A stretch of DNA of 64,000 nucleotides from Callorhinchus milii. Lineage: Eukaryota. The stretch covers positions 125,056,001-125,120,000 of the forward strand of contig NW_024704742.1 in NCBI RefSeq assembly GCF_018977255.1, given 5' to 3'. The notes beneath the pieces are model-generated. The model saw only the letters and a list, made by a program, of their open reading frames with translations, was not told the DNA's origin and made no database searches. The position numbers were made by a program, and so were the translations under genes. Positions 1-64,000 of this stretch are shown piece after piece (positions within the stretch are counted from its first letter, which is position 1; every line of letters starts with the position of its first letter).

Positions 1-1996
1 TTCACATTGTCTGGAAAGTTTAAATCTGATAATTTTCGTTATTCAAAAGCTATCTGAAGTTTGCTAGTATGCTTACGAATAAATGTATTTAGTTGTTGCT
101 AACTGTTGTCATGTGTTTATTTGCCTAAATAATACACAGTCACTCCACATCACAGTAAATCCTGTCTTCACAGTAAATCCTGTCTTTACTGTCTTCATAG
201 TAAATCATGTGAAGTGCTTTGAGACATCCTCCTGATATAAAAGACACTATAATAATTATGGGATTCTCATGCCTTTCACGCCAGAAGGACATCTGAAAGT
301 GCTTCGCTGTATATACTGTAAAATGGAGTGACTATATTTTGTGGGCAAAGGGCTATATCAAATGCAAGGATTCTTCTTCTTACTATTATTAGTATTAATC
401 TGCTTCAGTCAATGTAATTTAAGCTTGTGAAGCACAGTTTAAGGTGTGCTTTCTGAACCAATTTAAATGTTCATTACTATATACTATATACTATTACAAT
501 ACCGGTAGCATTTCAAGACTGCTATTAACTATTGTGATATTCCTTAAATTACAGCATTGATTGCAATTCACAACTGGATTTCTACTAACCTAATTGAAAG
601 ATCTTTAACACGTTTCTAATAGGCCTCCTCAAACCACTTTGCATCAAGTCCAATATTGCTCACTCTTTTTAAAGGTTCGAAAATAAGGGATAAAGCGCAG
701 CTCTCTGTTATTCATGTTACTTTGCTTCCAAGTGTAATTATGTGATACATTGTGTGTGTATGAAGTTCTTGTACTCCTTGAACTGTGATGCGGTTCTAGT
801 TTCAATGTTCACTGTATCACTTTGTGCAGTATATAAATAGTATGACCATTTATTTCCACAAGATGGTACGACATATACAGCTTTCTCAGCAAGAGCAGGA
901 CTCACCCACAGACTGAAAAAACCTGTGGGTAAAAATAACACGGAATACTATAATGACTTTCAACATGTTTGGAAGACCTGCCAGACTTCATAAAAGAATG
1001 TGCTCTTGAGTCATGAAGTCTCTGGCAGGCTACAAGTCCCACTGGGCATCACAAGTACTCCGCGAGAAAACCATGGGAACCTTCCACGCCCGATGACAGA
1101 AAAGGATCTGGTGATTCTGAAAGGAAATGACCAAGGCTGACTCAGGAATTTGACACGGCTCAAAAGGTTCCTGACCATCCGAAAATAGCAACCAAAGTCC
1201 TGTATCTAACACCCAGTTGCCTGTGTTGGGGACATGAGCTTCCTTTATTTGTTTGGATACACCGCAGCACCTTGCACGGTTTGAATGTATCAAGTGTTTT
1301 AAATCTCTAATTGTCATGAGCTCTACCTGTTTTGTTTTGTGTTTGACAGAAAGTGTGGAGCAAGAAGGAAAAGGGAAGCTGGACATCAGGTTTAATCAGT
1401 ATAACAAACCCATAAGAAATCAAACTCAAGGGTGGAACATTTTGTTTGCTTTTTGTTGTCAAAACAGCAGAGGTTACAGGATTTGTTGGCACAATGGTTG
1501 TTTTTTCCTGATTGCAGTGAGTCGCTATCAATTATTTCGAAGGAACATAGTTCTTTTTTGGCCTTTCATGTTGGAAGTGATTAAAGTACACAATGCAGTG
1601 TGACAAAGATAGGGGCATGATCTTGGTTGCCAGCTGTTTTAAGGAGCTGAGTATGCGTTTATGCTTTTAACATAATTTGCACGTGGCTTAATATCTTTTT
1701 ATAAAGTGAACGCCTGTTACTCTGCCCTGGGCCATATTTTGGTCAAAGTGAACTATTCATTGACCACTACTTCACCGGCATTTATTGAAGGCAAGATGAC
1801 TTCTTGTTGCATTAGGAGAAGTGATCGAGGACTGAGGTCAACTAAACAAACTATAAAAGAATAAATATTTGGGGAAATTGAATGAAACTGTTAGTATGGG
1901 AGGGGGGAATATAGCTTACCATAAAATTTCACTGGTGATAGTTAATACATTATATGTTACATTTTCCCCCTATTTATGTTACTATAGTAATCATAG

Positions 1997-2685
1997 GTGT
2001 CAGCGTGGCTCACTCTTCTGGCTGGGATAGAAGGTAGTGGGTTCACATCCCACTTTGAAGACTTTGAGCTCAGAGTCTACGCTGACATTCCATGGGAGGG
2101 AGAGTGCTGCAATGTCAAAGGTGCTGTCCTAAAGATGAAATGTTATATAAAGGTCTTGCTCGCCCCATTATCGATGGGCGGGTCTTCCATCACTCTGCCC
2201 CCATCCTCTGGAACTTCATCCCGCAGTCCGTCCATCTCGCCCCCTCCCTCGCCACCTTCAAGACGTACCTCAAGACCGTGCTTTTGATCTCCTTGCTTCT
2301 TTCTCCCACCCACTCTCCACCCTCCCCCACCCTCAACCCCCAGCTCGGGTCTGTAACTCTGTCTGTCCAATGCCTTGGGACATCCTCCTGATGTGAAATG
2401 CGCTATACAAGTGTAATTTTGTTAGTGGTGTTGTTGTCTTGTCTACCTCTTCAGATGGACATTAAAGAGCCCCATGATAATATTCGAAAAGAGAAGGGAA
2501 GTTTTAACTGGTGTAATGGCCAACAATCCTCCAGTCAAATTGATCATTCACCACCTGGCTGTTTGTAGGCCATGTGTGCAAATTGGCTGTCTACATTTGC
2601 TTACAAACACACAGGCTCTAAGCAATTTCACTGACATGCTTTGATGTAATAAGGCTTTATATCAAAAGCAAGTATTACTATTAAT
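1997..2685 (+). mobile_element. Deu-domain SINE (SacSINE1/AmnSINE1-like), split by an L2 fragment
   Basis: Degenerate head (GTGGGTTCACATCCCAC), then CAGATGGACATTAAAGAGCCCCATG...GGTGTAATGGCCAACAATCC...GGCTGTTTGT, and an L2-type tail. Same motif order as about 15 other copies in the window. Confidence 0.8.
2152..2436 (+). mobile_element. L2 LINE 3' fragment inserted in a SINE
   Basis: Translates to RPIIDGRVFHHSAPILWNFIPQSVHLAPSLATFKTYLKT (L2 ORF2 C-terminus), followed by a C-rich 3' UTR and a (TTG)n tail. Confidence 0.85.
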
Positions 2686-4059
2686 AATAATGCAGCAAAA
2701 CAGAGCAGTTCAGCAGTAGGAGGTTAGATTGATCTTTTGTTAAAGGAAAATAACTCATTCGCCTCTTGCGACTTAGTTTTGTGTCTGGCCCAGATTATTG
2801 GGATAAAGAGTTCTTTCTCTGTTCACTGTAAGAGTTTATTTGAAATAAATTAAATCAGTTTGTAACCGACCTACACTTTAACACAGAAAAAGACATTTAC
2901 AAAATGGCCAGCTTGGGGAACATATTAACCATGGTTATATTCTTCAGAAAAAATATTTATTTAGTTTTTCAATATTCAGTCAAACAGCTTTAAGCCATGT
3001 AAAAAATCATTTGCAGTCCAAATGAAAATTTGAGTTGTGTTGAATTTTTTAAAAAAACTAATGCTTTAAAGACCTATGAGGAAACATTTCTGGATCTAGA
3101 TTTTCTTTATTTATGTAGCGTTTTAGAGTGTCCAGAATTTGGCCAATTGTTGAGCTCAATCTTAACTTTGAAACCAGTTTTCTGTCAATACTTAAAAGAA
3201 TTTAATAGAAAATTGGCTTCAGAGTTAAGACTGTGTTTTAGCATTTGCCAAATTCTGGCTCTGAAATTCTACGTTAGTAGGGTAAATGAAAGGAAAGAGC
3301 TGCTCTGAGACACTACACGAAAGATGCTATATCAATGCAACGTGTTATAAAGTAGTTAGGTTGTCTTATCTCACATTTGATCATAGCAGCTCTCTTTTTT
3401 TATATATATATATTTTAAGTTACAACATTTAAAATTGCTAATAAAAGATAGCTCCTGCGATATTTTTGCATTAAATAAGCTGAAATCCTAAGGGATGTTG
3501 AGTGTCTAAGCTTATTTATTCTGCATTGGTTTTCAGTTTCATAAAATCAGCTGAAACACATCTCAGTAAGAATGGACAGAGGAAATTAACAGAAATACAA
3601 GAGCCATTTTATGAAAACTTGTGGACTTTATTTCTTTTGTGATATAAAGAAGGGCTGGTGTGCTAACAAGATCAAGTCAATACTTTAATTAAATTGATTT
3701 TTAGCAGGTTTTTTTCAGTTAACTGCAGCAGAACGTTGTTGAGGCTTTAGCCAAATATTGATGGTTGGGTCAAAACAATAATTCTGCTGTAACTGCAGTG
3801 TTTTGTATCAACCCTTAAAGACTGTACTGAATATCTTCAATTGGAATGTCACATACCGTAATTCCTGCCTTTGGGTGACTTGGAAGTTAACTTTATTCCT
3901 TCAATGAAAGGCTTGAACAAAGACTTAATGAGTGCTTCCTGAATAAGAAAGTATGGATTAATCTATCCAAAATTAGCATGGCCATTAGAACTCCAGAACT
4001 TGTTCATGCTTCCCAGATCTACAAGGGTCAATTCTGCAAAACATAGTCCTCTCTACAGT

Positions 4060-4221
4060 GAACAAAACACAAAATACTGCAGATCAGGCAGCATCTATGG
4101 AGAAAGGAAAGTGAGTGAACAGGGTTCTGACAAAGGGTCGTGGACCCAAAACTTTGACTCACTTTCCTTTCTCCATAGATGCTGCCTGACCCGCTGAGTT
4201 TTCCCAGCTCTCTCTGTTTTT
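4060..4221 (+). mobile_element. Penelope-like non-autonomous element with inverted arms and a decayed hammerhead core
   Basis: Perfect 33-bp inverted repeat (4084-4116 / 4157-4189) around CTGACAA-AGGGTC-GTG-GACCC-AAAAC. Flanked by a 14-bp direct repeat GTCYTCTCTACAGT (4046-4059 / 4222-4235). Homologous to 45210-45341. Confidence 0.75.
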
Positions 4222-4361
4222 GTCTTCTCTACAGTCATTGCTTACTTAAAGAGCTTTCACTCAGGTTTGGAGTGTTGTAAATGTGATTTGATTTCTAAGA
4301 TAAATTAACAATGGAACATCCTTCTGAATTCTTTGAAGGTCATAACCAGCTGTCACATAAA

Positions 4362-4800
4362 TAACAACAAATTGTATTTAGATAATGCCTTCATGTCAGG
4401 AGGAGGCCCTGTGGGTGAGGGTGAGAAGGTGAGTGAAGGTGTGGTCAAATAGTCTTGAGGCAGATCTTGAAGAAGCTGAGGGAATGGATGAGGTGAAGGA
4501 ACTCTGGGATGGCATTCTAGAGAGTTGGGCAGAAAGGCTGAAGGCTCAACTGCCAATATTGAGATGGGCAAGGCGGGCAACATAAAGCAGGCCAGTGCAT
4601 GCCCAACAGAGGGAGAGGGCAAGTTGTTAAGGTTTTAGAAAGTAACGGAGGGAGGGTGGAGCAAATCCATGGAGGGCTTCGACTGTGAGGATGAAGATTT
4701 TGAACTAGATTCTCTGGAGAATGGAGAGCCAGTGGAGCCAGGTAAGGATGGTAGTGATAGGCTCATGGAGCCTGGTGTGGGAAAATCTGAGACATTGGCA
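4362..4800 (-). mobile_element. Old L2 LINE 3' fragment
   Basis: Reverse strand shows degenerate LHWLP...FKI and SAFLPNSL motifs, plus the L2 tail. Confidence 0.75.
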
Positions 4801-4953
4801 TAATTTTGAACAATTTCATCTTCTCTTCTGTGATCATAAAATGACAACCTTAAAGAGATTATCTTCGCATACATTCTATCCATTTTTTTCAGATCTTCAT
4901 CCCATTGTTTCATTGTGTTATTAATATTTAGGTCTTATCTGCCTTGTGATTCA

Positions 4954-5256
4954 TGTCCTATAGCTCAGTGGTTAGAGCACTCGCTTTACAAGTGAGAGAC
5001 TGAGTTCAATTCCAGGCAGGGCGAAACCTTGGGCAAGTTTCCTTACTCCACACGTCTAATAATAATCCCTCCAAAAAAAACAATAATAAATTGGTGATTT
5101 TCAATCCATGACTGTTTGTGGGACACTGCTGTGCACAATTGGCTGCTGCGTTCGCCCACAAATATACAGTCAATTCACTTTACAGTATATTCTGTGAAGC
5201 GTTTTGGGACGTCTAGAAGACTCAAAAAGCGTCAAATGCAAGGATTATTATCATTA
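4954..5256 (+). mobile_element. tRNA-derived SINE, short variant (SINE2-1_CM-like)
   Basis: A box TAGCTCAGTGG, B box GAGTTCAATTCC, partial Deu segment (CTGTTTGTGGGACACTGCTGTG) and a tail ending GCAAGGATTATTA. Confidence 0.85.
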
Positions 5257-5257
5257 T

Positions 5258-5500
5258 GTGGGCACAAAGGGATCAACCTAATATTGAGCCTGTTCTACCA
5301 GTTTAGATTTTGGCAGATTTTTTAATCCCAATGTCCTGTCCTTCCGCCATACTTTTTGATATCTCTAGTACCCAAGTATCTATCATCTCTTTTTTAAATA
5401 TTCCTATTGATTCCATGTCTACAGTTTTCTGGAACAAGACATTCCATATCTTCACAAACCTCTGCATAAAGAAATAATTCCTGTCCTCAGTTCTAATTTA
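5258..5500 (-). mobile_element. Highly decayed CR1 3' remnant
   Basis: ACATTCCATATCTTCACAAACCTCTGCATAAAGAAATAATTCC is the reverse of the CR1 C-terminal motif (R.YFF.QRVV..WN). Confidence 0.6.
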
Positions 5501-5787
5501 CCAGATACAGTGTGCAGATTTTCTTATAAAGTTTCTGGCATACTTTAACTACAACTGAAAGGTTTCACAGTAGTATTATTAGATTAATAAACATGGTGTC
5601 TATCCTGCTGGGATGAATATAGGTTGCTGGACAGAGGTTTTATGTAATTGTGAAAGTATATTCTATGAAAGACTGGAGAAATTGCTGCAAAAACAAATTT
5701 GGAAAAGACAAATTAAACAATGTGGAAAAATAAAATCAGATCTTTGGTCCTTAGTTAATCAGATGAGCAACCAACAAGGGATTTATT

Positions 5788-6195
5788 GGGGAGCATGATA
5801 GTTTAGCACACTTTGAACTCTGGCCTCTTGGCCACCACCTGGGTTCAAATGCAACCCAGATTGATTAGATTAAAGGATCTTTTGTCTGTGACTATAAAAG
5901 TTTGAAATGAAATGAATAGGGGTATTTTCAACTCTTACATCTGTCATAAATTGATACTAACTTGGCAGCTGTAGAGTGGGGATCTTTAGTGCATGAAATG
6001 AAATTAGCTTGGCAATATGGAAGAGAATATTATTTTAAGGTTTGGTGCTAAAGGCATATTGTTGGTACACAGTCGATTCAATCTGTGTTTGGCCATGTTG
6101 TACCTAACCTGAGAGTAAGCAATGCTGTAATGGGAGGTCAAAGTGGGAGAGTGTCTCAGTCCACCATACAAATCAACTCAGATTGAGCAACATGT
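5788..6195 (+). mobile_element. Ancient LF-SINE-like element
   Basis: Collinear degenerate blocks resembling the LF-SINE consensus as I remember it: ACCTGGGTTCAAATGCAACCCAG, TGAAATGAAT, AATTGATACTAACTTGGCA, GGCATATTG, CCATGTTGTACCT. Confidence 0.6.
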
Positions 6196-8539
6196 ATGTT
6201 CACAACATTGAAAATAACTATTATACATATAATAATAATCCTTGCATTTGATATAGTGCCTTTAATGTCGGGAGGACGTCTCAAATTGCCCCACAGGATT
6301 TATTGCAGAGTGATGAAGTGACTGTTTATTTTGTAGGTGAACATTTCCAAATTTATCCAAACTTTTCTTGTGACCAACTTATTGAATGGCAAGCATAAAC
6401 TAAGTACCATAAGATTCGCTCAGCAGAATATTAACATGCAACAATGTGGCAAAAAGTATTGAGTGCACATTAAATTAGGAAGTGGCATGGCTTTAATGGT
6501 GGTTTGACGAAAGCAGAATATCTGAATAGCCAGTTCAAGTAATCACTTGAAATGGTCCATTATGCTGAATAAATAAAAACATTCCTGCATAACCCCAAAA
6601 AAGACTTGAACATGTAAACCTGCAGCCATGAATACAATGCAAAATCGTGTCCCTGAAATCAAAGGAGGCAATCTTATAAACCTTTAGTTTTGAGGCCATT
6701 CTGAAATAAATTCCACAATCCTGCATATTTGATGTAAGGCAGGAAAATTATTTACAAATGAAATGATTTTTACTCCCTCCCCTCTTTCAAGGGGCATTTA
6801 AAAACGTACATCTTTGACCGCAATTTCAGAAATCTTTCCTCTCCTTTCCTCGGCTCCCAACCCCAGCTTGGGTGCCCAGCCAGTGGTGTGATGCACTTTG
6901 AGAAATCTTTCGAATGTGAAAGTCACTATATAAATGTGAATTGTATTGTGTAATTGTATTTGGTAATATTAAAGCCTAATACAATACTAATACAACTTTT
7001 GAATTAGTAAGTCTTGAATAGCAGAAGCCCAGCACTTGGATGAGCTCATTATAGGCAACATTTTACATATAGATTTTCAACATATTTTCTTTATCTTTAT
7101 TCCATCAATTATCTTTGATTCTACTTGATACAAGAATTGTCGTCGTAACCAAACAAATCTAAAATCTTCCAACTCTCACTGGCTTGACATAAAGTGTTAA
7201 GAATGCAGCCACATTGAATTAATTCAAATATAATGGATCTCACTTGTATGCAAACACTTCAGTCTATGAAATGAAGATAATTATTTAAATTTGCTGTTGC
7301 ATTAGTTTATAATAATGTGAATCAACCAGCCACTTAAACACATCAGCCTGATTTTTACACACATCAAATTTAATGTGACTGAAAACTGGATTCACTTATA
7401 TTCACGAGCAGAAACAGGCTAAGGATTTAAAAGTAATTATGAAATACATCAAAACATAAGTTGAAAATCACATAAAAATGATAATCACATTAATTTTAAT
7501 TATTCATTCTGCTTCAAAAAAATTTCAGCAAAAAAGTGACCTTGAATCTGAGCATGGAGAGGACAGCAACCTTAAACATATTGGTTTGAGCTCCCAAGTG
7601 GAGATTACTCTAATTCTTTCACTATCTCCAAGGTCCACTTCATTAAACAGGGATGAAGATTACAGTACAGCAATAGCATGATCGGCTGTTCCTGGTACCT
7701 GGTATTCCCTCATAGGACAGTCAGTAATAACAACACCTGACCCCCTTTAGCAGAACGGGGTCAGATTCAAGCAGGGCAGAGAACTGACTGTGTGGCTGCC
7801 AGGGTTTAATTGAAATGTTGTGATAAATTTAACTGCCGGGTCAGATGTTACTAGCTGAGAAAGCAGGGGTCACCGGGGTCTCCTAGTGCAACTGTTCTGA
7901 TTTTAGTGTCCACTGATTTGTTCACAGAGGTTGATTTACTACAGACAGGACTTGATCTTCCTTTGACCCTAAAACTGCCAGGAATAGGTATAGATAAGTT
8001 CAATGCAGAAAGAGTGCTTTATTAAACTGGGTTTCATTTTATTAGTGTGGAAGTAAGTCCTGTCAGCTCAATGTGACAGGAAGCATTCACCTTATTACTC
8101 GAGACACTGGACCTATGGGTCACTCCACATGAAGAGAGAGTTCAGCAGTTAACCAAAACAACAATAAATAACGCAAAGATTTTAAATTAACTGGCAAGTG
8201 AACTGCTGTTGCTTGTTACAAATAAGACATTAAACTAAACTAAAGCTAAATAAAGGTCATGTATTTGATAATAAAGGCCCTACCTAAATAAAGGCCCCGG
8301 GATCCGTTACTGTGAAGCGCTCTGAGTCCGGTGTGGAGGGTGCTATATAAATCCAAGTTGTTGTTGTTGTATTTAAAGAGGGAAAAACAAATTTCCTCAG
8401 TGTTTGTGTTCAATATGTTTTTTCTTGCGATAAGTTCAAAATTGGTTGCAATTCTTCAGGAAAAGTAACTGGTGAATTGTGTTGTGAATAGAAATGTGAT
8501 TTCATTGTCATCAGTAAAGTGATTTGAAAAGTGGTGGTG

Positions 8540-8905
8540 AAGTCCTGTAGCTCAGTGAGTAGAGCACTCAGCTCGCAAGCATGAGACATGGGATCGATTC
8601 ACAGAGGGCGAAACACTGGGCAAGTTTCCTTATTCTACACGCCTCTGTTTACCTAGCAGCAAGTAGGAACCCGGTTGTTAGTCGATTGGCAGATTGCTTT
8701 TCCATGGGTAACAATTCTTCAAAAACAAATTTGTTCACTCAATCCACGACTGTTTGTGGGACACTGCTGTGCTCAATAATAAATTTGCCTCGCCTCACCC
8801 GCAAAGTATACAGTCAATTCACTTTACAGTATATTCAGTGAAGCGCTTTGAGACGTCTCAAAGACGTGATAAAGCACTATATCAAATACAAGGATTATTA
8901 TTATA
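8540..8905 (+). mobile_element. tRNA-derived SINE, long variant with Meta-like and partial Deu domains (SINE2-1_CM-like)
   Basis: tRNA head, central GCCTCTGTTTACCTAGCAGCAAGTAGGAACCCGG, Deu 3' part, L2-type stem-loop tail and (TTA)n. Confidence 0.85.
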
Positions 8906-10809
8906 TATAAAGAATATACTGTAGTTGTAAAAATATAGTTAAAGAACACCAGTTACAATATGTATGGTGGATTGTATATAAAATTTCATTTGATCTCTGG
9001 TCAATGCTTCCATCTTGTCACAAGAAGCAGCCTTGAGATGTATGAAATAAACTGTTCACTTATACTCATGTCAAAGAAAGCGACAGTAAAAATACAGTGC
9101 ATTTCCTTTAGATCTTCCTGTTAACTTTAAGTGAAGAGATAGAAGGAAAGTTTGTTTAAACTCTTCTTCTTTAGATACAGATTCTTCCTTTATTCATGTA
9201 CCATTTCTCCTTTTTTGGATAAATTTTGCATTCTAAGATTTATGGTTCTTCCTTGTTAATACTGGATAATACTGAATGTATAATAGTTCATTTAAAATGC
9301 TTTTATGATTCATGGATCTTTAGAAATATAATAATCACAATAATGAGGTCCAACTCCACCTGGTTCTAGGTTTACTCTATTAACGTAACGTTTCAAAATG
9401 TAAAAGAATTTTGCAAATTGTTGAATTCAGTTTTAAACTTGAAGCTCCGTTTCCTGTAGTTCTTAAAAAGAAATTTACAAAAGGCTTCAAAATTAAAGAC
9501 AAGGGTATTCAAGAAGTTAACAAATTCTCGATGTTCTGAAATGCTACAAAAATAGAATAAATCTGAACACAGGTGTGATTTCTACCTAAAGTAGGGTAAA
9601 AATGTAATTTCCTTCCTTTAGATTTCTGTGAATAAATTGGTAAGTGTACTTACATATATTACTTTCTAAGCACTATAAAAACATGGGTTAGTTTATTCTT
9701 AAATGCTTTCATTTTCTTTAAAAAACCAACTTGCAATGTAACACGATTTATCTTGTTAGTGAACATTCCTGTAAATCTTTTGAATCTTACTCCCACTTTC
9801 TCTCTATTATATATCTGTTTTTAGAGATAGAGACAAGATAAGCTGCCTAATACTGTCCACTGGCATAACACATTACTTAGATGCAGCTGGACAAGGTTAT
9901 CTGCCTATTAGCATGGGGAAGGCATTCACAATTATTTAATACCATGTAAGAGTCTTATTAGGATTTCCTCAAAAGCCATGACATATGAATTGATATCCCT
10001 CTGCACATCCCTTTAGACATTTAGAAATTGGATACTGAGATATAAAAAACATATGTAATGCACATTGGAACAACAACAATGACTTGCATTTATATTACTG
10101 TTTCCATCCCATTCCATGCAGATATCACGTGGAAACCCATCCCCACACTTAAGAGCCTCCAAATCAAACTGCTGAGAATTCCACAGATGTATGGTTTCCG
10201 TTTGTCTGGAATGCAGGTCACACTCTTCCCCAGAGGGACACAGCCTGTTCATCTAATGCTGGAACGTATTACCATTGCAATGCAAAAACTTACTTCATAA
10301 ACTAAATAGTTTGGGATCAAATTTCAGCTTTGCCCAACGCTGAAATCTACCGCATTACCAACATTGTCCTTTCCATCAGAATTATTTAGAATGGACATAG
10401 CTGTGTATTTTCTTTATTGACCCCAAGTGTGAATCCATACACAACTACCACTGCTTCAACTATTTACATTTACATGGGGTCGGGAGGACATGGCAAAGCA
10501 CCTCACACAGCTGACTGGGCACCTGAACTGGATAGAGTGGGGCGGGATGGGGAGAGGGGATTGATGGGAGGGCTTTGGTGGGTGGGAGGAGAAAGATAAT
10601 CAAAATTGCAGTTGAATGGATAGTGTTAAGGTGGGCTTCGAAAGTGGGTGCAGCAGGGCGGGCAGGTGGGGGCGAGGTTCAGAAGAGCTGGGAGGTAAAG
10701 AGCGGGAAGGCTGAAAACCCACCTGCCATCCCCATTCCATGTAATTTTAGATAATCTACCTCCACATAACAATCCCCCTGATAAAATTGGTCACAAATTG
10801 GCTGCGCAA

Positions 10810-12110
10810 TTGCAAGGATTATAATGTTATGTTGTCAAAACGTCTCAAAATGCTTCATAGGATTTTGCATTAAGGGTGTAGACACTGTAATGTAAAGTAT
10901 AGTGACTCTGTATTTTGTAGCTGAATGCAGCAAACAATTTGTGCACAGCAATTTCCCACAAACAGCTATGAAGTGAATGACCAACTCCAACTCCAACATT
11001 TATTTGTATAGCATCTTTCACATACGGAGGACATCCCAAGGCATTGGACAATCAGTGTTTTGGTACCAAGTTGGGAGTCGGAATCGGGAGCGTGGAGGGC
11101 AGTGGGGGGAACGAGGATGACAGAAGGCACGGTCGAAGAGAAGGGTCTTGAAGAAGGCAAGGGAGAGCACGAGGCGGAGGGACTGCAGAATGTAGTTCCA
11201 GAGGGTGGGGGCAGCGTGGCAGAAGGCCTGCCCGCCAATGGTAGGTGGGGCAAGGCTGGGGACATGAAGCAGGCTGGAGCCTGCTGAGCAGAGGGAGCAG
11301 GCAGGTTGGTAGGGGCTTAGGAGGTCGCAGAGTTAGGGAGGTGCAAGGCCATGGATAGCTTTGAAGATGAGGATCAGGATCTTGTACTGTATCCTCTGTG
11401 TGATGGGAAGCCAGTGGAGTCAGGCGAGGATGGAGGTGATAGGTTTGTAGAGCCTAGTGTGGGAGAGGATACGGGCTGCAGAGTTCTGGATGGAATGCCA
11501 CACGAGATGATCCGGGAGCTAGAAGAGAAGCCATTTGAGAAGATGAAGTGCAGGCAGTGTGAGAGGTACGATCTGAACCAATCAAGGACAGTGCCATGGA
11601 GGTTGAGGTGAGAGGAGAGGTGGAAGATGAGGATAGAGTGGTCGACAGTGTCGAAAGCAGCAGAGAGGTCAAGGAGGACGAGGAGGCAGAAGGAGCCCTG
11701 GTCGCAGATGGACAGAATGTCATTTGTCACTTTAATCAGGGCAGTTTCTGTGGGCGACACGGAAGCCCGATTGGAGGGGTTCAAGAAGGGAGTGGTGGGA
11801 GAGGTAGGAGCGAAGCTGAGAAACAACAATTCGTTTCAGAACCTTGGAGAGGAAGGGGAGGTTGAAGATGGGGCAAGCCATTCAAGAGGACCTGACTAAA
11901 TTATGTTGGTTGATTGTCATCCAGAACACTGGGAGAAACTCCCTTCACTTTTCTAATAGTGCCATGGGATCATTAAAATCCATCTGAATAGGCAGATGGG
12001 ACCTCAGCTTAATGTCTCACCTGAAGTTCGGCATCTTGAACAGTGCATCGCACTCCTAGTGCTACAATGGAGTGAGTATCAGCCTAGATTATAAGAATTC
12101 AAAGTCTTGA
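10810..12110 (-). mobile_element. Deu-domain SINE split by an L2 insertion
   Basis: SINE 3' half at about 10810-10983 and 5' half at about 11895-12110 are contiguous once the L2 is removed. Confidence 0.75.
10984..11890 (-). mobile_element. L2 LINE fragment, internally deleted RT pseudogene
   Basis: Encodes TETALIKVTNDIL...LVLLDLSAAFDTVDHSIL...WFRSYLS, then jumps near 11490 from SCGIP to IQNSA, so the YADD region is missing. Ends in the L2 tail. Confidence 0.9.
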
Positions 12111-13029
12111 TGTGTATATTTTGATGAAATTATTTTGCACAATTAATGTGATTTTCTCCTTTCTCAAATGGCCTTTGAATATTATAGACAGCAACTTCCA
12201 AGAATCCTTGGCTCAAAGGTACTGGCTGTGCATTTTTTGTTCTGGAATAAACATCAACACTATTCCAAAAGTTTATGTATTACAAAACTTCAGAAAGTTA
12301 GAAATAGTTGTAATTCCAATTAATCTGGTGCTTTGTTTTTCTTCACTGTAATATGTAGGCAATGTTGGAAACAGCGTATCTAAACGAACAAGATAATGTA
12401 CTTCTCTGATCATTAGCAATTATTCCTGTACTCTGCTACATACTTGTTAATTTTTCACCACATCTGATACGAAATGTTACACAGGAACAAGGCATGTTGC
12501 AGTTTGCACACACATCGTCATGAAGATAATGTATGAACAATGTACTAGGACATGACATTTTGAAAGTATATTTGACAGTCACATTTTTAGTTGGCAAAGT
12601 AATACATGCATAATGCAAAACTACCAGTGTCCACTGTGAATACAGCTAATGTTTTGAATCACTCCAAACAAATTGCTGTTAGAAAAAAAAGACACTTTAT
12701 TGAAATTAACTTGGAAATGTTTCCAGATGAACAAATGTTACAAACCTAAGCCCAGATACTAAAACTCCAATTGTTTTGTCATTATAATATTCATTCCAGT
12801 TATTAAGATGCTGAAATATTAGTCAAGCTAATATGACCATTTCTCTTATGCACTTAGAAGCTGTGATCATTCATACTGAAATAAAACCTTTCATGTTCAT
12901 CATTAAAATGGTTTAAAATTTGATAGGTAACTCCAGAAAGTTTACTTATGTTGAATACACTTTACAGTAAATTATAATAATATGGGTGTATGAAGGCAAG
13001 AAACTGCCAAACTAATTTACTAGTTTTAT

Positions 13030-13360
13030 TTGACTATGTGACAAAAGAGCTTTATAAGGGGAAGGCAGTGTATATATACAGCTGGATTTATATATATGGC
13101 TGGATTTCAGTAAGACCTTTGATAGAGTTCCTCATGAAAGGCTGGCACTGAAAATAAAGAAATTAGGAATTAGAGGAAGTATCTTGCAATGGATGCATAA
13201 TTGGTTGACCGATCAAACCCAGAAGGTGGTGGTACATGGAATGTTGTTTGTTTCAAGAACAAATTAGATAGATTTTTGCTAGAAAATATCTCAGGATACA
13301 ATATATAGTTTGGGACATGACATGTCAAGTGACTGCCAGGATGATGGAAGGTGAACTAGA
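13030..13360 (+). mobile_element. CR1 LINE remnant whose 3' UTR resumes at about 14926-14970
   Basis: Translates to DFSKTFDRVPHERL...GIRGSILQWMHNWL. The 3' UTR GACTGCCAGGATGATGGAAGGTGAACTAGA|TGGACCTTGGTCTT matches the uninterrupted copy at 61915-61972 on the minus strand. Confidence 0.8.
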
Positions 13361-13361
13361 A

Positions 13362-14925
13362 GTTGACATCATCAACCTCTCCCTGTCATCTGGCACAGTT
13401 CCTTCCCCCCTCAAAACAGCTACTATCACCACCACCTTGAAGAAAACTTCCCCTGACCCATCACAGCTGTCCAGGTACCGGCCCATCTCAAACCTCCCTT
13501 TCCTATCCAAGGTCCTTGAGAGAGCCGTTGCCTCCCAGCTTTGCTCTTTCCTCTCCTCCCGCTCCCTCCATGAACTCCTCCAATTGGGTTTCCTGCTGCC
13601 CATAGCACGGAAACTGCTCTGGCCAAGGTCACAAATGACATCCTGACCATGAGCAACCAGGGCTCCCTCTGCCTCCTCATCCTCCTCAACCTCTCCGCTG
13701 CCTTTGACACTGTGGACCATTCAATCCTCCTCCACTACCTCTCCTCCCACCTCAAACTTCAAGGTTCTGTCCTTGACTGGTTCAGGTCCTATCTTTCACA
13801 CCGCCTCAACTTCGTTGCAGCAAACGGCTTCTCCTCCAGCCCCCGCACTGTATCGTGCGATGTTCCTCAGGGCTCTGTCCTCAATACCCTCCTCTTTACC
13901 CTCTACATGCTCCCTCTTGGGGTAAGACATGGGGTAAATTTCCACATGTATGTGGATGACACCCAACTCCATCTCTCTGCCTCCACCCACAACTCCAGGA
14001 CTACTGGTGTCCTGACCTACTGCCTGTCCGACATCAAGTCCTGGACGAGGGATAACTTTCTCCAGCTGAACATCAGCAAGACCGAGGCCCTCCTGATTGG
14101 CTCGTGCCAGTGCCTCCACACCTCGGACGCTGGCAACATCAGGATCCACAACTGCACACTCAACCTCACGAAGCCAGTCAGGAAGCTGGGTGACTTGTTT
14201 AACCCTGAACTGTCCTTTCTCCCCCACATCCATGCCATGACCAGCACTGCCTATCACTACCTCCGCAACATTGCCAGACTCTGCCACTGCCTCATCCCTC
14301 AGGCTGCTGAAGCCCTCACCCACGCATTCGTCACCTCAAGGCTTGATTACGGAAACTCACTCCTCATCGGCCTTCCCAACTCTTCCCTTCACAAGCTGCA
14401 GATCATCCAAAACTCTGCAGCTCATGTATTCTCACGCACCAGGCTCCGTGACCCCATCACTCCCACAGCCTTGCCGACTCCACTGGCTCCCCATCCCTCA
14501 GAGGATCGAATTCAAGATCCTCATCCTCACTCTCAAGGCCATCCATGGCTTTGCCCCCTCCTACCTCTCTGACCTGCTGATTCCCTACCAACCTGCCCGC
14601 TCCCTCCGTTCAGCAGGCTCCGGTCTGATCCATGTCTCTCGCCCGACCCGTCCTACCATCGATGGCCGGGATTTCAGCCTCTCTGCCCCCACTCTCTGGA
14701 ACTCCATCCCACAGTTCCTTCACCTCGCTTCCTCCCTTGCCTCCTTCAAGGCTGGCCTCAATATCCTTCTCTTCGATCGTGTCTTTGGTCACCCTCTCTG
14801 CCTTCCCTCACCCCTACACCACCCCTCCCCCGTGCTCATGTCCCGACCCCTGACTGTTCAGTGCTTTGGGACGTCCTCTCGACATGAAAGGTGCTCTATA
14901 AATCTAATTTTGTTGTTGTTGTTGT
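13362..14925 (+). mobile_element. 5'-truncated L2 LINE; frameshifted reverse transcriptase pseudogene
   Basis: YRPISNLPFLSKVLE, LSAAFDTVDH, VPQGSVL, YVDDTQL, FVTSRLDYGNSLL and LHWLPI spread over three frames (ORFs starting 13317, 13649, 14271). Ends in (TTG)n. Confidence 0.95.
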
Positions 14926-14977
14926 AGATGGACCTTGGTCTTCTTTCGCCTAGAAAATTTTTATATTGTTATATTCT

Positions 14978-15370
14978 TAATAATCCTTGCATTTGATATA
15001 GGAACTTTCACCTCAAGAGGACGTACCAAAGTGCTTCACATGATTTTACTATGGAGTGACTGCGTATTTGTAGGCAAACATGGCAGCCAATTCATATAGC
15101 AGTGTGGCACAAACAGCTGTAAAATTAATGACCAATTTTATTTGGGACATTGTTGGTCAGGACACTGGGGAAAAAATCCTTTGTCTTTTTGAATATGCCA
15201 TGGGATCTTTAACGTCCACCTGAACAGGCACATGAGACCTTGGTTTAACGTATTATCCAAAGGATAGCATCTGCGAACAATGCAAACCCATTCCCCAGCA
15301 TGGCACTGAAACATCAGACTCTGTGAGTTTAAATCCTGACATAGTTTTGAATCGACAACCTTCTGACCCT
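14978..15370 (-). mobile_element. Deu-domain SINE
   Basis: The + strand reads GCCATGGGATCTTTAACGTCCACCTGAACAGGCA (reverse of the Deu core), with tail and head remnants. Confidence 0.85.
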
Positions 15371-15979
15371 TGACTCCTTCGAGACCAATCTCAAGTCCCT
15401 CTTCTTTGACCATGCCTTTGGTTATCCTCCTACCCCTACCCATTTTGCCTTCCACCCCTCCTGATCCCAACCATCAGCTCGGTTGCAGATCCCTGACACC
15501 TTGGGACGTCCTCCTGACATGAAAGGCACTATGTAATTTCTTGTTGTTGTCGTTGACTCAGAAGCAAGAGTATCCTGTGAAGCACTTTGAATTGTCCTCA
15601 TAAAAGGCATATATCAAATGCAAGGATTATTAATTTTATCATAAACTGGATGATTTACGATTTGGGATTTGTCATTTTATTAACCTTGTTCGATTCCAGC
15701 ACATCATCCAGTGAATGACCATTTAAATAGTGAGCATGGATTTCATCAGTACATGAAATTCATTGTCACAACACTTATAAGCACACTGAAGCTCAACAAA
15801 TGATAATATTACTGATACTGATTTTGCCCAACACTACATTAATACTATCACCTTCAATGGGTTTTACATACTAATATTTGGCTCCACCAAGTATGAAAAA
15901 TTCCAAGGTCAATAGAAATCTTAACCAGATTCAAAGGCTACAAAATATAACAATAATATTAATATAATAATGTAAGAAG

Positions 15980-16430
15980 AAGAATCCTTGCACTGATCCA
16001 AAATCTTTCCCATTGGGAAGACATCTCAAAGTGCTTCAAGGGATCCATTGTCAAGTGTAATGACTGTGCATTTTGTAAGCAAATATGGCAGCCAACTTGC
16101 GCACAGCAATGCCCCACAAACAGTGAAGAAGTGAATGACTTTTTTTACCTGAGGCATCATTGGCCTGGACACTGAGAGAAATTCCCTTCTATTTTCAAAT
16201 GGTAATAATAATAATCCTTGCATTTGATATAGCGTCTTATCACATCTTCGAGACTTTTCAAAACGCTTCACAGCTTATACTGCAAAGTGAATTGACTGTA
16301 TATTTGTTATGGGTACTATGGGATCTTTACCTTCCATTTGAACAGGAACCTCAGTGGGATGGATCCTCCAGCAATGCAGCGCTTTCCCAGCACTACACTA
16401 GAGTGGCCAGCCTAGACTGTGATTTCAAAG
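15980..16430 (-). mobile_element. Deu-domain SINE with a nested SINE tail (about 16203-16310)
   Basis: Deu motifs interrupted by a second AATAATCCTTGCATTTGATATAGCG tail. Confidence 0.7.
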
Positions 16431-18434
16431 TCACGACAACAACAAGAACTTGAATTTATGTGGCACCCTTCACAAAAGATATTGTCTTAGAGCACTGAAT
16501 AGTGGTGAGGTTGGATGCTGAGCAAGGGAGAAGTGGTGGGGGGAGATGACCATAGGCATGGTTGAAAGAGTAGGTTTTCAGGGGGATTTAAAAATAGACG
16601 AAGAGTGGCTGATGTGGAGGGATTGAAGCAGGGATTTCAAGCCCTGTAACTTCACTGGTCAGAGGCGAGAGTGCTACCAACTAAGCCAGGTTGACACAAA
16701 AGCACAAACTTACAGTTCTCAGTTCAAGCCATTTTATCTGTATATTTAGTTTTGGCATCAGTTCAAATCACACCCATAGAAATCCACAGCACAACATAAA
16801 GCCATTTAGCTCATTTTGTTGGTTCTTTGAAAGAGCAACCTATGCAGTCTCATTTACTCCTTTTTAGATATCTACCAAGTTCCCTCTTGAAAGCTAATTC
16901 AAGGATTATTACTACAGTATTCATTTGGATCCTGCCTCAATCACCGACAGTCTTTAATTTTTTGTTAATGTGAGCTCTTACTAGTGCTCTGATCCTAATA
17001 TGTTCAGAATATGTTGCTTGACTGACAAGCTGGGGATAGTTGATCCATCTCTGTTCCTCCCTGGAGGGAGGGCTTGCTGTGAGACCAGAAGCTCATTAAT
17101 GTTACACCTGTTGTGGAAGCACAAGGACAAGCTTTAGAACATCGAACCTGAAGCCTGCAGACTACGCTAGTTACTTAATCCTCTGACAATCACTGTTAAT
17201 GCTGCAGTCAGTGGCTCTTGTCTCTTCTGAAGACCCTGGAGTATTGGTAGAATCCTAGCCTGCAAATCATGGAACCTGACATTGCACAGCACCAGGGAGG
17301 CAGAGCAGGTGGTAGGTCTTCAAAGCACTGCTTGCGACAGGACCAGCAGCTCATTAATGTTAAAAAGGCAGATGTCTGAATAAATGTCTACAATCATAAT
17401 TCAACTTCATTATTCATTATCTTTCCGTCCTTTTCACAGGCAACAATGATGATGTGATTTTGGTGGAACAATTTGACCAAAACAAAAGAGCCTGAATCAC
17501 AGAAGATGCTCAGCACTAAGATACCAGACAAATAAAGGCAAAGGACAATGTTCTTCAGGTAATCTAAGGAAGGGACAAGGGAAAACATGTATAAAGCAGA
17601 GGAGGGTATGGGGATACGGGGCAATAGTTGGAGGTATGATATAACACAGGCTAACACAATCCTGTAGTTCAATTTGAAAATGTCCCACAAGAAACAATTC
17701 CTCTGTCACTGGTATAATCAGTATCAACAATAATGGGAACATGAATCAAAGGAATAACCTGACTTCTCAAAAACTCCTGGAAAAATAGCCTGTAGGGGTA
17801 CAGGTGGAGATGGATTAAATCGGCAGAGAAAATGCTTGAATAACTTTATCAGTTGCATTTATTTTCACATGATCACACAAGAGGTTTGTGTGAAGAAGGC
17901 CCTTCGATCCATTTGATGTCATCCTTCCAGAATATCCACCCTATTGACCTGACTTGGGGCTGAAACCCACAACCTTCTGACTCAGAGGCATAAGTGCTAG
18001 GTTGATACACCTTGCAAGATATTGTCCTTTATGTATTTATTGAAATTGTCACTCTGTGTTTTTCAATCCTAACAATCTAACACTATTTCCATATAGTTCA
18101 GGATACTACATGATATTTTATATCAGTGATGCAATTTCCATGTTTCTTGACAATTGATGCACATGTGACTTGACACCTACTTTGTCGGTATCAAGTCATT
18201 CCTGCAAGAATTTTAAATTTGTGGTAAATAAATACATTTTTACTTATGACTACTGTATCTTATTCTAACACAATGCTCACAACTATTATTAATGTCTTTC
18301 AATTACTATTCTGTAATCTGTACTTGATACAGAATAAACCATAAAGGAAATGCAAGGAAATGAAACAACTAACACATTTGAATAAGATTTCATCATATTG
18401 ACTTGTGGTTCTTGCAGTTGCAGTTATAATACGG

Positions 18435-18655
18435 AGAAACTTCCTTCTCTTTTTAAATAGTGCCGTGAGATTTTTAACATCCACCTGATGGTTTAATGTA
18501 TCATCCGAAGGACACCACTCTGACAATGCAACACACCCCAGCACAGCATTGGAATGTCATCTTAGACAATGTGATTCCAAGCCCTAATGTGGGGCTTGAA
18601 CCCACAACCTCTGACTCAGAGGCAAGAATGCTACCACTGAGCCATGCTGGCACAC
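18435..18655 (-). mobile_element. Deu-domain SINE 5' part
   Basis: GGGCTTGAACCCACAACCTCTGACTCAGAGGCAAGAATGCTACCACTGAGCC (reversed head) next to the Deu core. Confidence 0.8.
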
Positions 18656-20369
18656 AATATAGTGTTGGGGACATGAAGTAAGCTGATGTTCACTGAGCAA
18701 AAGTAGCAGTCAAGGCGGGAGGGTTTGAAGAGGTCTCAGAAGTAGGGTAGAGCAGGACTTTCGATTAATTTAAAAAGAGAATGAGGATATTGAACTGGAG
18801 AGTGGGGTTTGTAATCGGTTGTTCTTTTATTACCTCTGAATGAATTGTGTTCTCTGTAGTTTTGCGTTAGTTTAAACCAGACACAACGTGAGAGAATATC
18901 AGAACGATCGTGAGAAATTCTGCACGAAAGATACATACAGTCAAGCTTCAGGTAATATACCTCTCAGGATTGCATATGCAAACCAAAATACATTTTCATT
19001 CAAATTCAATCAGATTTGCAGAATTTAGCAACTGAAAAGTACAGCTACAGATTCACGTCAGTGCTGCAGGGCATCAAAAGCTGCCTCATCTGGCACTTCA
19101 CATCAAGTTTACGCTTTAAGATGAAGGCAATAAATAATTCAAAGTGGTAATTTGACAGATGACTTTGGCAGGATTCTCCTCCCATTACTACAATCATTAG
19201 GCTGTAACATACAGCAAAAAAGTCTGGAGCTATCCAACAAATGGCCTACACTATCTCGTCCCTAAAGAGCTGTATTCTGCACAATTAGCTAATGAAGCAT
19301 CATGTACATTTTTTGTGCTGAGCATGTTACAAGGCTAAGTTACAAGAAACAATGCAACCTATCTGAAAATGGGAATAGAATCATCTACATCATGTCATTT
19401 CCAGCCCTTTGACAAGATTCTTCGGTGAAACCAGACTTAGTTTCTCAATTTCTGAATTCACTCCAACAAGTACACAGCCGTCCCTCATGCCAGTGTTGTG
19501 CACATCAGCCTCATGTTTATTGCATAGTTAGGGGCAAAAGAGAGGAAATTAAGCATAGAATAGCCTGCTGTTGGTACATCTGATGTTTGAGGCCACCAGG
19601 CTTGCAAGGATTCCCCAAACACAACCTTCATCTCCTGAAATCTGTCCAAAGCCCATAGAAAAACAAGCATGGTCATTGCAAACTAACAACAGTGCCATTA
19701 TTGTTAATGACCTTGTTAAACAGAAACTGGTTGTTCCCGACGACAAAACCAAAACCCCCTACTGGGCAATGGATGCCATAAAGGAGCAATTGATGTGATT
19801 TCAATTTCTTGTTACCATTCAGAAGTTCTCACTGCAGTGAAAGGTGATCGCAAGCACTTAAGAAATGAGTTTACATAACATAGGTATCCTGATAGCCATA
19901 CGTCTGCATCTTAGAAACAGTTACCATCTGTTACAGATAATGAATTCCTTTTGGTAAAGCCTATGAGAACCATCCATAACACAGTTTCAATAACTGAGAC
20001 TTTTCACTCAAAAAACATTACTTTTAGGGTTGAAGTTCAGCAATGTTAAACAGTCCCTGAATGCCACTTACTTCTAACAAGACCAGAATATATTTAAACA
20101 AATTCAGCATCTGTTGCCTACTGTAACATAGAACCATATAAATTCACAGAACAGAAGGATGTAATTTGGCCTATTGTGTCTGTACTAGCTCTCAAAAACA
20201 GCTATCCATCGGGTGAAATTAGAAACTGAGAAAGGAGTTTGTTCCACCAGATTTTAAAAATGGTAATTTATGGGCGTTTGTGGAACCCTGTTGGGTACAG
20301 ATTGGTTGCATGTTCACCTATGAATATGCAATCACTACACTTTATGAAAACAATGCCTACTCAGAAGAT

Positions 20370-20720
20370 TAATAATAATAATCCTTGCATTTGATATAGG
20401 AGTTTATCACGTTGTTGAGACATTTCAAAACGCTTCACAGAATATGTTGTAAAATGGATTAACTGTGTATTTTGTGGGTAAAATGTGGTAGTCAATTGCC
20501 CAGAGCAGTGTGTATTGAATGACCAATTTTTTTTGAGCATTTATTACTTCCGGAAAGCAATCTGCCAATTGACTAACAACTGGGTTTCTACTTACTGCTA
20601 GGTAAACAGATGTGTGTGGAGTAAGGAAATTTGTCTTAGGTTTCATCCTGCCTGGGAATCGAACCCAGGTTCTCTCGCTTGCAAGGCGAACATACTAGCC
20701 ACTGCACTAAGGGACTCCAC
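20370..20720 (-). mobile_element. tRNA-derived SINE, long variant
   Basis: Reverse-strand tRNA head, TCTGTTTACCTAGCAGTAAGTAG domain and tail. Confidence 0.85.
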
Positions 20721-21314
20721 TTTTAAAGGAATCTTCCAACTTTGAGCAAATTATCTGGGGCACTTAATCAAATATGGTTGAAAAGTGACTCCAGTGATAT
20801 GGCAATGGCATTCTGTTTGCTGGCAGGTGTTTGTCTGATACATCTATTTGATGCAAAGCAGATCGCCACTAATTCCTACAGCTTTTAACATCTAGCTTGT
20901 AAATCTCTTTCTTAGAGGAAACTAAGTTTTAAACCTTAAATAGAAACCTTAAACCATCAATTCATGCTTATACCCATTGTAGAACTGTGTGCTTAAATAT
21001 AGGGATTATTAAAATAAGTGTCTAAATGTATCATAACTATATGCAGATATCTGAATCCTGTCAATCAATAGTCTGCAGAGACACTTTATCTTTTGTATAG
21101 ACAAGTCTGCACTGCAACTTATCCTAATAGCAGGAGAGGAATTGAAATTGCTAAATGGAGGAGATTTCTTATAGGAAATTTACTAAGAAGTTTATGCGTT
21201 ATAATTCCCTCATGATATTTTTGCAGTTAAATGATATGTCTTGCCCATGCCATGTGCAATACAATTGAGAATTCATTGTATAGCATAAAACATATTGAAA
21301 TCTAACCTAAGATT

Positions 21315-21515
21315 GTATCTTTAACATCCATCTGAATAAGCAGATGGGACCTCGATTTAACAGTTCATCCGAAGGCTGGCACCTCTAATAATGCAGCACA
21401 CCCTCAGCATTGCACTAGACTGCCAGCCTAGATTATAGTTCCAAGTCCTGACATTGGGTTTGAAACATAGCCTTCTGACTCAGAGGCAAGAGTGGTACCA
21501 ACTGAACCAGGTTGA
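21315..21515 (-). mobile_element. Deu-domain SINE 5' part
   Basis: Deu core and head motifs on the minus strand. Confidence 0.75.
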
Positions 21516-21584
21516 AGGATAGTTTCTGTGGATCAGCATAACTCAATTGTGGTTCAGCAGTCAGGAGTCGCCTATTAAATAAGA

Positions 21585-21882
21585 AACAATAAAAATCCTT
21601 GCATTTGATATAGCGCTTTTCACGTCTTCTAGACGTCTCAAAGCGCTTCACAGAGTGTACTTAAAGTCAATTGACTGTATTATTTGTGGGCGGAATGCAG
21701 CAGTGTCCCACAAACAGTCGTGGATTGAAGTGACCAATTTATTATTGTTTCTTTTTCTTGAGGGATTCTTATCAGGCATGTGGAGTAAGGAAACTTGCCC
21801 AAGGTTTCGCCCCGCTGGGAATCGAACCCAGGTCTCTCGCTTGTGAGGCGAGTGCTCTAACCACTGAGCTACAGGACTCCAC
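21585..21882 (-). mobile_element. Young tRNA-derived SINE, short variant, with a near-intact cloverleaf head
   Basis: Head GGAGTCCTGTAGCTCAGTGGTTAGAGCACTCGCCTCACAAGCGAGAGACCTGGGTTCGATTCCCAGCGGGGCG, followed by a SINE body and L2-type tail. Confidence 0.9.
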
Positions 21883-22914
21883 AACCCATGTTAGGAAAAC
21901 AGCATTTTTAAACTCCATTGAATGGCATGAGTCTGAAATGTAAATTAGACAAGCTAGTCTTAAATGAAAAGGAACAAAGGATCTTCAAAATCTTAACCTC
22001 AACTGTTAAAATACACAGGACAGGATCACCTCAACTTGACCAAATCAATTTAACATAGCTTGGACAAAGGCACAGTTCTCAACAGACGTTTTATTCACAA
22101 ATAAAGTTGTGGTTTTAAGGTCACTTAAACAATACCGTCAGCTTTGTTAGATAATAATTTGAAAATTGTCTGATTATTTAATACTATTCAATAACTTGTA
22201 CTGTTTGATGCATGCAAAGATACATTGTGCAACAGATGCTCTTGAAAATAATTGAAACTGAAGCATCCTTTTTGTTGTGGAAACCATATTTCACATCTAT
22301 TGAATCTGTGCAACATCCCCTTCAACATTCGCTTCTGTGCTGCTCCAAGGAATAAATTGTGCCTTGTAAACCTGCAGCTTATTACCTTTCAAACTAGAAT
22401 ACTAAAGAACACTTGTGGCTAAAATACGGTGTTTCATAACAAAAGGATGCTGTGCACTATATTTGCAGTAAAGCAATATAAAAAACAATGGTCTGCCAGA
22501 AACCAACAAAACATTGAATATTACAGCTGAGTGTTACAGATTGACAGTATTAGAAAGAATTAGATATCCAAAGAATTGCTAAAATTAATTATTTGAGGTT
22601 TCTGTAAATTTAAAAGCAGATGTACTTATGTTTATTTCTGCTGGCTTTAGACATGTATGTAATGTGCAGATCTAAGCTGTACCTGTTTCTTTACTGACAA
22701 GGGGGAAGATCCTTTAAGTTCAGAGATAACTGAATTTGATTTCTTTATGTACGACTGTAAGACATACAAATGCATTTGTGATTTCTGTTTAATGTTTGGT
22801 TCAGACTTTTGTGATTGGTCTTGTATTTTTAAACAACCAGAGTACACGATCTATTGTCTCAGTTGTTGTTACATACAACTCCGTATCAAAGCTCTTGAGT
22901 GAATTTGACCTTAC

Positions 22915-23115
22915 TAGACAGGGCATTCCACATCCCAACTCTCTGTGTGAAAAAAATATTTTAAGCTCTCCATTCGTTCTTTTTGTGACTATCTCATATC
23001 TATCTCTGCTAGTCATTAACAGTGGAAATAGTTTCTCCCTATTTACCTTGTCAAAATACCTTGTAATTTTATACACCTCTAGCAGGTCTCCTCTAAGCTT
23101 TCTCTGCTCCAATCC
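22915..23115 (-). mobile_element. CR1 ORF2 C-terminal fragment
   Basis: Translates to EQRKLRGDLLEVYKITRYFDKVNREKLFPL...IFFSHR. Confidence 0.9.
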
Positions 23116-25002
23116 TAAGCCATTTTGGAAGTCAAAACCCTAAGCCTCAACGAGTGCTCAGTGTGCTGCATTTGACATTCAGCTGTTTATAAAATACAAA
23201 CAAATTCTGTAATGCTTCTAATTAACTATACAATTAAAGCTACTTCTAATTACTTTACAAATATATTACTTGCGGTTAGCAATATGCGGAAAATTAGACC
23301 CCAAAATCTTAAAAAATATAAGAAATTATAGGATTGCAACCATGAAAATACATTCAAGATTCCTTTTTTATGTACAATATACATTGACATTTTCTAGGTC
23401 ATTTCCCTGACAAGTCGTAAAGCTGCCATCAGGTGCAACTTTTCTTTTGAATCTTTAAAAGCATTAGCGAAGAGTCAGACTGTGTTTAATGTGATTTTAA
23501 AACCACTATTAGCCCAAGTAGTTTTGCTTAATCGACTGTGTGATAATGATCTGTCTCAAGTCATGAGTACAGACTTATACTTCCATTTAAAACTGTAACA
23601 TGTGAGATGAGTGTAATTTTAATATATTGTAACTATACAGCTTACCATTTGTAAACCTAGGACAGTAATTTACAGTATTCCTGCGAAGTCCATCGATTGC
23701 TCTCTCAGCTTGAGAGGGGCTATACCAAATATAAGATTATTATTATTGAATCATCAGCCTGAGCCTCTTCAGTATTTTGTTGAAGACTGCAGAGTGAAAA
23801 CTCTGGCTTAATTCACTAGTCACATCTTTTGACAAAAAACTTGCAGCTGGGTATGCAGAGGTTTGAGAAACAGATAAGGCAGATAACAACATACATTGGA
23901 TTTCCTAGTTTTGTCATCAGAAAATGGCAGACATGCTGTCCGGAACACTGACTGTCCAGCGCCTTGGGACGTCCTGCCAACGTGAAAGCTGCTATACAAA
24001 TATAATTTTGTTGTTGTTTTCTGCAAAGATAGGTAGAATAAGTGTACTTCTTCCTCTTCAGATCTTTGAAGCATCCTCCCAACCTGAAAGGCACAATACA
24101 AATATAAATTGTACTACGGTTCTATTGCATTGTAACGCCTTGCAACACATCCCAATATGAGAAATCTAGCTTACTCCGTCTTCTATCAGTCACATCACAT
24201 TTTTTAGCCACCCACTGAGCAGTCAGTTTGGGAGGTTTAAACGTAGAAATGATAATTCTTTGAAACAAAGTAATTCTCAGTTGGTAGCACTGTTATCTAT
24301 GAGTCAGAAGATTGTGGGTTCAAACCTCACGTTGGGACTTTGAATTTACAGCTTAGGCTAACACTTCAGTGCAGAGCTGAAGGAAAGTACAGAACAGCAA
24401 TAAACTTTGGGGTTTAAGATATCAATAAAGAAGAAGGGACAAGATCAATGCTTTGAACTAAGGTTAAAACAATTTGGAATTGAACAGATAGAGAACAATG
24501 ATCTTTTCCTAGGTCTGCATATAGCTATGTTCCAGAATCTGTGGAAAATGGTTAAATGTTATACTTTAGAAATAATGCCTATTAAACTGTTGTTTATTAG
24601 TTACTAATTGTGTAGCGATATAACACAATTTACATTTATGTAACACATCACATGTCAGGAGGACATCTCAAAGCACTTTCCACAAATGGGGAGGACTCCC
24701 GAGCCTCAGTTCTTCCCAGTTGCACAATCCCATTTTAGGTAAACGCCCACTATGCCGTTCATGAATGCGGCAACCCACAAACAAAGTTATTAATGATTAC
24801 AAGGCTGCTACGTTTTGAGTTCAGATGATGGCTGTAATTTGCTTGATCTTCTTTCTTGTTGTTGATGGTCATCTCACGGTACCTTTTAATTGCTCCTGGA
24901 TTCCTGTTATTCATAGATCTATTGAAAATACAGCTCAGAAACAGGCCATTCAACCTGGCTGGTGCTTATACTCCACATGGGTGGAGTATAAGCACCAGCC
25001 AG

Positions 25003-25329
25003 ACTGGATGTACAAGCAGCAGAAAAGCTTGTCAGACAGCAATATCAATGGCAAGCTATTCACTTTTAGCTGGTTAGACTCTATCAATACCCCAACACAA
25101 ACTCTGGGGTCCTCAAGCCTTGGCTCTTGTCAACCTGCACCTAATATTTTCCGGTATTAGGTAAGCAGGATGTGTCCCTCCAAGGAGAGAGTATGTATTC
25201 CATTCCAGCAATCTATATCTGTAATTTCCATGTGTAGGTGGAAGGTATGGAATTCTCAGTTTGGTTTGGATTATATCAAGCACGGTGATGGGTTTCCGCA
25301 TGTGTACACACCTGGCTGACCCGAACAAA
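25003..25329 (+). mobile_element. Unnamed non-LTR family, copy 1 (3' end)
   Basis: Homologous to 30675-30930 and 46190-46420. Ends CACCTGGCTGACC followed by an A-rich stretch. Near-TSD TCCACWTGGGT at 24972-24982 / 25330-25340. Confidence 0.75.
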
Positions 25330-26117
25330 TCCACTTGGGTTCACATTCTAGACCCTGTCTCTTCTGTATTTAGGAATTATTGTTTGATGGCAGATTATTT
25401 CAAGTGTCAGAATAAAAATAAAGCTGTTGACAGTAATTTGTGCAGTTGTTATCAATCAATGCACAAGAGGTACCAGTCAGCCCCAGCTAAAGCAAATCAG
25501 TAATACAGAAAGAATAAGAAGCTTTAGCAGGTCACTTCTTGAAAAATACATTGAGTTTGAATGCAATATTTATAGAGACCATCAGAGTGAGTACTAAATG
25601 CAGACAGTATGCAGGGGTTTGAAGCTTTTACTCTTAAAATATTAGACATGTTTTTACATTTCAGCACCTAAGGAGACTCCTTAGCCCAAAGATTCACAGA
25701 ATACAGATTTGTATTATTAATATTAGAACTAATTCTTTGAATATATAAGGCCTTATCATTCACCCAGCTTAAGACTTTAAGAAATAAGATGAAACAGAAT
25801 TCTGTGAATTCAGTCTTAATTTACAGTATATCTTGCAAAAAGCTTTGAGATGTGTTCTCAACATGAAATATGCAATACCAAATGTAAGGATTATTATTAC
25901 TAAATTCACCTGCTACACCAATTAAAAATTGGATTTAAATTTACAGATTTGAAGAACAAAAACAATCTGGCACAAAGTTCAAAGCAGTAATTGGACTCAG
26001 CTCCTGCTCATGTTCAGAAGTCAACTATCACCATATAACTCAATTGAACTTGTAAGTAATGCTGGCCATCTGTTATCCGATATGCAATGTGTTATTGAAG
26101 ACATTTCTCAGTTAGAT

Positions 26118-26183
26118 TTGAATATGTATGTATGTAGGTAGGTAGGTACGTACGTACATAAGAACGTACGTACATGTATATGC

Positions 26184-26214
<31 letters not shown>

Positions 26215-26327
26215 CATACATACATACATACATACATACATACATACATACATACATACATACATACACGTATGTATGTAAGTATATATGTATGTATGTA
26301 TGCATGCGTATGTATAAGCATATTCAA
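26118..26327. repeat. Compound (TATG)n/(CATA)n microsatellite with inverted blocks
   Basis: About 21 TACA units flanked by TATG, TAGG and TACG runs of opposite polarity. Confidence 0.95.
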
Positions 26328-27309
26328 GTTAGAGTAAAATCTTGGTACAAAAAGGAGAAAAGGAGACTTAAGTGTGAACTCGAGGAAATAACAGAAAAGT
26401 GAAGAGGACCAAAGTTCTCAAAGAAGCCTGCGGTCTCAATAGCAGACATTGTACAGCTGTCACTTGGGGATAATATAAAATCAACAAAGTACGCCCTGAA
26501 CAAGCTTCTTATGGTGATTTCTTGTTGTTGTGCAATGAACAATACAATCAATGCTCTCTTATTGCCCTCATTCATGCATAAGCCATTTAGCTTTCAAACA
26601 GATAGATTTCTGTTACATGTGCCCCCCAGTGATGCTTTTGTTAGTTCACAGCAAGAGGCTGACTTGTCTGCCCTGATCCTACAAGAGGAAGTCCAGCTAA
26701 ATTCAATTTGTGTCTGTGCCATTGGTTATCAACCGCTATCCATGTGAGCAAACCCAAACTAATGCGGAACAGATGGACACATTTTTCTTTAATTAGTTTC
26801 AGGACAGCTTGTCGTCTAGTTACAATGTACATAGATTTAAGGATTTCACAGTTATTTAAAAGCAATAGGAGAAGTAAAACACACAATAAGAATTCAAATG
26901 TGCAGTACGAAGAAACTGATCTCATTCTAATCACATACGTAGTTGTAATAGTCTAATGGTGCCTTCTCTATCTAGTCAACTGCTCCTCTGTGTTCCCTAC
27001 AGATCACTTAACTGTGGGAAATACCATGAACTTCAAATTCAAATTGTTGTACAAATTACTTTCTCATTTCTACCATCCTATTACTGTAAGGGTAAATATT
27101 TCTGCAGGTATTGCTCCCTTTTTATCAGCTACGCCCGTGAATTTCGCCCACAAAATATGCAGTCAATTTATTTTACAGTATATTCTGTGAAGCCCTTTGA
27201 GACATCTTGAAGACGTAATAAGGCGCGATATCAAATACAAGGATTATTAATATTAGGATTATTATTAATTGTCAATTTGTGCCTAAAATTATACAATTAC
27301 ACCTGTAAT

Positions 27310-27750
27310 TGTCAGTGGCAGCACTTTCACCTCTAAGTCAGAAGGCTGTGGGTTTAAGCCCCATGTCAGGACTTTGAAACACATAGTCTATGATGGCACT
27401 TCAATGCAGTGCGTGAGGGTGTGTTACATTGTCGGATTTGCTATCCTAGGATGAGAGGTTAAACTGAGGTCCCCGTCTGCCAGTTCAGATGGACATTAAA
27501 GATCCCATGGCACGCTTCAAAAAGAGAAGAGTGTTTCTCCTGGTGTCCTGGCCAACAATCCCCCAGATAAAATTGTTCATTCACTTCATGGCTGTTTGGA
27601 CTTACTATGTACAATTAACTGCCACGTTTCTCCCATAAGATTCAACGTCAATCCACTTTACAGTGTATTCTGTGAAGCGCTTTGAGATGTCTATCCAAGT
27701 GAAATGTGCTACATCAAATATAGGTAATATTATCATTAATAGTGATAATA
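27310..27750 (+). mobile_element. Near full-length Deu-domain SINE
   Basis: Head (CTCTAAGTCAGAAGGCTGTGGGTTTAAGCCCC), Deu core (GATGGACATTAAAGATCCCATGGCAC...GGTGTCCTGGCCAACAATCCCC) and tail. Confidence 0.9.
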
Positions 27751-29974
27751 ATAATTTCTCATTGTATATATAAACAGCATCTGTTTGAGTCGATTTCTCT
27801 GCTAAACACTTCCCCCTGATAGATAAAATAGATTTGTCTCCAAACAAATCAAAACTTATTTATATTTTCAAGTCCTTATATTTAATATGGAGGACCAAAC
27901 CATGGATTCTCCCTATTGGAGCTAATTCACATATGTCACTAAACTAGCTAATTCAATGCCTGTATTATTTGTTCTTTGCTTCTCTCACTCCCCCTTTTTT
28001 ATAATTTTGTGAACCTAATGAGGCAAAAGTAAGATTCTTTATTTGGTCTGACCTTAGGTCAGTTGACAATTTATCAAACGTGTCGAATAGAATTGAAAAA
28101 GTACTCTCGGGAGGTGAGACCCTATTGTACAAATCTGACAATAAATAATGCGTCATGAACATGAATTGTTACACATAAAACAAATAGTTTGTAAATATTT
28201 AATCCATAACAGGATTCCAAGACGATTTGAACTCTCACAGGTAATAAAGCCAACTGGGATGGGATTCCCAATATTGCTCTCTGAATAAACTGTGCCCAAT
28301 TTCAACAAATACAGCTAATCATTTGCGCACTTTCGTGGGTTTGAAGAGATTGGTGGTCGCTTAAGCAGGGCTGATTGGCTCCACCACTATATTTTACCAC
28401 TGATTGATGGCACGAAGGAGCTGATGCCCTTCGACCAACCTGCAAATGAAATGATTACCCTCAGTGTCTATTGGACTCCAATGACCTGCCTGGTTAGTAC
28501 AGCAATACTTCTCAGTTCGTCTTCTCCAAAGGTTAATTGGACTTGAACCCAGGCTACCAAGAGGTTAAGAGCTGGGTCAGAATGACAGCAGGCACCAAGC
28601 ACAGTGTCACAGGCTTTAGGGAGAGCATTTTCCTTTACCCCTCCCTGCTCTCCAACGGTAATTTCCCAGCGGGGGCTCTTTCGCACCTGGTGGAAGACAC
28701 AAGACGCAACTGAGCGGCTAATAACAGGCACAAAATGCTCACAGAAATCCATGGCCTCAGTCATCATTCACATGGTTCAATATTCACAAGGTTTGTTATT
28801 GGGAGGTGGGTTTATTTTGAAAGCTTGCAGATTATTACTACTGCTTAGAGAAATAAGGTGAACTTTGGCTTTTTTTAAAAAAGAGGGCCTCAATTATAGA
28901 TTTTCTCAAATCTCCTAAAACGCTTTTATTGGGATTAATAAAACAAACATTCTGCTGCTTTTGCAGAAAGGATTGTAAATTCCAACCGCTTATTTCTATT
29001 TTCTCGTAAATTGGGTGGTTTCGTTGGTTTGAAGTTATTTTGAATATATTGCACACAGGGTATGTATTGATGGTTGATAAAATATGTTTGTATTGCAATT
29101 TGTTTAAAATTGATTCAAGCGCCCTTTTGTAAAATAAATAAGCACCATCTCTTATCCATTTCCATGATCTGCCAGATTTCTGGGTCAATTTCATTTCTTT
29201 GGATGCCTTGTGTGTAAATCATTGTCTGAATCTTTCTGGTAACTGTAAAATGGACAGTATTTTGTTGCTGGTGAGTGCCATTGTTTTATACTGTGGGATC
29301 ATCAAAATAGTAGGGGTTTTGTCAGGAATGGTACCTTTTCAATCCGTACCTTCAATTTCAGGTTGCAAGAAAACACCTTAGTGCATGTTGCGTTACATCC
29401 AAAGCTGAAATTATCTGCGAACCATTGCAAAGTTCACTGATTATCTGTGAGACACGACTTGCATGTTGAACCACTTTTTGATGGTCCAGCAGGCCACTTG
29501 GTTGGCCGCCACTGCTCTATGTGTTAGAAAATGCTGCAACAATATTTCCGAGAATTCAACTCTGCAAAGTCCTGACCATTACAACATTTTTCATGTCATT
29601 TGCAGACTTTGCATGGCAACAAAATGCCTACAAAATGTTCATTGCACCCAGCAGTAATGCTTGTGGAGTACTTTGTCATTTTTTTAAATTCAGAATTGGG
29701 CCAACTGAAGAAAACGAGTGTGCAATTAATCTCTACCTCAATTAATAAAATAATTTTGCTGCTCCCATGCTTGCACAATTTTCATTTTTTTTCATAGAAA
29801 AATTTGAATTCACCAGAATAGCTTTTACTCCAAGAATTTTCAGCACAATCATGGTGTGATGATTTCTGGGGAATAAGACGGTAAGATAATGTTGAAAAAT
29901 GCCTACAAAATGTTCATTGCACCCGACTTGTGGAGTGCTTTGTGATTTTTGTGTCTGTCTGGCGCAGTGGTACG

Positions 29975-31140
29975 TGTCAGCTCTCCTCAGTGGTAGTACT
30001 CGTGTCTCTAACTCAGAAGGTTGCGGGTTCAAACCCCATGTCGCGACTTGGAATCACACGGTCTAAGATGACCCTCCAATACAGTGGGGTGGGGTGGGGG
30101 GTGGGGTGGGGTTGCATTGTCGGAGGTGCCATCCTTTGGATGAGAAGTTAAACCATCTGCATGTTCAGTGGATGTTAAAAATCCCATGGCACTATACAAA
30201 GGGAAGGGAGTTTCACCCAGTGTGCTGGCTGCACCTCCAATTGGTGGAACCATTGCTCAATGGGAAGGGATGTGTGTCCTAACTACAGACAAGAAGACAG
30301 TGGCAATGCTCCCATGCATTTCTTGCTGAGATATGTTGCCCACCAGGAAGCTTGCAGAGAGTTCCTTGTAGCTACAATCCACTTGTCAAATGTTGAACGA
30401 CCAACTGGTGACTATCCTCCCTGCGGGTAACTGGGGTATCCTTGGAGTTGAACTGGTCCAAGGTGACATGCCTGGCAATGAAATGTGGCAGTCTCAGTGG
30501 TCTGGTACCTGAGCCAGGTGGGTATGTATTCCAGGGCACTGCTGATGACAGCACAGCCAGCCTGGCTCATCAGAAGGACCTGGAAGAGCAGACCAGTCAC
30601 TGGGGATAGGGAGTCATCCCACTCAGCTCTTGTTAACCCTGCAAGCCAAAGCTCTGAAGGGGAGGATTGTCCTAGCTGGACAGGCAGCGGGAAAGTTTGC
30701 CGGATAGCAATATTAATGGCAAGCTATGCGCTTTTAGCTGGTTAGACTCCAGCAGTACCCCAACACACACTCTGGGGACCCTAAGCCTTGGCTCTTGCCA
30801 TCTGCGCCTAATACTTTCTGGAATTAGGTAAAGAGGCTGCCTCCAGGGAGAGTGCACATTCCATTCCAACAATCTATCTCTGGGATTTCAATGTTTCAAC
30901 GTTTCTGAGTGTGACACCCGGCTGATCCCCCCCAAAAAAAATCCTGGCCAACAATCCCCCAAATAAAATTGGTCATTCGTTTCATGGCTGTTTGTGGGAC
31001 ATTGCTGTGTGCAATTGTGCTGCCGGGTTGGCCGACAAATACACAGTCACTTCATTTCGCAATAATTCCAGTGAAGTGCTTTAAGACGTCTTGACAACAT
31101 GATCAGGCGCTATATCAAATGCAAGGAATATTATTATTAT
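29975..31140 (+). mobile_element. Deu-domain SINE split by a 712-bp insertion
   Basis: The SINE motif CCAGTGTCCTGGCCAACAATCC is broken between 30229 and 30942. Confidence 0.85.
30230..30941 (+). mobile_element. Unnamed non-LTR family, copy 2 (longest), possibly RTEX-like
   Basis: Degenerate zinc knuckle CPN(Y)RQEDSGNAPMHFLLR(Y) at 30275-30334, long 3' UTR, C7A8 end, and a 7-bp near-TSD TSCTGGC (30223-30229 / 30942-30948). Confidence 0.7.
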
Positions 31141-32294
31141 TGAAAATGGAATGGAGTGTCAATATGGAAATTATTTATTAATGCATAGCATTAAGAGATG
31201 GCTGGCTAGAAAAAGGGTGTTGTTAGCTCAAGTACTGATGCATGTAATTGTTATACTTGTCCTTCATTGAAATGCTTTATCAGATTTGAATGTATGCAGT
31301 GTAGTGCAGTTACTGTGTGGGTTTTGTATGGGAATGCGATTTGATTGTCATTTGATTGTTCATTTGCTGTTTGACAGTCATCTGACAGCAAATGAACAGG
31401 TAAAAGATTGATGCTGCCTGGACTTCATCATGAATTTGACCCTATCAATCATTGATGTGATTCTCACGCATGAAATACTATAGAAGGTGGGAGTGTTAAT
31501 GTGTGGATGGTTCACACAGAAAGTGTGGCAATAGCTTGCTCTGAACCAGATGTGTATTGCATGCTTTCAACCAAAATCAAATCCCAGGAAGGGAGTTAAC
31601 TGTTAAGTGCAAGCCTTGACTTTACACATCTGGCCATGGGTGTTTCCTGTTTGGGATTCTTAAGAAAAAAATAGGTGACAGGCACAAATTACATAAAGGC
31701 ACTATCAAGGCTTTAGTGTTGTAGCATTGGTTGCAAAAAGCAATTGCCATTTTTTCACATTGAAAGAGTTATTATTACTTTTGCACCACTTCTCTAGTGT
31801 AACATTTAACCCGTTGCGTTTGCAGTTGTTTTGATGCAAGGACTGTTGGTTCTCTTAGAGACAAATTGCTTGCTATTTGGATGCAGGTTTTGTTTATGGA
31901 TTGTGCAATTCTACACTAGTTTTCCCTTTATAAGGGCAGGTTGGGTGATAGGCAGCCCTTACAATTTTGCCCATCTGCTAAATCTAGGATGATAGAATCT
32001 ATTGAGCTATATGTTTCTGCTCTAAAAATCGAAAATCATTTTGTGAATAAATATCTATGTCCCATACCTTTGATATAACTTAGCTTGTGCAAATGCAAAT
32101 GTGAAAGTATATTCAAATACGTTAATTTATTTGCTAGATAATAATAATAATAGATATCAAATTTAGGAGCTCAAGATGCTTAACTTTACACTTAGCTTTA
32201 TGCATTTGCCAATTGAGTAGAGCAAGGAACTAAGAAAGATCAGAGCCAATATTAAAGATGGAAAGATTGAAGGAGTTCCAGAGTGGAAAAATAA

Positions 32295-32645
32295 AAATAA
32301 TCCTTACATTTGGTATAGCGGCTTTCATGTCCTGAGGACATTCCAAAGCGCTTCACAGGATATATTATAAAATACACTGACTATGTGTGTTTCATGGAGA
32401 AACACGGCAGCCAGTTTTGCACACAGCATTGTCCTGCAAACAGCCATGAAGTGACTGGCCAATTTTATTTGGGGGATTGTTGGCCAGGACACCAAGATCA
32501 ATTCCCTTCTCTTTTCAAACAGAGCCATGGGATCGCACAGCACAGCACAGCATTAGAGTGTCAGCCTAGGCTATATGAGTTCTATGTCTCAATGTGGGGC
32601 TTGGACCCAAAACCTTCTGACTCAGAGGTGAGAGGGCTACCACTT
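32295..32645 (-). mobile_element. Deu-domain SINE with internal deletion
   Basis: Tail, Deu core and head motifs on the minus strand. Confidence 0.8.
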
Positions 32646-33879
32646 TACAGCAAATCCTGTGAAACACTTTGAAATGTCCTCCTGAGACAAATGGTGCTTT
32701 ATCTAATGAAAGGATTTTTATTGTAACTAAAATAATTTATCCCAACTTTTTGCTATTTGGTTAACTTTAATATATTTTTGGGCCTTTTTTTCCTTCCCTG
32801 TAGCCCTTCCAGTTTGCCAATCAAATAACACAATTCTCAAGAACGATAAGGTCACATGGTAGACAGCTGCTAGGGGTCAGCCTAACAGCAGCTGTCTACC
32901 ATGCAGATGTGTCCCTCTCCTCCCCCACCCACACACTCAAGCAGATGCCTTTCCTCTGGTTTGTATCATTTGGTTTGTGTCCTGCTGCGTAGTGCTGTTC
33001 ACTAATGATCAGTGTACAGGATTAAATTTATGTCTTCTCATTTCATGACTCTTTATATTGGCCCTAAGCTTGATTCAAATCAAATTGTTAAAATAGCAAT
33101 GGGGTCTAATGGACTATGACTACTAAAGCAAATCCCATGTTTTTAGCCAAGTTTTTATGATAGATTTCCCGTACATCAACTCGCACCCTCCTTATTTTCA
33201 GGAAAAATCAGCTGGCAAACTATTATTTGTTCCCTGAGGTAGATCATCGGGTATTGTTTATCACAATAATGTTTTGCCAGCAAAATATAAGGTCAATTCA
33301 CTTCACAGTATTTTCTGTGAAGCACTTTGAGATCCTTTAATGACGTGATAAGGCGCTATATCAAATGCAAGGATTATTATATGATGGAATATTTTAAGTC
33401 ATTTTATATCAATTTGTGAAACATCGCTTCATAAAATTTCAGTGGTGTTGCCAGATACTGATTTGTGTATATGAACGTGTAGAGAAAGTATATGAATGAC
33501 TGATGGAATCCTAACCCACAAGCTTGCACAAGTAGTAAGCAATCAGAACCCTGAAATTCATTGTCCAATATAATGCAGTATTTTGGAAACATTTTCAATT
33601 CAGTCTTAATTTTGGTTACATTTTATTTGCCATTTGTTTCCTCAAAGACATTTTGATAGTTATTGGAACATTTAAATAGCAAAGTGTGTTAAAAAGACAA
33701 AGCTGATGCTTGTTTAATGAAAGCCTCAAGTTAACAAGGAATTAGTGTTTTAAGCTTTGGTTTGAATGCTGCACATGGACCAAAGGTTGTGCACAATCTC
33801 ATGTACAAGAAACTGATGAATTCAATAAACAAGACTAAATAATTAGTTAAGTTCAGATCTCTAGACGTCATACTCAAAT

Positions 33880-34350
33880 GATATTTCCTCTGGTCAGGCC
33901 TCATCTAGAGTTCTGAATACACACCTGGTCACCACAACATAAGTGCAAATGAGAGCAATGAGACTGATCTTCAGTGATAGAGGAAAGAGCAAAGTACAAT
34001 GATTAGACAAGCTAGAACTCTTCAGTCTTGAGAGAAGACAATTCAAAGAAGACCTTATTGAAGTATATAAATGAGATTGAAAAACTAAACCCAGAACAAT
34101 ACTTTAGCATGCACTAAGACAATAGAACAAGATGACTTTGGTTTAGAGTTACAAAGAGCAATTTCAAGACAGTCACCAAGAAGTAGTTTTTACCAATAGG
34201 GTAACTAATAGGTTGCTAGGAAGAGTGGTTCACTGGACTCATTTAAAAAAAAGCTTAATGCTATAATGGGAGTTGGATAGGATGGATAATCTGCAATAGG
34301 TGAGATCAGATGGGATGAAAGGCCTTCTTCTTCCATACCAATCTTATGAA
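33880..34350 (+). mobile_element. Old CR1 3' fragment
   Basis: Translates to LVRPHLEF...WSP and LELFSLERRQFKEDLIEVYK, with a CR1-type 3' end. Confidence 0.8.
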
Positions 34351-35204
34351 CTGGTGAAATATATAGCTCTAGCTTTTATGAAATAACAGAAAATGAAACA
34401 ACTCATCAAATTTATGGTAATTAATGATTGCAATGGCTAAGGAAAAGCGGTGAGGCTTGCACTTATTTCAGATGCAGCTTGATGCTTTAATAGGAGGATG
34501 TCTCTCTTTTTTGACTATTATTCAATTTTGGAGGTATAAGTTCTACATAGATTGATGCCTGAGTGAAGCAACAACCTCAGCAAAACTCAGAGATATGCTG
34601 ACACCAGAGCAATGGAAAGGCATTGTATTGTCCAATTGTGTATGATTGTGATGTATGGGAGTTGATATGCAAGAGAAAGCTTGACTAGACAAATTCCTCA
34701 CACAAAAAAAAATGAAAAGCATAGTGGTGGTAATGTAGGAACACAGTCTGACAAATGTAGAGTTCCACCAGTAGACAAATCTGCATCCAAAACCTGTGGA
34801 CTGCTAATTGAGAAACAGTGTAACTGTATGCAAATATCAGAATGTCATGAGCATTTGTTGAAGTGTGTCTTCTGGTAGAAAGACAAGAAGTTGCCAAAGA
34901 AAAGAGAAATTCTAACTTTATTGAAAGAAGACAACTAATAACTTGCATATATATCCACATATGATAATGTCTTGGAGTGTTTTACATTGATGGGTATGGA
35001 TGCCAAGTTGTGAGGGGGGAGGGAAAGGAGAGGAAGGAAAGGGTAGGAAACTATAGATGCAATCGAAGATCTAGTTTTTTAGTCGAGACTTGAACACAGT
35101 TAGAAAAGAAGCAAAACAAAGGCAAAGAGGGATGGAATTCTGGAGGCTAAGCACTTAGAATTGGAAAACCCAGCAGCTGATGTTGGCATGTGTTGGCTGA
35201 GGGA

Positions 35205-36960
35205 CAACAACAACAAGATTACATTTGTATAGCGCCTTCCATGTCAGGAGGACATCCCAAAGCGCTGAAGAGAGAACAGCACTTCAAACCCGAGCTGGTG
35301 TTGGGGGGGTAAGGGAGGGGACGGGAAAGGGGTGGCCGATGGCATGGACGAAGAGGAGAGTCTTGAGGCAGGACTTGAAGGAGGCTAAGGAGGGTGTGAA
35401 GCGGAATGACTGGGGGATGGAATTCTAGAGCTTGGGGGCAGAGTGGCTGAAGATTCCTGCCAATGGTGGAGTGGGTGGGTCGGGGGACGTGGAGCAGGCC
35501 GGAGCCGGCTGAGCAGATGGAACGGGTGGGTTGGTAGGGGATTAGAAGGTCGCAGAGGTAAGATGGGGCGAGGCCATGGAGGGCTTTGTATGTGAGGACT
35601 GGATATTCTGAAGGATAGGGAGCCAGTGGAGTTGGACAAGAATGGGGGAGATGGGGTCACAAAGTTTGGTGCGGGAGAGGATACGGGCTGCAGAGTTCTG
35701 GATTATCTGCAGCCTGCGGAGGGAGGAGTTGGGAAGGCCGACACGCAGGGCATTTGCATAGTCGAGCCTGGAGGTAATGAAGGCATGAACAAGAGTTTCA
35801 GCGGCCGGAGGGATGAGGTAGTGGCGGAGTCGGGCTATGTTACGGAGGTGAGGGAAGGCAGAGCAGGTCATGGCCTGAATGTGAGGGAGAAAAGACAGAT
35901 GAGGGTTGAACAAGACACCTAGGTTCCTGACTGGCTTGGTGAGTTGTAGTGTGCAACCATGGAGGTTGATGTTGCCAGAGGCTGAGGTGCTGAGGCGTTG
36001 GCGTGAGCCAATCAGGAGGGCCTCAGTCTTGTTCACATTCAACTGCAGGAAATTTACCCTCATCCAGGACTTGATGTCCGAAAGGCAGTCTGTCAGGACA
36101 GCAGTGGTCCTGGAGTTGAGGGTGGAGGCAGAAAGATAGAGTTGGGTGTCATCCGCATACTTGTGGAAGTTGACCCCATGTCTGCGGATGATGTCACCAA
36201 GTATGTAGATATTAAAGAGGAGAGGGCCAAGGACAGAGCCCTGGGAGATGCCAGACATGACAGTGCGGGGGCTGGAGGAGAAACCGTTAGAGGCAACAAA
36301 GTGGAAACGGTGAGAGAGATATGAATCGAACCAGGCAAGGGCAGGTCTGCGAAGATTGAGTAAAGAGAAGAGGCGGTGTATGAGGATGGAGTGGTCGACA
36401 GTGTCGAAGCTGGCAGAGAGGTCGAGGAGGACAAGGAGGCAGAGGGAGTCCTGATCACAGATGTTCAGAATGACCAGGGCTGTTTCCGTGCTGTGGGCAG
36501 CACGGAAGCCGGATTGGAGGGTTTCAAAGAGGGAATGGCGAGAGAGAAAGGAGTGGAGTTGGGACACGACGACTCATTCCAGGACCTTGGAGAGGAATGG
36601 GAGGTTAGAGATGGGGCAGTAGTTGGAGAGGAGGGATGGATCCAGGGAAGGTTTTTTCAGGATGGGGGTGATAACGACCGATTTTAGGCAGGTGGTAACT
36701 GAACCGATAGACAGGGAGAGGTTGATGACATCGGACAGGAGGGGGGCCAGAATGTGGAGCTGGGAGACGAGGAGAGAGGTGGGGATGGGATTGAGAGAGC
36801 AGGTGGTGGGTTTGAATTTGTCGACAGTCATGGTGAGGGAGAAGGGAGAGATGGGGTCGAAGGTGTATAGGGGGGATGGGTGGGGGGAGAGTCATGAGGG
36901 AGAGGTGATGTGGGGGTGGCTGTGGACGGGGCTGAGGTGGCTGAATGTATCCCCTCGATT
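35205..36960 (-). mobile_element. 5'-truncated L2 LINE; reverse transcriptase pseudogene (341-aa open stretch)
   Basis: LQSGFRAAHSTETAL, LLDLSASFDTVDH, QGSVLGPLLFNIY, YADDTQLY, FITSRLDYANALR and LHWLP. Small deletions and stops flank the open stretch, and there is no endonuclease domain. Confidence 0.95.
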
Positions 36961-37134
36961 TTAGATTCGAGGAGCAAGTGTGAGTTAACCCAGCAAAGGG
37001 GCAAGCAGAGGTGGGGAAGTACGAGTTCAGAGAGGGGGGGGGGGGGGGGTGGGGAGGGATTTGTAGGTGAAAGAATGTGTTGCTTTGTATGGAAAGAAAT
37101 AAAATGCAAGTGTTAGGATCAAATTATTAGTACC

Positions 37135-37765
37135 AAACAACAACAATAACAAGATTGCATTTATAGAGTGCCTTTCACGTCGGGAGGACAACAACAACAA
37201 CAACAACAAGATTCCATTTATAGAGCGCCTTTCACGTCAGGAGGACGTCTCAAGGCGCTGCACAGTTGGGTCATGACCCGAGCAGGGGGGAAATGGTCAG
37301 GGTGAGGGGAGGGAAGGGAGGGAGAGAGGAGGGGGGAAATGGTCAGGGTGAGGGGAGGGAAGGGAGGGAGCGAGGAGGGGGTAGAGAGTCGAGAGGGGAG
37401 GTGAATGCACGGTCGAAGAGAAAGGTCTTGAGACCGGCCTTGAAGGAGGAAAGGGAGGAGGCAAGGCGAAGGCACTGGGAGATGGAGTTCCAGAGCTTAG
37501 GGGCTGAGAGGCTGAAAGCCCGGCCACCGATGGTAGGGCGGTTGGGGCGGGGGATGTGGAACAGACCGGAGCCAGCGGAATGGAGGGTACGGGCAGGTAA
37601 GTAGGGGGATAGTAGGTCGGAGAGGTAGGAGGGATCAAGGCCATGAATGGCCTTGTAGGTGAGGATGAGGATCTTGAATTCAATCCTCTGGGGGATGGGG
37701 AGACAGTGAAGGCGAGCGAGGGTGGGAGTGGCGTGGTCCTGAAGCCTGGTGCTGGACAGTACATG
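37135..37765 (-). mobile_element. Young L2 3' fragment with a duplicated tail and a duplicated 3' UTR unit
   Basis: Translates to LHCLPIPQRIEFKILILTYKAIHG...SFKAGLKTFLF. Two tandem tails at 37135-37260, and a roughly 40-bp G-rich unit repeated at about 37285 and 37331. Confidence 0.92.
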
Positions 37766-38149
37766 AGCTGCAGACATACTGTGTCCACTGACTCAATGGC
37801 TTCAATGCTCCGCCAGACAACATAACCAACAATTTGGTTATGTCTATATATAGTTCATAAAAGAATGTAGTTTGATATTGGTAATGTAGAACTTGCAAAT
37901 CCAATTTGCAGCCGACTCAAGGTATTTGAGGGATATTCAAATGGTAATGACAGGAGTATGTTGTAATGGAAGTTCTCTAACCTCTATTCATACATAAAGT
38001 CATTGATGTAACGTTTGTTGCCTTTGCAACATTTTGTCAGATATACAAGAAATGTATTATGTGTAATTATATCAAAATAAACCTTGAACCCTTTTATATT
38101 GTAAAACACATGTATTAGAGTCTACCAATTTATATATACATGTATGTCA

Positions 38150-38425
38150 TAGATAATCCTTGCATTCGACAAAGCTCCTTATCACATCATTGAATGTCTC
38201 CAATACTTCAAGGGATTTTACTATAAGATGTCGTGACTATACATTACTGATTAACATGGCAGCCAATTTGCACACAGTGGTGTCCCACAAACAGCCAGGA
38301 AGTAAAACATGAATTTTGTCCAGGGGGTTGTTTGCCAGGACACTGGGAGGAACATCCTCCTCTTTCCAAATAGTACGATGGACTCTTTAATGTCCACCTG
38401 AACAGGCAGATGGGATCTCGCTTCT
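38150..38425 (-). mobile_element. Deu-domain SINE 3' part
   Basis: Deu core and tail motifs on the minus strand. Confidence 0.8.
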
Positions 38426-38455
38426 GGAACAATTGTGAAAATATTAAATGTTACA

Positions 38456-40848
38456 TTATAGAATTATAAGCACAGGAGGAGGCCATTCAGGCCATCATGT
38501 CTGTGCCGGCTCTTTAAAAAGAACTTCCAAATCAATCCCATTCCCTGTTTTTTCCCCATAACCCTGCAAACTTGTCCTCCACAAATAATTATCTCCTTCT
38601 CTTTTAAAAGTTATTATCAAATCGGGTTCCACTACTCTTTCAGGCTATGCATTCCAACTCGCTGTAAGAAAAAAATGTCTCCTCACCTCCTCTCTGTTTC
38701 TTTTAAAAAATATTTTAAATTGGTGTCCTCAAGTTACCGACCCGCCTGCCAGTGGAAATAGTTTCTCCTTGTTCACCCTGTTGAATCCCCTCATAATTTT
38801 GAAAACTCCTACCAAGTTTGATCTTAACCTTCTCTGTTCCAAGGATAATAATCCTAGCTTCTCTTGCCTCTCCTGACAACTGAAGTCCCTCATTCCTGGC
38901 ACCATCCTGGTAAATCTCCTTTGCACCCTTTCCAATGCCTTGACATCCTTCCTAAAATGTGGTGCCCAGAACTGAGCACAGTTGAGGCCTAACCAGAGTT
39001 TTATAAAGGTTCATCACAAGGAGCATAAAAGTTCATCATTTGGTCACTTCAATCCACAACTGTTTGTGGGACACTGCTGTGTGCAATTCGCTGCTGCGTT
39101 TCGCCCACAAACATGGTATATTCTGTGAAGCGCTTTGAGACATCCGGAAGACCTGAAAAACGCTATATCAAAATGCAAGGATTATTATTATTATCATAAT
39201 TTCCTGACTTTTGTAATCTTTGCCCCTATTTATAAAGTCTAGTATCCCATATGCTTTTTAAAAAGCTTTATCTACCTGTCCTGCCACCTTCAAATATTTA
39301 CTTATATGAAGCCCCAGATCTCTCTGTTTCTTCACCCCCTTTAAGATTGTACCATCAGCTTATATTGTCTCTCCTCATTCTTCCTCCCAAATCCATCGCT
39401 TTGCATTTTTCCACATTAAACTTCATCTGCCAAGTGTCTGAGCATTTTACCAGTCTGTCCATGTCCTCTTGCAGTCTGCTACTCTCCTCCTCACCGTTTA
39501 CTACTATTCCTAGCTTAGTATTATCTGCAAACTTGGAAATTGTACTCCCTATACCCAAGTCCCAGTCTTTTATATAGATAAAAAACAGCAGTGGTCCCAA
39601 TACTAACTCCTGGGGGACATCACTGCACAGAAAAACAACCATTCACCACCACTCTCTACTTTCTGTCTCCCGGTAAGTTCTGTATACATACTGTCATTGT
39701 CCCTTTAATGTGGAACTTTATCAAATGCCTTTTGAAAATCCATATAAACTACATCAACTGCACTACCTTCAGCCACCCTCTCCATTACTTCATCAAAAAC
39801 TCTATCAGATTTGTTAGACACAATTAGTATTAACAAATCTGTGTTGGCTGTCCTTTATTAACCCATATTTTTCTAAGTGAACATTTATTTTGTCCCAGAT
39901 TATAGTCTCTAGAAGTTTCCCCACTACTGACATTAGGCTGACTGGCCTGTAGTTCTCAGGTACATCCTTCTGCCCCTCTTTGTACAGGGCAGTAACATTT
40001 GCAACCTTCCATCCTCTGGCATCACCCCGGTGTCCAGAGCCTCCGCTATTTCCACCCTTATTTCTCTCAGTAACCTAGGATGCATTCCATCCGGACCGAG
40101 TGTCTTATCTACCTTGAGCACCGTTAACATTTTTAGTATCTCCTCTCTGTTTATTCTTATCCCATCCAATTTCTCTACCGTCTACTCCGATACTGTGGCA
40201 TTGGCTGCATCCTCTTCTTTTGTGAAGACAGATGCAAAGTATTCATTCAGTACATCAGCCATACCCTCTGCCTCCATAAGAAGATTTCCTCTTTGGTCTC
40301 TAATTGGCCTCATCCTACCTTTGACTAAGCTTTTATTCTTTATATGCTAATGAAATACATGTAATACATATTTTAGGTTCCCTTTTATGTTACTGGATAA
40401 TCTTTTATTATACAATCTCTTTGCCCTCTTATTTCCTTTGTCAGTTCTCCTCTATACTTTCTATATTCTATTTGATTATCTTTTGTATTTTGGACCTGAC
40501 ATTTATCATAAGCCTCCTTTTTCTGTTTTATTTTAATCCCAATTTCTTTAGTCATCCAGGGAGGTTTGGATGCCCTACCTTAATCCTTTGTGGGAATGTA
40601 TTTATTTCGTCCCTGAACTATCTTCTCCTTGAAGGCTTCCCATTGCTTGTTAGCTGTGTTTTCTGCCAGTCTTTCTTTCCAGTTCATCTTGGTTACGTCT
40701 CGTTCTAACTCACTGAAATTAGCTCTATTCCAGTTGAGTATCTTTACTTATTCCTTGTCCCTTTCCATGAGTACCCTAAACCTAATGATGTTGCAATCAC
40801 TATTGTCCAGATGGTCTCCTACTGAAACCTGCTCCACCTGCCCCACAT
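38456..40848 (-). mobile_element. CR1 (HER1-like) LINE, about 2.4 kb, decayed ORF2 from the end of the APE domain through RT, with a nested SINE at about 39035-39195
   Basis: GDHLDNSDCNIIRF (APE end), GPDGMHPRLLRE, VPQELVLGPLLFFIYI...KFADNTKLG and ERVQRRFTRMVPG...LEQRRLR. Flanked by the direct repeat AAAATATTAAA(A)TGTTACA. Confidence 0.95.
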
Positions 40849-40960
40849 TTTTAAAAAATCTGTCAAAAATATTAAAATGTTACAGCATTGTTTGTCCATG
40901 GCAATGACATTGCAGTGCATCATAGAAACAATCATGTATGTCTAAACCTTTTTTTATTTC

Positions 40961-41041
40961 AATAAAGAAAGTGCAGTTTAAACCATTCTATTCAATATAG
41001 AAAGTGCAGTTTCAGCCATTATATTCAAAATAGAAAGTGCA
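40961..41041. repeat. 33-bp tandem repeat, about 2.5 copies
   Basis: Unit AATAwAGAAAGTGCAGTTTmArCCATTmTATTC starting at 40961, 40994 and 41027. Confidence 0.85.
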
Positions 41042-41598
41042 AGGCTACTGTTGAACACAAAATACAGCAGACGGCCTGCTAATCTATAGATGTAAGATTC
41101 TGTATGAGACCTTATCCTGTTTCTGTTTGAGCTTAAGCATGCCTTGTGCAGGTTAGAAGGGTGACAGCAGGGTCAGAGGATGCTTCTCTTCTCTTCTGTC
41201 CCCTCCAGTGCCATCTGCAATCAGATTGTTAGTGTGTCAAGTCAATCTGTCAGAAAACCCCTCACACTGCTCAGTCAACCATGAGTATATACCTTATACT
41301 GGCAGAGGATGTCCTTTGCTACATTCAGTCAGTCTGTCTAAATGGGGCATCAGACAATACCTCCATACCGATGAATGCTAGCTGAGCTTCTCATTGATGT
41401 TTCTTGACCTAAGAAGCAGAAATATCAGAAGGACCAGGTAGAAGGGCTTCGGGTGGCCTGTTTGTCAATTGACATAACTCACAAACCCTTGGCCTGTTAA
41501 ACGAATTCCCTCTTAATCCATGTGTAAGATTCCACACAATCACAAAATAATAAAATCACTTTAGTTACTCTCGCTGTGTTGAAAGGAATTTTCTGTTG

Positions 41599-41632
41599 TG
41601 TAGTGCGACAACCTAGCCACTAGATGACACCA
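41599..41632 (+). promoter_or_regulatory. Candidate CTCF site with upstream module
   Basis: TGTAGTGCG-N6-TAGCCACTAGATGACACC resembles the CTCF upstream (TGCAG) motif plus core, with one core mismatch (GAC for GGC). Lies in non-repeat DNA. Confidence 0.4.
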
Positions 41633-42251
41633 AGAGATAGGAACTATTACCCATGATTTATTCTCACTATTCGTGACAGTAACCACCATGGAAGGTGACG
41701 ATTATTGCTTAGATTATCATTAAGATCACTGAGGTAAGCAAATTAAGTGATCTGGTGTAAATTAACTGTACTAATATTCCAGTGTAAGTTATTACTGTCA
41801 GGGTGCAGCAAGTACAGAATTTATGGACATATTGGACTCTGCACCCGAAAATAATTTCTTTTGCCTGGTTCTAACATCGCTATGGGTCCTAATGGGTTAT
41901 TATGTTAATGGACAGCTCACATTATTGATCTATCACACTTGCAGAGGATCAGCTTCTGGAGCAGGGAGACTACGAAAAATAAATGAGCTGACTTACATTC
42001 CAGGCTCTTGATAGAGTTATTATCTTGCATCTTATTTTTACATTACAGGTGCAGATTTGAAGAGCGCATGCACTAACTATATTATTGCTGCACTTAAGTG
42101 GAGTGTTCCAAAGCATGTAATTACAGTGCAGTCTTATGGCCCTGAAGAGATGGGGATAGTGGAAGAGTGTATCCATGATTTGAGGGCTATACACTGGTGA
42201 TTATAGAGACAGTGCTCTTTGCATCTGTGGCTGGCCTTTTGTGTTGTGACG

Positions 42252-42265
42252 GTTGCCATGGCAAA
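42252..42265. promoter_or_regulatory. Candidate RFX X-box
   Basis: GTTGCCATGGCAAA matches the palindromic consensus GTTGCCATGGCAAC at 13 of 14 positions. Confidence 0.4.
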
Positions 42266-42924
42266 TAATTGGCCCAAATTTCAGCTATTTTCATCCAGGT
42301 GTGAAATTCATAATTTTGCACTTCTGATTAATTTTATACGTGCCCTTTTAAACAATCTAAAAGGATCTAAAGGAATTGGGTGGGGCTATTAATGAAAAGA
42401 AAGTTGCAATCTTCTGCAATGAAAGCTTCCTTATCTTCTGTGTGGCTCAGAGAGCTCTCTCCAATCTCAGCTGCTGTAGCAGATGACCTTGTTGAGAGTT
42501 TTATTCATTCAAAACAACAAGAAAGGCCTTGTCCTCAGCATTTAAAGGAGGTTGCGCGCAGCATGAATTAACATACTACTGTATTAAAGAGCTGTGAAAG
42601 AAAGAGTACTTTATTTAGATCCTTAATTCAAAAAACTGAGAAGCATATTTATATTTTAACAATAAATCAATAGTTTATTTTTATTCCTAAGGTCATTATG
42701 TAATTTTCACTTTTTTTTAAAGTTGTTTTCTTGACCAGTGATGTACAGTTAAATTCTTATCCTCTGTATTATGTAGTTTAATCTAACCATTGAACCATAT
42801 GAAGTGTGTGAGTTTGGGAAGGTACATGATTAAAGCCTCTCTTGCTGTTTTTAGACTGGTTTTGACAAGACTGCACATTTGAATGTTCGGTCAGGTCAAT
42901 GTGTAATATATGTATATATGGGAG

Positions 42925-43680
42925 TGCAACAAAAACAATTTACCTTTATATATTGCCTCTCAAATAGTGTGATGGCTCAGAGTGCTTTACAGAGATGGTC
43001 CCATCCATGGAGCAGAGAAGGGGGACATAAGGGACAGGTGATAGTAGGCATGGTTAAAGAAGGTGGTGCGTTTTGAAGATACATAGTGAGGGGGCAAGAT
43101 GGAGGGGTTGAGGGAGGAAGTCCCAGAGGATGGGGGGAGGGCATGCTACCTGAACGTTCAGCTACTGATGGTGGAGAGGGCTTAGCAGGTCCGAGTTTGT
43201 CAAGTGGAGCAGCAAACTTAAGACTGACGGATGTGTGAGAACTTGAAGGGATTTGTAGGCGAGGGCGAAGATGTTGAAGTAGACTCACTGGGAGACAAAG
43301 GCAACAGTGAAGCTGGAGTGAATGGGGGCAAGGGGCATGTGAGGTTTTGTGGGGGTAAGGATATGGGAGGCAGAGATGTGGATGGGCTGAAGTTTGTGTG
43401 GTGGAGCTGGGGAGGCCAGTGCTGAGTTCATTGGAAGTTTAGTTTGGAGATGACAAAGATGTGAATAATGGTTTGGTTGGACTGGGCGAGAGATAAGTGA
43501 CATAGATGGGCAGCATGGAGACAATACAGGCATTCAGCTCCCTTCGCTCCCTCAATCAATTCACTGACAAAGACCACATTTCTGTAGGTGTTGGTCAGTG
43601 ACTGGATATATGGGAGGAAAGAGAGCTGAGGGTTGAGTCAAAACCAACGTCGCATATTGCTTCAATAGATGGAGCGAGGA
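42925..43680 (-). mobile_element. Old L2 fragment
   Basis: Degenerate minus-strand ...ASPAPPHKLQPIHISASHIL... region followed by the L2 tail. Confidence 0.7.
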
Positions 43681-45209
43681 AGATGGTTTCCACATACATG
43701 TGGATGCAGAATTGTCTATTCAAATGGTAATTACAATAAGAATGCATTAGTGTTTATCATTGATATTCATGAATTGTGGAAAAATCTTAATAATAATAAT
43801 AATCGTTGCATTTGAAATAGTGCCTTTCACATGTGGAGGACATCTAAAAGTACTTCACAGGATTCAATGTTAAGTGGAATGACTGTATTTTTGTAGGCAA
43901 ATATAGCAGCCAATTTGCTCACAGTAATGTCCTTCAATCAGCCATGATGTCCTTAAATTCATTATTAATTTGGAGGTTAGTTCAGCAGTTCTTAAATAGC
44001 TCCCAAATTAAGGCTGAATTTATATATTTCACACAATTCTATGCAATCTTAAGTTTTAAAACATAACAGCCTTGTACGACTAAATGGAATGTTCATCCGA
44101 TGGTGTGTGGAGGACACAGAGATTTAAAATTGGAAATATGGCAGCAGTAACAGGAAAAGTGAGTCACAAAATATACAGTCAATCCACTTTACAGTATATC
44201 ATTTACAGTATATACACTTTACAGTCACCTACCCCCTCCCTCTCCCCTTGGCTTGTTGTCAGACTGCCACTGTGAAGCGCTCTGGTGTGCTAACCCACGT
44301 GAAGGGAGCTATATCAATGCAAGTTGTTGTTATCCTGTGAAGCGCTTTGAGGTATCTCGACAATGTGATAAGGTGCTATATCAAATGTAAGGATTATTAT
44401 GAAGGTGTATGATCCTGGAATTGTAGTCTTCAGGTATAACGTTACTTAAAGCTTTTAAGATGTACTGACAGGTTACATCAGAGACACCCCTAAAGCGACT
44501 AGCCAAGCAAGATTAGCAACAGCCCAGTGTCCCAGCAGGCAAATGTTACTATTTTTGGGAGGATAGAAAAAGTGATCATCCCAGGGATCATCCCATTGTT
44601 CTCAGAGCAAAGCTCAGAAAGTGGGTGTCTGCAATTCTTCCTTCCTCCATCTCATTGCCTGCAGAACTCCTTGCCTCAGCATTTCTGATCTCTCATGACA
44701 GAAGGGCTTCAGTGGCACAGGTTGAATGAATGTGACTTTTTTCAGTTGCATAACATGAAATGTAAACAGACTGACTCTGATTACTTTAATTGGTTTTGAA
44801 TGACATGAAAGCATTGCCAATCACAAACTGCTAGTGAACAATCAGGGATGGATATACTTCCAGGCCCTGTGTTAACTTGAAACTTTCCATCTCACAATCA
44901 TTTCAATAGATCACTTTGTCAACTGGGACTGTCAGCACCAATGCGGTTTCACTGGAGTGTGATGCACCAGAAATGTTTTCATACCTTTTAATGCTGCTAT
45001 GTCTGGACCCTTTTGAGGTCATTGAAACTCCATGTTACTGCTGATTGTGCTTTTCCCCATTCATTTTCCACAGAAGCTCACAGAACCAAAGTTTGTAAAT
45101 TTATGGTCATTGGGAGAATTACACCCCCCACCCCCTCCCAATAGAGTGAAGGATGATCAATTTCCTGTTAATGCCACAAATGTCTCAATGCATCAATATT
45201 TGGGTGTTA

Positions 45210-45341
45210 CAAAACACAAAATACTGCAGATGCTGGAATCTGAAACAAAAACAGAGCGAGCTGGGAAAACTCAGCAGGTCATGCAGCATCTATAGAGAAA
45301 GGAAAATGAGTCAACGTTTCGGGTCCACGACCCTTCGTCAG
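45210..45341 (-). mobile_element. 132-bp Penelope-like insertion with a 15-bp TSD
   Basis: Exact flanking repeat AATATTTGGGTGTTA at 45195-45209 and 45342-45356. The minus strand begins CTGACGAAGGGTCGTGGACCCGAAACGTTGACTC. Confidence 0.85.
45308..45341 (-). ncRNA. Minimal type I hammerhead ribozyme core (Penelope-type), 5' strand of helix I truncated
   Basis: CUGACGA, extra A, helix II GGGUC/GACCC with a GUG loop, GAAA, palindromic ACGU helix III, putative GUU cleavage triplet, then GACUC. Confidence 0.7.
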
Positions 45342-45359
45342 AATATTTGGGTGTTAGTC

Positions 45360-45720
45360 TGGCTAGCATTCTTGCCTCTGAATCAGAAGGTAGTGAGCTC
45401 AAGTCCAACTAGGACTTTGAACACATATAGCCTTGGTTCAGTGTTGGGAAGTGCTACATCCCCCCAATGTAAAAAGCAGTATATAAATGTAAAGTTGTAT
45501 TGTACTTTTTCATTGTCAGAGATGCTGTACTTCAGATGAGATATTAAACTGAGATACCACGTGTCGGTTCAGGTGGAAATTGAAGATCCCATGGCAAACT
45601 CGAAAAGAAAAGAGAGTTTCTCCAAGTGTCCTGGCCAACAACCTTCTAGATAAAGTTGGCCAAACACTTGATACTTGTTTGTGGAACATTGCTATGTGTA
45701 AAATGGATGCCTTATCTGAA
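45360..45720 (+). mobile_element. Deu-domain SINE
   Basis: Head CTCTGAATCAGAAGG and Deu core CAGGTGGAAATTGAAGATCCCATGGCA...TGTCCTGGCCAACAA. Confidence 0.75.
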
Positions 45721-46069
45721 TGCATGGTTGAAATACAGAAGTAACAACAAAGGACAAATTAAAGAAAAAATAATGCATTTTCCCATCCTTTAGCACACCA
45801 GAGCGCTTTAGATTTCTCTTGTCTTTGTTGGCTGATCACTTAGATGCTTTTTCGCCACTTGCACTGTGATGGTAAAAAAATACATCGGGAAGAATTTATT
45901 ACGCTAAAGTAACCAAGATTTTAATGAGACAAAATAGATATTTTAAATAATTTTCCCTGGGCTCTCCCTGTCATTTTATTCCATTTTCTTCCCTCTGTTC
46001 TCTTAACTTTTCATGCTACAGTATTTTCAATTTAATACACTCCATTTGTTTTACTGTACTCCAAAACAC

Positions 46070-46422
46070 CGTCATTAACAGAACCAGCCATCCTGGTTCA
46101 TCAACAGGATTTGAAGGGGGAGACCAGACAATGAGAGCAGGGATTATTCCCACTTGGCTCCTGATCACTCAGTAAGAGGGGATAGTCGTAGCTGGACAAG
46201 CAGTGGTAACTTTCAGATAGTGCTCTCAATAGTAAGGCTATCATCAATCTGCACCTAATACTCTCCAAAACTAGGTAATTCCTTCAAGGAAAGAATACAC
46301 ATTCCATTCCAGATACAGGGAATTCTGCATACATTTATGGAACTCTCAGTCTGGTTTGGCTACTCTTAAGTATGGTAATGAGTTTCCACATATGTCAGAC
46401 ACCTGGCTGATCAACACAAATA
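46070..46422 (+). mobile_element. Unnamed non-LTR family, copy 3
   Basis: Aligns by eye to 30545-30930 and 25130-25330. Ends GACACCTGGCTGATCAACACAAA. Confidence 0.7.
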
Positions 46423-46429
46423 CAGGGTT

Positions 46430-46780
46430 GGCAGAAAACTGCATTATTGGAGGTGCCGTCTTTTAAACGAGATATTAAACTGAGGTCCCATCTTCCTGTT
46501 TAGGTTGGTCTTAAAGATCAAATGGCGCTATTCTATGGGAAACTCCCTTCTCTTTTCGAATAGTACTACCAGATCTTTAAGGCCAACAAACCCTAACAAT
46601 CCCCAAATAAAATTGATCATTCACTCCATGGCTGTTTGTGGGACATTACTGTGCGCAAACAGACTGTGGCATTTTTGCCTACAAAATACAGTCACTAGAC
46701 TTTACAGGATATCCTGTAAAGTGTTTTGAGAGATCTCGGTGATATGACAAAGCACTATATCAAATGAAAGTATTATTACT
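46430..46780 (+). mobile_element. Deu-domain SINE, followed by an L2 3' tail (46800-46926)
   Basis: Deu core and tail, then a young L2 tail ending (TTG)n. Confidence 0.75.
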
Positions 46781-46929
46781 ATGGAATTACAATGTAATTT
46801 CGACCGCGCCTTTGGTCATCTTCCTCCCCCTCCCCCTGGCTCGGCCCCGGGATCCATTACTGTGAAGTGCTCTGAGACGCCGTCCGGCGTGGAGAGCGCT
46901 ATATAAATCCAAGTTGTTGTTGTTGTAAA

Positions 46930-47920
46930 TCACTCTGTAGAGGGAGTTCCTAAGTGTTTATCAGTGATGGGTCAGCCAGACCAATATTACTGCCATGTTA
47001 CTTAGGAATGGATGTTATTTTTCGTAGTATGTTTGACCTTCCTAAAATAGCTACTTTTTGCAGGAGGTTCATATTTTGTTCATTAGGTATTTTGTCAAGC
47101 CATTTCTGAATAGTCTTATTAACAGTCCTGGTTACACTGATGATGATAGTATCTGTGTTTGTTTTATACTGCTACATAAGTCTGCATTCGATTTGTAGCT
47201 TGGTATATTTCATGATCTTCTTTAGTTTCCTTATTTCTTACGATATAATCACTTGGGATAGACACATCAATAATATTACATGTAGAATCTATTTGGTTTG
47301 TTATGCTAATATCTGGTTTGTTACAGATATCTGTATATACTTGTGAGTCCCAGATTATTGTGATGTTATTTTTCGATGTCACTTTTGCTGGTTGATGTTT
47401 ATGGCTTTACATTAATATCAAAGTGTTTACAAATTATCCAGAGAATGTATTTAGCTACATTGTTATGTCAAATCAAATACTCTGATTGTGCTAGGGCTGG
47501 ACATGATGACTGTGTATGATGCTTGATGATATACTTAGCATTTTGGATCAACGTTTCTCTTAAAGATCTTATTTTCATAATAACAGGCAGTAATAGATTG
47601 GTCTTGTGCTGATATAAGAGCTTCTGTTTTGGCATTCAGATCCCCATTCAACCAATTGTAGCTTTGGCTCATATCTAGGCCTTGTTCTTTCATTTCTCTC
47701 TGAAATTGACCATGCATGATTTTCTTCTCCCATTCGTTTTTTCTACAAAATATAATTCCAGAATATACTAATTTAAAGGACAATTTTCATTCAATGTGAC
47801 ATTTTTGTCAGTTCAGGTGAGCTAGTTTCTATTTCTTTTTGATGGATGTCATATTCTTTGATCTTGATTGCTTCTTTAATAATAGAAAATGTATTTTTCT
47901 GTTTTTCATGTTTTTCTATT
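46930..47920 (-). mobile_element. Fossil R4/Dong-clade non-LTR retrotransposon: C-terminal zinc knuckle and restriction-like endonuclease
   Basis: Minus-strand translations in order: WEKKIMHGQF, SYNWLNGDLNAKTEALISAQDQSI, VDPKC, SSCPALAQSEYLI*HNNVAKYILW, IIWDSQVYTD..NKPDI, CNIIDVSIP, LLQKVAILGRSNILRK, then a stop at 46998-47000. Confidence 0.88.
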
Positions 47921-48667
47921 ATTTATTATTTGGACGATTGTTGGCCAGAACACCAGGAGAAACTCTCTTCTCTTCTTGACGAGTGACGTGGGATCTATAC
48001 TGTAAATTGTATTTTGTAGAAAAATTAACATCTAAATTGTCATGATTATATAGTGGAGTTCCTTGAATACTTGCAAATACAGAGAGAAAATGTAAAGTAT
48101 ATTTTTTTTACATCTGTATTGATTAAACCAGAAATGCATGTTTTTCTTAAGTCTAACTATAAATAGTTATTCCGTCCTTCAGATGAGACATTAAGCTGAG
48201 ATCCCGTCTGCCTGTTCAGGTGGACGTTAAACATCCGATGGCACTATTTAAAAAGAGAAGGAAGATTCTCCTAGTGTCCTGGCCAACAATCCCTCAAATA
48301 ACGTTTGGTTAGTCACTTCACGGCTGTTTGTGGAATTGGAACAATTGTTGCTGGAGCTTCTTAATCTACTAAAGCGTACACTAGGTTTATTTTACTGAAT
48401 TTTAATATTCTGAGTTGATCTACACTCAGGGATCAATTCAGTCCACCTTCATGAGAGTGAAACTGCATCTTATACTGAATTTATAAATAGGTAATTATTC
48501 ATTAGTTATAAATGGGAGACAAATGAGTATTCATGTGCATATATTAGCAAATTATCCTGTCAAACATCTCCCAGATAAAATTAATCATTCATTTCATGGC
48601 TTTTTCGGTATATTACTCTACCCAATTCGCTGCGTGTTTGTTTAGAAAATACACGGTCACTACACTT

Positions 48668-48734
48668 CTGGTTTGGATACTCTTAAGCATGATGATGGGT
48701 TTCTGTATGTATGCCTCAGCTGACCAAAAATAGG
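48668..48734 (+). mobile_element. Unnamed non-LTR family, copy 4 (67 bp), inside a SINE tail
   Basis: CTGGTTTGGATACTCTTAAGCATGATGATGGGTTTC...GCTGACCAAAAA, with an exact TSD TACACTT at 48661-48667 / 48735-48741. Confidence 0.75.
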
Positions 48735-51364
48735 TACACTTTTCAGTATATCCTGTGAAGTTCTTTGAGACATCTCGACAATATAAGACAACAACTTGCA
48801 TTTATATAGCGCTCTTCACGTGAGGTAGTGTCCTGTAGTTAAGAAACTACATCAAATGTAAGGATTATTTTTAAGTTGTGAGGTGTGGCCGCATTTGCCA
48901 CAGGGATGCAGTCCAAATGGTGGATATACTTAGGATTTTAGTAAAAATTCAAAACAGGGTTATGATTTAGGTAAGAATTACTTTTGGAAATTTTGCATTT
49001 GCAACAGCACAACAGCATGTTATTGCTTACTAATTCCGTGGCTTTTAAGGGAAGGTTGCCTCACACATCGCAGCGAACATCCTTTTGTTTTGGACACACA
49101 GCCCCATTTGTTAAACATTCAAACGTCTGAAATACTTACTTTTATTTCTGTGAAAACACAAAATTACTCTTTCACAACATGCTGTAATTCCAGTGAAAAT
49201 GGGACAAATCATTTCAGATTTATTTTTCCAACTCCACCTTCCCTCCTTTGACATCGTAGCTCTAAAAGCCGGAAAAAAGACAACAGGCAGAGTTGTCTTT
49301 CTTCCCCCTACTTGTAGTCGCACTTAAGTATCATGTTAAGCCTGAGGCAGAGGAGCCTGGCCTGCTGTGGCTGGATTCATGTTTACTGTACTCTACTCAG
49401 AAAGCAGTGCAGGATACCATCTCTTATCGGAGCGTAAGGTCTAACAGATTGGAGACTCAAATTTCCCCTTCTGGGCAATGTTGGTTTTGTCCATTGTTCA
49501 CCCTGACAAAAGTTTTACCGATCCTACAGCTTGAATTTCTGCTTTAGTTTCCAGTATCACCTCAGGCAAAGAATCAGCATTCTCAGTATCTAGAAACTGC
49601 CCAAAAGGCTCCTAGCAGCACTAGCACGACTGCCTACTATGTCTGGCTAAGCTGATGTTGTTTGCTTTTGGAACAGTTATTACAAAGTTGTACAAGCAAT
49701 CTCTCAGGGTTTGAAAAGGAACGAGAAACAATTAATGGTGTCGAGAAGGAGACATTGCTCCTAGCATTTACAAAGGAAGAGTTTTGACTAAAATCACAAG
49801 ATTGCAGGTTGTTCATTGTTCATTCACACTTGTCAGAATGTAAGTTCATGATTTAGTAAAAGTAGCATTTCTTAGCTATGAGGACCAATCAACCGGATTT
49901 AATCAGTGCCTTTCAAGCAGCAATCTGAAAGTATTATGCAACTATCTCTCAGTGTGTTCACGTTTGATTGGAATAGAAATTTTTATTTTAAATATTATGG
50001 CATGTTTTTGTCAATTTCCATAATGTACTCCTGGAGTCAAGGATAAAACAATGGTCTGGGGAGAAATATTAAAGACATATTCATTTTCTTTCAGATTTAT
50101 TATACAGTATAATATTATGCTTGGTTTACCTGCCAATTTGTAATCTTGCCAGAGATCAAAAAAAATTACACACTTGACAATTTTCCTTTGAAATAATTAG
50201 AGCAAATGGGTATTTACAAATCTTTACACTGCTTTACATAAGCAATATATTACGATAGATTTATATGAATACATGATAGGCTCATTAAGCTTTGAATAAA
50301 ACAACTATAAATTTTAGCAAAATCCAAAACCTATAATTTATTAAAGGGATTATTTTAGAGCTACAACCCCTTAGAAAAATGTTATGATTTTAAAGTTTTA
50401 TCACCAAAGTCAATTCACTGACTAAGAATTGCACTTAAAACTCAATTCATTTTTGTACGAGCAATTCCAATCCTCAAGTATCCACTTTCTTTGTAAATAG
50501 TTCATGATCCCCAGTCTCCAACTTTACATCTTGCCAAATGCAGGATCTCATTCTGAGCATCCAGGATAGAAATGAAAAGTAAAATCCTCACACTGGATAG
50601 CATTTCAAAGGAGATTGTTTTTAGTGAGCAGCCTGTTCAGTGATAATATTTCTTTGCGTGGGGCTGGGAAGTTTAAATGACAGTATTTCTTTTACATCCA
50701 GTAAAATGGTATTTTGTGAACGGGGTCAACATCCTATTTTAGGACTATCTTGTTGCTTTCTCGTAAACATCAAAGGGTTGCATACGCATATACTCAATTG
50801 AAAATAAACTGTACCAGAAACCAAACGGAACGGTATGCATTTTTCTAAATTTTACAAACGACACAAATAAAATATGCTGTAGACAGAGCCAAATAAACTA
50901 AAAAGGAGCACTTTCTGACTATTGAGGTAAGGCACTTTGGACTGTTCTGGTACCTATAGCCCTTTGGTTCAGTGGGATTTTAACTTATCACAGCTAGTAA
51001 TTTAAACCACTTATTTAGCAGAGTACAGAAGTAATTATTGGGAACCATCAGGAAAGAAAACTTTCATGTCTGTTGATGGAGTGGCAACAGCATAGAAAAC
51101 TAACTAAGCAATGCTTTAAAGCTCCCCTTACTAAATTAGTGATGGTAAGGAAGCAGAACATTGCATAGAACTCATAAGTCTTTTTCACTGAAATGAATCC
51201 ATCCAAGTTGCAAGGAGGAGAGCTGCAAGGAGATTATTTGGCAATGGAAGAACATTCTCAGAAATCCCTCCAGAGAGTGGGGTCAGGGACATAAGTGCCA
51301 AATAATTTAGGGAGAAAATCAGTCTCCGCGCCCAGAAAGTAGGACCTAGCGAGAGGTGGTAAAG

Positions 51365-51810
51365 AGAACAACAACCTGCATTCATATAGCTTCAAAATGA
51401 CAAGGGCAGACACCAAGCAAGGAAAAAAAGGGAATAGGGGAAGGAGGAGATAATCATAGGTGCAGTTGAAGAGGTAGGTTTTAGGCAGGATTTAAAGACA
51501 ATCAGAGAGGAGGAAAAACATGGGCTAGAAGGATGGAATTCTAGCATTTAAAGTCATAGCAGATGAAGGCTTGGCTACCATTGTGGTACAAGAGGGGCGG
51601 GGGATACACAGCAGGCCTGAGTTTGTCGATCAGAGGGAGTGAACAGAGAAGTGAGATAGAAGAAGATCACAGTAGCAGAGAGGTGCATTCGTGAAGGCAT
51701 TCGTGTGAGAGAATGAAGACTTTGAATCGATCCACTGGGAGCCAATGGAGCCTGGCGAGGATTGGGGTGTTGAACATGTGGAGTTTGGTGCAGGTGAGGA
51801 TGGAATCAGT
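51365..51810 (-). mobile_element. Old L2 3' fragment
   Basis: CCACTGGGAGCCAATGGAGCCTGGCGAGGATTGGGG is the reverse of PILARLHWLP. Tail ACAACAACCTGCATTCATATAGC. Confidence 0.7.
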
Positions 51811-52792
51811 GGACCAGTGATATAGAGAAAATCATCAAAGAGACAAGTTCATTGAAATAACAAGCCAGAGTAATAATTGGAGTTAAATTCACAAAATAAG
51901 AGAGTCGATAAGACATTTTCACAGGTGAGCATGTTCAATTTAAAGAGCTTAAAATTGTGGTAAAAATGATTTTTAGATCCAATATTGCTGAATGTGAGCT
52001 TTTAGGTATAAGAAGAGCCACTAGACCTAACCAGCCTGACCCAGTTTTAAATATTACCTTAATACACATTGTTTCCATAAAGGTTTTGGCTCTTGTGCAC
52101 GTGTGTCATTGTTTATCTTTTATATGACAGCTGATGTTGGCCCCCAGCACTATATTGGAGTGTCAGCCAAGCCTCCAAGCTCAAAATACAGACAATAGAC
52201 TTGAACCCACTAACTTCTGAATCTGAGACGGGAGTGCTGCCAATTGGGCCAGGCTGACACATACGGTGCAAAATACATCTTTTAAAAATAATCAAGATTA
52301 CATACTTTTACTCACTCTATATAAAGTTTAGCACAATTTTTTTTATTCCAAGCACTCTCATTATTAATGGAGTAAAGCCATCACTGTTATAACTCAATAC
52401 TGTTCTTTTAAGTAAAGGCTTATTAATATTCATTGGCACCAAAGATATACAGTTCAGAAGACACTGAAGCAACATGAAATGCTATTAATGCCAATTATGT
52501 TTTACATATGAGCGTATAAGATAATTTCATATCCAAGATGATCTAAAGGTAATGGTGAGCTTTAGGGTATCTCAGGGTGATTCACTGAGCCAATGATGGA
52601 TGGTTTTAGCACTCATTGTTCCATGAGCCAAAACAATCCTAGATGTGGTAAACCTCTTCCCCCAGTACAAACAATCACTTTGTTTCTAATTGCCTAAATC
52701 TGATTAATTTTGGTTACATGTACATAAATCTTCCATCAGGCACCATTTACAAAGGGACATTTGTGCCCTGTGGGTTAGCTGCCTTTATTATA

Positions 52793-53318
52793 CTAGATGT
52801 ACCCGTTGCAAGCAAAAGATCCAATATGGAATGTAGATTGACACACAGACAGACACGCAGATAGACATTTTGTCTTTATCTACACTCAGCTGGGAGGACT
52901 CCTGGTTGGGAGGACTCCTGGTTGGGAAGATTCTTGGTTGGGAGGACTCCTGGTTGGGAGGACTCCTGTGGGAATACTCTTGTTGGGAGTTCCGTACGTG
53001 TGTGATAAGCTTGTTTAGGTCATAGCTTTTCTTTGTGCTACTTTGTTGCAGAATATATTAATATAGATGTATCTCTAGAAGGGTGTGTGGTTTCCTTTGT
53101 ACAGGAGAATACCATGTATTCCTCATATTTTTGGGGCTTAATTAAAGCATTTTGTAATATAGCTCATCATGAGGAGATATCTGAAAACAAATATGCCCAT
53201 GACACTCCTCCATGCAAAACCTTTCCGATGATGTATAAATCATGTCCTTACATCAATCGGTTATTGCGTTCCCAGCAGACAGACACACAGACAGATATTT
53301 TATCTTTATTAGTATTGA
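52793..53318 (-). mobile_element. Non-autonomous Helitron-like element
   Basis: Minus strand reads A|TCAATACTAATAA...GCAACGGGTACATCTAG|T: 5'-TC, 3'-CTAG, inserted between A and T with no TSD. Has a decayed subterminal hairpin and (CAGA)n-like tracts. Confidence 0.65.
52891..52990. repeat. 16-bp minisatellite TGGGAGGACTCCTGGT, about 6.5 copies
   Basis: Units start at 52891, 52907, 52923, 52939, 52955 and 52969. Confidence 0.95.
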
Positions 53319-54627
53319 TAGAAGATCTGCTTCAGCTGTTAGGATACTTACTAACTGAAGCCCAACCCCACTGAAAAATACAGCTCATGATATCTCCCAA
53401 TGTCTAATTCATATCAAAGAATTTCGAATTATTTAGTCAAGTCAAGGCTGGATGTGATAAAAGTGTGGTTGAGAACCACACATGATAAAAGGGCTATGCA
53501 TGATAAAAGCATGGAGAATTATTTCTTAATGAAGTTTCCTATTTTAGGTGACTGTTATTTTTTGGGTGCAGGTGGGGTGGTGGGGGGTTGGTGAGTGGGT
53601 GGTGTTGGAACGATTATATTTTCCGATGTGATTTGACGTCAGTTCTTCTTTTGTGTAATTGGAACAATTGCTGCCAGGGAAACTCAGCCAGTTGCTATAA
53701 CCACGGCATCAGGTGAATACATTTGGTCTATGACATTGGAGGGCAAAAAAGGCTTGAGTGATTGCTATCACAGAGTGGAGAGTACTTAATTTTTGTCAGA
53801 GTCTTTACTTTAGTACCATTAGTAGACTTGGATTCACTACCGGGGACTACCGAACAATGTACTCTATGTCTTATGACTCAACTGTAGCAGGCCAGTAATA
53901 GTGATTTGGACTACTGCTTTGGAACTCATTGTCTTGTCCATAACTCAGAAATTATGTCTCTAGGCCATGCTGAGGGGTCACACAATCTGTGCATGGCAGC
54001 TGGAACATATATCTAGTAGCCATGCAACATGAACAGATCGTGTCTCCACACTGAACACTATGTAAAGGATGAACCAGCTGACATCTGTTGAATGCGAAAA
54101 ATATTCAAACTTTATTCAGACATTAAAGGTAACTGTGGAATACTGTTGTGAAATCTTATGTTTAGGTTGACACTGTCTTTAAGTATTATTTAACTGATCC
54201 CAGGGCAATGCTTTGTGCAGGAGGGTAAATGCTATTGGTCTCTTCAAAAAGTTCTGAAATTGATACCTCATTTGGTAGTAAAAGGTGACAAAGAACAATA
54301 TTGAGAATATTGATTGAGACTCAGAGGATTTGAATCAATGTGACAGATGTTGCTTGCAGCTAATAATTTTGACACCTAAGGATCAATGATGAAGATTATG
54401 GTATAAGGTTTATGATATGTGAAACTAATGCATGTTAATAACCACTAAATATCAACAATGGTTGGGACAATTTCTCAGAAGTCTTCACTTGACATTTTCC
54501 TATCTGCAGTTCAGGGCAAACTAGTTTTAAGCAGTTAACTAGAGCACTAATTCACTCATAACATTATCTACCATGATCTCTCCAGTAAGCTTGAACCATC
54601 ACCACACACCTCTTGTGGACTAAAATA

Positions 54628-54875
54628 ATACAAATAATCCTTGCATTTGATATAGTGCCTTATTACATCATTGAGCATCTCAAAGCGCTTCACAGGATAT
54701 ACTGTGAAGTGAATTGACTGTATATTTTGTGCCAAAACACGGAAGCCAATTGTGCACAGCTGTGTCCTACAAACAGTCAAAGATTGAGTGACCAAATTAT
54801 TATTTATTTATTTTTTTAAAGGGATTATTCCCAGAGGAAAATGATCCGCCAATCGACTAACAATCAGGTTCTGTT
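54628..54875 (-). mobile_element. tRNA-SINE long variant, 5'-truncated
   Basis: Tail, Deu part and TTGTTAGTCGATTGGCGGATC segment on the minus strand. Confidence 0.8.
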
Positions 54876-55214
54876 TGAACCCACAATCCTCTAACTCAAC
54901 AACAACAAGTTGCATTTATATAGCTCCCTTCAAGCCGGTAGCACCTTGGATTGCTTTAAAACACCTCAGAGATTGAAACCTAAAACACACCGTCTCTGGA
55001 TACCAAGCCATTAAACTTATGATCTGACTTATGATACTATTTTCTCAGGGGTTAATAGGTCAGGTTTATTTTTATATTTCAATATTGTTATACTGAATAA
55101 TTTTATATGTATTGAGCAAGAAACTGGATATCTGTATTTGCCCACTGCAAAAGATACACTAGGAAGAAATGAATTCGATTGGGATTTCATTACATTAATA
55201 CAAACTGAAACACA

Positions 55215-55580
55215 GTCAGAAGGTTGTGGGTTCAAGCCCCATATCAGGGCTTTGACCTATCAGGTTTTGGCTGACGTGCCAATGCTGTGCTTAGGGAGTG
55301 CTACACTGATGGTTGAGCCATCCTACGGATGACACGTTAGATGGATGCTAAGGACATCTCGTCAAAAAGATAGGGAAATTTCTCCTTATTGTGGTTCTGG
55401 CCAACAATCCCCCAAATAAAATTGGTCACTCATTTCATCGCTGCTTGTGCGACTTTGTTAAAACTAAGCTGCCCTGTTTCACCTGCAAAATACACATCGA
55501 CTACATCGTACAATAAAAAATCCTATGAAGTCCTCCTGACCTGAAAGGCACTGTGCCAAATGTAAGGTTTAACTATTATG
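55215..55580 (+). mobile_element. Deu-domain SINE
   Basis: AGTCAGAAGGTTGTGGGTTCAAGCCCC head, TGGCCAACAATCCCCCAAATAAAATTGGTCA, and tail. Confidence 0.8.
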
Positions 55581-56639
55581 TTAACTATTTCTTACAGCTT
55601 TGCTTTTAGCTTTTCCAAATTTCTGTTGCTCGTCATGTCTTGGTAGGAAGCATCCGATTGCAAGTCACCTAGTTGATGAAGTGATATTCATCTTACTGAA
55701 TGATACAATGGAATATCATTGCTGGGTATATTATCTCTTAGTAAAAGGATTTGAGTTATTTTTTCCTGTAACATGCTCTTCGTGTCAACTGACACTATTA
55801 TAGTCATAGTCTGGTGTGCTAATCTTTCAAAAGCCCCACTGTGTAGTGTTTGATCCGAAACAGCTTGGCAAAACCCAATGCCTATAACTACAGCAGTGGC
55901 AAAAAAAAAGACATTGATGTAATGGAAGCTAGAAACGTAATTGAATAGAAAAATGAACCCTCATCAACTGAAAAAGAAAGACTATAGGACTATAAGACTA
56001 TAAGAAATAAAGATGTCTGGGAGTGAGACCAAGGGTGTAACGGACTCTTGGGGTTTCACGGGGTATTCATAAACCACTCGAGCTTTGATCTCATGTTCAT
56101 GGGATTCTTTAAACCCTTGAGGGTATTCTAGGCATTTTACACCCAGCTCTCTCTTTCTCCACATCAATGTATGGTTACGTGTAGAACTCGAATATCACCG
56201 AAGTCTTTGAAACTGTGCACAGAAACACTCTTAGATAGATTGTGCATTCAAAGTGCAGGTCAATACAATGCATTTTACAATTATATAACACCTTTCACGT
56301 GGGACGGACATCTCAAAGCACTTGACAATGCTGGATGGCCACGTGAACTGGGGGTGGCAACTGAGAGAGAGTGCAGAGGAGAACATTGGAACACTGAATC
56401 ATACCAGACAATATAGAATAGGTTGGTAAAGTATCTTGTACTTTTTCTATTTACTGTCTGTGCAACTAAAAAGAATATTCACACAGTGTAAATTTTCTTC
56501 AAGTGGACTGTGTTAACCTCATTTCCTTTTGGACCAATGAAAGTCCTTGAACTGTTTCAATATGTTGGATAAGATTGTTTTATGCTGTCAGAGTCAATAA
56601 CATTTAAAAAGAAACCCTCTATTCTTGTGCACTGAGTAA

Positions 56640-57740
56640 GGTGCACAGAGCATTCTCAACTCTTAAGTCAGAAGTTTGTGGGTTCAAGCTCCACTCTGTA
56701 CTTTGAACTCATTTTGTCTAGACTCACACTACAATACAGTTTCAGAGGTAAGCTGTATTGTTGGAAGTGCCTTTCTTTGTATGAGACTTATGTCTGCTTA
56801 TTCAGGTGGATCTTAAAGATCTCATAGCAATATTTAAAAAGAGAAGGGAGTGTCCAGTCCATTGAGCCCCCAGACACAATTGATCATTCATTTCATGGCT
56901 GTTTGTGGGACCTTGCAAATTGGCTGTCGGTTTGCCAACACATACACAGCCATTATACTTTTGAGAAGTCTTGATTATGTGATGAGGTACTCCATTAACA
57001 GCAACAACAACACGATTCCATTTATAGAGCGCCTTTCACGTCGGGAGGACGTCCCAAGGCGCTGTACAGTTGGGTCAGGACCCGAGCATTGGTGGGGAAA
57101 TGGTCAGGGTGAGGGGAGGGAAATACAAGTATTATTTAACTACTAAATGAGGAAGGGTTTTTTCAAACCTAATTCAAGGCAGGTATAATAATAATAATAA
57201 TAATTTTTCTATTTGATATAGTGCCTTATCACATCTTCGAGACGTCTCAAAGTGCTTTTCAGAATATACTGTAAAGTGAATTGACTGTATATTTTGTGGG
57301 TGAAACACGGCAGCCAAATGCTCACAGCAGTGTCCCACAAACTGTCATGGATTGAGTGACTAATCTATTATTATTATAATAATAATATAAGGTAGGAACT
57401 GTGGGCTTTTCACTCCACATCCCTACACTGATAGCACAGGTAGCCTTGATGATACAAATGATGGTTTGTCTCAGTTGGTAGAAGTCTTGTCTCTATGTCA
57501 GAGATTGTTAATTCAAAACTCAAGAGTTTGCTGTCTATGCTGGCACTCCTGGGCACTATGGGAGATTGTTGCATTGTCAGTGCTGCCATCTTTAAATTAA
57601 ACATATGTCCTCCATCTTATTCTTATATCTTAAAAATCCCATGATACTATTTGAAAAGAGAATGTCTTTTCACTCAATCCTGGCCAATTACACCTCCAAA
57701 TAAATTGGTTATTCACATCAAGACTATTTGTGGGACATTC
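56640..57740. mobile_element. Cluster: DeuSINE (+, 56640-56995), L2 tail (-, 57000-57120), SINE tail (-, 57188-57375), DeuSINE (+, 57460-57740)
   Basis: Same diagnostic motifs as the other copies in the window. Confidence 0.75.
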
Positions 57741-58547
57741 ACTACTGTATGTAGACATGTACATATAAAGGCCTCCTAGAAGATGCTAGATAAATTGAAG
57801 TTCTTCTTTGTTTTTCTTTGCTATACTGCACACACCAAGCTCCAAACATGACTAGAAACAAGATAGAACATTTTTCCCCACACAATCATAGAAAAGTCTC
57901 CTGGCTAGAGGAATTCATGCAGTGTCTATTAACTGCTTCAAAAAAGGACTGGTACATATATGATGAGAAGCAAAATGAAAGCTACAGATCTAAGTTTGGA
58001 TTGTGAAAAACAACTGCTCCATGAAATATTAATTCTGTGATGCTCTGATCGAGGGTTTATCAATGGCACACATTTCCATTGTTCAGTAGATTGTTTAGTG
58101 TGCATGGAAAAACATTATTGGTTTGATTCCAAATCAACCTAAAAATGACATCCATTGCAACACTGTGCCAATTCAGAAGATGAAATTAAAATCTATGCTG
58201 AAGAACAATACAGAAAATAATTATTTAGTTAATACACACTAATAATAATTGTTTGTAAGAAAGGACCACTTTTCAAACTGTACCATGGCTATTGTGAGGA
58301 CAGGCAAGCCTTTCCAATCACTTTGCAGCGGAAATGGAGGTCAAAGGAATAGATATGATCACATTTTAGATTGTATCCTTTGTTACAATTGAAGGAAGGA
58401 AAAGGGCAGTTGTAGCTGATTATGACCACTTCCCCCACCACTTCTGGAGAAGAAAGTTTTTGCAGTGTAAGAATCAAAGTGCATAACTATTAATGGAATA
58501 GTGACATTCCTACCAGTTTGCTCATTCTACAGGCATTTGCATACAAA

Positions 58548-58905
58548 ATAATAATAATCCTTACATTTGATATAGCATAGTTACATCTCTGAGACGTCTC
58601 AAAATGCTTCAAAGAATATACTGTAAAGTGGATTGACTGTACATTATGTGTGAAATGCGGTAGCCAATTGCGTACATCAGTGTCCCACAAACAGTCGCCG
58701 ATTGAATGACCAAATTTTTCTTATTTTTTTTTCAAAGGGAATATTATCCCCAGAAAAGCGAGCCTCTAATCGATTAACAACTAGGTTCCTACTTGCTGTA
58801 GGTAACCAGAGGCATGTAGAGTAAGGAAGCTTGCTCAACATTTCAAACCCGCGTCCTCTCGCTTGTGAGGCGAGTGCTCTAATCACTAAGCTACAGGACC
58901 CCACA
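58548..58905 (-). mobile_element. tRNA-derived SINE, long variant
   Basis: Minus strand GGGTCCTGTAGCTTAGTGATTAGAGCACTCGCCTCACAAGCGAG, then the Meta-like domain and tail. Confidence 0.85.
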
Positions 58906-60054
58906 TAAACAATGACTACATTTTACGGTGTGAAGCATTTTGAGAGATCAAATGCAAGGATTATTATTATTGTCTTCAGGATGTGGAAATATTTGTAAAA
59001 TAAGTGTTAGAATAATAAGTTGATACTTGGTGATGGAAAAAAAGTTTTTTGCAAATATTTGAATCTGCATATTTTGCACGAACTGTAAAAAATCATGATT
59101 TAATCTATCATCTCATTCACAATGCTCTCATTCATTGGTATTGTGAAGCTAGCTAGTAGGTAATAATCTATGCTGTAGACAAAACATGACCTGATATAAC
59201 GTCTTTATCTGAAGATTTCACTCATCTTAATGCTTTGCTCCTACGGAAGTCAGACCAAGGGAAGCTATGTTGGAGCCAGCAATTATTTGGAGACATTTAT
59301 AGGGGATGTTAGTCAAGGAAATGACATTTCTGCGACAGTCGGGTGATCGGTTTGGTGGTGTTAACCTGCTTTACATTGTCAGAGAGGGATGTGCTGGTGC
59401 TTGATGCTCTCAGTACAGTTTATGCAGCTGCTCCATAACTTTATATGGTAAAAGCTCAAATTTGTAGCTATTCAAGGATAATGAGTGCATGTGCATTTTT
59501 TAAATTTCTTATATTTCGTACAGCAAAATATTAACAACTTAAAAAGCACCTCTGCTACAACATTTTTTTCAAAGTAGGCTGCTTTATGCATCTTCAATTT
59601 TCAAATTGGTCGCCGTGCCATGCAACAACAACTTGCATTTATACAGCGCCCCTCACACTGGGTAGTGTCCCAAAGCACTACTGTTCTCTGCACTGTTCTC
59701 TGTCCAAGGCTATTTACTCCCAGACCTCCATCAATTTTACACTGTAGTTGTCTACTGGGAGCTGTGTTAAAGCAGCAAAGGTGACCCTACATGTCTTATT
59801 TTCCATCTGACTCTAGAGTTGAGAGGAGCACTTGGCCTCCACTCTATCCCTTCTCCTACATGATAGTGTTCTTTCTCTGGAATTTGTGGAACTTAATCGG
59901 TGTTTTATTAATTTGTGCCTCATTGTTTTCTGTTCCAGCACCTTACCTTTCACCCACAAAATACAGTCAATTTACTCTACAGTATATCCTGTGAAGTGCT
60001 TTGAGATGTCTCAATTATGTGATAAGATACTATATTTAGTGTCTTAGTGATAAG

Positions 60055-60478
60055 ACTGCACTGGCTGCCTATCCCAGAGAGGATCGATTTCAAGATCCTC
60101 ACCCTTGTATTCAAATCCCTCCACTCCTCTGAACCTCCCCTACCTCTCTGACCTCCTCTCTCCTCAAAACAGTACCCATTGCCCCTGTTCCTCCGGGTCT
60201 GGCCTCCTCCTCATCCCCCGAGTCCTCCGCTCCACCCTCGGCAGCTGTGCCTTCAGCCACTATGCCCCGAGGCTCTGGAATTCCCTTCCTCACTCCCTTC
60301 GCCTCGCCTCCTCTCTTCCTATTTTCAGGTCCCTGCTGAAGACCTTTCTTTTCGACTGCGCCTTTGGTCACCTTCCCACCCCTCCCCCTGGCTCGGTCCC
60401 GGGATCCGTTACTGTAAAGCACTCTGAGACGCCATCCGGCCTGGAGGGTGTTATATAAATCCAAGTTGTTGTTGTTGT
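60055..60478 (+). mobile_element. L2 3' fragment
   Basis: LHWLP...IDFKILTL...PYLSDLL...AFSHYAPRLWNSLP...LKTFLF, followed by a (TTG)n tail. Confidence 0.92.
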
Positions 60479-60549
60479 ATATCAAATGCAAGGATCATTA
60501 TTATTATTACACTTTAGTCTTCCCAGCTACTTTCATTCATAGTAAATTT

Positions 60550-60740
60550 CATAAAATCATAGAATACTATAGCACAGAAGGAGGCCATTTGACTCATAGT
60601 GTCTGTGCTGGCTCTTTGAAAGATCTATCCAATTAGTCCCACTCCCCCACTCTTTCCCGCAGCCTTACAATTTTTTTCTTTTGATTCATCCAATTGCCCT
60701 TCAAAAGTTAGTACTGAATCTGCTTCCACTGCCCTTTCTA
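60550..60740 (-). mobile_element. CR1 3' end
   Basis: CATAGAATACTATAGCACAGAAGGAGGCCATT...GTCTGTGCTGGCTCTTTGAAAG matches 38460-38640. Confidence 0.8.
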
Positions 60741-61494
60741 TTGAAAAGAAACTTATTTTGCGCTAATCCAGCTGCGATTTGAATCCATTCTAACAGAAAC
60801 TGATACACTTTTCTCTGCAACATTGGCAGTGAATAATACTGATAGAATCTTTAAAAACAGATTAGAAGCTGATCAAACTTCTTTTAAAGTGAATGTGCAT
60901 AAATGGTGGAGTCAATCCTTTCTTTACACCGTTTGACTCGTTTTACTTTTCATTGTGATTTATTTCCCTTTGTTATTTTGTGGTCATGTTTCAGACCAGC
61001 AAACTGTTCTGTCTGCTGCAGTGTTAGCACCAACTTGCCACTTAAAATAAAGGGCCATTTTGGCACGAATTCAACTTTTGGCATAATTACTGCTAAATTG
61101 CCTTTTTGCTGTTCATCAATCACAGGTGGAATGCATTAGCAGGCAGGCACTATATATCACCAAATATATTAGTTACTTGTATTAAGAAATAGACCTGACT
61201 AAATAAGTCACACAGTGATATTTCTTTTAAATATGGGATTATAGATCTGTTACAATTCAAGCAGAGCTATGCGACGTGGAACACACCATGCACCTTCTTT
61301 TGTCCTGTTTATTATATTGATGTGAGAACCATATATTTTTTAACAGAGGCTTATTCAGTTGTCTTTGTGACTATCATCACAACATTACAAGATTGGTTTG
61401 GATGAAGAAGATCCTTTAGTCCATCTGATCATATCCCATGGAACACCTGCACAACCATCTCCCATCACAGCTTCAAGCTTCTTTTTAAATGAAA

Positions 61495-61615
61495 GGCAAA
61501 ATACTGCAGATGCTAGAAATATGAAATAAAAACAGAAATTCCTGGGAACACTCAACAGGCCAGGCAGAATCTATGGAGAGAGGAAAGTGGGTTAGCATTT
61601 CAGGTCGATGACCTT
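61495..61615 (-). mobile_element. Older Penelope-like copy, hammerhead decayed and truncated
   Basis: AAATACTGCAGATGCTAGAAAT...CAGGCAGAATCTATGGAGAG...TTTCAGGTCGATGACCTT is collinear with 45215-45335. Confidence 0.7.
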
Positions 61616-61892
61616 GGGATATTGCTGTGTGCAATTGTGTTGTTGTGTTGCCTACAAATACACAGTAACTCCATTTCACAGTAAATCCTGTAAAGCACTT
61701 TGAGATGTCCTTCTGACGTGAAAGGCACTATACAAAACACATGCCTTATTATTATTATTATTTTAGGAAAGTAAAGACCGAATTCAACAATTTGCCAAAT
61801 TATGTGTGCCTTGAAATGTTATATAAACATAAGCCTTGTGGTAATCTGGATTTATTCATATAGATCAAAGTCTTTAAATTTTGCACTAGATT

Positions 61893-62070
61893 TACATAAG
61901 AACATAAGAAATGCTGGGCGAAAAAAGACTAAGGTCCATCTAGTTCGTCTTCCACCTTCCTGGCAGTCGCATGCACTTATGTGGCAAACTATCTATGTAT
62001 TGTATCCCATAATGTTATTTCCTAAAAGAAAACTATTTAATCTGTGTTTGAAAGAATCAACACTTCATTT
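61893..62070 (-). mobile_element. CR1 3' end
   Basis: ACATAAGAACATAAGAA terminal repeat and a UTR matching 13320-13360 plus 14926-14960. Confidence 0.8.
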
Positions 62071-63074
62071 GTTTCATTGTTGAAAGGTCTAATGATTACT
62101 AAGCAGATAACCTGTACTACAGAAAACAATGAAATAGTATAAGAAGTTTTTAGATATGCCAGTTTATTATGCTTTTACATTACCCTTTCATTCATGTAAA
62201 ACCCCACCACACCCACACATTCACATCGCTATTTTCCATTACTAGGATTAAATGACAAATTATGTTAAAAACATTCCAAAGCACCTGTTAATGAATGGTT
62301 TCAGTTACGTCAAGTGATCCTTTTTCACACACACTGAAATAGGTCAAAATTGTAGTAAAGTCTATTTTCATATTATTGAAGATCCTTCAGTAACAGAAAA
62401 TCCATTCAAGATTACACATTTGATTGTTAAGCTAAGTTTTTTTTAAGTACTGAACACTAAACAGTGCCAGTTTCTACTTTGATTCATGTGGATAAAATCA
62501 AACAGAATTTAGGTCACGTTTATCTGATTGAATTGCAAATCAGCACCTTGTTCAAGAAGCATTCATATGGTGGGATATATTTGCATTGTAAGCTTTGTTT
62601 GTACAGTCAGTCAATCCTCTGTATAACCACATTAGTCCTTGGTCTAAAACAAAATGCAACATATAATTGAGAGAATAACAATTCACCAGAATTGAAACCA
62701 TTCGCCTTTCTAGGATGTTGTCGTTCAGAAGGGAAACAATTTAACCCACTCAATGAGTGACCTGAAATGAAACTGACGACCTTTTCTGCAATTTACACAG
62801 GCCACATACAACATGTGAAGTACCCAACAATGTGTATACACATCTCCTAACCACTTTGCAAATGTAGCAAACAGCAGTTTCAAAAAGTGTCCTGTTCCTT
62901 TGTTGCTTCCCTGTGTCAGCACTATGTAAATACAGAGGCTGGAGAACTGAAGTAAGATGAATTGGATTACACTGATCCAAATTTGATTTGCTTACACTGC
63001 ACGGAGCTGTATCCACAGCAATCTCTAGTTTTTTTTTAAATTTGATTCTCATTGTTGGATTATTTATACAATAA

Positions 63075-63395
63075 AATAATAATCCTTGCATTTGATAGAG
63101 CTCCTTTTCAAGTCAGGAGTATGTAGTGACTGTGTTTGTAAGAGATTGTGGCTGCCAATTTGTACCCGGTCTTTGACTCACTGCTTAAAGTGAAGGGCAC
63201 TACAAAAAATAAGTTGTTGTAGCAATGTCCCAGAAACAGCCATGAAGTGAATGACCAATCTATCTGGGGATTTGTTGGCCAGGACATCATGAAAAATTTC
63301 ATTCCCTTTTCAACTAGTGCTTTGGGTTCTTTAACATCCACCCGAACAGGCAGATAGCAACTCATTTTAATGTCTCATCCAAAGGACGACATGTC
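63075..63395 (-). mobile_element. Deu-domain SINE
   Basis: Tail, CAGCCATGAAGTGAATGACCAA, TTGGCCAGGACA and CTTTAACATCCACCCGAACAGGCAGA. Confidence 0.8.
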
Positions 63396-64000
63396 CATCC
63401 CACGCTTGTCGGACTCAAAAAAACAGATCTTTGTTTTGTACGTTTGTTTGATAGATAGTAGTTCCTCTTGTATTGATTGACAACTCCCATTGTGCAAGGA
63501 TCATTCCACCTAAGCACTCCGGGACACTACCCTATGTGAGGGACTCTATATAAATGCAAGTTGTTGTAATTGTTATGAGGGCTCAAATTCATGCTTGTTG
63601 AATGTCACACTGGAGCATCATAGTAGACAATCTGAGTTGGAAGTACAGTAGAGATCTTTGAACCTACAACCTCTGACTCACAGGTGAGAGTGATACCAAT
63701 TGAGCAGGCTGACATACTTGAACGTAATTTTGTATATAAAGAGTATTTTAAGATGTAATTATAATTGAATTGAATCCAGCGCCTTGTACGTCCTCTCTAC
63801 ATGAAAGGCACTATACAAATGTAATTTGTTGTTGTTGAATTCTATTCTAGCCTTGATCCTAAAAAATCTATAAAGGAAGTTTTGAGTCAATTGTCCTAAG
63901 CCTGTTAATATCTCTTTATTGGAATTGAAGAAATTGGAAGAATAGTTTAGGTTATAGCAAGGCCAGCTTGTAACCTTTATTAGCCATTCACTGAGAAACC

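Follow-up and report, generated by a model that had tools for sequence, protein, structure and literature searches.

A short insertion with a minimal hammerhead motif in the Callorhinchus milii genome, probably derived from a Penelope-like element

The insert, its hammerhead motif, and its surroundings

The window analyzed here, a stretch of 64,000 nucleotides from Callorhinchus milii (contig NW_024704742.1), contains at 45210-45341 a 132-bp insert enclosed by two 15-mers, 45195-45209 and 45342-45356. Both the length of the insert and the 15-bp target-site duplication (TSD) are as given in the initial annotation of this DNA: the 15-mers are exact, they are found nowhere else in the 64-kb window, and on sequence comparison their identity stops at both ends of the pair. 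One TACA microsatellite aside, exact direct repeats of at least 15 bp spaced 50 to 500 nt apart number only three in the window. From 45341, the minus strand reads CUGACGA-A-GGGUC-GUG-GACCC-GAAA-CGUU-GACUC, as had been claimed, and the description of the locus as a minimal type I hammerhead of the Penelope-like element (PLE) type with a palindromic ACGU, within a retro-inserted, TSD-flanked piece, likewise stands. The features are as follows, with positions in the motif labeled by the standard hammerhead numbering (C3-A9, G12-A14, 15.1-16.1, U17).

45195..45209 (+): left copy of the TSD, 15 bp; its last base is possibly common to the element 3' end
45210..45341 (-): the insert, putatively the pseudo-LTR end and tail of a PLE
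45210..45244 (-): 35-nt tail, shared by this copy and the left but not the right arm of copy B (see below)
45228-45235 / 45284-45291: 8-bp perfect inverted repeat closing a hairpin in the 3' half of the insert
45309..45312 (-): 3' strand of helix I, GACU; this copy allows 2 bp, and the family upstream sequence would allow 4 bp
45313..45320 (-): GAAA-CGUU, with G12-A14, the loop-less palindrome A15.1-C-G-U16.1, and U17
45321..45333 (-): helix II, GGGUC-GUG-GACCC, 5 bp with G10.1-C11.1, preceded by one unpaired A at 45334
45335..45341 (-): core box CUGACGA (C3-A9), unmutated
45342..45356 (+): right copy of the TSD; 45342-45343 also fit the element (UU of helix I)

A descriptor consisting of the core, a helix II of at least 5 bp, UH, and a helix I of at least 2 bp matches the real window at 45341 only. 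In 150 first-order Markov windows of 64 kb, searched on both strands, it matched four times (0.027 per window), and with the palindromic helix III added it matched in none of the 150. The hammerhead motif at 45341 is not a chance match. Folding gives pair probabilities of 0.98 to 1.0 for helix II, the ACGU palindrome of helix III lies at 45317-45314 without a loop, and cleavage is predicted between 45313 and 45312. A search with hammerhead models, which had been suggested with the initial annotation, did not recover the motif: Rfam returned no hammerhead at the gathering threshold in the window and none at E ≤ 10 in 44900-45700, a miss that we infer reflects the missing helix III and the clipped helix I.

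The insert as a whole folds no better than shuffled sequences (z -1.2). It has no capacity for enzymes of its own, so its reverse transcriptase (RT) must have been supplied from elsewhere, in keeping with the annotated mobilization in trans. On the ribozyme strand, a pyrimidine tract at 45308-45290 (-) ends in TAG and has the look of a CAG/TAG-type 3' splice site, and an ATG with 26 stop-free codons runs to the element end (45289-45212, -); the frame is also open in the right arm of copy B. Although 26 open codons are common by chance, this frame may be the start of an open reading frame (ORF), because PLE pseudo-LTRs (pLTRs) often contain the first ORF codons and an intron. A protein search with the open antisense frame gave one match out of three candidates, an uncharacterized Callorhinchus milii entry whose match starts with 15 identical residues over the tail and which reads through it; it is uninformative on a PLE ORF.

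The site of insertion was the head of an older SINE-like repeat (45350-45700). The last ~7 bases of the right TSD copy form the beginning of that repeat, which has 21 more BLAST matches in the window (70 to 89%) and may resemble shark DeuSINE-type elements. Elsewhere in the window, Rfam finds four tRNA-like matches at the gathering threshold, at 21807-21878 (-), 20652-20709 (-), 4954-5024 (+), and 58844-58900 (-); one is strong (67 bits), and three are decayed and alike among themselves, and all four are probably tRNA-derived SINE heads or pseudogenes. Exact direct repeats at 17090/17348 (15 bp, 258 nt apart) and 29621/29896 (29 bp, 275 nt apart) are possible TSDs of SINE-sized inserts. Broken LINE-type RVT_1 frames lie at 35545-36573 (-), 13574-14569 (+), 11377-11835 (-), 39358-39642 (-), and 39817-40074 (-), with Pfam E values from 3e-24 to 0.007. 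There is also a perfect (TACA)21 microsatellite at 26185-26268 and a 16-bp minisatellite of ~5 to 6 units at 52891-52989.

Further copies, family variation, and helix I

BLAST of the 132-bp insert against the window found two further loci, here called copies B and C.

4046-4059 / 4222-4235: direct repeats flanking copy B, 13/14 identical; alternatively 4047-4061 / 4223-4237, 13/15
4063..4120 (-): left arm of copy B, spanning positions 27 (or 31) to 132 of the element; tail present, ~48 nt lost internally
4121..4223 (+): right arm of copy B, element positions ~-3 to 97, without the tail; core changes G8A, G12A, and G16.2U
61497..61613 (-): copy C, 79% over 117 nt, starting inside the core after the CUGA box

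The arms of copy B lie head-to-head via a GAAC-AGG-GTTC hairpin and terminate at element positions 132 and 97, 35 nt apart. PLE hallmarks are thus present at this copy (4063-4223), namely, an inverted 5'-truncated partner, a one-sided tail, TSD-like repeats, and a palindrome at the junction, and copy B likewise has an A ahead of the same terminal letters as the 45210-45341 insert. Its left arm starts (+27 or +31; 4117-4127) no more than 3 nt from the predicted cut (after +29), a single case in which the junction hairpin blurs the exact endpoint. Copy C, for which no TSD was found, lacks the CUGA box, and its helix II has A-U rather than G-C as its basal pair; the C>T half of this change could be CpG decay. 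Across the window, the insertions are dispersed and 5' truncated with variable TSDs (repeats of 15/15 and 13/14), and the four arms have four different 5' ends. Helix II, compared over these three window copies only, has one of five pairs changed on both sides; this covariation is not significant, as 178 of 500 shuffles scored as high.

Contigs of four coded runs were aligned to 44900-45560 at 80% likeness. Run X1 gave 4,947 contigs, run X6, from a second organism, 9,802, and run X8 1,469; no run on record as RNA contained the stretch, and the X8 contigs, taken for RNA only on a guess, have no bearing on transcription. Summed contig depth in X1 rises from 6.65 on the unique left flank to 66,000-137,000 on the stretch enclosed by the 45195/45342 repeat pair, ratios of ~10,000 to 20,000 that are not copy numbers and give an order of magnitude (~10^4) only. 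One X1 contig spans the left flank, the left TSD copy, and 25 nt of the insert (44900-45234) with one difference; the filled site at 45195-45356 is present in this run, although the run and the assembly are possibly not independent. Among the best 15 of 32 joints, none skips the insert as a joint from an empty site would, and X6 has no coverage of the left flank. The X6 organism does have two opposite-strand contig joints at 45342/45343 as well.

The copy at 45210-45341 differs from the X1 majority at four positions (45257, 45282, 45294, and 45306), and the family majority equals this copy at the ribozyme core positions. Because all four differences lie outside the ribozyme, the intact core is the family state and is nothing special to this copy. 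At 3% or more, the ribozyme varies only by C>T at two CpG sites (5 to 7%; 7% and 6% in X1), and no helix II variants at 3% or more of depth were listed in the contig alignments. In three deep runs, the CpG decay at 45315 and 45320 reaches this level only as plus-strand C>T (ribozyme G16.2 and G12); the partner bases show no G>A at 3% or more, which may be an edge effect of the contig alignment. A second large subfamily in the X6 organism differs at 45266, 45291, and 45306-45307 in 24 to 54% of depth and has the ribozyme in common.

In the initial annotation, the minus strand of the insert started exactly at CUGA and the 5' strand of helix I was missing. The first statement is accurate for the copy at 45210-45341 but not for the family, which continues upstream in the contig alignments. 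The second is right for most letters of the strand, but UU is kept: the repeat family reaches 45343, so that the AA of the right 15-mer (45342-45343) is common to element and target, a 2-nt microhomology. Contigs extending beyond the 5' edge (241 in X1, 602 in X6, and 94 in X8) match to 45343 and then have the plurality CTGGGG on the plus strand; on the ribozyme strand, this reads CCAG-UU-CUGA and points to a 4-bp helix I, AGUU with GACU. Since UU alone was retained through the microhomology with the target, only 2 bp can form at 45210-45341. The annotation had looked for the strand in GGGTT at 4122-4126, which is indeed present, has G-U-U in common with the family strand, and as GGGUU would give 5 bp; it sits, however, in the inversion junction of copy B, whose core is mutated, and is not supported as the natural helix I strand.

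With the family upstream strand added, the motif at 45341 fits all columns of the PLE minimal hammerhead consensus, NNN CUGANGAH GNNNNN...NNNNNC GAAAN palindrome NUH NNN, in Fig. S3 of PMC4209133. Nearest-neighbor folding pairs GACG of the core with CGUU in a core-sequestering fold (P of 0.87 to 0.99), and in this model, which ignores tertiary core contacts, the double hammerhead lies 14 to 19 kcal/mol above the dimer minimum (-7.1 versus -26.3 kcal/mol for this copy and -15.7 versus -29.5 kcal/mol with the family upstream sequence). Published minimal hammerheads do not cleave as monomers and cleave little as dimers, and eight of nine Xenopus dimers assayed were reported without cleavage (bioRxiv 10.64898/2026.07.22.740005). 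With a helix I of 2 bp and no neighboring partner, the solo copy at 45210-45341 is most likely an inactive relic.

Ends of the copies and origin of the insert

All four arms in the window begin between ~-3 and +31 of the core. Loose contig ends past 45343 agree at 0.39 to 0.44, compared with 0.32 to 0.34 for random 30-mers of the window and 0.50 to 0.58 for the neighboring SINE-like repeat; this fits either four to five common letters followed by unrelated flanks or a longer common upstream sequence in about one-quarter of the contigs or fewer. The plurality sequence upstream, ~14 letters long and G-rich, is common to contigs in all three runs having them (X1, X6, and X8), and the family therefore continues upstream, even though most copies end close to the ribozyme. 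This clustering counts against random 5' truncation. There is no fall in X1 depth at the predicted cut (104,732 in the bin 3' of it and 136,830 in the core bin), and the 19 best-supported loose ends, with 750 more beyond these, include none at the cut site; most templates were thus probably uncleaved, depth being read here as an order of magnitude only. The two 3' ends, seen in this copy and copy B, lie 89 and 124 nt downstream of the start of helix II and are U-rich on the ribozyme strand.

The insert is probably the 3'-terminal piece (pLTR end and tail) of an endonuclease-bearing PLE of cartilaginous fish, inserted by target-primed reverse transcription. A PLE protein with RT and GIY-YIG domains would have nicked the target, with a staggered cut giving the 15-bp duplication. 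Of two sites ~90 and ~125 nt downstream of helix II, RT would then have started at the outer one, leaving the one-sided 35-nt tail; the two ends are seen in copy B, and the step itself is modeled on the anole PLE, for which RT is described as starting inside the RNA, 111 to 118 nt beyond the beginning of stem II, from two sites set apart by the length of the tail (PMC11167929). Copying passed through the uncleaved hammerhead, stopped just upstream of the core, and ended in a joint by the 2-nt microhomology, as the sequence of the insert shows. PLE transcripts begin in the upstream pLTR according to a review (PMC6765202), and a transcript starting in the 5' pLTR would have an internal RT start ~135 nt from its own 5' end, from which run-off cDNAs would give short solo pLTRs with a common edge just upstream of the core. 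A template beginning there would be the most economical reason for the edge and would account for the size, edge, tail, and core of the copies without a new family. In an active element, to judge from the literature, cleavage by the motif would be weak, through dimers formed via ACGU and probably with help from protein; in the anole, mainly unprocessed RNA is reported as the substrate, and the hammerhead is reported to cut only with protein (PMC11167929). Against the PLE reading stand the failure of Pfam to find GIY-YIG in the 148 longest of the 293 stop-to-stop frames of 60 amino acids or more in the window, the Rfam miss, the ending of most copies close to the ribozyme, the nonsignificant covariation of helix II, the lack of an empty-site joint among the best 15 of 32, and element 3' ends without the AC-richness of the anole start sites. 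In six pattern scans for outside copies (viral, two collections; metagenome, two; prokaryote genome, two), 0, 0, 0, 1, 0, and 2 loci were found; as relatives, these three were rejected as chance matches, with only 21 to 38 nt matched in GC-rich bacterial DNA.

The 5' edge may instead be that of a self-standing nonautonomous family of ~135 to 145 nt, a pLTR-only mini-PLE with short transcribed masters and PLE protein acting in trans, although we regard this as rather unlikely. It corresponds to the initially annotated idea once the tandem and circle step is taken away. Such a family explains the 5'-end clustering as well as run-off copies do, and it is in line with the start of all four window arms from -3 to +31 of the core, with the low agreement of loose ends past the edge (one-quarter or fewer of the contigs having longer upstream sequence), and with the very high abundance in two organisms; pLTR sequences alone are also reported to be able to mobilize DNA in trans (PMC3846280). 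Run-off from an autonomous transcript would nevertheless predict the same clustering without a new family, the ~14-letter upstream plurality recurs in all three runs, and the insert has no internal polymerase III A box. The A box is on neither strand, the one B-like match is antisense with two mismatches, and no Rfam tRNA match falls at the insert; a tRNA- or 5S-derived SINE identity for the insert, which calls for internal A and B boxes, is not supported.

The insert had originally been proposed to be a distinct retrozyme-like unit. In the corresponding scheme, a tandem transcript is cut by dimeric hammerheads, circularized, reverse transcribed, and inserted as the monomer of a non-LTR retrozyme. 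Non-LTR retrozymes are described as noncoding pLTR derivatives with type I hammerheads, occurring as dispersed monomers with TSDs of more than 4 bp (PMC7229834; Li et al. 2026, bioRxiv 10.64898/2026.07.22.740005), all of which resembles the insert, and they were found in the one chondrichthyan sampled in the latter study. They are, however, defined by tandem hammerhead units and circular RNA, and the window holds no tandem array or tandem copy; no head-to-tail joint is among the best 15 of 32 joints, all at single-copy depth. The core, moreover, lies upstream of the cut: a cut monomer would start at GACUC, whereas the insert starts 29 nt upstream of that point and ends at the PLE tail. The chondrichthyan units are reported to average 363 bp (bioRxiv 10.64898/2026.07.22.740005), and classical retrozymes differ in having canonical hammerheads where the one here is minimal (PMC7229834; bioRxiv 10.64898/2026.07.22.740005). 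The claim of a separate retrozyme-like unit is not supported by this evidence, and we consider a retrozyme monomer improbable.

Least probable of all, and very unlikely in our view, is a short repeat moved by a LINE in which the hammerhead-like motif was inherited but is irrelevant. RVT_1 is present in 5 of the 148 frames, none of them with GIY-YIG, and LINE RTs, putatively of CR1/L2 type, are common in the window. TSDs of 13 to 15 bp are also typical of LINE insertions. The insert, however, lacks a poly(A) or simple-repeat 3' end, and a head-to-head pair of overlapping arms, tailed on one side only, is characteristic of PLEs; in LINE twin priming, the two arms barely overlap.

Relation to known elements and meaning of the 5' edge

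The preferred reading, a truncated PLE insertion, agrees in most respects with PLE minimal hammerheads as described by Cervera and De la Pena (2014; PMC4209133). Like these, the motif is of type I, with CUGANGAH and one unpaired base and with G10.1-C11.1; helix III is loop-less and palindromic, with C-G at 15.2/16.2; and the motifs are mostly single, in truncated copies, or in close opposite-strand pairs. Helix I is 3 to 5 bp in their examples compared with 2 bp here, and a 5-bp helix II is at the short end of theirs; no cartilaginous fish were found in the two supplement files searched for that paper. With the anole Poseidon PAc element (Frangieh et al. 2024, PMC11167929), the insert shares the placing of the hammerhead ~90 to 125 nt from the 3' ends, the presence of a pair of such ends ~35 nt apart, and a core retained in the copies, that is, an uncleaved template. 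The start sites described there are AC-rich; the 3' ends here are instead rich in U on the ribozyme strand, and strong AT-richness does not extend over the whole of the target.

Endonuclease-bearing PLEs are likewise reported with an adjacent inverted truncated copy and a tail of 30 to 40 bp at one end only (Craig et al. 2021, PMC8557442), or with a 31-bp tail, palindromes at inverted junctions, and microhomology joints (Arkhipova et al. 2013, PMC3846280), and both accounts include 5' truncation and variable TSDs. The copies here differ in being far shorter than a full element and clustered at one 5' edge, and their TSDs are 13 to 15 bp compared with 8 to 10 bp in the rotifer examples.

Taken alone, the solo insertion is commonplace debris, and its class has been known since 2014. 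Coelacanth and Xenopus have thousands of PLE minimal hammerheads, most of them lone motifs in truncated copies. No paper describing a hammerhead motif in Callorhinchus, and apart from one review none relevant to Penelope hammerheads in sharks, was found in the literature searched, which was mostly outside subscription journals and did not extend to Repbase or Dfam. The in vivo role of PLE hammerheads has been called unclear (PMC8557442), and for the anole PLE, no RNA ends at the cut site are reported (PMC11167929). Speculatively, and we would not put it higher than that, a chimaera-like genome could hold on the order of 10^4 copies of a promoter-less, pLTR-only mini-element of ~140 nt, with the ribozyme region itself determining its 5' edge. 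If this were true, two peaks of 5' junctions would be expected, a main one just upstream of helix I from uncleaved templates and a minor one from self-cleaved templates at the cut site, near which the left arm of copy B starts, and the copies would be a DNA fossil record of germ-line PLE hammerhead cleavage, which is not seen in RNA reads.

Of this finding, it is the crowding of 5' ends at the ribozyme that merits a genome-wide look: with thousands of short copies, bounded by TSDs and starting around the ribozyme, DNA alone could be used to ask about template cutting and the start of transcription.
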